Shown piece by piece: positions 1-51,906 of a DNA stretch of 51,906 nt. The DNA comes from Octopus bimaculoides (lineage: Eukaryota), in NCBI RefSeq assembly GCF_001194135.2, contig NC_068991.1, forward strand, positions 887,021 to 938,926, written 5' to 3'. The notes beneath the pieces were generated by a model, which saw only the letters and a list, made by a program, of their open reading frames with translations, ran no database searches and was not told where the DNA came from. A program made the position numbers and the translations under genes. The stretch's first letter is position 1. Each line of letters opens with the position of its first letter.

Positions 1-25
1 ATATATATATATATATATATATACA

Positions 26-147
26 CAACAGTCTTCCGCATAGTTTCCGTGTCTTACATTCACTGACAAGGCATGGGTCGGCCCGAAGACGAACGGAAGC
101 TGAAACCACGCTGTTGCGAAACGAGCTTCTTAACCACACAGCCATAT
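26..147 (-). mobile_element. SINE family A (tRNA-like head), truncated
   Basis: TGTGTGGTTAAGAAGC.. head; homologous to 8345, 9095, 24915, 31125, 39146 and 51672. Confidence 0.75.
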
Positions 148-1384
148 TTGGTATAACAAACTTCAATGATTCCAGGGCCATTCCAGTCACGACCATCACT
201 ACAGCGTATAAAGCAGCGCTACTTTATCCCATGTACGGTCTACTTTTGAGATGGTAATGTAAGATTTTAGCTGCTGATTTTAGTAGATCAAGTGACAAGA
301 AGCATGGAGGTTTTACATTGGTCGTGGCTTAGCCTTTAACCAGCTATAATCGATGATCAATGGCATTCCAGTCATGGCCATCCCATCCTTTTTTCCTAAA
401 TGCAAGGAAATCAAGACCGCGTCATCTAATGATGGTCAGGTGTGTTTTAGGTGAGGGTTGCCTAGTATTTCTAGCAGTAAGGATGACTACTTAGAGCCTC
501 TCCCGCTGCATGATGATGATGATGATGGTGATGACGATGATGATGATAGCGGTAGGTTGACGGGTGGTGCTGGTGCCCATGGTAGACGTTGGTGTGCATG
601 TATGTTGTTGTTGTTGATGATGATGATGATGATGATGACACATGACCAAAATCAGTCCTAATTAGGTGAGGATTCAAGTAAAACTGTCAGCTAAGACATG
701 TCATAGAACAATGACATGTCATAAAGTGTGAAGTATTTGATAATCGCAGTGGAAGGCATCGACACCTGAACAGTTTAGATATCTAATTAATACCTTCGCT
801 ATCGTGGCAGGTGTAAATGGATACGCGGGGATATGTATGTATGTATGTATGTATGCATGTATATGGGGGTGCGTGCGTGTATGCGTCAGTGTGCGTGAAC
901 GTATATGTTGGCGTCTGTGTGTGTGTGTCTGACGATGTGACGTGTGAGTGTATATGCGAATGTGTATGTGTACGCTGACGCACACTCACGTCTGCATGGA
1001 TGTAGAAATTGTGTTTATTTGGCAAATTCGTTAAAGCGGAGTGTTTCCTATCATACTCTTATGTTGCAGAATTTCGTTAAACGGAAACTGTGTGGAAGCT
1101 TATATAAAGAGAAGTTCTAATTCTTGGATAACAGACTTAATATGTCACCTTATTTAACCCTACCACCTGATTGTGGGGCAGGGTTAGAGGAAAGCCTGCC
1201 ATGCAGAGTTTTTGTTTGGAGATCATCAGCCACAAGCACGGTGGCCTCCCTCTGTCCAGGAATCGGCTTCCCTAGACTCCTCAGCTAACCTCTGTACTGC
1301 ATACAATCAGCCGAGCTTTGGATTCTATTGTCACACCACAAATGTCTTTGACACTCTCTTGCACTCTTGCCCTCCACATTGTTA

Positions 1385-1612
1385 TATTCTGCCAATTGTC
1401 CCCTATGGGGAAGAAACAATGGACAGAGCAACGGGACAGAAAAGATAGAAGCGTTTGAGATGTGGATCCTTCGTAGATTGGGAAGAATCAACTGGAAAGA
1501 AACGGTAGTTAATGTCGCAGAACTCGAAAAGCTGAAAATCCAAAGACAGCCGTGGTCAAGAATCAAGTCTACAAAGCTATCATACTTTGGGCATACGATA
1601 CGCCGAGCAAAA
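1385..1612 (+). mobile_element. RTE-clade LINE RT C-terminal fragment
   Basis: ILPIVPYGEET..KIEAFEMWILRRLGRINWKETV..KLSYFGHTIRR. Confidence 0.85.
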
Positions 1613-1790
1613 TGCTTGGCGCTATTTCGTCTGTCTTTACGTTCTGAACTCAAATTCCGCCGAGGTTGACGTTGCCTTTCATCCTTTCGGAGTCGATAAA
1701 ACAAGTACCAGTTACACGTTGAGGCCGATGTAATTAGCTAGGCCACCTCGCTTCCTCCAAATTCAGGTCGTGTGCCTATTTTGGACACAC
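1612..1790 (+). mobile_element. SINE family B
   Basis: Core GCCTTTCATCCTTTCGGAGTCGATAAAA.AAGTACCAG; copies at 8185, 17770, 36345, 45907, 46065, 46615 and 49850. Confidence 0.8.
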
Positions 1791-1971
1791 GATGCGTAAC
1801 GACTTATGTTTGATGAAATTTTCCTCCATTCCTTCTCCTTAATGTCGGCGTCCTAAACAGGTGACGCTGCTGTTTTTCCTTGAACAAAACCATTAAAAGA
1901 ACTGGGTCTGCTCTTTGTACACACTCTTATTGAGTCAATAACCACGCAAAGAAATTTTTAGATACACCTAC

Positions 1972-2088
1972 CTCGTCATCTTCAAAATCGAGACGGATAT
2001 CTTCTTCTAAAAAACGTTTGGAAGGCAGTTCATCTTGAGGAAATATATATTCCCAATTGGTGCCATCATTCAGATCGTACTGCATCTT
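1972..2088 (-). CDS. DRC7: DRC7 coding exon 7 (absent from the ORF track); gene continues left of the window
   Basis: 117 bp, phase 0/0: KMQYDLNDGTNWEYIFPQDELPSKRFLEEDIRLDFEDDE (cf. DLIFDLGDPVRWEY). ttgcAG/GTAGGT. Confidence 0.9.
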
Positions 2089-2361
2089 CTGCAAGAATTT
2101 TAAAATTCATCACAATCAACTAACTTTTCTCCACACAAGAACTGAGCGATAGAAAATTCTTAAAACATCAATTTCTGTGTGACTGTTATTAAGAATTTAC
2201 AATGAAAAGTGTTAGCTTGCTCGTCTTCGTCAGATTGTCTGTCGAAGAAGTCAAAGCTTCGAACTCACTATTAATCTCTTCCTCTTCAAAAAAGTATTGA
2301 GAGATCCTTCAGTTTCATGCTAAGTTGTTTTGATATATACAACTTGACACAAAAACAAAGA

Positions 2362-2482
2362 TTAAGAAGGAGGGACTGACCGACCGACGGATGGACGGAG
2401 GGAAGGATGGACGGAGGGGAGGATGAATGGGTGGAAGGAAAGACGGACGGACAAATCGATAGTTAGATAGATCGATCGATCG

Positions 2483-2537
<55 letters not shown>

Positions 2538-2700
2538 CAAATGGATAGATAGGTCTATCGATAAATAGATAGATAAATAGACAGACAGACAATACAGACA
2601 GACAGATCAATCGATCGATAGATAAACAGACAGACAGACTGATCGATCGATCGATAGACAGACAGATAGATAGATAAATTAGATAGATAGATAGATTCTA
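2362..2700. repeat. Compound tetranucleotide microsatellite (GGAC/GATA/GACA/GATC)n
   Basis: Direct inspection. Confidence 0.95.
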
Positions 2701-3059
2701 TCACTATGTATAGAATGCAAACACGTTCTTTCTGTGCCACAAAAGAGACAGAAAGTGTCTTGACTGACAGTTTCACCGTTCGTTAACCGCTTCTCAGAGA
2801 AGGCGTAGCCATGTTCGTTTCTCAACTAACAGCATGGGTCAGCTCTTATAGAAACAATTTAATGAATTAGGCCAGAACATTAGCAGATAACTTAATTTGC
2901 ATCTTAAAACTTTTGATAGCTTGTCATTAAAATAGATATTGCATAAAATAGATATCATTTCATTAATGACGAGTCGTCAAAAGGACTAATATGCAGATTA
3001 GGTTATCCATTAATGTGCTAGCCTAATTTTTGACTGCTATATGTATGTGCGCGCGCGCG

Positions 3060-3110
<51 letters not shown>

Positions 3111-3786
3111 NNNNNNNNNNNNNNNNNNNNNNNNNNNNNNNNNNNNNNNNNNNNNNNNNNNNNNNNNNNNNNNNNNNNNNNNNNNNNNNNNNNNNNNNNN
3201 NNNNNNNNNNNNNNNNNNNNNNNNNNNNNNNNNNNNNNNNNNNNNNNNNNNNNNNNNNNNNNNNNNNNNNNNNNNNNNNNNNNNNNNNNNNNNNNNNNNN
3301 NNNNNNNNNNNNNNNNNNNNNNNNNNNNNNNNNNNNNNNNNNNNNNNNNNNNNNNNNNNNNNNNNNNNNNNNNNNNNNNNNNNNNNNNNNNNNNNNNNNN
3401 NNNNNNNNNNNNNNNNNNNNNNNNNNNNNNNNNNNNNNNNNNNNNNNNNNNNNNNNNNNNNNNNNNNNNNNNNNNNNNNNNNNNNNNNNNNNNNNNNNNN
3501 NNNNNNNNNNNNNNNNNNNNNNNNNNNNNNNNNNNNNNNNNNNNNNNNNNNNNNNNNNNNNNNNNNNNNNNNNNNNNNNNNNNNNNNNNNNNNNNNNNNN
3601 NNNNNNNNNNNNNNNNNNNNNNNNNNNNNNNNNNNNNNNNNNNNNNNNNNNNNNNNNNNNNNNNNNNNAATGGAGCAACAAATACAAGAAAAAGCATTTT
3701 CGTTGGACTAGATAGCCGTTGTTTTATTATGTGGAGTTTGTGAAATGAGTCAGTGTGGAGGTTTATCGAGGCAAACCTACCACTTA

Positions 3787-3833
<47 letters not shown>

Positions 3834-5250
3834 GTGTGTGTATATAGCAACACGGAAATCGGAGATTTTGCTCCGCCTACGACTTTCTGCCGCAACTACA
3901 GTTTAGCCAAGTTGGTAGGTTTCACTGTTGATAGTCACCAGTTTGGCGAGTGATTCGTATTGATGAGAAGAATTGTGGTTGACGTAATACTGGGATAGAA
4001 GAGAGAAAGAATAAACATCCAAATTATTTAATCTCGCTTAAAGAATAAATATTCTGACTCACAACGGATCCGTGATTAAGAACAGTAAAAGAAAATAATA
4101 TTTAAACAGAACAGTGACATTATGAATAAATATACAGAAAAGAAAAATCCATAGACATTGTCAGTATTTACATACAGCAGAAGATAAAATGTCCGATAAT
4201 TGAGAAGCTGAAGAAAATTGTTGCATGTCACAGAAAGAACATTCGCAGACAACAAACAAAATTACGTATTGTGGAGGAGAAAATATGAGTATGTAGTGAG
4301 GACGAATCAGATGCGGAAAAGACAAGGATTGTTTGAGTAAATCCCGACTCTAAGTTTTGTTCTGAAAATGGGTTTTTCAAACAAACTGGACACAAACATT
4401 TCACTGAAAGAAAGGGCACAGACGGATGCTGACTGGCTGATTATTTCTGCAGTGTGTTGTCCATGATTTGGAATAACACCAAACTCGAAGTCATATGCCT
4501 GACCAATTGAACAAACGATGTGGCCGAGGTGTGTCACAAGCACAGATATGTGCTGATGCGAATGAGTGAATGTATTTCACTGTGGGTGTAGTAAACAGAT
4601 GTAAGACTTAAAAACATAGAGTAATGTGTGCGTAAAAGTTTTAGTGAGAGACAGAATAATGTGTTTGTATAACTGTATTCGTGAAAGAAAAATATTAAGA
4701 TTTACACTATAAAATATTCATAGAATATTCAAAGCACTTACAAAAACAAAAGGAAATTTTCAAAGAAATGCCATTTATAGAAAGAAAAAAAACATTCAAC
4801 TTATGGGGAGAAAAAATTCTGTAGTAGGTATTTCTTTAGATGACGACATTTCGAAATGAGCTCAATCCTAGAATATAATCTAAGACTTGCATGATAACGC
4901 TAATCTAGGACTTGTATGGTGACGTTAATCTGTAGAGATGTCTTTCACGGTGACGTTAATCTGCAGGGAAGTACGATTTACCCAATCAAGAACCACCTAA
5001 CATGTTTCTCTTAGTTTTTTCATCCCTTACTCCTTCCACCTTATTCTTTACCGTTGTATTTCCCCACACTGTAACATCCAATAGATTCACCCAACAACTG
5101 CCAACAAGACAGGATGGCCACAACCTGGATGTCTGATCGGGAGTAGCCAAGAGTTGACTGTATTCCCGTGACCACAACATAAAATAATCAGTGAACAAGT
5201 AACGACTGCATTTCTACTTGTCCACCCCACTGTATACAATGAATACTAAC

Positions 5251-5469
5251 CGAAATTCCATTTGAGCAGTCTTGCATATTAACCCAGTAATTCTTGTGAT
5301 TCCATGCCGATTCTATGCCAAGGTAGCTGTCTGTCTTTAGTGGTTGCGCCTCTCCTGTGAAGGGTTCAATGAAGAAACTCTCGCCCACTTCTCGTATCCC
5401 TGACAACACCAACACCCAGCTGTGAACGCGCATCCCTCGCATCAAGTCAATGGCTGGCTCTTCAAGTTT
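5251..5469 (-). CDS. DRC7: DRC7 coding exon 6
   Basis: KLEEPAIDLMRGMRVHSWVLVLSGIREVGESFFIEPFTG...LGIESAWNHKNYWVNMQDCSNGIS. gacAG/GTTAGT. Confidence 0.97.
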
Positions 5470-5479
5470 CTGTCAAAAA

Positions 5480-5491
5480 CAACAACAACTA

Positions 5492-5535
<44 letters not shown>

Positions 5536-5543
5536 ATAGTAGT

Positions 5544-5577
<34 letters not shown>

Positions 5578-5586
5578 ATAGTAGTG
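5480..5586. repeat. (TAG)n/(CAG)n compound microsatellite abutting the DRC7 exon 6 acceptor
   Basis: Direct inspection. Confidence 0.95.
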
Positions 5587-6135
5587 ATGGTTTGAGAAAA
5601 TTTGAGAAACAAAAAGACAATAAGTAAACAAGATATATCGCAACAACATTGACAAGTCAGAACATATGACATGATCCAGAGTATGATATATCGTTAAGCA
5701 ACGTATTATACCAGTTATACATTACCACTATATGACGCCGCAACAGTATATGCCAGATAAATAGCTAGCTAGCTAGCTAGATAGATAGATACACGTATAT
5801 AAATAAATGTATGTATGTGTGTCTCGTATAACCTGTACACCGTATGGTATCGTCGAAACAAACTATGACGTTACAACAATATGCAGTGCGTCACAGGTAC
5901 GACATAACAATATAAGATAAATGTCACATCAATATGCAAACGGAATATGCATGTGTACGACCTGAAATCCAAAGAATGTCTCGAGAAAGAAATTTGCTTG
6001 ACAGAAACTTTATTTTGCATTTTCTGAAGAAAGGCAATTGTCCGAAACGTCATTTTCCCTCGTCACTCATTTTCATTATATTTATCAATCAACTCTTGTA
6101 GAATATACTTTGGGATGAATGAAAGTGAAACTTAC

Positions 6136-6294
6136 AGCAATCCGAGCGTGTTCTTCAGCAACAACTTTTTCTTCATTTTCCTTCTTCTCTTTCAGAGCTC
6201 GAGCCACTTGTTTGGCTTCAAATTTACTGGTCAAATCCTTCGGCGGTCGTACAGCATACTTCTTTATCACGTTTACTGGCACTGGCAGCTCAAC
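6136..6294 (-). CDS. DRC7: DRC7 coding exon 5
   Basis: VELPVPVNVIKKYAVRPPKDLTSKFEAKQ...EEHARIA (cf. KKYTIKPPRDLCSRFE). gatcAG/GTAAGT, phase 0/0. Confidence 0.95.
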
Positions 6295-8184
6295 CTGATC
6301 GGAATTAATACAATCAATTACCAGACGTGCATGATGGCATAAAGAAAGCAATTGATATCGTATTGGACATGACTGGCATGCATGATATCACAGACCAAAT
6401 ATACACAGCAGACAGAGGCATGTTAGATAAATACACCATATCACAGATACAAGACATCGAATCAGATACAGCAAATATGTATGATATTAGATAAGATGTA
6501 TTAAACATGAATGTTTGTACAGCGGGGACATCAAACATCCGTTATTGTATTTACTATACCAGATACACATCTATATCTGTCACAGCAGACATATATATAC
6601 ATATAACATTATATCTACCAAACCACACACACACACACATATCATAACAGACATGTGCATATATGTATGATATAACTACCATACCATTACATGTATATAC
6701 GTATAAGTGTATGTATGTATATATATATGCATATATGTATATATGCATATATGTATATATGCATATATGTATATATATATATATATATANNNNNNNNNNN
6801 NNNNNNNNNNNNNNNNNNNNNNNNNNNNNNNNNNNNNNNNNNNNNNNNNNNNNNNNNNNNNNNNNNNNNNNNNNNNNNNNNNNNNNNNNNNNNNNNNNNN
6901 NNNNNNNNNNNNNNNNNNNNNNNNNNNNNNNNNNNNNNNNNNNNNNNNNNNNNNNNNNNNNNNNNNNNNNNNNNNNNNNNNNNNNNNNNNNNNNNNNNNN
7001 NNNNNNNNNNNNNNNNNNNNNNNNNNNNNNNNNNNNNNNNNNNNNNNNNNNNNNNNNNNNNNNNNNNNNNNNNNNNNNNNNNNNNNNNNNNNNNNNNNNN
7101 NNNNNNNNNNNNNNNNNNNNNNNNNNNNNNNNNNNNNNNNNNNNNNNNNNNNNNNNNNNNNNNNNNNNNNNNNNNNNNNNNNNNNNNNNNNNNNNNNNNN
7201 NNNNNNNNNNNNNNNNNNNNNNNNNNNNNNNNNNNNNNNNNNNNNNNNNNNNNNNNNNNNNNNNNNNNNNNNNNNNNNNNNNNNNNNNNNNNNNNNNNNN
7301 NNNNNNNNNNNNNNNNNNNNNNNNNNNNNNNNNNNNNNNNNNNNNNNNNNNNNNNNNNNNNNNNNNNNNNNNNNNNNNNNNNNNNNNNNNNNNNNNNNNN
7401 NNNNNNNNNNNNNNNNNNNNNNNNNNNNNNNNNNNNNNNNNNNNNNNNNNNNNNNNNNNNNNNNNNNNNNNNNNNNNNNNNNNNNNNNNNNNNNNNNNAG
7501 GATGATAGAGATGTGGCCATCCTGATACAGGAACGCCTCTAGGGATAATCGAGGAACCCTATTGTCCGAGATTTCCCTGAAACCCCAGGGGCAAGTGCAC
7601 TCTCCAATTCCTTCTCTCCGACTCACAGGTCAACACTTAGAGAGGTACAATAATAATGATAATGTTTGTCTTGATAATAATGTCGGTTGTATTAATAATG
7701 TTGTTTGGTTTCTTATTCTAAATATTTGGCGCCTTCAATTCCGGAGGAAGAATAAAAATTAAAGCAGATTGAAATTCAACAAAGCTATTTCGCCATAGAA
7801 TTCCGGTTCTTTGTTTGGTTAAAGAATATTTAGTAGAAAATGAAATATTGTAAAATTGAGTTTGTTCTAAACCATCAAGTCACACACACACACACACATC
7901 TATAACTTATGAACTCGAAAGATACGCTTGTCTACATTTCAGCGGCAGGAGACAAGGCGGAGGGGGCGGGGCGTAGTTCGGGGTCAGCTTGAAAAGAAGT
8001 AAAGAATGAAGTGGAAGGGGGTAGACATTGGAAGTGAGAATCAGTGGAAGAGATGGGATAAGAAGGGATAAAATGGGAGATTTCGTGGGCGACGGAAACA
8101 AGACATGCATATGCAAACACATTCCCACGCAGATGCATTCGTCTAGCCACACACAGTCACACACACACACAGAAGGCAGCGAAC

Positions 8185-8320
8185 CGGCAGAATGGACTGC
8201 CCTCCGGACAAAATGTTAACGGCATTTCGTCCGTCTTTACGTTCGAAGTACAAATTTTGCCGAGATCGAACTTGTCTTTCATCCTTTCGGGGTCGATAAA
8301 ATAAGCACCCACCCCAACTC
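8185..8320 (+). mobile_element. SINE family B
   Basis: Same core as 1612-1790. Confidence 0.78.
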
Positions 8321-8344
8321 ACACAAACCCCAAAAATGCTCACG

Positions 8345-8686
8345 CTGTGCTGTAATTTAAAACCATTATTTCCAACCACAAGATTCCGAGTTCAGTCCCA
8401 GTGCGTGGCGCCTTGGGCAAGTGTCTTTTACTATAATCTCGGGCTGACCAAAGTCTTGTGAGTGGATTTGGTAGACGGAAACTGTATGGAAGCTTATATA
8501 TATATATACATNNNNNNNNNNNNNNNNNNNNNNNNNNNNNNNNNNNNNNNNNNNNNNNNNNNNNNNNNNNNNNNNNNNNNNNNNNNNNNNNNNNNNNNNN
8601 NNNNNNNNNNNNNNNNNNNNNNNNNNNNNNNNNNNNNNNNNNNNNNNNNNNNNNNNNNNNNNNNNNNNNNNNNNNNNNNNNNNNNN

Positions 8687-8717
<31 letters not shown>

Positions 8718-8930
8718 AAGTATATATGCATATATCTGTGTGTGTGACTTTGTGTCTATGTTTGTCCCCCACCACCGCTTGATAACCGGTGTTGGTGTAT
8801 TTACGTCCCCGTAACAGTTCGATAAAAAAGACCGCTAGAATAAGTACTAGGCTTTAAAACAAAATAAGTCCTCGGGTCGATTTCTTCAACTAAAACCCTT
8901 CAAGGCGGTGCCCCAGCATGGCTGCAGTGT
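8345..8930 (+). mobile_element. SINE family A, near full length, internal (AT)n with gap
   Basis: B-box-like GAGTTCAGTCCCA, CCTTGGGCAAGTGTC core; 3' half ends GGCGGTGCCCCAGCATGGC. Confidence 0.82.
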
Positions 8931-9094
8931 AAGATTACACACACACACACACACACATATATGTGTGTGTGTGTGTGTGTGTGCCACTCGAGGTAGCTCT
9001 TGGTTTTACTGTGTCACCCAGCTCCCTACATAGGCTTCCACAACAGACCCAAAAGCGCCGCCTGGGATGAACAGTCCCACCCCTCACTCCTTTC

Positions 9095-9220
9095 AGTTTC
9101 TGTCTACTAAATCCAACCCCAGGGCTATAATAAAAGCCACTTGCCCGAGGTGTCACGCAATGAGACTGAACTCAGACCCATGTGATTGGGAAGCAAACTT
9201 CTCATTGCACTGCCACGCCT
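9095..9220 (-). mobile_element. SINE family A, inverted relative to 8345 copy
   Basis: Reverse complement of the family A head. Confidence 0.78.
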
Positions 9221-9399
9221 TCACAATAGATCAAATATTTCCAACGCCCAGCTTTCCCGAGTGATCGACCCACGACTGCTAACGTAAAAGCTATGGAATT
9301 CCTGAATGATACAAGGGAAATAACTTTATTTGAAGAGTTGTTTCCCTTTATTGAAGTTTAAATCCCGTCCAAGTGATTGATTCTATTTAGTTTCTAGTT

Positions 9400-10000
9400 G
9401 TTTACACCCATGTCAACACCGATGAAGCGCTCCACCAATGACCGTCACCTCCTTTTACCACACAATGTACAGTCAAACTACATTTTTATTCAATACGATC
9501 TTATTCTCAAGCCATTAGTGTTGTATTGGTGTGAAAGAAGCTTTAAAGTTGGTTCACACCAAGCAACAGAGGGCGCTCGAGATGACGTAAAACAATGAAG
9601 AACGACTCAGTCGTGGGGTGTGGGAAAATAGGGCGGCGGAAGGGAAGACGGTGGCAAGTGCAATATTTTGGCCAGGTTATCAATTTCTACAACATCTTGG
9701 ACAGGATTGTCGATGCACCCCATGGCACAAATGTCAAACTGTGCCAGTTAACAATTGCTTCTGATGCAACCCCAACTTGCTTCATTGCAATAGACTGTTT
9801 AGAGTCCAGTTCGGTCCAGCAGTACATCAAAGTTACAAACCGTGTCAACAGCCGACGGACACCCGAGAAAAAACGAATCTGGTCTTCAGCTCCGACAGTA
9901 GTTGCAAATGGAACACCTCCACCTTCTTCCTTCAGGTACTGTCTCTTCTGATACTCAGAAGAATTGTGGTGGATCAATGCCAAAGATGCAACGAATCAGA
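9400..10000 (-). mobile_element. Second, more decayed Merlin-like transposase fossil (N-terminal part clearest, 9690-9940)
   Basis: EGRRWRCSICNYC, FFSG.R..LT..LMYCW, AIVNWH, DICAMGCIDNPVQDVVEID across frameshifts. Confidence 0.7.
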
Positions 10001-10526
10001 GATTGAGGAAGTCATGTTATTCACTAGGATTCGAATGTCACTCAGAATGTAATTCGTGTCAAACCATTAACAACAGTCAGTCATAAAGGGGTAGATTGGG
10101 CTTCGTCTGTACCCGTGTCGCTTTGGTAGCATGTGCTGCTCTTACACAATAAAGCAATTGGAGGCGCGGGAGGGGGGGATAATAAAGGTATAAAACAAAA
10201 ATTAGAACTAAATAGTTGTCCTTTTCCTTTCAAAAGAATTGTTAGCACTATAGAAGAGTGGCCCCGACTCACACACCCATGCTAGTCAGTAGATGGACAG
10301 GCAAGTCAGTGAAACCCACAATAAAAAATTTAAAAAAACCTTCCACATGTATAAATAAGTGTAAACTGTAAATCAGGTGTAGCGGGGGGGGGGTATCTAT
10401 CTATCTAATAAAACAACCAACCAACTGAATGAATGAAAATAAAACAAATTTTGAAATCTGAAATAAAATCTTCCTCAAAATTAATCAAAGAAAGTTGAAA
10501 ATAATGAAATAAAATGTTATTCAAAA

Positions 10527-11130
10527 GTGAACCATTCTGAAAGATGTTTTAGAATATTCCAAAAACATTCCTCTCCAGTTTCCCCATATTTTCCCCTCCA
10601 AACAAACTCATCCAGATGCAATTCAATCACATTTCTCTCTACTCCCATCATACTTTTGCATCTTCCCAGAAACATTTTCAGCTGGATTGGTAATACTCGT
10701 CAGTTACTGGATCCACAGTCTTCTTTTTAGGATTTGCTTTGAAATGGGAATACCATGGTTCGGCATCAATGTCAGTTATTCCATTGTATCCACTCCAACA
10801 ATCAGAATGGTTAGTCGTTCCTGGTTCTATATACTTACTGATAAGAGGGAGCAAAGTTCCAGAGGAATGACCATTCCCAAACACCAGAAATCCTATTGCC
10901 CCATCCTCCAAGAGTCCACTTCTCCTCTGCTATTCTGCCTCTATTATACTTTCTTTTGCAAATCAAAGATTTCCCTATTTCAACAATGTGCCCAACTCCT
11001 CCGACTTGGTAGGGTTTACATACAAGATGGAGACTTGTTATGTCTCACATGCATTGATACCACTGTGTCACTGTTGCATCTGAAAAACCTGCCACATCAG
11101 ACGAGATATTTATGGAGTCAGAAGAATAAA
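10527..11130 (-). mobile_element. Merlin (IS1595/ISXO2-like) DNA transposon fossil, catalytic and C-terminal part
   Basis: Across frameshifts: QVGGVGHIVEIG..KRKYNRGRIAEEKWTLGG, TLLPLISKYIEPGTTNHSDCWSGY, VDPVT, HLDEFVWRGKYG..FWNILKHL. Confidence 0.88.
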
Positions 11131-11169
11131 GTCTAGGAGTCTCAACTTAGAATTTTCCAGAAATGAAGC

Positions 11170-11350
11170 TTGTGCCAGTGGCATATAAAAACCACCCACT
11201 ACACTCTCAGAGTGGTTGGCATTAGGAAGGGCATGCAGCTGTAGAAACTCTACCAGAGCAGACTGGAGCCTGGTGCAGCCATCCGGTTCACCAGTCCTCA
11301 GTCAAATCGTCCAACCCATGCTTGCATGGAAAGCGGACGTTAAACAATGA
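11170..11350 (+). mobile_element. RTE-tail repeat (family D)
   Basis: GTGGTTGGCATTAGGAAGGGCATGCAGC..GGAAAGCGGACGTTAAAC. Confidence 0.8.
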
Positions 11351-12271
11351 AGTTTTTTTTACCAGACTTTTTCAATTTTGTGTGTAGCATGGAAAAAATC
11401 TTTCCTTGTATTTTATCAGACTCATTTCCTTATTGCAAGATTAAGTCTGGTGTTATAGAATTCAACACTTTGTTTCTCCTTTACAAATAAATATGCAGCA
11501 TCAAAACTGAGGGTTGTTTTTTTTTTGCAGGTGCCACTGACTTGCACAGGTGCATACACCCCTGACTAGTGCAGGTGCACACATCAGGGCCACTCTTAAG
11601 TGGTACCAAATTGTTTATTTTACAATTCAAATTTATTTTCAATTAGCTGCAGGCCATTAAAAAAAACAAAAAAACCTTGCATTTATTATTTTTAAATTTT
11701 AATCAATTACAAACTTCAAACTGACCAAGGTATACTATTTCAAATAGAAACTTCATTCCAACATTCTTTTACAGGTCCTTGTCCATAAGTTGTGGCCCAA
11801 GCTAGAGCAACTGTGTCTATTGTTTGAATATTTCTAAAATAGGTTAATGGAATTTAGTCAATGGGATTGAAGGCTTTATTTTTTGTTGACCGTAAAGAAA
11901 ACTAGGAAAATGGCACTAAGGATAGACTGCAAGAAAACCAGCAGTTGTGACCTTGGTAGCCTGGTGAGGAAAAGCCCAGCATGACAAATGGATTGAGGAG
12001 TGGATGGCCCCAGCAGGGAAAGCGTCAAGGATTCTGTAATAATAGTAATAGCAGCACACAGCAGGGAGCTGGTGACGCATGGAAAGCAACCATTATACGA
12101 ATACACACACATTATATATATATATTTATATATATATATATATACATACATATACACATAAACATATTTATATACATACAATTTTAGATACTAAATATAA
12201 AAACACACACATATATACAAAATGTTTATTGTATACATAGAATATTAACAAAATTTTTTTAATGTTTTGAT

Positions 12272-12763
12272 ATGTTGTCTACAGATGCATTTAATAAAAT
12301 ATACCAAAACGAGAAAGTTTTCACAGAACTTGTGGTCCCACGAGGACATTTAAATGTTACCTGGGTTAGAACTGTTTTTCAACGTGTTCGTAATCTCTAT
12401 AACAAAAAAAGTGGTGGGAGGGGGAATATCAGTCAATTTCAGGACGAACCAACAATGCGTTATATTAAAGCAGCTGTAGCTCCCTTAGATCACACACTAA
12501 TGCTACAAATAAAGGATACGTCAGAGCAGAATGCGAGGCTAAAGGGTCTCTGGCCAGAATTGATGAACAGAAACACACGATCGATTAATGAAAGACTTAA
12601 GGTTGCAGTAGAAGAGGAAGAAAGACAAGAAAAAAAACAGGAAATATTTGAAATGGGAATGAAAAATAGGTTTTTAAAAATGGAAATGAGAAATGGGTTA
12701 AAAGAAAAAAAAAAAATCACTGAATATTTTGTCGTGTGTGTGTGTGTGGTTTGCTCAAAATAA
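12272..12763 (+). CDS. Unidentified 163-codon ORF (possible terminal exon from acceptor at 12283-12284)
   Basis: Long stop-free frame in very AT-rich DNA with protein-like composition. tctacAG acceptor; AATAAA overlaps the stop (12759-12764). No family recognised with confidence. Confidence 0.4.
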   Translation: MLSTDAFNKIYQNEKVFTELVVPRGHLNVTWVRTVFQRVRNLYNKKSGGRGNISQFQDEPTMRYIKAAVAPLDHTLMLQIKDTSEQNARLKGLWPELMNRNTRSINERLKVAVEEEERQEKKQEIFEMGMKNRFLKMEMRNGLKEKKKITEYFVVCVCVVCSK

Positions 12764-12857
12764 AAGTAGATATCTATTTTGCAAAACTCTGTGAGAGGGA
12801 TTAAATACAAATGGTTTGGTGAAATATTTTAATCCACAACTGATCATTGCAGAAGAT

Positions 12858-14012
12858 TCAGAGGCTGTAATACTTCTCCACGTAATGAATGCATTCGAAT
12901 ATCACCTCAACTAAGATGAGAATTATAATCATCCATTCAAGACGAGTGTGGTGTTTGTCGTTGAGGTGACTGGACAAGAGTTCGGTCAACTCGCAGCAAT
13001 GTTTGAGTTTTTCGTTAATGACTTTGGTTCGACGGTTGATGCTAAGATAGTTAGCCATCTTCTGATAGAGGGGCTCCAGATTCTCGCGGTCCCAATAAAA
13101 GTCGGGGGTGTCCAACAAGTCTGAACTCAAATTAATTAAATGTCTTAATGTGAACAGTTCCCCGGTCATTCGGAGAATCTGGTCCCGGGACACACGGATT
13201 CGTTTACCCAGGCGAACATCTTCGATGACTGGCTCGATAGTATCGACGAATCGAACCAAAGACTCTTCCCAAATGGCTAACTTGACGGACAGCGAGAGGG
13301 CATTCGAAAAAGCATATTTCACGAGGGAATCGAACTGATCGGCGACGTTGATATGAATCACATCTTTCTCAAGACAAGTCTTACGGTCGGCACTGTAATC
13401 ATATTTCAGGCATTCGTTCTCGGTCAAATACAAAGACGAAGCGTAAGGAGAAGCCGAGTATTTCTCGATGGAATGTAGAACTTCATTCCTTTCGGTCACA
13501 GACATATTCCAAAAGACAATGGCACCTTCACGGAAGAGGAAGATCTCACGTTCTTTGTTGTCAATCTTGTAAACAGCTTTCAAATGAAGGCCATCGGTCA
13601 CATCTGTTGGTAAAGCCACCACTTCATACAGAGCTTGTTTCACGAATGCCTTCGACAATTCCTCCAGTCTGATATCCTCTGATATCGCATAAGCCACAAC
13701 ATCCAGTTTATCGACGTCAACAACTTCGACGTTTTTCTTTCGTGGAGTCATTTTACTTGTGAGTGGGGACACGGGTTTGGTCCTCGCCGCCGCCGCCCAT
13801 ACATTCGTTCGGTGGTGAAAAGCTGATCTAAAATTCTTGTTAATCCAACCAAATTTAAATAAATGTTCTTTGACAAAGTTCACAGGTTGAATAACTTTGC
13901 TTGTAAAGTCTGTTGGGCCACGGACGGAATGGTGCAGTGCCTTCTTACCGGGGGCTAGAAACGATCGACTCCTCCTTATTAACTGTAAAGGTCCCCTGGT
14001 GAAATTATTCAT
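12858..14012 (-). CDS. RMND1: Required for meiotic nuclear division 1 homolog (DUF155, mitochondrial inner-membrane protein), single coding exon, 384 aa
   Basis: Uninterrupted ORF with FLFREGAIVFWN, YAFSNALSLSVKLAIWE, LRHLINLSSDLLDTPDFYWDRENLEPLY and RLEWMIIILILVEVIFE. Basic N-terminus resembles a mitochondrial presequence. In-frame stop upstream of the ATG. Confidence 0.96.
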   Translation of the reverse strand: MNNFTRGPLQLIRRSRSFLAPGKKALHHSVRGPTDFTSKVIQPVNFVKEHLFKFGWINKNFRSAFHHRTNVWAAAARTKPVSPLTSKMTPRKKNVEVVDVDKLDVVAYAISEDIRLEELSKAFVKQALYEVVALPTDVTDGLHLKAVYKIDNKEREIFLFREGAIVFWNMSVTERNEVLHSIEKYSASPYASSLYLTENECLKYDYSADRKTCLEKDVIHINVADQFDSLVKYAFSNALSLSVKLAIWEESLVRFVDTIEPVIEDVRLGKRIRVSRDQILRMTGELFTLRHLINLSSDLLDTPDFYWDRENLEPLYQKMANYLSINRRTKVINEKLKHCCELTELLSSHLNDKHHTRLEWMIIILILVEVIFECIHYVEKYYSL

Positions 14013-14118
14013 GATGTTTTCTCTGTAGAAACCTTATTCAAACTGCTTGGGTCCAACATGTGTTATACGGTGGCTGACATTGTTAGCTGTTCGGCAGTTA
14101 ATCACAAACTCGGCTCTG

Positions 14119-14123
14119 ATTGG
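14119..14123 (-). promoter_or_regulatory. CCAAT box upstream of RMND1
   Basis: CCGCCAATCAGAG on the minus strand, about 110 bp 5' of the RMND1 ATG. Confidence 0.4.
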
Positions 14124-15328
14124 CGGAAATAAATATTTTAACTCTGTCATTTATACTTCTTCAGGCAAGTTGAATAAATTCAAAAGATTTTAATTAAAAA
14201 ATTATTTTACTGTAATATTTTTATAGAAATTAATTTATCATGATATATTTATAAATTTTCTAGATCCTTCTTGTTATTATAAATTAATTCGTTCGATAGA
14301 AAGAAGTCATTTTTCAATAAACCCATAGCTACGAGATGAGACTATGAAAGCGTCCTTAGCAACAACCGCTTTCGTCGTAAGTCGCCGGACTTCACCGTGT
14401 CCTGTCTTAAACAACTAACGGTGATGACAATGATGATTTTAGACTGACCCTTGATTAGAAACAGGGAATGTTGACGTCTTAGGAACACGTATTTGTACAA
14501 AATGTGGTCATGCTATAAACAATAATAAATTGTTTACAACAATTTTCTTTGTTTATTGTAGCATCGACCCAAGATGGATTTAAAGGCTGCGATAAGAAAA
14601 TGGAACTAAGCAGCACAGGTTTATTGAGGGTTTTGCTTTAAAAAGTTTCTCAAATACAGGTGTCAACGAATTCGTACAAAGAAAATAAACACAAATCAAT
14701 TACAACAAAGTTTCGAGATAAATGTGCTGCACGTGCAGTGTTGTGTATATAGGCGAGGGGTGAGCGCGCATGTATGTAAATGTGTGTTTGTATGTGTGTA
14801 TGTATAAACACGTGTTTGTGTATGCGTGAGACGCAGGAATGTGTTATACTGTGGGGCACCCATATACGAACGGTTCTCAAAATAAACAAATTGTGTAAAA
14901 AACAGTTTGACTGAAGAAAAGTATATTCACCCAACAAACTGAAATTTGAACAGCAAATGACGACAAGACTTCGCAGACATGCAAGGGCCAGGAGAGCCCA
15001 CACGAACGGCTTCTTAACTCCCATCTAGGCATTTCATGGGGATTGCAAATTTCCAACGTTTATATAGAAAATATTTTTCTCATTTTTTAAATTAAAAACA
15101 TAACCCCATGGATTGACAGAAGGAAAAGCAAGCACACACACACACACACACAATTAAAACTAAATGTGAGAGTTTGTCTTGCAACTCATGTTTCACACCA
15201 GCGTGATCTTAGTGAAACTCGAGGTGTGACACAAACTCTCACATTCAGATTTAATAATAATAAAACCATATCCTCTTCAACATGTATTGAGTACTTCTTT
15301 CTCATTTGAGCAACATTAAACAATGAAC

Positions 15329-15395
<67 letters not shown>

Positions 15396-15424
15396 NNNNN
15401 NNNNNNNNNNNNNNNNNNNNNNNN

Positions 15425-15460
<36 letters not shown>

Positions 15461-15809
15461 CCACCCACATGCACATATATGTACATACATGTATATATGT
15501 AAGCATTTGCTATTGGTGAAAAGATAAATAAAACATTTCATTGTTTTATGCAAAATTTGGAATGGATTACTCCTATTTTACTCATTGACACAATTTGGTT
15601 AACGAACTGGGCTACCCCAGGGTATACACATGGTAGAAATAGTGAGGTGTGTGGTAGGGTAGTGTTGTATCTATATCGTCTGTATACATTATAGAACACT
15701 TTCAAAGACATGCTGAAGGACGATTGTGCTTGAAACGGTTTGATCTTAGGTCTACTGGATCAGGACTGACCCAGGGTTTTACTACAACAATAACAACAAT
15801 AATACATAC

Positions 15810-16004
15810 CTCTGCCTCCGTCTCCAGGTAAGGACAGATCTTGAGAGTCTCATCTGCTGAACAGACATGCAACGTCGCATAACCACTGACAATATAAGCA
15901 TCGTAACCAGCCCCCAGCAGCAGGGAACACAAAATGGTGCAGTATTCAAAACAAGTTCCTCTCTGGCGTCTCAGAACTGTTGTCGGAGACAAAAGGGTTG
16001 CTGG
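15810..16004 (-). CDS. DRC7: DRC7 coding exon 4 (transglutaminase-like domain, Cys motif)
   Basis: PATLLSPTTVLRRQRGTCFEYCTILCSLLLGAGYDAYIVSGYA...ETEAE. ttttgcAG/GTATGT, phase 0/0. Confidence 0.95.
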
Positions 16005-16119
16005 CTGCAAAAATATTTTCACATGAATAAGCGTAGATGGTTGCTTGTATTAGTTGTACTACTATTATATTTACGTATTTGGTCAGTATTCCCCTGTACT
16101 ACATGGAGTCATATGATTT

Positions 16120-16330
16120 AGTGGTCAGGCTGTTGCACTCATGATTCTAAGATTGCAATTCCTTGACCAAGAGCTGCACTATGTCCTTGAGCAAAACACT
16201 TCATTTCACATTGCTCCAGTTCACTCAGCTGCAAAAGTGAATAATCCTACAGTCAACTAGCTTCCCATCCAGGGACAGAATACACATCTCACAGAATCCG
16301 GGAAACTGACTCCCGAAGGACCTGTGATCC
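16120..16330 (+). mobile_element. SINE family C variant
   Basis: TTGCTCCAGTTCACTCAGCTG core. Confidence 0.68.
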
Positions 16331-16620
16331 TTTTAAAAAATTTCACTACCAGTTGTAACACTGGCTATTATATCTACATATGTGGTCAGTATTTCATTGT
16401 ACTAGTTGTACTACTAACTGTTATATCTCCACACAACATACCAGAGTGGACAGCATTGTTGAAGTGGTGCCTCTGATCTCTGAGTGGACACTGTAAGAGT
16501 TTCTGAGAGAATCCACCAATCAATCAAACAAACAAACATGACTAAAACTGTGGCACCTAATTCTCTTTTTATTACAAATAAATAGAAAAAAAACAAGGAT
16601 TTTGAGACTCAGAACCTTAC

Positions 16621-16746
16621 CAGTTCATATGAAGGGTAGAGCATCTCTGGCTGAAGATAATCACTAACAAACAACGAAATGGTGTGCCACTGGTAGAGTT
16701 CCGGGTAAGGAAACAGGGTTGGTCGAATTGTTGTACACACCAGTTT
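16621..16746 (-). CDS. DRC7: DRC7 coding exon 3 (absent from the ORF track)
   Basis: 126 bp, phase 0/0: KLVCTTIRPTLFPYPELYQWHTISLFVSDYLQPEMLYPSYEL (cf. KFVSTTLRPTLMPYPELYNW..FVSDFL). cAG/GTAAGG. Confidence 0.95.
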
Positions 16747-16859
16747 CTGTTAAAGACAAAATATTGTAAATAGACACTGGGTAATATATTTAGTTTTGAG
16801 GGGTCATTTTTATTGGGTTAAAATAAAACAAAAATGCAATGAAATCTGTTAGGACTTAC

Positions 16860-17028
16860 TTCCACACCACACTCATTTTTTGGGAAGAGCAACAATGGTT
16901 TCCTATCACGATATAAGTAGATATATTGGCGTCGGAAGTTGTCTGCATATTCCAAGACCTTCTTTTCTTTTTCTTCATTCTGTTTGTAACTGAGAGGAAA
17001 TTCAATTCTCGAGAGATCTTCCAGTTCT
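16860..17028 (-). CDS. DRC7: DRC7 coding exon 2
   Basis: ELEDLSRIEFPLSYKQNEEKEKKVLEYADNFRRQYIYLYRDRKPLLLFPKNECGVE resembles vertebrate DRC7 LPISYKTN..ADNFSRQY..PLNEC. Acceptor ttttcgcAG, donor GTAAGT. Confidence 0.95.
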
Positions 17029-17649
17029 CTGCGAAAAGGAAGAATAAATTGATTGTACAACATGTGGCTATCAATTAGACAATAACATGTAGACAAGATG
17101 GCTGAAGGGTTAAGTAGAGAGGCTTATAACCATGTGGCCTCATGTGTGATCGCAGTGCATGTGCAGCACACACGGGATTAAGTGTCACATCTAACCCCTG
17201 GTCATAGTAATCGACCTTAAATAACATTCACAAAGATTCTCTGGCTGCTGTTTAGCCCCAGATCGGCCATGGTCCAGCAGACCTGTAACCAATGGCTTTC
17301 CACCCATGACCATCCCATCTCTTTTGAGGTTATGGACAACTACATTATTTAATGTGTCCTTCCTCATTTAAGACAGTCAGGTGTGATTCGAAGGTGATTT
17401 AGCTGCTACTTCTTTCCTTTTCATTGTTGTCATTTACTTAAGATATCTCACAAGGTGGTCAAGGCTGGAATGTTTCGATCAGGCTTGACCTGTGACTAAA
17501 CAACAACACAACCCACACAATCGCCAACCAGCACCCTACACAACAGACAAGACGAAACCCTGAAATATACCCGTGACAAACCAAAGCAGATGTAGCATAC
17601 AAACATGAATCTACATTTCCGAACGACCCTCAGGAATACAGGCAGAAGG

Positions 17650-17664
17650 GGCCACCTGGTGGCC
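17650..17664. promoter_or_regulatory. Palindromic CTCF-like motif GGCCACCTGGTGGCC
   Basis: Matches the CCACCAGGTGGC core on both strands; lies in a GC-rich patch of DRC7 intron 1. Confidence 0.4.
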
Positions 17665-17922
17665 GGCGGCGGCGGCGGTGAAAACTCGGATAAAACTATT
17701 GAAAAAGAGTAATTTCTTAACATAGACAATGACTTGATATTGCGTTGGGCCCTAAGACTTTGCTAATACCTTATTTTATCGCCCCCAGGAGGGTAAAAGT
17801 TGATAAACGAACTGCAACAGGATTTGAACTCAGAATGTAAACACTCGTAACTATTAGTACGTTCTGTTTTGTTCAATACCCACCCCTCCTCGGTCTATCC
17901 ATAATAAATAAGTGTCTCTTGC

Positions 17923-18188
17923 CTCGGTGTGTTGTGTGGTGCCTGAACTACGATCTTGGATAATGTTTCTATTAATCCCTCAAGTCCGCCGGTCGTTTCA
18001 CCACTTTCAAAATCTTCGGATTTGAATTCGTCCCCCATCTCCTCCTCATCGTCGTCCTCCTCCTTCGTCCTGACACTCAAAAGGGAACTCGACGCAACAT
18101 CGACTTTTTTATCTTTGGATTCAGTAACAGGAATCGAAACCGGTCCCTGTTTCATTTCTGAAACCCCTGGATCTGATACGGAGGCCAT
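17923..18188 (-). CDS. DRC7: Dynein regulatory complex subunit 7 (CCDC135), coding exon 1
   Basis: ATG at 18188, MASVSDPG...LIETLSKIVVQAPHNTPR. Ends at AG|GCAAGA (GC donor, phase 2), in frame with the next exon. Confidence 0.85.
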
Positions 18189-18361
18189 GTCAAAAAACGG
18201 GGGTAGGTCTTCGCTCGTAATCCAGTAATCAAGCTTTCTTCGTTAATAATTATGTGTGTGTGTGAATGTGTGGGGTTTTTTTGTATATCTATTTTCTTTT
18301 CTAGTATTTATGTTATTTATATACAGGTTGTCTGGACAAGAACAGCGCAGTCACGATGTGC

Positions 18362-18374
18362 GTTGCTAAGCAAC
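18362..18374. promoter_or_regulatory. RFX X-box GTTGCT-A-AGCAAC
   Basis: Perfect palindromic X-box about 175 bp upstream of the ATG of a motile-cilia gene. Confidence 0.7.
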
Positions 18375-18738
18375 ATGATGCCAAGATAATTGCAGTTGAA
18401 CGTGTTCTATTTAAACAACCGATATTCTGTTATTCTGGTTGACGTACGCGCGCTCGCGCGATGCACCCTGGTGACGGAGAAAGTGAGATTGGGATTCAAG
18501 GGAGGTAACTCCTCTATTAACTGTGAAATTTTTCAGGAACCGAACGACTATTGTATGACACACAACGTCCCCTTTATGTAACACAACGTCCCCTTTATGT
18601 CTCCTTTTAAAATCAAGTCAGAAGTTGGCCACTGGGACAAATTGTAATTTTTTTCAGATCAAAATGGTTTAATCATCAAAGATTATGAAGCAGCAAAAAA
18701 AGGAAATAAAATGCCTCTCCACATTTACAATTACCAGC

Positions 18739-18771
<33 letters not shown>

Positions 18772-19051
18772 GCAAACCAGTTCTCTTGACATTGCTCACA
18801 TCTTCCAGGTTAACCTCTCCCCTCCCCACCCCACACACACATCTCATCTGTCAGATTCGTTTTGACATCTTAACATACCTTGGCAGTGAGAATTACCTGA
18901 GAAAATTACTGACAATTGATGTATAGGTGGTGGTGGTGGTGGTGGTGGTAGAGGTATGATAGTGGACTTGGTAGAGGGGTTAATATTGTTAATAATAATT
19001 CTGGTGGTGGTGGCAGTCGTGGTGATGGTTCTGCTACTGCTGCTGCTGTTA

Positions 19052-19084
<33 letters not shown>

Positions 19085-19239
19085 AGACACTCAGTCAGCC
19101 CAGATCAACATCACAACACACACAGAGTGGGATGGAAGACACAAAAAGTAAGATTTTAATAGAGTTCATTCTCTTTATTCATTTTTAACTTTGTATTCTG
19201 ATGTATATGTACATACACACACACACACACATGCATATC

Positions 19240-19271
<32 letters not shown>

Positions 19272-19420
19272 CATGCATGCATGCACACACACAAATGTAT
19301 GTAAAGCTATATATATATATATATGTATGTATATAATTAATAATAAAAGGGTAAAATTAATTAATTAATCAATTAGTTAATAATTTTACCAAGTAGTTTG
19401 GTATGTTAAAATAACCTTTA

Positions 19421-19462
<42 letters not shown>

Positions 19463-21589
19463 ATGTATACATATACATACACATATATATGCATGTATGT
19501 CGATATGTTGTCAGTGGATTTGGTAGATGGAAAGTGAAAAGTAGATGTTTAATCAATGATGAGGGTGATGAGGATGATATAGCTGTTCCCCTCATCATAT
19601 GTCCCCCTCTTTCATTACCATGTCTGTAAGAAAAAACTCTCTCTCTCTCCTAGTTTCCTTTGGTTATTCAATCCCTTTGTAAGCCCTTGAGCTTAGCAAG
19701 TTACAAAGTGACCCACTAGTGCTGGTACCACAAAGAAAAGTACCTACTGCACTGTTGGTGACATGAAGAGCGTACATTTGCAAAACCATTGCAAAACAGA
19801 CATTGGAACCTGATACAGTTGTTCAACAGGTTTGATCCTGTCAAACAGAAGAGTAACCCTTAGTCCCAGATGAATGGCTTAACTGTTTATTTAGATACAT
19901 GAAAGAATCAAGTCATTGAATGAAACTACCCAAAGCCCCTATGATGGTCCTGGTATGGCTATGAAGGTGATGACATGTCAGAATCAGCAGGTGTTGGTCC
20001 TCATTGTCACACTGAAGTTGTTGTTGTTGTTACTGTTGTTCATAGCCTGGACCTTGCTGAATCAATTCAACCATCCTAATGGCATTTGTTCACCAGAATT
20101 GTCTCTTTTCTTTGTCCACAGAGGACACGTCCCCAACAGGGGCCTCTGTCTCTTTCCCATGAAGGACCCGGCCACATTCAAGAACCTAATCATCTCTGAT
20201 TCATGGTGGTTAGCAATGGGAGTTACAACTGTGTCATGTCCTTTTGTTCCCTGGTTCAGATTTGAACCTGTCATCTTGATGTTGTCAGTTGACAGGAAAG
20301 AGAAAAGGAAAATGTGCAGCAGACCAAAATGGCAGGTTGACATTGCGACATAGCTTCCACTCGTGGCTGGCTTCCATTTAAGGCCTGGTGAAATTCATTC
20401 CCAGTGACCAGTTGTGGCTTGTATATACGAACACACACACACACACACACACAAGTGAATTAACTAGTACCTGTGTGTGGGAGGGGTGGAAGAGAGACAG
20501 GAAGTTGTTATTTTCTTAATGTCAATCAAGAATAGAAAAGAGAATTAAGATGACATGGAGTGGGGGGTGGGAAGGGTTGGTTGCCTCCACCACCATTTTC
20601 TCTCTCTCTCTCTCTCCCTTTCTCCCTCCCTCCACCTTTGTCCGTTTGTACCCCACTCCCACCAACGCTGCTTCATGGAAATGAGGTGGGACACAAGAAT
20701 CAATATTATGGCAACTAGGAAAAGAAAAATATATTACAGAGAAGATGATGATGACGATGATGATGATACTTATCAAGTTGACAGTGATAATGATGGTTGC
20801 ATTGTTAGTGGTGGTGGTGGTGGTGGTGGTGNNNNNNNNNNNNNNNNNNNNNNNNNNNNNNNNNNNNNNNNNNNNNNNNNNNNNNNNNNNNNNNNNNNNN
20901 NNNNNNNNNNNNNNNNNNNNNNNNNNNNNNNNNNNNNNNNNNNNNNNNNNNNNNNNNNNNNNNNNNNNNNNNNNNNNNNNNNNNNNNNNNNNNNNNNNNN
21001 NNNNNNNNNNNNNNNNNNNNNNNNNNNNNNNNNNNNNNNNNNNNNNNNNNNNNNNNNNNNNNNNNNNNNNNNNNNNNNNNNNNNNNNNNNNNNNNNNNNN
21101 NNNNNNNNNNNNNNNNNNNNNNNNNNNNNNNNNNNNNNNNNNNNNNNNNNNNNNNNNNNNNNNNNNNNNNNNNNNNNNNNNNNNNNNNNNNNNNNNNNNN
21201 NNNNNNNNNNNNNNNNNNNNNNNNNNNNNNNNNNNNNNNNNNNNNNNNNNNNNNNNNNNNNNNNNNNNNNNNNNNNNNNNNNNNNNNNNNNNNNNNNNNN
21301 NNNNNNNNNNNNNNNNNNNNNNNNNNNNNNNNNNNNNNNNNNNNNNNNNNNNNNNNNNNNNNNNNNNNNNNNNNNNNNNNNNNNNNNNNNNNNNNNNNNN
21401 NNNNNNNNNNNNNNNNNNNNNNNNNNNNNNNNNNNNNNNNNNNNNNNNNNNNNNNNNNNNNNNNNNNNNNNNNNNNNNNNNNNNNNNNNNNNNNNNNNNN
21501 NNNNNNNNNNNNNNNNNNNNNNNNNNNNNNNNATGCATATACATACAGAAATATACATATTTATATTTATATATCTATGCATGTGCATA

Positions 21590-21630
<41 letters not shown>

Positions 21631-21757
21631 CATATATATATTCCTTTTTTTAATTTCAGATAAAAATAAAGAAATTGACTAAATTCTTGGATTATATCCT
21701 TGTTAGAAGATCATTTCACTTTCTCAGATTATTTCCTTGTTACTGAATTAAAAGAAG

Positions 21758-21882
21758 ATGGAAGGGTCTCAGAAGATAATCCTCTTCTGGATGCTGATGT
21801 CAGTTATGGTGATTCTTATCCCTGGACATCGGATCAACACAGCGTCAAATTTTTACCATTCTAGTATCATCGAAGATGAAAA
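21758..21882 (+). CDS. MCFD2: MCFD2-like secreted EF-hand protein, coding exon 1 (signal peptide)
   Basis: MEGSQKIILFWMLMSVMVILIPGHRINTASNFYHSSIIEDE: hydrophobic N-terminus. AA|GTAAGT donor, phase 2. Confidence 0.8.
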
Positions 21883-22842
21883 GTAAGTTGCCAACATAAC
21901 ACAAACACAAGCCTGATGGGCAAACAGGGTCAACAAATGGGATAACAAACGAGAAATAAATGGGAAAGCATTAGCACAACACAGAGATGACATAAATGTA
22001 AAAATAGTATAACCCTGGGGACATGTTATGGGGATAAAATGGGGAATGGGGTAACAAGATATTTTGGAGGTAAAGTTTGTAGGGGTCAGTTTGTATTGAT
22101 AACTTTTTATATCAACTAATATATTTTGGTGGGTTTCCATGTTGGTTATAAAAGTTTCATGGTGAAGAAGTGAGGTGTGTCAGGTGAGTGGAATATGGAC
22201 CACATGGATGTAGTGTGGATCACATGACCCACAGCACATGGATGTGCTGTGGGTCAATTAGCTATTGAAAGTGATTGTGGATTGCCTTCAATAAGTAATC
22301 AACTTCGTTTTACTTTGCCCCAGGATCGAAGGAAAGTATCATTGAATCACTGTTTTTGTGTCTCTTGACTGGAATTTCTCACAAATCTGTTTGCACTCTG
22401 CTCGACATCTACATGAGAAACGTCCACAGGATGAATTCTGCAGTATTACGGTGTTCTTATAATACATGCGTGCACACACACACACGTGTGCTAAGTCAGA
22501 CACTGGAGCTTGGCAAACTCCCTTGGCTTACCAGTTCCTATCAGACCATCCAGCATAGAAAACAGACATTAAATAATGATGATGATGCTGTATGTATGTC
22601 TATATATGTTTGTGTGTGTGCAAACTAATAACCTCTAAATTAATATCGGTTACCAGTCATATATCGAGATGTTCCATCCTAAATAATCACAAAGCATTTT
22701 TATTACAACTGTCACTAAAGTAGTAGTAGTCATAGTAGTAGTAGTAGTGGTGGTGGTGGTGGTGGTGGTGGTGGTGGTGGTTATGATGTTGATAACTAAT
22801 GTTGTTTTCACTGATGTTGTTGTTCTTGTTTTGTTGTTGCAG

Positions 22843-22926
22843 ACATATCAGAAGTCATTTACAAGAAATTACCAATATTGGCGAAAAGGAACTGAGTCCT
22901 GAAGAAATAGAATTCCATTTCTTCAA
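22843..22926 (+). CDS. MCFD2: MCFD2-like exon 2
   Basis: HIRSHLQEITNIGEKELSPEEIEFHFF(K), cf. MCFD2 HIMEHL..EMSPQELQLHYFK. ttgcAG/GTAAGA. Confidence 0.88.
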
Positions 22927-23214
22927 GTAAGATTAAATATAGTGAGTGTGCGTGTGTGTGAGTGTGTAGCATTTCTTTACTCTTTGTCTGCCACCAAGCC
23001 TAGAAAATCTTCCTCAGGAAACTCCCTCCAGCCCATGCAAGCATGGATAAGTGAATATCAAAATTAGGTTTCTGCTGCTGATGATGATGGTGGGGATATA
23101 CACAGCACCTATTATACAGACCAGTGTGTGGATCAGGTCTGTTCTATAGAATACCCCCCTTCCCCCACCGCCACCAAACACTCCTCTCACTCTTTCTTTC
23201 TTTCTCTTTTCCAG

Positions 23215-23399
23215 GTTACATGACTTAAACAATGACACGCTGCTCGATGGTCTTGAAATCCTGGCTGCCTTGTTTCACTCGCAGCCAACAGAAGACATAG
23301 TCCCAGGGCTAAGTGAACAAGAAATGAAACTCAAGTCCCGAGATCAAATCAAGAAGATCCGTAAAGAGAGGCAGGAGAAAGTGATTCATTATTATACAG
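23215..23399 (+). CDS. MCFD2: MCFD2-like exon 3 (EF-hand 1 plus insertion)
   Basis: LHDLNNDTLLDGLEILAALFH... (cf. [21 protein letters not shown]). ttttccAG/GTAATA. Confidence 0.9.
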
Positions 23400-23729
23400 G
23401 TAATACTACCACCACCACCACCACCAGCCTCACCGCTTGACAATCGCCTCCTAAAAATTTCCTGCGTATTATACTCAAGGGCAGACTATACTCGAGAATT
23501 TACAGTGTATATATATATATATATATACATACACACACACATATAAACTGATGATGATACTGACATAAATATCTGTATATACACACACAACACATTCATA
23601 TGCTTAATTTAGAGGAAACTAAAATTTCCGTAATAGTTATTCAGAATTCCTCATCATTGATCTTTAGCCAATTATTGGAAATGTGTGTGTATGTAACACT
23701 ATTGATTGATTTCTCTCTCTCTCTGACAG

Positions 23730-23878
23730 ACATAATCGATGAAGTCTTTGAGAAAGATGACCTCAATGATGATGGTTACCTGGACTACATGGAATTTACC
23801 AGAACTCACAGACGAAATCAGAGGAGATTCAGCACCCCACAAGAGAAAGAGATTCATGTCACCAAACCAAAACCATAA
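23730..23878 (+). CDS. MCFD2: MCFD2-like exon 4 (EF-hand 2, stop)
   Basis: DIIDEVFEKDDLNDDGYLDYMEF...KPKP*. Four exons total 543 bp = 180 aa. Confidence 0.9.
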
Positions 23879-24914
23879 CAAAAGATGAAAAGGAAACGGT
23901 TTTTGGAAAGGGAGAATAAGAAACCATTTATTTGTCATCAACGACTATTTTCTGTAATTCTTTTGTCATTTATTTGTCAACAAAACCTAAACACTTTATT
24001 CTGCAGAAGATTTTTAATAGAACTTCTTTAATATTTCTGATGAAATATTTTTAATGATATTTAATTACAAAGTATAAATGATGAGTAAACATTAAAAAAA
24101 AATCGTTTTGAAGAGAAAAAGAAGCAGGGTTGTTAGTGGGATTTGAACTGTGAAACGATTGTTCACTACATAACTGTCATTGATTTGAACCATGTAGCTC
24201 TTATTTTCCTGGGCAATCATTGACTACGTTGGCGTAGGTGAAGAGGATCAGATCGACGAGTTTCAATTTGGAAGCTTCCTCAGTATTCGATTACTTCCCT
24301 TCAACTGCTGAAAAAAGAGAAAATGGCAGACTCCCCCCCTCGACCTTCGTTGCTGTAAACACTGAATTATTTACAAGCTTTATTGTAATTTGGCTTATGC
24401 TATATTTGTGTAAACTGAGACCATCTTTTCTTCCAAACACATTAAAACCACAAAAATTTTTTCAAGTTCCATGTTTTTTTGTTAGACCTTTAGATCTAGT
24501 TTGGAACAAAAGCATTGCTAAATCCATTAATCCACCGTTCCAATACCTCAGCTTCATCATCAGGATGAAGTAATGGTTACAACAAGCTGATTACACGCTT
24601 TACAGCAAAGGATCATGGGAATGTTAAAACTGATAAAACCATTTATACCAGTTTTAAAAATGGTTAAGCTGAATCAACATCTGTTGTAGCTGTATATTAG
24701 TATTTCGATCTTACTAAACTTTCACTTATTAGTCTTCTCACTTTTTTTTCTGAAATTCTGTATAAAACATTGTAGTGATGTCAACTGGGTTTCTTTTTCT
24801 TCTTCTCATTTTATTTTGTGTTGTGTAATTGTGAATGGCTCCATTTTTGTTGTAAACGCATAGTCAATCCACAAGGAAGAGTGGTATTTGTATGTCCAAT
24901 GTTCATGTTTACAC

Positions 24915-25020
24915 TGAAGTGCATGGCTACATGGTAAAACGTTAGCTTCCCAACAACATGGTTCTGGGTTCAGTCCCACTGCATGACACTTTGGACAATT
25001 TTCTCCTACTATAACCTTGG
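24915..25020 (+). mobile_element. SINE family A head
   Basis: GGTTCTGGGTTCAGTCCCACTGCATGACACTTTGGACAA. Confidence 0.75.
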
Positions 25021-25500
25021 GTCATCATCATTGTTTAACAAATGAAAGGATAATGACATTGGTTGAGCGAAAGTATGTGGTTTGTTGTGTTGAGGGGGAG
25101 GAGGAGGAGGTTGGTCATCTCGGGGTTTTATTGAGATATATTCTCACTTTGTTTGTCATTCAGTCCATCGGATGTCAACTTACAAATCTTTGTGTTTAGT
25201 GGATGATGATGACAATGATGATGATGATGACAGTGATGATGGTGAGTGAGAGATGAAGGTTGAATTTGCGCTGCAAATGAATCAAAAGACAACAATGAAC
25301 TAATTAAAAAAAAGTTTTTATTTGCGACCAACAAATTGATATAAAATATAAATATTTAATGTATTCATCTACAACCAATGAGGTGAAGTGTATATATAAA
25401 NNNNNNNNNNNNNNNNNNNNNNNNNNNNNNNNNNNNNNNNNNNNNNNNNNNNNNNNNNNNNNNNNNNNNNNNNNNNNNNNNNNNNNNNNNNNNNNNNNNN

Positions 25501-25540
<40 letters not shown>

Positions 25541-26098
25541 CACACACGTCACAAACACACATGTCCATACATGCAGAGAGAGAGAGTGTGAAGGGTGGGG
25601 AGAAAGAGTATGTGTGTATATGTGTATATAAGATTATCCGTACAGATAAAAGGCTTGTCTCAAGACACATATCAAAGCAGAACCTGATGTAGATAAATAT
25701 ATGAAAGAGAAGACATCAACCAAGATGATGATAATGTTGTTGTTGCTGATGGGTCAAGTTCTATAAATATATAACAACATATACACATGTAGGATGGAGT
25801 AGATTCAGAAATAACTATGCATATATTTGTGTATGTATATATGTATGCGTATGTGTGTGTATCATATTTATTTAAATGAACAAAGAATGGTTCTTTATTG
25901 TAGACCAAATGCACATATATGCATGTACATCTATCTACGCACACATGGACATGTATATTTATATTGCAGGACAGAAAATATAGAAGAATAAAGAACTGCA
26001 TTTGATTGTGCAACGACTAGTAAAGCTGACCCCCACACCAGTTACTACTGCTTCATCTTTATCAAACATAGAGGCATACATAAACAAATATGTACATC

Positions 26099-26131
<33 letters not shown>

Positions 26132-26870
26132 NNNNNNNNNNNNNNNNNNNNNNNNNNNNNNNNNNNNNNNNNNNNNNNNNNNNNNNNNNNNNNNNNNNNN
26201 NNNNNNNNNNNNNNNNNNNNNNNNNNNNNNNNNNNNNNNNNNNNNNNNNNNNNNNNNNNNNNNNNNNNNNNNNNNNNNNNNNNNNNNNNNNNNNNNNNNN
26301 NNNNNNNNNNNNNNNNNNNNNNNNNNNNNNNNNNNNNNNNNNNNNNNNNNNNNNNNNNNNNNNNNNNNNNNNNNNNNNNNNNNNNNNNNNNNNNNNNNNN
26401 NNNNNNNNNNNNNNNNNNNNNNNNNNNNNNNNNNNNNNNNNNNNNNNNNNNNNNNNNNNNNNNNNNNNNNNNNNNNNNNNNNNNNNNNNNNNNNNNNNNN
26501 NNNNNNNNNNNNNNNNNNNNNNNNNNNNNNNNNNNNNNNNNNNNNNNNNNNNNNNNNNNNNNNNNNNNNNNNNNNNNNNNNNNNNNNNNNNNNNNNNNNN
26601 NNNNNNNNNNNNNNNNNNNNNNNNNNNNNNNNNNNNNNNNNNNNNNNNNNNNNNNNNNNNNNNNNNNNNNNNNNNNNNNNNNNNNNNNNNNNNNNNNNNN
26701 NNNNNNNNNNNNNNNNNNNNNNNNNNNNNNNNNNNNNNNNNNNNNNNNNNNNNNNNNNNNNNNNNNNNNNNNNNNNNNNNNNNNNNNNNNNNNNNNNNNN
26801 NNNNNNNNNNNNNNNNNNNNNNNNNNNNNNNNNNNNNNNNNNNNNNNNNNNNNNNNNNNNNNNNNNNNNN
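26132..26870. other. Assembly gap hiding the RIOX1 C-terminus. Other gaps: 3111-3668, 6790-7498, 8512-8686, 15396-15424, 20832-21532, 25401-25500, 40797-41373, 46791-46846
   Basis: N runs, most flanked by (AT)n or other microsatellites. Confidence 0.99.
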
Positions 26871-26890
26871 ATGGCTTGGACAAGTTCAAT
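26871..26890 (-). CDS. RIOX1: RIOX1 last coding exon, truncated by assembly gap
   Basis: Polypyrimidine tract plus ccctgcAG, then IELVQA(at..) running into N 26132-26870. Matches the position of LSLATTLYDKGLL in human NO66. Confidence 0.7.
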
Positions 26891-27061
26891 CTGCAGGGGG
26901 GAAGCAAAGAAGAAATTATTAAAGGGAATAAAAATACAACAGAAAGGAAAGAAACCACCAATCCACCTGAGACCACCCCCATCAGATACCAATCATAAAA
27001 ACTGGGTGTTTTTAAAGTGATTTCAATGAAAACCTTCCATCAAGATTACAGGCTAATTTAT

Positions 27062-27220
27062 GTTTCTGAGTGGTTGGCGTTAGGAAGGGCATCCAGCTGT
27101 AGAAACTCTGCCAGATTAGATTGGAGCCTGGTGTAGCCATCCGGTTGCACCAGTCCTCAGTCAAATCGTCCAACCCATGCTAGCATGGAAAGCGGACGTT
27201 AAACGATGATGATGATGATT
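27062..27220 (+). mobile_element. RTE-tail repeat (family D)
   Basis: Same family, ending in (GAT)n. Confidence 0.8.
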
Positions 27221-27569
27221 AATTAGATTAATTAATGATAATTAGTCCTTTAAATTCCTCATTAATTTCAAAATTGATTAAATCAAAGCAGTGCATTTCA
27301 AAAGAAATATGCTAACAAAATGGTCAAGCTGAAGCATTTGAGCCCCACGTACAGCACTGGTATTTATTTTTACCACTGCCAACTTTGCTAAGATTTGATC
27401 TCAAAATGTAAAGAGAGACAACTCAGTCATTTAATTCGTTGTTCTGCTGTTATGACAATATGGGGAAGGATTCGAAGCACCTCCAATAGATAACTGGTAT
27501 TTCATTTCATCTGCTCCAGGCATGATGATGATGATGATGATGATGATGACGATGATAAATGATGTTTAC

Positions 27570-27656
27570 CTGTTCTGTGAGTTGTGTAAGGGGTATATTC
27601 TCAACTGTGGTGAAATCAGGGTAGGTTTGTAACAGGAATTCAACAGCCAAGGCATA
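27570..27656 (-). CDS. RIOX1: RIOX1 exon 17
   Basis: YALAVEFLLQTYPDFTTVENIPLTQLTEQ (cf. AMELLLGSYPEFVRVGDLP). caacAG/GTAAAC. Confidence 0.93.
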
Positions 27657-28110
27657 CTGTTGCAGAAAAAAGAGAGAAAGAGTTTATATATACAAACATA
27701 CAGATTATATATATATATAAAAACACCCCCAACACATTGTTAAACACACATATAATAGAACAATTAGGACAAGTTATGTCAAGAGTGAGATAAATAGAAA
27801 GTGACAATTAGGACAAATTTTAATGTCAGAAGATACATACAAAAATAAACCATGTCAGATTGGGTTAAAACTATTAGAAAAAAATTAGGACAAATTATAT
27901 TAGGTGAGATAAACATGGAGTATTAGGAGAAACTATGATGTCATAGGCAAGATAAACATTAAAGAACCATAAAATCTGTGGAGGTGGGGGTGAAAACATA
28001 TAAGATCAAGACAATGGGAGAGGGTAAGGAGGGGGAGTGGAGAGAGAGAGAGGGGAAGAAAATAGAAAGGGGACAAGCATGAAATATGTGAAGAAACTCA
28101 GGTGACTTAC

Positions 28111-28210
28111 CCGATGAGGAATCTCCAAGTAATTTGATTCCACGTCCTGGTAGAGACGAGTGTTTTCTAAATTGTAGTAAATACGAACTTCATCTCCTTC
28201 AATCACCAGC
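28111..28210 (-). CDS. RIOX1: RIOX1 exon 16
   Basis: LVIEGDEVRIYYNLENTRLYQDVESNYLEIPHR. tttcAG/GTAAGT. Confidence 0.95.
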
Positions 28211-28245
28211 CTGAAATATAGTTAGATACACACACTTATATATGC

Positions 28246-28311
<66 letters not shown>

Positions 28312-28760
28312 TTATATATATATACATACATATATCTTCCCATAGACAGGCTCTACTCAATCCAGGGAGGGCTCTTTCCCTTTCTTGTTCTGTAACTGAC
28401 ATTGGAGCACAACATAGTCTTGTGACTTGCAGGACTTTGTCAAAAGATGTTGCAGGAAAGGAAAAGAAGAATGGACGGAGAGATAGGTGTGTGTGTTTGT
28501 GTGTGTGCGTGCGTGCGTGTGTGTAGGAAGTGATATAATTGATTGGATTTTCAGGTTGATAGAGAATGGGTTATAGATTTTGGTCTTTCAGGAGAAGAGG
28601 TAGTGTCTAAGGAACTGAAATACCTGATCCCCACTCTACCTTATTGTAAGGGAACCATTTGAACAAGATTTTGGTCTTTACAGAAAAATAGTCCTCTCCT
28701 TACCACAACTCTACCTAAGAGAACCAAGTAAAGGATTATTTCTAAGACAAGACATCTCAC

Positions 28761-28884
28761 CTGATGATACCAGCACGGAGCAGTTTGATTCTTGTATCTG
28801 GTCCCAGTTCCACCCGAGAGGCCACGGACTGGCTTTTGGCATTCCAGCGCTCCCCTTGTTCATGAATGGTGTACTGCTTCTCAC
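28761..28884 (-). CDS. RIOX1: RIOX1 exon 15
   Basis: GEKQYTIHEQGERWNAKSQSVASRVELGPDTRIKLLRAGII(R). ctcAG/GTGAGA. Confidence 0.93.
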
Positions 28885-29067
28885 CTGAGAGTAGAATGAT
28901 AATAATAATAATAATAATAATGATGATGATAACAATAGAAGAAAAAAAAAGAGGAGGAGAGGAAGTAGAGAAGGATAATCATCATAATGCAAGGTGTGTG
29001 TGTGTGTAAAAATATTTGCCAGACAGCTCCAGCCTCTATTTGAAACCCACATGCTGCAGTTACTTAC

Positions 29068-29209
29068 CATTAGAGATGTAAGGAGGAAGAGATTCATACA
29101 TGAATTTCTTGCCCATTTGGTCACAAGTTGCATCGACAGGAGCATGAGAGATCAGGCGCCGCATCAACTTATCAATATGTTGCATAAAATCCTGCCGTTC
29201 TTTCGAATG
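29068..29209 (-). CDS. RIOX1: RIOX1 exon 14
   Basis: HSKERQDFMQHIDKLMRRLISHAPVDATCDQMGKKFMYESLPPYISN. ttgcAG/GTAAGT. Confidence 0.95.
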
Positions 29210-29287
29210 CTGCAAAAATAGATTTACAATCTGATGGCAATGAAAACTATTTGAAAACAGACATACACACACATATATATATATACA

Positions 29288-29468
29288 CCGTATTTTAATG
29301 TATATAAGGAACCCTCGTGTATAAGGAACACCCTAATTTTGGGGGGTTTAAAATTTGGAAAAAAAGATTTTGTAAGGGATTATAATACTATACATATATA
29401 AGAAACTCCCATATTATTTTAACCTAATTTTTGACAAAAAAGGGTTCCTTATACACATTGAAATACAG
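29288..29468. mobile_element. Tc1/pogo-type MITE (181 bp) in a RIOX1 intron
   Basis: 26-bp TIR CCGTATTTTAATGTATATAAGGAACC versus reverse complement CTGTATTTCAATGTGTATAAGGAACC. Confidence 0.72.
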
Positions 29469-29489
29469 TTTATATGTATACATACGAAA

Positions 29490-29526
<37 letters not shown>

Positions 29527-29634
29527 TTAGTTCTAATAATCTTTGTCAAATCTGTCATTCGTAACATAACTTTGATTATGTTTGGTTTGCATTTCAGCCC
29601 CTTCTTCCCACTCTCTCCTTCTCTATGTATTATC

Positions 29635-29825
29635 ATCATCATCATCATCATTTAACGTCTGTTTTCCATGCTGGCATGGGTTGGATGGTTTGACAGGAGC
29701 TGGCAAGCCAGAGAGTTGCACCAGGCTCCAATTGTGTTTTGGCATGGTTTCTACATTTGGATGCCCTTCCTAACGCCAACCACTTTACAGAGTGGCACTG
29801 GGTGCTTTTTACGTGGCACCAGCAA
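29635..29825 (-). mobile_element. RTE-tail repeat (family D)
   Basis: (CAT)n then TTTAACGTCTGTTTTCCATGCTGGCATGGG. Confidence 0.8.
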
Positions 29826-30034
29826 CAAAGAGGTCTAAGTTAACATTTCTTCTGAAGGAGGTTTATCACAAAATGGAAAGAAAATGATGAATCTCCATTT
29901 TTCTCTCTAAAATTTTAATGAGTCTCTTCCCCAGAATTGCTGTCGGTCTCTCTTTGCCCGTCCATTCGTCCAACTGTTGATCACTGTTTTTACCTCGATT
30001 ACTCACCCCTCTATAGGAATGTGTGTGTGTTTCT

Positions 30035-30225
30035 GTGTGTCTGTTCCTGAACCCACTGCTTGACAACCAGCGTTGGTTTGTTTATGTCCCTGTAACAGTT
30101 CAGCAAAAGAAGCCAATAGAATAAATACCAGACTTTAAAAAAAAAAACATAAATATCGGGTTCAGTTTGGTTGACTGAAACCTTTGAAAACATTGCCCCA
30201 GCTTGGCCACAGTCCAATAAGTGAA
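30035..30225 (+). mobile_element. SINE family A 3' half
   Basis: Homologous to 8755-8930. Confidence 0.72.
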
Positions 30226-30261
30226 ATAAGTAAAAAAAAAAAATAAAAGGATCTCACTTAC

Positions 30262-30366
30262 ACTTTCAGAGTTAGCGACTCCCATGAAGTTGAGGTAGTT
30301 CAGTGGAAGACTCTTCCGGAACTCAACATCATCATCCATGGCTAACTTGATGGCAGTTGGTAACAT
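30262..30366 (-). CDS. RIOX1: RIOX1 exon 13
   Basis: MLPTAIKLAMDDDVEFRKSLPLNYLNFMGVANSES. ttccAG/GTAAGT. Confidence 0.95.
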
Positions 30367-30538
30367 CTGGAAATAGAGGGGCAGTGGTTGTACCAAATTT
30401 GGGATGGAGTAAAAAATGGCCATCACAACAGACATTTCTGTGGAAGAACAGAAACTAAAGAGACTGCAATAGATCTAAGAAGAATGAAGATTCTTCTGGA
30501 AGGAAAAGTTGTTAAGTAAATAGAAGAATATTTCAAAC

Positions 30539-30622
30539 CTTCTCCAAGAAATCTCCCCAGGAGTTCTTTTGGCAACAGGAAACAGTAATATGGAGAGAAT
30601 GCGTGTCTTCAACTGTGGTGGC
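30539..30622 (-). CDS. RIOX1: RIOX1 exon 12
   Basis: ATTVEDTHSLHITVSCCQKNSWGDFLEK. accAG/GTTTGA. Confidence 0.95.
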
Positions 30623-31124
30623 CTGGTACGACGAGAAGAGAAATAGGGTTAATCACAAACAGTAAAGGGTAGAAGAATGGGGTAGGGGTGTGGGGAACTA
30701 CGAAGTAATGGCAGTGAATGTAAAATGGTAACACACACACACAGAATTAACATAGCTCTACTTCCCCAAGCTTGCAGGAGTGAAACAGAGTTTACTGAAG
30801 CAGATCTTCTGCAGTTGGACGCCTTTCCTGATGCTGACCCTTACCTGGTTTCAGGCAAGGTAATATCCCACCAATGGTCAGACATGTTTTTGCAGAATAT
30901 TGGAAATGAATGGCATTCATTTACAACACCCATTTGGTGGCAAGACAAGGAGACACAAACACACATATATATACCCATGCCAGCATGGAAAGCAAACGTT
31001 AAATGATGATGATGATGATGATGATGATGATGTATATATACCTATATGCATATATATATTTATCATCATCATCATCATCGTTTAACGTCTGCTTTCCATG
31101 CTTATATGTGACAGGCTTCTTTCA

Positions 31125-31250
31125 GTTTCCATCTACCAAATGCACTCGCAATGCATTGGTTGGCCAAGGACCATAGTAGAAAATACTTGCCCAGAGTACC
31201 ACTCAGTGGGACTGAACCTGGAACTATGTGGTTGGGAAGCAAACTTTGTA
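31125..31250 (-). mobile_element. SINE family A head
   Basis: Reverse complement of the family A head. Confidence 0.75.
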
Positions 31251-31404
31251 AGTTGCAGCCACACCAAAGATCACATGGAATACAAATAAACAAAATGTTT
31301 ACGTCTTGTAATTCCACCATTGCTTACCATGCATGGCCACCACCCACCACTCTATCCTAACAGAAAATTAATTAAGGTGAAGTATTGTATTAACCCCGAC
31401 TCAC

Positions 31405-31499
31405 CTGATGTATCATACCACGGGGGAAATAGAGAAGATCCCCAGCATGGAGTTGGACATTGATCAAGGGTTTATCAAGGTCAGCAGCATTTAGGTTAC
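31405..31499 (-). CDS. RIOX1: RIOX1 exon 11 (distal His)
   Basis: GNLNAADLDKPLINVQLHAGDLLYFPRGMIHQ. ttcAG/GTGAGT. Confidence 0.96.
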
Positions 31500-31643
31500 C
31501 TGAAGAGAAAGAATACACAATGTTAGGGTGACAAGGTTAACTAAGGTGGTGGTGGTGGAGAGAAAGGGTCAACTAGAGTTGTAATCATGGGAGAGGGGTC
31601 ACGCTTGGTTGTGGCAGGGTGAAGGAGAGGAAAAAAAACTTAC

Positions 31644-31678
31644 CACTGGATGTTCTTGCCAACATTTCTGAGTCATTT
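31644..31678 (-). CDS. RIOX1: RIOX1 exon 10 (35-bp exon)
   Basis: (R)NDSEMLARTSS(G). tttacAG/GTAAGT; phases 2/1 fit both neighbours. Confidence 0.9.
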
Positions 31679-31784
31679 CTGTAAAAATAAATTATTTATT
31701 TTGTGACAAGAAATTAAAAATAGAGATGTGGAGCTGGGGTGACATACTGATTGAAAAAAAAAATCATAATAATTTTACTCTTTA

Positions 31785-32093
<309 letters not shown>

Positions 32094-32274
32094 TCATGAA
32101 GGAGAGATAAAAGGTGAGAAACATAACAAAACAGTTTATAAAAATATATTAACACCAGCAACACAACAACAAACACAATTCATAAAACAACTGTGTAGTC
32201 AATCAACTTGCTAGAAATAACAGCCAAAAATCATACCCCCACCACCACCACCATCATCATTATCTTAGTGTCAA

Positions 32275-32650
32275 TTGTTCCCTTCTTGTGTAGGTCATAT
32301 GGAATTTATTTGAGGCAGACATTCTATGGCTGGATGCCCTTTCTGTTGCTAACCCTCACCAGTTTCCAAATAAGATAACATTTTCCCCTGGCCAAATATA
32401 TATTTTTACCATTTGTCGTGTTCTTTTATCACTGCATTTGTCAGATCTGCTCTCACCACCTCTTTCCCTGTTTTCCAAAGTCTTCCTCTCCCAGTTCCCT
32501 TCAACTCGCATCTCTTGGCACTTCCTTACCCAATGACAAACATTATAAATATCAGTCCTAAAGCAATCTTCTCTCTCTTGTCTGCTGCATCTCAATCTCC
32601 TTATACTTCTCGGTTCATCTGTGCCAAGATCTTTACCAAGACGACACATT
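32275..32650 (-). mobile_element. Decayed RTE LINE 3' fragment in a RIOX1 intron
   Basis: WVRKCQEMRVEG..GR..W.T..VV..DL plus a GGGCATCCAGCC-type tail. Confidence 0.6.
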
Positions 32651-32679
32651 AACAACAAGAGAAAGAGGAAAGGCAGGTG

Positions 32680-32940
32680 GCACAATGGTTAGAGTATTGC
32701 ATTCCCAATCGCTAGCTAATGAGTTCGATTCCCAGAGTGGATGATGCTTTGTGCTCTTGAACAAAACACTTCATGTTGCTCCAGTCCCCAGTGGCAGACT
32801 AAGCCTCCTGATTAAGGGGCATGTGGACCTGCTCCCCTGGCCAGCAGGGTGGCATCATTTGAAAGCTAAAACAATGCAAAGCGCATTGTGACTAGCAATG
32901 TGTAACAACACCTGAGAGTCTGGTTGATACCCTGACAATC
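32680..32940 (+). mobile_element. SINE family C variant
   Basis: GGTGGCACAATGGTTAGAG..GAGTTCGATTCCC head. Confidence 0.72.
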
Positions 32941-33112
32941 TGAATAATAGCAAAGAGGGCCGTGATCATAAAAACATTGTTGATCATCAGGTCTGGTCTT
33001 CAACAAAAAGCCACAACAAACACAACCCCAGCACAAACACACAGGAATGACACATCTACAATAACATTAATGGCAGAATTGCATTAAGAAAACAAACAAA
33101 GAAAAGTCTTAC

Positions 33113-33219
33113 ACGTTAGCACCAACAAAACAACCAAAATATTCTTGTAATATTGACAGCTTCTTCCAGACATTTTCAGAATATGTCTGAGGATTTAAGA
33201 GACGAACAGAACAACCATT
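33113..33219 (-). CDS. RIOX1: RIOX1 exon 8
   Basis: NGCSVRLLNPQTYSENVWKKLSILQEYFGCFVGAN(V). ttcAG/GTAAGA. Confidence 0.95.
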
Positions 33220-33591
33220 CTGAAAGAAAGAAAGAAAAGAACATTTTATAGAAGTCACTAAAGCATAAAGACCAAGTCTTACTTATACTGCACACACACG
33301 CACACACATTTCTTTTCCGATGCTAACAGGGTTTACCAAACTGATGAGCCAAAAGGGCTGCACCAGAGGCCCAGCATCTTCTTTGACTTGGATGCCCTTT
33401 CTAACACCAACCACTTAGCAGAGTGCACAGGGTGCTTGTTTTTCATGGCACCGGCGCTGGTGAGGTTAACAAGCACCTGCAAGCGCCAGGAATGAAAGAG
33501 ATCAACATAAGCACCATTGCGGCAATCTTTGAGGTTTTGTGCCAAAGTTGGAAATCCTCACAAGAGAAAGAAAGAACGGCATCATACGTAC

Positions 33592-33705
33592 CTGGTAATA
33601 ATCCCAAACGACTGCAGCGTAAGCTCGACCTGTTGGATTGTGGGTCTCTCTTTTACCATCGCAATATGTTGTGACGTCAATATTCTTGCCAAACTGAATG
33701 TTTTC
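33592..33705 (-). CDS. RIOX1: RIOX1 exon 7
   Basis: ENIQFGKNIDVTTYCDGKRETHNPTGRAYAAVVWDYYQ. ttcAG/GTACGT. Confidence 0.95.
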
Positions 33706-33834
33706 CTGAAGTCAAGATAACATTATCACATATAAAATAGGTTCACAGGGATGAGTGTGTGTGTGTGTGTAGGGGTTGTAATCTGAGGCTCTGTTCTCAT
33801 GAAGCACATTCCAGTAATCAAATGTGTGGACCAT

Positions 33835-34275
33835 CATCATCGTCATTTAACGTCTGCTTTCCATGCTGGCATGGGTTGGACGGTTTGACTGAGGACTTGT
33901 GAGCCAGATGGCTGCACCAGGCTCAATCTGATCTGGCAGAGTTTCTACAGCTGGATGCCCTTCCTAATTAATGCCAACCACTCCGAGAGTGTAGTGGGTG
34001 CTTTTCATGTGCCACTGGCATGAGGGCTAGTCAGGCGGTACTGTCATCGGTCACGTCAGCGATTTTCATTTCAGTTGCCTCAACAGGCTTTCGCAAGCAA
34101 GGTTTATCGTACAATGAATGAAGGGTACTCATAAGTTGGTTGGTTATATATCACTGGCATAGGACACGGGTTATGGTCTCGCTTGGCTTGTCGGATCTTC
34201 TCAAGCACAGCATTTCTCCAAAGGTCTCAGTCACTAGTCATTGCCTCAGTGAGGCCCAATGTTCGAAGGTCATGC
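33835..34275 (-). mobile_element. RTE 3' end, 3' UTR and (GAT)n tail
   Basis: Homologous to 38980-39140 (HDLRTLGLTEAMT) and to the 43188-43720 copy. Confidence 0.82.
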
Positions 34276-34444
34276 ATTTGTTCTCCATGCTGGCAAGTCA
34301 GAGAGCTTCGCCATGCACCAGTTATCTGTTTGGCATGATTTCTATAGCCAGATGCCCCTCCAAATGCTAACCACTTTACTGAGTGCACTGGGTGCTTTAC
34401 ACACGCACACACACACACACAGCACATATACATCTACCACTTAC

Positions 34445-34544
34445 CTTCCTCAATATGGCATCCAATTCTTTTGTAGAAAACCAACCATTATTATAATCAG
34501 AAATGTGTCGTCTGACAACCAGGGGCTTCCTCTCCCACATCTGC
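34445..34544 (-). CDS. RIOX1: RIOX1 exon 6
   Basis: QMWERKPLVVRRHISDYNNGWFSTKELDAILRK. gtAG/GTAAGT. Confidence 0.95.
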
Positions 34545-35031
34545 CTACAACACAACAACAAACACAAGTTAAAATTGGTTTAGATTGCCACAATGCACAT
34601 TTGTAAGAAGACGACAAGATATAAGGAATTGAATTAGGAACCAGTATATAACTGGTACAAGTTGCTTCTTTTTATAATTGATTTGGGACTAAATAATAAC
34701 AATGAAAGACACATTAGAGAATGTAGCCCGAGATACATCATCATCATTTAACGTCCATTCTGCATGTTGACATGGGAGGGCAGTTTGAGAGGAGCTGGAC
34801 AAGGCCAGGAACCAGACCAGGCTCCACTTGTCTGCTTTGGCATGGATTCTATGGCTGGAGGCCCTTCCTAATGCCTTACATGTTTTCAATGATGATGATG
34901 ATAAATGATCGTGGGTTAAACACGAGGAGGAGGAGGATGACAACCATTTTAGTAATAAAATTAATGTTTATTCTCCAATGAAATATTGTGAGACAGACCC
35001 AGAAATGTAAGTAAACAGAGTTCAGACTTAC

Positions 35032-35180
35032 GTGAAGAATTTCTCTACAGTGACAGGATGGATGAGTTGAGTGAAGAGCCCGGTGGCCTCAGCCCGGCTG
35101 TCATGGGTGTAGGGGACAGTAGTAACGACGGACTGACCGACTGCTGGTGGCAGCCGGTGGGCATTTGGTTGTTGCTGCTT
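35032..35180 (-). CDS. RIOX1: RIOX1 exon 5
   Basis: ...HDSRAEATGLFTQLIHPVTVEKFF (cf. LFEWLIAPMPPDHFY). Donor GTAAGT, phase 2. Confidence 0.88.
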
Positions 35181-35313
35181 CTGGGTGGCAAGAAGGTAAG
35201 AGAATTGACTGAGTATGTGTGTATATATATATATATATATCTATATATATATATACATACACACACACACACACATATACATACTTGTGTGAGCACATGC
35301 ATATGTACATGTC

Positions 35314-35346
<33 letters not shown>

Positions 35347-35403
35347 CCCTACACAAACAGCCACACACACACACAGTTAAACGATATTGATCCCAACAAA
35401 TAC

Positions 35404-35549
35404 CTTTATCTTCTTCTCAAAGTTTTTCTTCATTTCTGCCACCGACATCTTACTGTTGCCTGAGGGTGACTTCTTCTTCTTCTTCTTCTTCTTGGAGGGG
35501 GTGGTCACCTGAGAGCTTTCTGGGGTCTCAACAGCTACAGGTTTGACAG
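35404..35549 (-). CDS. RIOX1: RIOX1 exon 4 (Lys8 tract)
   Basis: AVKPVAVETPESSQVTTPSKKKKKKKKSPSG...KKIK. ctctAG/GTATTT, phase 1/0. Confidence 0.8.
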
Positions 35550-36190
35550 CTAGAGAAGAAATAGGAAAGTGTTAATACATCAGAGATTAGATGTTTCATC
35601 AATGGATTAGAAGGGATTTAATTAATGCCATCTGACAACTTAAGGGACAGAATTTGTGGCTCATAACAAGTCTACACTCAGAAGAAGCTTCAATATAACA
35701 ATGACCCTTCCATTGACCAATGTTTAGGATTGCTGTACAAAATGTGATTCCATGTGTGTGCGTGCATATTTAGTCATCATCATCATCATTTAACGTCTGT
35801 TTTTCCATGCTAGTATGGGTCGCAGTTTTACAGGTGCTGGGGAAACCGAAGAGCTGCACTCCTCACCATTCATTTACCGTATGAAGTACCCAACTATAAA
35901 TGGTACCTCATTATCTATTGGTAAGTCATCAGTATAAGGTACATGATGACATCTGTCGATTGTCAGTAGTTTAAAGCTGTCTTCCCATCAACATACATCA
36001 CCTGCAGGTTATTTGAGCTGTACCCACAATAGGGTACTTGATACCTGTCAATTGTTAATAATTAAAAATGTACCACCGAGACACAAGGTACATCAAATAA
36101 ATAGCTACAGATATTGAAAGCTGGACACATCAGTATGGTACATGACAGCTATGAATAGGTGGACCTGGGTTGGGTTAGAAGTTAACATAC

Positions 36191-36296
36191 CTGTGAGACA
36201 TGGACTGTCCATAATGGAATCAGCAAGCATGGACTGGCGACTTTTCTTACTGTCACTGACATTATGGTTACGGAGGGTGCCTGTCTTGAAGGCTTT
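36191..36296 (-). CDS. RIOX1: RIOX1 exon 3
   Basis: KAFKTGTLRNHNVSDSKKSRQSMLADSIMDSPCLT. gtgcAG/GTATGT, phase 0/1. Confidence 0.7.
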
Positions 36297-36344
36297 CTGC
36301 ACAATGAAAAATAAAACAGTATTTCAACAATGAACAACTGGGTT

Positions 36345-36545
36345 GTTAAAACAAAGGTTCCAAATTCTAGCACAAGGCCAGCAATTTCAGGGGCGAGAAG
36401 GTGTAAGTTGATTACATCGACCCCAGTACACAACTGGTACTTATTTTATCGACCCTGAAAAGATGAAGAGTAAAGTGACCTCTGTGGAATTTAAACTCAG
36501 AATGTGAAGACAGACAAAATGCTGTTAATGATTCTGCCAAGAGAC
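36345..36545 (-). mobile_element. SINE family B
   Basis: Reverse complement of the family B core and tail. Confidence 0.78.
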
Positions 36546-37126
36546 CACAATGGGTCATTAAAATAATGGCCTTCATTCACTGAATAATTGGTCACTCTGG
36601 TTCTAAAGACTTCTGACCAATTGACCAAAACTCATTCCCACACTCTGTTTCACAGATAAACTGTTTCCTCTTTCCATCTTTTCCCATAAACAAGCAAAAT
36701 CTTTCCACCTCTCTTCATCCATGCCCATCCAACAAAACAGACTCTCCAATTCTCATCACCCTCAGGGAGCAGACTTTACATTCTTCCCTTCACATGAACC
36801 ACAGTAATTAATGTCACCTATCAAGAAGACGTTAAGGAGTGGGGCAGACCCCCCACAAAGCTCTCTCCCCTCCGATCCTCTTATAAATGATCCAATGAGG
36901 GAATGCCTACACGGTCTCTCAACCCATTCGAAACAGCAACCGAATGTCCATTGAACCACATATTACCATCTTACAGGCAGAAAAACATACTGGCCTATGT
37001 AATCCTAGATACACTATGTTAGAAAATAGATAGGATGGCCATGGATGGAACGGCTCTGATCATAGCCCTCCCAGATCACGACTGATCTATGGCTAAACAA
37101 TCACAAAAATTTTCTTTAAATCCTAC

Positions 37127-37237
37127 CAAAAAGTTACTGTTTTTTTTCTTGTTGATGGCCATCAGGGATGGACCGATGTCACTGATGGACCTCTTCACAG
37201 CTGTTGTCTCCTCCCTTGGGTCCTCATTCTGGTCCTG
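37127..37237 (-). CDS. RIOX1: RIOX1 exon 2
   Basis: QDQNEDPREETTAVKRSISDIGPSLMAINKKKNSNFL. tttgCAGCAG acceptor, GTAGGA donor, phase 0/0. Low-conservation region. Confidence 0.6.
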
Positions 37238-37444
37238 CTGCAAAGAAATAATTTTGATTATATTAAATACACTTTATACACCCAGAAAAACTTTAGTATT
37301 TCAAGATAGTTTTATGTAATTTTGGTAAATATATCTGTTAAAGGATTATTTTCATTTCTACATAGTTTAGATGACAGTTTATACACTCCACCCAACGTAT
37401 GTATGTATGTAAGCATGTGTATATACATATATATTGATATATAT

Positions 37445-37635
37445 CATCATCATTCTCATAGAATGTCCGTTTTACCCTGCTGGCATGGGTTGGACGATTT
37501 GACTGAGGACTGGCAAGGCTGGAGAGCTGCACCAGGCTCCATTGTCTGTTCTGGCATAGTTTCTATAAGCCGGATGCCGTTCCTAATGCCAACCACTTTA
37601 CAGAGTGTATTGAGTGCTTTTCACATGGCACCAAC
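37445..37635 (-). mobile_element. RTE-tail repeat (family D)
   Basis: Same family. Confidence 0.75.
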
Positions 37636-38420
37636 ATCAATTCTGCAGAGGGGTGGATGGGTCTCCTTGAGGTACCAGGTGAAATAAAGTGTCCAGCTTG
37701 AGGATACCACTAGGAATCGAACCCATGGCCTAACAATTGAGAGTTGACTACCCTGACCACTAAGCCATGCACCTTTACTTGTCAGAAAGCAGTAAAGTGA
37801 AGGTGGGGGACAGAATTTGGATGACTGGAATCTTTCAGGTGACCATTGCTGAGACCTGGAGAGGCCAGAGGTGAGACGGTAGAGTGGTTAAGGTATTTGC
37901 ACTGTCACTGTCCATTCACACGAGACTGTGCCCCTCTCTTTTTCCCCCTCTTGCTGATATTGTCTAGCACTGACCAGTTATAGAAACTGATTACCTGTGG
38001 GATGAAGTTAAAATAATAGACAGAGAACATCACTGGAAAATACGAAAACTAAAAGAAGCGTCACATATGCTAGGACACAACAATCTCTTAAGCAGACCGA
38101 GTGCAGATATGAGTAGCATATGGGAACTGGTATTAAGGAAGGATAGGAGAATATTAGATTTATAAGCCCTAAAATTCACTCCATAATTGCTCATGGGCAT
38201 ATGGCATAGTGGTTAAGACTGCGGTTCGATTCCAGGTCAGTGACCTGAATAATAATAATAACATCGAAAAATATGTTAGGAATGAGAACCCAAGACACCT
38301 GATGAAGGCTGGAGGGTATATCAGCTGAACTGTTAACAACAAACAAGATGAGGACAAATATCCATCAAATGCAAATAATGTAAATAATTCCTCATCTCTT
38401 AAATATAGAACTATGATTAC

Positions 38421-38468
38421 CTTGTTTCTGAAAACAGACAAAGCCGACAATCTCTTGGATTTCATCAT
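38421..38468 (-). CDS. RIOX1: Ribosomal oxygenase 1 / NO66 JmjC hydroxylase, coding exon 1
   Basis: MMKSKRLSALSVFRNK then GTAATC donor, phase 0. Upstream acceptor ttccAG at 38491-38492 implies a 5' UTR exon. Confidence 0.7.
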
Positions 38469-38849
38469 TTGGAAAGGCTGACGATTCTTCCTGGAACAGA
38501 GACAAGACTATATATGGTCAGATGTTGTTTGAGGTCCAATTAGGACAGCTGTACCCTACATAAGAGATACAGAATACAACTTAAAACCCTTCAAAGAAGT
38601 TTATGAAACACAGGACAATATGACCAACAAGGAAATTCTATTGTGTGAGAAAAACGGACTGGAATTGAAAATATGGTAAGCAAAGTAGAGCTGAGATGAG
38701 TTGGGTAGAGTGTACAGAGGCCCCACAGCTACCTTAGGGTAGTTGTTGAACATGTGTAAACAAGTATCAGAAATACTAGGGTCCACATACTTTTCAGGCT
38801 TAGTTACTCCATTTCTGGAACCCTCTTTGTCTACAGGTATGCGGAAGGT

Positions 38850-39140
38850 GTAGGTGAGGATATGTGAGAGAACAGCAGTAAAACTACTGAAGCACGTGTG
38901 TGGAAAAGTGTCACACCCTAGCAGTTGAGGGAACCTGTGGAAGAGGTAGACCCAGGAAGACCTGGGATGAGGTGGTGAAGCACGACCTTTGAACGTTGGG
39001 CCTCACCGAGGCAATGACTTGCGACCGAGACCTTTGGAAATATGCTGTGCTTGAGAAGACCCAGCAAGCCAAGTGAGACCATAGCCTATGCCAGTGGGTG
39101 TAACCAGCCCACTTATGAATACCCCTCATTCATTGGACAA
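38850..39140 (+). mobile_element. RTE LINE ORF2 3' end and start of 3' UTR
   Basis: VEGTCGRGRPRKTWDEVVKHDL*TLGLTEAMTCDRDLWKYAVLEKT. Confidence 0.85.
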
Positions 39141-39306
39141 TAAACTTTGCTTGAGAAGGTGCCACGCAGTGGGACTGAACCTGGAACCAAGAGGTTGATA
39201 AACAAGCTACTTACCACAGAGCCACTCCTGTGCCTATATATGTGTATGTATGTTCTTGTGTGCTTGAATATACAATTACATATTTACATGGGTGTTGGTT
39301 TGCGTG

Positions 39307-39369
<63 letters not shown>

Positions 39370-39499
39370 GCCTACATACATGTAGGTTTGTAGATATTTA
39401 TGAGTATTTTAGTGTGTGTGGATGAGCCAATGTCAGGACATGTGTAATCCATTGTTGACTACGGAAGATAATGTGGAAACGTGTTGGAATCTACTTGTG

Positions 39500-39730
39500 A
39501 CTCATTTTCGTGAATAGATACCAAAAGTGGAATTTGCACCTGAAAATTTAAGACATACGTGAACCGGGAAGAAATGACAACAAAAAGAGTTAATTTAAAG
39601 AACATGTGAAACTGAAAATAAAGAAATATTGGTTCTGGGAGAAAATGACAAATTCTTGGAACAGTCTGTAGGAGTGGAGCAAACTTTAATGAAGGATTGT
39701 GAAAGAGTTGGACCAGTATTCAACCATTTA
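39500..39730 (+). mobile_element. Very decayed CR1/L2-like LINE 3' end
   Basis: FWEKMTNSWNSL...ELDQY resembles the F..RV.N.WN.LP...K..LD terminus. Confidence 0.45.
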
Positions 39731-40460
39731 GAAGTGAAAATACGTAGTTACCGTGACCACCAACAAAGACTAAATGAGGAATGATTGCTAATAGAAACCG
39801 AAGACTGGACAACTACCAGGTGTTGTGTGTGTGTTATTCTGTAAATTTAACTTTTACAATATTCATAAAAAAATTGCTATGCTTTATGAATTCGTCATAA
39901 AATAAAACGGAGTTTACTTAACCGGAAATAACACATTTAAGAACTGGTGTTATTTGAAATTCTTATAGCTGCAAAAATATTGTTTTAAGACATTTCTTTG
40001 TTTAAAATATTTACTGTTTTAGCTTTATTACTTATTAATTGCTATTATTAATTCATTTATAAAAATGTAAACACACATTATAGTGAGGGGTCGCTAAAAG
40101 TAAATACGACACAAATACTGACCTAATGATTTCACCATTTCGCCCCACCAAAAGAAAGATTTGTGGTTTTAAATTTGTGTTAGAAATTGTGATTATTGTT
40201 AACAACAAGTAGAAGAAATGCTAAGAATTTATAAAATATCCAACAAATTTCCGATTCACAGAAGAAAACAAAACAAACATGGCTTGAATGAAAGAAGGAA
40301 ACATACAGAAGTACTTTAAATGACTAATATACGAGATTAGGTGGGGAAATAAAGATTATAGAAGGAATAATAGGAATAATATTATATTATAATGTAGTAA
40401 AATGTCAGCGGGTTAATTCTGAACGTTCATTACAGTTAATTATGATTAAATAATGGTTTA

Positions 40461-40796
40461 AAAAAAAACAAATGGGGAAACTTACAAATGAAACAAAACA
40501 TCCACGTGAAGAAATTGACATGAAATAACGGTTTATTACCTCCCTTATTTACTACCTCGAAATAACGCGCGGAAATTTAATTACGAAACAAATTCAAAAT
40601 AAAGACCCCCCCCCCCAATTGTTTTGAATTCCAGCACAAAAGATTTCGGTCAAACTCCAGTGTTTGACCCGAGCAAAAACAAAAAAAAAACAAATGGGGA
40701 AACTTACAAATGAAACAAAACATCCACGTGAAGAAATTGACATGAAATAACGGTTTATTACCTCCCTTATTTACTACCTCGAAATAACGCGCGGAA
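40461..40796. repeat. Exact ~115-bp direct duplication (period 222) ending at a gap edge
   Basis: 40461-40575 equals 40683-40796. Confidence 0.9.
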
Positions 40797-41519
40797 NNNN
40801 NNNNNNNNNNNNNNNNNNNNNNNNNNNNNNNNNNNNNNNNNNNNNNNNNNNNNNNNNNNNNNNNNNNNNNNNNNNNNNNNNNNNNNNNNNNNNNNNNNNN
40901 NNNNNNNNNNNNNNNNNNNNNNNNNNNNNNNNNNNNNNNNNNNNNNNNNNNNNNNNNNNNNNNNNNNNNNNNNNNNNNNNNNNNNNNNNNNNNNNNNNNN
41001 NNNNNNNNNNNNNNNNNNNNNNNNNNNNNNNNNNNNNNNNNNNNNNNNNNNNNNNNNNNNNNNNNNNNNNNNNNNNNNNNNNNNNNNNNNNNNNNNNNNN
41101 NNNNNNNNNNNNNNNNNNNNNNNNNNNNNNNNNNNNNNNNNNNNNNNNNNNNNNNNNNNNNNNNNNNNNNNNNNNNNNNNNNNNNNNNNNNNNNNNNNNN
41201 NNNNNNNNNNNNNNNNNNNNNNNNNNNNNNNNNNNNNNNNNNNNNNNNNNNNNNNNNNNNNNNNNNNNNNNNNNNNNNNNNNNNNNNNNNNNNNNNNNNN
41301 NNNNNNNNNNNNNNNNNNNNNNNNNNNNNNNNNNNNNNNNNNNNNNNNNNNNNNNNNNNNNNNNNNNNNNNNNGTTGAAATCTGGTACTTATCCTGTCGT
41401 TGTCTTTTGTCCCCCTCAGAGCGGTGTGGGTTTGGTAACGTCTACTTAACATAGCGGTTATATATATATATTTCGGTGCGAATGGCTTTTTTTATATGTC
41501 TATGTGTGTGTGTGGGGGG

Positions 41520-41850
41520 GGTGTAATGGTTAGAGCGTCCGGCTCACGATCATGAGGTAGTGAGTTCGATTCCCAGACCAGGCAGTGTGTTGTGTTTTTG
41601 AGCAATCTACTTGATTTCACGTTACTCCAGTTCACTCAGCTGTAGGAATGAGTTGTGACGTTACTGGTGCCAAGCTGTATCGGCCCCTTTGCCTTTCCCT
41701 TGGAAAACATCAGAGGTGTTGAGAGAGGGGGTCTGACTTGCATGGGCGATTGCAGGTCTTCCACAAACAACCTTGTCCCTGGACTTGTGCCTCGGAGGGT
41801 AACTTTCTAGGCACAATCCCATGGTCATTCATGATCGAAGGGGCTCTTTT
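41520..41850 (+). mobile_element. SINE family C (tRNA-like head, ~330 bp)
   Basis: TAATGGTTAGAGCG..GAGTTCGATTCCC A/B boxes, CTCCAGTTCACTCAGCTG core; copies at 16120, 32680 and 50520. Confidence 0.82.
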
Positions 41851-41867
41851 TGACACACACACACACA

Positions 41868-43123
41868 TTGGGTCATCCCATAAATAATGCAGTTTTTTTT
41901 TATACTTCTTTATTTTTCAAAATTAACCTAAACAAAGATCTTTTTTAATCTAAAATATACCCACCTTCGTTTTCTACAATGTTCTTCCATCCGTTTGGTA
42001 GACTTGCAAGGCCCCTCTTCCAAAATTCATGATGAAAAATACTCCTCCACTACTGTTCTGACCTCGTCTACAGAATTCATATTTTTTCCGTCCAAATGAT
42101 TTTGAAGACTGCGGAATAAATGGTAATCAGATGGAGCAAATACCTGCGAATATGATGGGTGGGGCATCGTTTCTCATTCAAACTGCTCCAGCCTTGGAAG
42201 TGTCATCCTCACTGTATGTGGCTGAGCATTGAAACCATTCGTCCTGAAACCGAAGACGGTCATTTTCCTTCTAGCGCTGACTTAAGGCCGCTCAAGCTGC
42301 TCACAGTAGATCTCCTTTGTTATCACTTGGTTTGGATTCGAAAATTTAAAGTGGACTAAACCTTTTATATCCCACCAAACAGATAACAATACCTTACATG
42401 GGTGAAGACCTTCTTTAGCCTGGGGTGCCAGTGTTTCCCCTTTCTCTGCCCACTGTCTTCTGTGCTTGATATTTTTATAGAGAACCCATTTCTCGTCACC
42501 AGTCACTATTCAGTTCAAAAAAGGTTCATTCATGAGAAATGACAGCAAAGAAGAGAGCACACGTTCACTCTATGCGCATGACTAGAATCAGAAAGTTTGG
42601 GAGGAACCCATTGACCCAATTTACTGACTTTTCTGATGGCATGTAGGTGTCGATAAATGGTTGAACGACCAAATCAAAGCTTCTTTGCTAATTCCTCAAC
42701 AGCTACTTTGGGATTTTGTTCCACCAGAGTTTGCAGGACGTCCGCGTCGAGCTCTATAGATCTTCCAGAAGGAGGATCGTCTTCTAGGCTATACTTTCCA
42801 GCTCGGAATTTCTGGTACCATCGTTGACACTGGCTTACGCTTATAGTCCGATCTCCATATACTGCATTAATATTCCTCGCAGTTTCCGTTGCATTGTTGC
42901 CTTTATTGAACTCATAAAGCAAAATATGCCGAATATGCTCCTTTGTCACTTCCATTGAGGCTTTGAAAAAAAAGTGTTAAAATCGAACTTCACCCTTCAA
43001 AACTTGCACTAAGAATAAGTATAAGGTAAAATTACTAACAGCTTTTATAACAAGTTGATGCAGATAGTTTATCCCGTTCCCCTCCGACTTTTAGTTCATG
43101 CAATTGAAAAAAACCTGACCCAA
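41868..43123 (-). mobile_element. Mariner (Mos1/SETMAR-type) transposon, near full length, inactive
   Basis: HTH MEVTKEHIRHILLYEF..RWYQKFRAG, TGDEKWVLY, and YSQVFAPSDYHLFRSL, with stops and frameshifts. TTGGGTCA termini; TA at the right end. Confidence 0.93.
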
Positions 43124-43187
43124 TATGTATTCAGTAAATCATAACTCTGAGAGAGAAGCACATTCTAAATTATAGAGCAGTAGAATC

Positions 43188-43720
43188 ATCATCATCATCG
43201 TCGTCGACGTTTAACGCCCGCTTTCCATGCTGGCATGGGTTGGACGGTTTCACTGAGGACTGGCGAACCAGATGGCTGCACCAGGCTCCAATCTGATCTG
43301 GCAAAGTTTCTACAGCTGGATGCCCTTCCTAATGCCAACCACTCCGAGAGTGTAGTGGGTGCTTTTACGTGCCACCAGCACGAGGGCCAGTCAGGCAGTA
43401 CTGGCAACGACCGCTCTGAAAAGGTGTTTTTTACATTCCACCTGCACAAGAGCCAGTCCGGCGGCACTGGCAACGACCACGCTCGAGTGTTGCTTTTCAC
43501 GTGCTACTGGCACAAGTGCCACTCAGTGGCCCTGGCAACGATCACGCTGAATGGTGCTTTTAACGTGCCACTGGCACGAGTGCGAATCGGGCGGTACTGT
43601 CATCGGCCATGTCAGTGATTTTGATTTCACTTGCCTCAATAGGTTTTCGCAAGCATAGTTTATTGTCCAATGAATGAAGGGTACTCATAAGTGGACTGGT
43701 TATTCACCACTAGCATAGGC
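43188..43720 (-). mobile_element. RTE-type 3' UTR/tail copy with 4 internal ~65-bp repeats
   Basis: Same tail (GGAAGGGCATCCAGC...GTTAAAC-GATGATGA) and UTR as 33835-34200. Confidence 0.82.
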
Positions 43721-43984
43721 CATGGTCCGATATAGATATGGCCAGCCTATGAGGTTACCCTGGGCCAGCGTTATGTCCATAAAGCGCTTTACAGCGTTTC
43801 TTCAGACCCCAAAACCTGTTGACCTAGGACTTCTCTGAAGAAACGCTGTAAGGCCAAGTGCTTTATGGATTGAAACCAAGAGTAACTTCAGAAACTGGCC
43901 TTATCTATCTATCTATCTATCTATCTATCGATCTATCTTCAGTACGGTATTATGCCAAATCATTGCAGTCTTTTGTGAGTCTAA

Positions 43985-44300
43985 ATATCTTGAGATCAGA
44001 CTTCCCTATTTGGTCCCATGTCTTCTAGCTCCCTCTCTACCATAGGCTATATCTATTATGAGTGTCCTTCACTTCTTTATCCATCAGCTCTCCTCTATAC
44101 ATATCACTCGCCCATGCCATTGCAGTTTTCTCTCTTACACATTTACATCGGATTCCTTTCGTTCAACTCTTCTCGCATTTAACAAATATGCAGCTATGCA
44201 CCACTGTCCTTTCAGTATGAGTGAGAGTAAGGACACCGTTATCAATCCCTGTAAACTTCTTCCTCGATTCTTCTAAGCACCCTGCTAAGTCATCTGAATC
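43985..44300 (-). mobile_element. Decayed RTE LINE fragment
   Basis: RKLQWHGRV..WIKK..RG..KTWDQIGKSDLK across frameshifts. Confidence 0.65.
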
Positions 44301-46064
44301 AACACACACTTTTGATTCTCTGATCAAAGAACATGTCCAAACCCCTTTTTCCATTGCTATGTCTACTCAACATCTAATTTCTCTTCTTGCTTTTTGGTAT
44401 TATACTTTGTAGAACACTTGTTGACTTTTTTAAGACAGTTTCGAAACAGTCTTAGAAAGATTGTTACAAAATATCCTCTTTCACGTCTACTTTACTGCAA
44501 AACACCTGTCACGCAATGGTAATGACATAACGGAATGCAATTGTAACTGTATGATCTCTTGTAACTGCTCACTTCATGGAAAATACTTTACTAGTTCAGT
44601 CCTTTATTACACTGTGTCAAGTTGGAGTTGTGTGATGGTTTGCGCTTGACAAAGATTGTCCTTGCCTTTATGGCAAATGTAACGAAATAAAGATTGTACT
44701 TAAGTTAACAACAAGTACATTTAAGGTGAGATATTACTAATAGACATTCATTAGCCAACCCAAGGTATTTTTGATTGGCTTGAACTTTGGAAATATATTT
44801 AGGAATTGTACATTTTTATTTTTGTACCAGCTTACATTATGATGATAAGTGAAATAATCTGACTTATCTTTGCTTTAGCAAAAATAAAAAAAAGTTTTAA
44901 TATTATTACAGAGCTTAAATTCAAGAAATGATATTCTTTATAACTGTTTGCATAAAATGAAAGACTGGTGTGCCATAGAAACATTTTAAAGAGAAATTTC
45001 TGACATCATTATAATTTTTCCATTTTTTTTTCAGCTCTCTGTCTATCTTTCGCTCCCCTCTCTCTCTGTCTGTCTGTCTGTCTCTCTCGTGCTCTCTGTC
45101 AAGTTGCAAGTTGTTTATGATGTATACCTTAATGAATAGAGAGCGATCTGTAACCATGTTTTCAAAGTTAATATTTTTTTTCACTTCATTAATTTCTTCC
45201 TTTAACATTGTAGAATGTTTTCGTATTTTGAATGCTAATGATATTCTATGAATGACCTAAATTATTGCCATTTAATTGGATTATATTGCTATTTATTTTA
45301 TTTTTATCTTTTTTCTTTATCTTATTTTATCTTTGCATACTGCTGCAGCTATTTTGATTTCATTTCATCGTTACACAGGTGACCATTGATATGGTTCCTG
45401 TTTGTTTTTGTCGTCTCAAAATTCTTATTCTAGGTTTCCTCTTTCATTTCTTTCCAACACACTTTTCCTTCATATTGCTGTTGCTCATGCTTTGCTGTCC
45501 CTTGCTCCAACCATGACCCTCACATCTTTTACAAATCATATAGGACAACATTATGCAACATATCTTTTTCCTTCCTTATGATGAGGTGTGATTTAGGAGA
45601 AATTTGGTTAATTGCTCTTAGCACTTTATTTTTTAATTATGCAACTAACAGTTTCTGCCAGGTTTTAATTTCATGTTTTTCATTCCAAAGGATCTCAAAT
45701 TTAAACGTCTATGGCCTGTTCATCACATGCTGGAGGGAGTAGTCGTTACCATAAACCCTGGGCTTGATTGGTACATAATTTTGCTGACCTTAAAGGAATA
45801 AAGGCAAATTTGTCCTCTTGAACTTGAGCTGAAATGAGAGCATTTTTTTCTAACACTAATAATTCTGACAGTCCAAAGGCATAATAATAATAATAATAAT
45901 AATAATATCGACCCTGAAAGGATGAAAGGAAAAGTCGACTGTCAAGGTCAACTTTGCCTTTCATCTTTCTCTTAAAATTTCGGGCCTTTTGCCGAGAGTA
46001 GAAAATAATAATAATAATAATAATAATAACAAGTTTTTAGTACTGCAGTTTTTGAAGGCACATG

Positions 46065-46185
46065 GTACTTATTTTCTGATCCCTGACAAAAAGCAAAGTT
46101 GACCTCGGCAGGATCTGAACTCAGAACATAATGATGGATGAAACACAGTAAGCATTTTGTCTAATACGCTAACGATTCTGCCAAC
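46065..46185 (-). mobile_element. SINE family B
   Basis: Reverse complement of the family B head and core. Confidence 0.72.
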
Positions 46186-46269
46186 CCAGCAGTTAAAACT
46201 TTATATCCAGACATTGTTTCAATCCACTGTTTCAATCTCATCACTGCAGAATCAGCACTCTGGGGTCAA

Positions 46270-46600
46270 CTCTGTTTTCCATCTCATTAGATTAGTAGTT
46301 CCGGATCAATAAACTTTGATCTTGAACTCAACAGCAATTTTTTTCTTCTCATTATAACAGAATGAAACTTCTTACACGTCTTGTGATTTTCAACGAGTTT
46401 TAGCATCCATTCATTAGATGTTTTAAGATATTCAGTCAGTCCATTAGTGATGGTGTTGTAAGAGAGTTCAAATTGGATCAAGCCTCGATCTCCCTGCGCT
46501 CTGGGATGATAAAAATGATCTGCATCAGCCTTTGCAAGGTGCATCTTATTGCAAGTCAGCAGTTTGTGTATTTTCCTGTCAATTTTCTTTTGATTCATAC
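46270..46600 (-). mobile_element. R4/Dong-like (restriction-like endonuclease) LINE RT fragment
   Basis: IDRKIHKLLTCNKMHLAKADADHFYHPRAQGDRGLIQFE resembles LDRKTRKLLT..LHPKSDVDRLY.PR..GGRGL. Confidence 0.72.
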
Positions 46601-47264
46601 TTGACTCATTACTTTATTTTATTGACTCCAGGGCAGATGAAAGGTAAAGTTGATCTCAACTTGAACCGCAACTAAATCCTGCAAATCATTCTGTTCAATG
46701 CTGGAATGATTTTGACAACTGATGACAAATACAGACCTAGACCTTATTGAATGGAAGAGTGTGTGTGTGTGTGGGGGGGGACAATTGATTNNNNNNNNNN
46801 NNNNNNNNNNNNNNNNNNNNNNNNNNNNNNNNNNNNNNNNNNNNNNCCCCGCCCTGCCGATCAGCATTTACCATCTTTGTCCCTCTCTTAATAGTCTTGT
46901 GTTGGGAATAACCACAGGCTTTAAATCTGAATGCCTGAGTTAACCTCAGTATGATTTGAACTTAAAAACTTGAGGACATACAACGACATGCCAAGATACA
47001 TTTAGCCTGATGCTGTTTCCGTTTCTGCTGTTTACCATTCTTAATAAAACACCACATTTAGTCTGATGCTCAACTGATTCCACTATTTGCCATTCTGCAC
47101 ACAACATTAGTTGAAGAGCAAAGCATGTCAGTCAATTCTACCATCCTCAGTTAATGACTGGTACATTTTCTTTTTAAAGACCTTCAAAGTATGAGAAAGA
47201 GAGAACACTCACACTCAAAATAACAACAACAGCAACAACAAGTAGTAATAGTAACAATATTAAT

Positions 47265-47325
47265 AATGATAATAATAATAATAATAATAATAATAGTAAT
47301 AATGATAATAATAATAATAATAATT
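47265..47325. repeat. (AAT)n microsatellite
   Basis: Direct inspection. Many other (AT)n, (CA)n, (GAT)n and (GGT)n tracts occur throughout. Confidence 0.95.
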
Positions 47326-48053
47326 GATTTCTTTTGGATTAGGCACAAGACCAATGTTCTAGGGTTAGAGGTACAGTTAACTGGCTCAACCTCAGTTTAT
47401 AACTGTTATTTTATATTATCAAAAAATAAAAAGGACAAAACAAAGAAAGTGATGAAAAAAAACCCCATGTTTTGCAGGCGTCAAAGAATGAGAAAGAACA
47501 AGCAAAGAACAAAAATAAGGAGGAGGAGGAGGAGGAGTTTGACAAAAAGTGACACTGTTCTGTGTTTGATGTCTGGCTTTTCTCAATTTGTTCATAATTT
47601 TAGTTTCTACTTTTATCATTTATATTTGTTGTGCTTCTTGTTTACAATTGTTTATGCTTTGATAACATTTCTGTTTGTGTTCAGAGATTTGTATAAAACC
47701 TCTGCAGATCTACATTGATTTGCATTCGCAAATTTACATATTATTTACATATTACAGTGGGTTTTTTGTTTACATATCTATGCTGTTTTATGTTTTCAGA
47801 AGGTTTCTGATATTGTTTATAGATTTCTAATATAGAAAGCTTATGGCTTTCTAAATAATTTATATTTATCTCTTAACAAACAATTTATTTCTTCAGATAT
47901 TCTCTGCTAACAATTTCCTTTCTCACATTACGTTTCCTTACTTCTAGCGTTTACCGTTTTTCTTTTTTCTTTTTGTTTGGTTTATTTCAGTCTCAATAGT
48001 AATTCTTCTGTTGAGTTTATTCTCATTCCCTGTTCTCACATTTGTATTTACAA

Positions 48054-48294
48054 CAGTGGTTCCCAACCAGGGGCCCATATGACCATTAGGGGGCCATATA
48101 AGATTTTTGGTTCAAAGAGCTTATAGTTGGAAAATACACCAAATACTTCAACAATTTTTCTAAAAAATATTTTTCCTGATAATATTTAACGATAAAAAAT
48201 ATAACAGGACTTTTAAAACATTGAATGGCTGACTATGAAGGGAGTAGGAATTAAAGGGGTCGTTAACTGGTAAGAATTTGGTTGAGAACCAATG
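48054..48294. mobile_element. hAT-type MITE (241 bp)
   Basis: TIRs CAGTGGTTCCCAACC / GGTTGAGAACCAATG; 8-bp flanks atttacaa and ttttgcaa (6/8 identical). Confidence 0.72.
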
Positions 48295-49327
48295 TTTTGC
48301 AATTTAGCATTGGTGACATTTTTGTTTACATTATGCTAAAGTTATATAATGTGTCTTGAATGGCACAACAATACAGAGTGGACTATAACCCCAGGAACAT
48401 ACATTTACCCACGTGCTTCTGTAGATCATATCAGACTATGAATAATTAAATTATAGACCACTTTGCATTGTTTTGCCATTCAAGACACATTATTTTTCAC
48501 AAACAGTATACAATGCTTCCAGTCAACTACAATACTCTTCTACATTGTTTATATTTATAAAAGTACTTCTTTTGTCTATATTTAAGCAGCTTCTTATCAA
48601 TATTTCCCACCCAGGGGCTTCATTTTCAGGGTGTTTTCCTTAACATACTTTATATCTAAGCTTTTTTGTGTGTTTTATGTTAATAATATTTACTTATGTT
48701 GTAGGGTCAACACCAGATTTTGGTATTAGTTTCTAAACTTGCCATCATTCTTCCCAAATAAGTGGCACCGGTGTTTCACTGGTGAACTTCCATCCATTTC
48801 TCTTTGTCTTTTTTATTTCTGTTGTTGTTTTTTTGTTTATGTACAATTGTTTTGTTGTTTATGTTTGTTGTGTTTATGTTGTTTTAATTTGTAGAATTTC
48901 TTTATTAATTTCCCTAAGACGCTCATAACTGTTTTTATCTATTTATTTATGCACGAAGGGAACAGGGGCTATGACTACTACAACTAGTTCTTTTCTTCTT
49001 AGGTTTTTGGTATTGTTTATTCTTTCTTTCACCATTTTGTTGTTGTTGTTATGGTTATGACTGTCGTTAATGTAATTTACTGATTGGGAAGATGACAATG
49101 ATGATGACGACGGCGACGATGTTAATGGTGATGATGATGATGTTGATGATGTGTTTTCTCAATCCTGGTTGCTTTTTTTTTCTTTCTTTCTTTTTTTGTT
49201 TTGTGTGATGAAATATAATCCAAACTAAGAGAAGGAAATCAGGTGACTTGGAGTGAATGCACCGAGAGCAATGCTTAATGTGTAGATGTGAGTGTGTCTG
49301 TATGAGAGATTGATAAATAAGTATGTA

Positions 49328-49371
<44 letters not shown>

Positions 49372-49599
49372 GGTGGGTACAGGTGTCTATAAATCTATTC
49401 CAAAATGAAAAATAGTGAAAGAAACACAAAGAGTTCATAGTGAATATTCTTCTTTCTCTTCATCTTCTACTTTTACTAGTTGTTCTTCATCTTCTTCTTG
49501 TTCTTCTTCTGTGCCTGCCCAACAAGATAACCGACTGCAAAAGAATAAAAAACACCGTTTGAGAAACAGACTAACACTATAATTGCATGACTTGTAAAT

Positions 49600-49619
49600 T
49601 TACCAAATATCAAAATAAC
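49600..49619 (-). CDS. Candidate terminal exon (G)YFDIW* of the same gene
   Basis: attcAG acceptor; phase 1 fits the donor at 49998. Confidence 0.25.
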
Positions 49620-49997
49620 CTGAATATTATTCATGACAACAGCAACAACAACACTGATGACAACAACAAGAACAACAACAGTAATAAGGAGTTTTGATTT
49701 AGGCTCATCAAGCTCACACCGTCATCATCATGGGTGGGGTGGCAGCAGTCTTGGCTGGTTTTAATGCTAAAGGGTTAAATTGGTCACCCTGCTTCAAATT
49801 TTAAAACGTTGACCTTCAACACAAGACGGAGCAGAAGAAATGGCAGTGAAAAGCCAGCATCATTCACTTTCAATTGTCTGCATTTCAAGTTCAAATGTTG
49901 ATATGGCTAACTTTACCTTTTATACCACAGGGATTAGAGAAATAAATACCAGTTATGTATTGGGCTCAATTCAAATGATAATAGTCTACAAACCCAC

Positions 49998-50142
49998 CAA
50001 CCTCTTTGTAATAATTATTAAGCTTTACATCTACAGGAATGGTAAATTCTTTGACCAAATCTTTCACAAGTTTTAGATTCAGATCGCTGTGTGTTAGTTT
50101 CAAATTCCACAAGGCTTGATGTTGTCTTTCATACATCATGTA
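49998..50142 (-). CDS. Candidate exon of an unidentified minus-strand gene
   Basis: ttttctcAG acceptor, 48 open codons YMMYERQHQALWNLKLTHSDLNLKLVKDLVKEFTIPVDVKLNNYYKEV, G|GTGGGT donor. No homology recognised. Confidence 0.4.
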
Positions 50143-50519
50143 CTGAGAAAACATCAGTAATATATTGGGGGTGGATTCTTTAAGATTTCACACACACACA
50201 CACACACACACGCACGCACACACACGCACACACACGCACACACACACACACATTCACATAAATGTGGCCAGTAATATTCTGGTGTACAGTCTGTCAACAA
50301 TATATCAACCATGTCTGGTCTTTGTGCTTGACAAATTAGTACAAGCTAGAATAGCAACAGTCAAATATGGCACAGAATCAATACCTAATAATCAATACAT
50401 GATAATCAATAGAGGATATAGCTGCTGTGTCATTTCAAATGTAGAACAGAGTGACTGAGTGAATTTTAATGATAACAATTCTATTTTGAATTTTAGATAA
50501 TTTGGCAGAAAATCGACTG

Positions 50520-50890
50520 TGTGGACAGGCAAGGGAATATGGGGTGGGGACAGACATGAGGAGGAGACCCCCTTCAGTCGTGACTGACCATGGGATTGCA
50601 CCTAGAAAGTTAGCCTCTGAGGCACAAGTCCGGGCAAGGTTGTTTGTGGAAGACCAGCAGTCGCCCATGCATACCAGCCTCCCCTCTCCACACCACTGAT
50701 GTTATCCAATGGAAAAGCAAAGGGGCCGATACAGCTTGGCACCAGTGACGTCACAACTCATTTCTACAGCTGAGTGAACTGGAGCAATGTGGAATAAAGT
50801 GTCTTGCTCAAGAACACAACACGCAGCCCAGTCTGGGAATTGAACTCACAACCTCACGATTGTAAGTTCGACGCTCTAACCACTCAGCCT
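50520..50890 (-). mobile_element. SINE family C
   Basis: Reverse-complement homolog of 41520-41850. Confidence 0.82.
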
Positions 50891-51599
50891 TTCAATCATG
50901 GTTCATTGTATTGTCAAAGGTGACAAACAGACAGACAACAGTTCTCTTCGTTTAGTCTCAGTTCAGCTTGGATCCAGTAGACCTCCCCTCATCAAAAATT
51001 TTCCACCTTTCACCAGGATTACTCTATTCAATATGTCCTTCCGTCTTTTAAGGCAGTAATGTTTGTTCTGGGTGAGATTTGACTGTTATTTCTAGCAAGT
51101 CGAGTGACCACATAGAGGCTTCCATCTTGCCCTGGGACAAATGGCCAGCCTCAGACTTCCATTGTAATTCCATTCCCATCAAGGATGTATTATAGGGATC
51201 TTGGGCAACACAAATGCTCAAAGATACATGGCTTCATTGAGCCCAGAAGAATGACAGGTAAAATAAGTTCTGTCAGGGTTTGAAATTAGATTCTCAAGTA
51301 CCACAGAATTTACAAAGATTTCGAAGAAATTTTATTAAAAGACCATCTTTCTCATTAAAATGGTTGATGAATTATTTAGACATTATTGGAACCAGAGAAA
51401 ACTTAGAAAATTGGTTTCCCAAGAATTGGCCAGGATTCATTGTTGAACAAGTCTCCAGTCAATCTGCTACTCTTTGTCTGAAATGTCAAACTCTTTGACA
51501 TTTCTAACATCATTCCATTAATATTTATCACTTGTCTCACCTTATCAAATGTCCCCAGCTTCCATTCTGTTTCATATAACATTTATACTGCTACTGTTA

Positions 51600-51632
<33 letters not shown>

Positions 51633-51671
51633 TTACTACCACCATCACCATAGGCTTCTCTCATGAATGTT

Positions 51672-51785
51672 TGGTCAGCCCAGGGTTATGGAAGACATTT
51701 GCATAAGGTGATCTACAGAAAGACTGAACCTGGCATCTTATAGTTGTGAAGCAAAGTTCTCTTAACCACACAGCTATGCCTGCAC
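51672..51785 (-). mobile_element. SINE family A head
   Basis: Reverse complement of the family A head, followed by (AT)n. Confidence 0.72.
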
Positions 51786-51786
51786 C

Positions 51787-51838
<52 letters not shown>

Positions 51839-51906
51839 TACAGCAATGAATTCTGGGTAGAGGTAGGGGTCCACCAAGGTTCCGTCCTCAGCCCCCTCTT
51901 ATTTAT

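Follow-up and report, generated by a model that had tools for sequence, protein, structure and literature searches.

Why does Octopus bimaculoides carry an RMND1 gene that lacks coding introns and lies inside an intron of DRC7 in the same orientation as its host, and how did this arrangement arise? RMND1 (required for meiotic nuclear division 1 homolog), a member of the DUF155 family, is an inner-membrane protein of mitochondria on which mitochondrial translation depends. Among reported nested genes, the antisense arrangement predominates. We analyzed a stretch of 51,906 nucleotides from contig NC_068991.1 (positions 887,021 to 938,926; hereafter the window) and compared it with related loci in other molluscs. 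Taken as a whole, the evidence is best explained by a processed copy of RMND1 that replaced its parent and resides in the DRC7 intron as a cassette with a parental upstream block, a reading to which we assign a probability of roughly 0.8.

The RMND1 coding sequence and its host intron

The guest gene corresponds to a single feature of the window:

12858..14012, minus strand: RMND1 coding sequence, one unbroken exon from ATG to TGA, 384 amino acids plus the stop codon

The initial annotation had described a complete, intronless RMND1 reading frame at this position, and both the open frame and its full-length DUF155 match confirm that description. The predicted protein aligns with Pfam PF02582 (RMND1/Sif2-Sif3/Mrx10, DUF155) from position 1 to 174 of the 174-position profile (E = 1.4e-50), and its score of 172 bits against a curated cut-off of 27 places it within the family. 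The best named protein matches are RMND1 homologues of molluscs and arthropods. In alignments, a hydrophobic C-terminal segment (LEWMIIILILVEVIFECIHYV) is kept in other animals, and the N-terminal ~100 residues are poorly conserved even within cephalopods, as is usual for targeting peptides. The octopus protein is like RMND1 of other animals in its full-length DUF155 domain and its C-terminal segment, and it is only in gene structure, through the lack of introns, that it departs from them.

Amino acid identity is 94% to O. sinensis and 72% to Argonauta. Calculation of dN/dS, which had been proposed as a check on function, gave values of 0.07-0.10 over six octopod pairs, not near 1: 0.084 for O. 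bimaculoides against O. sinensis, 0.087 and 0.103 against SRR11869394, and 0.073-0.087 against Argonauta, a comparison in which synonymous sites are saturated (dS > 2). The octopod coding sequence is thus under purifying selection. Within a second intron-free lineage described below the ratio is 0.12. Judged from its sequence, the reading frame is very probably the working RMND1 gene of O. bimaculoides.

DRC7 exons in the window were mapped with DRC7 homologues from other animals, giving the following host features:

16860..17028, minus strand: DRC7 exon, approximate boundaries, found by tblastn with DRC7 homologues, acceptor and donor seen
16621..16746, minus strand: DRC7 exon, approximate boundaries, from DRC7 homologues and tblastx
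15810..16004, minus strand: DRC7 exon that directly precedes the host intron, 65 codons with phase 0 on either side
6295..15809, minus strand: DRC7 host intron, 9,515 bp, defined by splice sites and flanking exons
6136..6294, minus strand: DRC7 exon just downstream of the host intron, 53 codons, from splice site, homologue alignment and tblastx
5251..5469, minus strand: DRC7 exon, approximate boundaries, from DRC7 homologues and tblastx
1972..2088, minus strand: DRC7 exon, approximate, from tblastx to Argonauta (L002, 5142-5020), splice sites present

Splice sites of the form ...cag| and |gta border the exons at 16004-15810 and 6294-6136, the first of which has 88% amino acid identity to Argonauta by tblastx. 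Successive octopus exons match residues 163-227, ~228-280 and 281-352 of the DRC7 protein of Solemya (P0121), the last at 5469-5254. Because the two flanking exons align to consecutive Solemya residues, no exon is missing between them. RMND1, including the likely extent of its transcript, hence lies wholly within one intron of a larger and unrelated host whose flanking exons have splice sites, as in other nested gene pairs, and both genes are on the minus strand. The nesting and the shared orientation that had been reported for this locus are accordingly borne out. The host intron contains 913 N in three assembly gaps, and the gap-free locus of O. sinensis, where the homologous intron is ~10.6 kb, has the same order and orientation.

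This nesting is not new, as it is already visible in public gene models: a 384-aa DUF155 gene lies within a DRC7 gene of 851 aa, in the same orientation, in O. bimaculoides (GCA_001194135.2, CM046611.1, ~0.89 Mb), and the DRC7 models of both O. bimaculoides and O. sinensis span the RMND1 site. No further RMND1-like sequence was found in the window. A 163-aa open reading frame at 12272-12763 on the plus strand, antisense just downstream of RMND1, was rejected as a gene; it has no Pfam match, and its amino acid identity in O. sinensis is 48% against a DNA identity of 80-86% for the region.

Structure and location of RMND1 among molluscs

The four non-cephalopod molluscs that we compared carry a very different gene. 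RMND1 occupies 5-16 kb and has ~10-12 coding exons in Liolophura, Haliotis, Patella and Solemya, and the exon boundaries of chiton and abalone correspond at an offset of 10-16 residues. One uninterrupted reading frame is present instead in O. bimaculoides, O. sinensis, Argonauta hians and an 80-kb genomic contig (L003). Two short contigs, either genomic or transcript, also have the frame intact. L003 and its relatives form the second intron-free lineage, which is cephalopod-like and probably decapodiform. All intron-free proteins group as one clade within molluscs in a neighbor-joining tree (bootstrap 0.93), with two subclades supported at 1.0 each.

Location differs as well. In chiton and abalone no DRC7 exons occur at up to 10 kb from RMND1, and the gene calls at this distance in limpet and Solemya are genes other than DRC7. 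In a bivalve-like locus (L007) the homologous DRC7 intron is ~0.7 kb and empty. DRC7 exon fragments in metagenome assemblies were considered as a source of cephalopod outgroups, but the best candidate, P0189 at this locus, was rejected because it resembles Solemya, a bivalve, more than octopus.

These comparisons bear on the simplest alternative, that the intron-free state is ancestral, or that the reading frame represents a processed pseudogene in decay or an artefact of annotation. Nothing beyond the bare lack of introns speaks for it. The multi-exon structure of all four non-cephalopods, with corresponding chiton and abalone boundaries, and the confinement of intron-free genes to one derived clade argue against an ancestral state, and a frame kept intact in four genomic sequences and two short contigs with dN/dS ~0.08 argues against a pseudogene or artefact. 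We regard this alternative as barely credible.

The initial annotation had instead suggested a functional retrogene, possibly in place of its parent, and had allowed that RMND1 might prove intronless and positioned in DRC7 across all molluscs. The latter does not hold, as the chiton, abalone, limpet and Solemya genes are multi-exon and located elsewhere. The former gains support from four observations: octopus RMND1 has no coding introns and has also lost a 5′UTR intron (see below), it occupies a locus different from that of its multi-exon orthologues, it is constrained, and no second octopod RMND1 protein appears among the best 120 protein matches, which include one per annotated octopod. We infer retroposition as the mechanism. 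The gene is probably an ancient, coleoid-wide functional retrogene, and, with the loss of the parent deduced from annotated proteomes, it most likely replaced the multi-exon RMND1.

Two traces of retroposition are missing. No poly(A) tract, a hallmark of retrogenes, was found downstream of octopus RMND1, and no convincing target-site duplications were found around it, only AT-rich direct repeats of 74-79% identity. Their absence is expected because the event is old: intron-free RMND1 is common to Octopus, Argonauta and a second deep cephalopod-like lineage, and Octopus-Argonauta synonymous divergence is saturated. A spliced, reverse-transcribed copy of an ancestral multi-exon molluscan RMND1 would have inserted at a new locus before the octopod lineages split, and probably also before octopods and decapodiforms separated, and would then have taken over from the parent gene.

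Such a history would make RMND1 an orphan retrogene, a class in which retrogene replacement is known, for example, for amphioxus SYCP1 and mammalian RNF113 (Ciomborowska et al. 2013, PMC3548309; Garstang & Ferrier 2018, PMC5803294; Carelli et al. 2016, PMC4772013). Like those genes, octopus RMND1 has a single coding exon at a new locus, evolves under purifying selection, has no parental copy detected in annotated proteins and serves a broadly needed, housekeeping-type function. Unlike them, it appears to have inherited ~100 bp of upstream sequence from its parent. We found no published case of an intron-free RMND1 or of retrogene replacement in cephalopods.

The upstream block and the ends of the transcript

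The sequence preceding the start codon contains three features:

14045..14145, minus strand: conserved upstream block, candidate core promoter with the first part of the 5′ leader, from alignment and profile search
14116..14123, minus strand: CCAAT box (CCAATCAG) of NF-Y type, with CCAAT itself at 14123-14119
14063..14080, minus strand: start-site-proximal element ATGTCAGCCACCGTATAA, conserved in cephalopod copies and also a mini-ORF (MSATV*)

The CCAAT box had been noted at 14119, where it indeed lies, and CCAAT is invariant in five cephalopod sequences. The pattern ATG(T/A)C.GC, followed 4-6 codons on by TAA, occurs in all cephalopod copies of RMND1. Local alignment of the Octopus and Argonauta blocks yields a score of 30, whereas shuffles average 9.2 +/- 1.3 and none of 500 reaches it. 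Pairwise similarity is weaker elsewhere. For the Octopus and decapodiform-like blocks, 55 of 500 shuffles reach the observed score, so that shuffles are not beaten, and for Octopus against the chiton region the score is 12 against a shuffle mean of 8.8, reached by 14 of 500. For a profile built from six cephalopod blocks, the best two matches in 147 kb, searched on both strands, are in chiton (E = 0.0098) and Solemya (E = 0.017), and both lie on the coding strand ~2 kb upstream of the RMND1 start codon; the corresponding chiton fragment is L004 7960-8055. These matches give modestly significant support, at E about 0.01, for homology of the block.

The arrangement within the outgroup regions points the same way. 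The chiton CCAAT box precedes ATGTCAGCC in the same order and at the same spacing as in octopus, 43-44 nt. Chiton, abalone and Solemya have the element AAGATGTC(A/T)GC at ~1.5-2.1 kb before the first coding exon, and a donor-like sequence follows it directly in chiton (GTAAAT) and Solemya (GTAAGA); a pyrimidine-rich AG stands just before the start codon in chiton and abalone. The distance from leader element to ATG is 51 nt in Octopus and ~70 nt in the decapodiform-like contigs, compared with ~1.5-2 kb in the outgroups. Given these donor- and acceptor-like sites, a 5′UTR intron also appears to have been lost in cephalopods. In chiton and Solemya RMND1, the homologous counterpart of the block thus seems to be the promoter together with the first noncoding exon, and the octopus copy seems to carry parental promoter sequence.

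How could a retrocopy acquire a promoter? A CCAAT box upstream of the start site is absent from a standard mRNA, and its carry-over would therefore need an unusual, 5′-extended transcript. Among the expressed retrocopies of human and mouse, about 3% did inherit the parental promoter in this manner (Carelli et al. 2016, PMC4772013). As in those retrocopies, the putative octopus promoter block is homologous to the parental promoter-proximal region. However, the reported mammalian cases show low divergence from their parents (dS 0.08-0.39; PMC4772013), and the octopus event would be far older and rests on a short similarity with E about 0.01. The orphan retrogene families of mammals took another route, as nine of ten apparently obtained broad expression through CpG-island promoters that evolved or were recruited (PMC4772013).

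The same CCAAT box is explained more directly if introns were lost in place, through recombination with a cDNA that left the native promoter intact, and the compacted gene then moved as DNA into the DRC7 intron during the extensive rearrangements of cephalopod genomes. A box upstream of the transcript start, shared with chiton at the same spacing, is what such a history predicts, and the missing poly(A) tail and target-site duplications also fit it. It requires two rare events rather than one, however, together with recombination through a first exon only ~30 nt long and insertion of a ~1.5-kb fragment into an intron by no obvious mechanism. Against it also stand the short, empty state of the homologous DRC7 intron in a non-cephalopod and the position of RMND1 away from DRC7 in chiton and abalone. 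We consider this history unlikely.

Under our preferred reading, the retrocopy, the octopod cassette would span at least ~1.3 kb and comprise the CCAAT box, ~44 nt, the ATGTCAGCC start-site element, a brief leader that is not spliced, and one coding exon. Its source transcript would most likely have begun upstream of the usual start site and so carried a minimal parental promoter along. This would account both for the ability of the copy to stand in for a housekeeping gene and for its continued function after a flip in orientation inside the DRC7 intron. The full proposal, that the retrogene was born with its parent's minimal promoter by way of a 5′-extended transcript, was self-sufficient, replaced the parent and was later inverted without loss of either gene, is tentative, and we place it slightly below even odds.

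Transcript-like contigs give some indication of where transcription starts. Five such contigs from different sequencing runs of the decapodiform-like relative have their 5′ ends 76-93 nt before the ATG, on the conserved start-site element and downstream of the CCAAT box. For O. bimaculoides the predicted start site is at about 14050-14090. One of the five ends in poly(A), and the 3′UTRs of mature RMND1 transcripts in this relative are ~0.7-0.95 kb. In the octopus window, the following are candidate poly(A) signals:

12828..12833, minus strand: ATTAAA, 25 nt after the stop, the candidate of the initial annotation
12290..12295, minus strand: ATTAAA, alternative candidate, 563 nt beyond the stop codon and conserved in O. 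sinensis
11875-11880: AATAAA candidate, 978 nt beyond the stop codon and likewise conserved in O. sinensis
11632-11637: AATAAA candidate, conserved between O. bimaculoides and O. sinensis

The first hexamer is present as described (12833-12828), but its role as a poly(A) signal is doubtful: the aligned O. sinensis position reads ATTAGA, and this lack of conservation, together with the longer 3′UTRs of the relative, makes it weak evidence for a poly(A) site.

It might be supposed that Octopus RMND1 is instead expressed mainly from the DRC7 promoter, as an alternative terminal exon or through intronic polyadenylation. The gene starts 1.8 kb downstream of the nearest DRC7 exon on the same strand, an acceptor-like tttctacag stands 10 nt before its ATG, and chimeras with host genes are a known route to retrocopy expression (PMC4772013). 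In addition, one short octopod contig (L006), which may be genomic, extends 444 nt upstream of the ATG. An in-frame DRC7 fusion is impossible, however, as a stop codon is met after only 7 open codons upstream of the ATG. Moreover, the CCAAT and start-site block is conserved upstream of the reading frame in every cephalopod copy, transcripts of the related lineage begin at the conserved element, and Argonauta RMND1, which is antisense to DRC7, is equally constrained. A cilia-specific promoter would also be ill suited to driving a housekeeping gene of mitochondria. Dependence on DRC7 is thus very unlikely, and we infer from the conserved sequence that RMND1 is transcribed independently of DRC7 in Octopus.

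Orientation of the pair and its implications

Argonauta RMND1 lies in the same DRC7 intron (~8 kb in this species), but antisense to DRC7, and the assemblies of O. sinensis and Argonauta are both gap-free across the region. The same-strand nesting that had been described therefore stands for Octopus but not as a constant property: it is specific to the Octopus lineage and not fixed for the pair, and it is the nesting itself that is kept across Octopus and Argonauta. An alignment of the non-coding intron sequence of the two genera for inversion breakpoints recovered only exons, RMND1, microsatellites and dispersed repeats, apart from the ~100-bp upstream block. On the decapodiform-like contig L003, no DRC7 exons were found within +/-10 kb of RMND1 by tblastn up to E = 5. 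The reading frames at the edges of this contig are repeat-derived and lead to no unique protein.

Octopus RMND1 is a clear but ordinary example of a probable retrogene replacement, which establishes no new principle and leaves current understanding unchanged. Retrogene replacement of a single-copy housekeeping gene is nevertheless rare, with few documented cases outside vertebrates and insects. The octopus retrogene is old and stable, and its retained upstream block is a possible explanation of its success. The presence, position and orientation of RMND1 could also serve as a compact marker for cephalopod phylogeny and genome rearrangement. Finally, a guest that is sense in Octopus and antisense in Argonauta, within the same intron, offers a natural comparison of both configurations, which could be used to test transcriptional interference and the suppression of intronic poly(A) sites. 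If the proposed history is true, the two genera would constitute a natural experiment on whether a same-strand guest with poly(A) signals imposes a cost on its host.

RMND1 inside its host intron

The ORF at the centre of this locus matches the entire Pfam DUF155 model (RMND1/Sif2-Sif3/Mrx10; E = 1.4e-50), and the named proteins closest to it carry the label "required for meiotic nuclear division protein 1 homolog", with 94% identity in O. sinensis, 72% in Argonauta hians and 48-58% in other molluscs. The features on which the layout depends are as follows.

Features of the RMND1-DRC7 locus in the window
12858-14012, minus: RMND1 ORF, 384 codons, ATG to TGA
14123-14119, minus: CCAAT box
12833-12828, minus: ATTAAA, 25 nt past the RMND1 stop
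16004-15810, minus: DRC7 exon with cag acceptor and gta donor
6294-6136, minus: DRC7 exon with cag acceptor and gta donor
~17028-16860, minus: further DRC7 exon
~16746-16621, minus: further DRC7 exon
~5469-5251, minus: further DRC7 exon
~2088-1972, minus: further DRC7 exon
15396-15424: assembly gap beside the RMND1-bearing piece
8512-8686: assembly gap beside the RMND1-bearing piece
6790-7498: assembly gap beside the RMND1-bearing piece

The two DRC7 exons that the initial annotation placed on either side of RMND1 are real, as judged by their splice sites and by alignment to DRC7 of other animals. Residues 163-227, ~228-280 and 281-352 of the protein from the bivalve Solemya align with three successive window exons, the last at 5469-5254, and because the exons align consecutively with none missing, 6295-15809 is one single 9,515-bp intron. 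With all of these features on the minus strand, the proposed same-strand nesting of RMND1 is borne out, and public annotation of both O. bimaculoides and O. sinensis already has a DUF155 gene within DRC7. By exact protein match, the window belongs to O. bimaculoides chromosome CM046611.1 (GCA_001194135.2), at around 0.89 Mb. The window scaffold is itself gapped (nine N runs, 3,644 N in total), and since gaps bracket the RMND1-bearing piece, its orientation could reflect a scaffolding decision; however, the O. sinensis locus, which has no gaps, bears out the same-strand order. The CCAAT box lies where it had been reported. The ATTAAA close to the stop codon is also present, but its counterpart in O. 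sinensis reads ATTAGA.

No second octopod RMND1 occurs among the best 120 protein matches, and the window contains no other RMND1-like sequence. A 163-aa ORF antisense to RMND1 and immediately downstream of it (12272-12763, plus) has no Pfam match; its amino acid identity in O. sinensis is 48%, as against 80-86% for the DNA, and it is thus a chance ORF rather than a gene. Elsewhere in the window, a public 180-aa gene call without a Pfam match (~21758-23878, plus) lies just upstream of DRC7 and divergent from it, and a Mos1/mariner transposase remnant (42285-42976, minus) is split over two frames, with HTH_48 (E = 4e-24) and partial DDE Transposase_1 (E = 2e-19) domains. Open frames at 51728-51904 and 1352-1666 (both plus) look like fragments of a LINE-type reverse-transcriptase ORF (...HQGSVLSPLLF), and CA/TA simple-sequence repeats are plentiful throughout.

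Origin, age and orientation of the nested gene

For comparison, we turned to four molluscs outside the cephalopods, in which RMND1 has ~10-12 coding exons and spans 11 kb (chiton Liolophura), 16 kb (abalone Haliotis), 5 kb (limpet Patella) or 14 kb (bivalve Solemya). Exon boundaries in chiton and abalone correspond after an offset of 10-16 residues, and DRC7 is absent from the 10 kb on either side of RMND1 in all four loci. At a bivalve-like DRC7 locus, the homologous intron is only ~0.7 kb long and empty. At the chiton locus (L004 2168-3933 and 19125-19625), the exons encoding residues 271-383 are also partly duplicated upstream, and a ~19-residue unit (aa 343-361) is tandemly repeated many times in both copies.

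The RMND1 coding sequence is uninterrupted in four genomic sequences, namely those of O. bimaculoides, O. sinensis, Argonauta hians and L003, an 80-kb contig of an ENA assembly. The L003 protein and two sets of transcript-like contigs constitute a second deep intron-free lineage, which shares 62-63% identity with octopods and has 70-76% among its own members. A neighbour-joining tree unites all intron-free RMND1 sequences as one clade within molluscs (bootstrap 0.93), which splits into an octopod branch and a second branch (1.0 each); identity distances suggest that the latter represents Decapodiformes. The gene is under strong purifying selection. By the Nei-Gojobori method, dN/dS between O. 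bimaculoides and O. sinensis is 0.084 (dS 0.34); comparison with a third octopod contig gives 0.087-0.103, comparison with Argonauta gives 0.073-0.087, where dS is saturated at above 2, and the value inside the second intron-free lineage is 0.12.

The initial annotation had proposed a functional retrogene, and this view is supported: octopus RMND1 lacks the introns found in other molluscs, occupies a different, new locus and is under purifying selection (dN/dS 0.073-0.103 among octopods). The data fit a processed-mRNA copy of single origin that is older than the split of the octopod lineages, and that probably also predates the split of the coleoid lineages. Neither a poly(A) remnant nor target-site duplications are detectable at RMND1, and we therefore infer the mechanism; loss of these hallmarks would be unsurprising at such an age. 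The same data fit a copy that probably does the job of a lost parent, which is to say a retrogene replacement or orphan retrogene.

In Argonauta, RMND1 and the DRC7 exons lie on opposite strands, a flip that is also visible in nucleotide-level BLAST.

Features of the Argonauta hians locus (L002)
10001-11134, plus: RMND1, between DRC7 exons
16386-16177, minus: exon homologous to window 16004-15810
8209-8051, minus: exon homologous to window 6294-6136

Assembly gaps are absent from the O. sinensis and Argonauta loci, and the flip is thus not a scaffolding choice. In both Octopus and Argonauta, ~1.8 kb separates the start of RMND1 from the nearest DRC7 exon, and 5-6.5 kb separates its end from the exon on the far side, a spacing that inversion of almost the entire intron interior would give. 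Within 10 kb of the second-lineage RMND1 there is no DRC7 exon. Since the Argonauta gene is antisense within the same intron, the same-strand arrangement is one of two tolerated states and not a constraint. The public Argonauta DRC7 call (527 aa) begins at the exon right after the RMND1-bearing intron and leaves out three well-conserved upstream exons (L002 16386-16177, 17840-17670 and 19143-18982), which suggests that the nested gene caused the model to be truncated there (L002 8051-19143).

A conserved upstream block and its probable use

Between Octopus and Argonauta, the only non-coding sequence that aligns is ~100 bp just 5' of the ORF. Its local alignment score is 30, compared with 9.2 +/- 1.3 for dinucleotide shuffles, none of 500 reaching 30. 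The elements of the block, in an order and spacing repeated in both decapodiform-like genomic contigs, are these.

Elements of the upstream block
Element 1: TTTC..CCAATCAG, containing the CCAAT box
Element 2: ATGTCAGCC(A/G)CC.T.TAA, ~44 nt beyond the CCAAT element
Element 3: CAC(A/G)TG, after element 2

Different sequencing runs of one decapodiform-like species yield five transcript-like contigs that are colinear with a longer contig of genomic appearance. Their 5' ends lie 76-93 nt before the ATG, and one of them terminates 951 nt past the stop in a poly(A) of 17 nt. These 5' ends fall on an ATGTC...GCCGCCATTT element ~40 nt 3' of the CCAAT box, which argues that the element marks the transcription start region, with the CCAAT box just upstream. 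The element loosely resembles the YY1 consensus, AAGATGGCGGC. Translated, it gives a mini-ORF (MSATV*, MSATI*, MTAAL*, MSAAIY*) with a TAA stop throughout cephalopods, a reading made secondary by its position at the extreme 5' end of transcripts. In this reading, the ATG(T/A)C.GC sequence starts with MSA or MTA in cephalopods, chiton, abalone and Solemya (window 14063-14080, minus; homologous positions in loci L001, L002, L003, L012, L004, L005 and L011); it may represent either an upstream ORF under conservation or a start-site motif acting at the DNA level.

When a profile of six cephalopod blocks was compared with both strands of 147 kb of non-cephalopod mollusc loci, its top two matches were in Liolophura (L004 7969-8034, E = 0.0098) and Solemya (L011 7854-7885, E = 0.017), both on the coding strand ~2 kb 5' of the annotated RMND1 start codon; abalone has CCAAGATGTCAGC ~1.5 kb 5' of its start codon. 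A donor-like GTAAAT or GTAAGA follows the element within ~30 nt in chiton and Solemya, and a pyrimidine-rich AG precedes the start codon in chiton and abalone. These sites place the element of the three species within or at a short first exon that is noncoding, with a ~2-kb intron before the coding exons. The cephalopod copies, with only 51 nt (Octopus) or ~70 nt (decapodiform-like contigs) between element and ATG, lack this 5'UTR intron, which further supports an mRNA origin.

Chiton and cephalopods share the CCAAT box flanks and the 43-44-nt spacing, which suggests that the block is homologous to the parental promoter. Statistical support is modest: in pairwise comparison, the Octopus block reaches a score of just 12 with both the decapodiform-like block (55 of 500 shuffles reach 12) and the chiton region (14 of 500). 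The simplest reading, to which we give about even odds, is that the copied transcript began 5' of the usual site and so took a minimal promoter along. Alternatively, the introns might have been erased in place by cDNA and the gene relocated afterwards, a course in which the promoter is retained trivially but two rare events are required.

The Octopus cassette most likely has independent transcription, starting at ~14050-14090, and would comprise the promoter-like block (14145-14045), a leader of ~50-70 nt, the ORF (14012-12858) and a 3'UTR. Its product would be a mitochondrial RMND1 protein; the DUF155 domain and a C-terminal hydrophobic segment are retained. Hexamers common to both Octopus species are ATTAAA at 12295-12290, 563 nt past the stop, and AATAAA at 978 and 1,221 nt past it, and 3'UTRs in the second lineage are ~0.7-0.95 kb. 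In genomic-looking decapodiform-like sequence, AATAAA and an A-rich run come right after the RMND1 stop (L012 2691-2721; L008 1305-1335), and mature transcripts continue 0.7-0.95 kb beyond this AATAAA. A stop codon eight codons before the ATG makes an in-frame DRC7 fusion impossible. Two Octopus species retain both genes, and Argonauta retains the antisense version, so any cost of the arrangement, such as possible truncation of DRC7 pre-mRNA by the RMND1 terminator, is tolerated.

Relation to known retrogenes

Octopus RMND1 belongs to known kinds, being an RMND1/DUF155 gene, a probable orphan retrogene and a nested intronic gene. Retrogene replacement is on record for SYCP1 in amphioxus and for ten gene families in mammals (PMC3548309; PMC5803294; PMC4772013), and octopus RMND1 would likewise be a retrogene that replaces its parent. 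Although its gene models are publicly available, no paper in the literature searched describes the case. Two features, the flip inside a single host intron and a promoter that was apparently inherited, place it slightly above a routine retrogene. RMND1 provides a neat and well-supported example that is useful as a marker.
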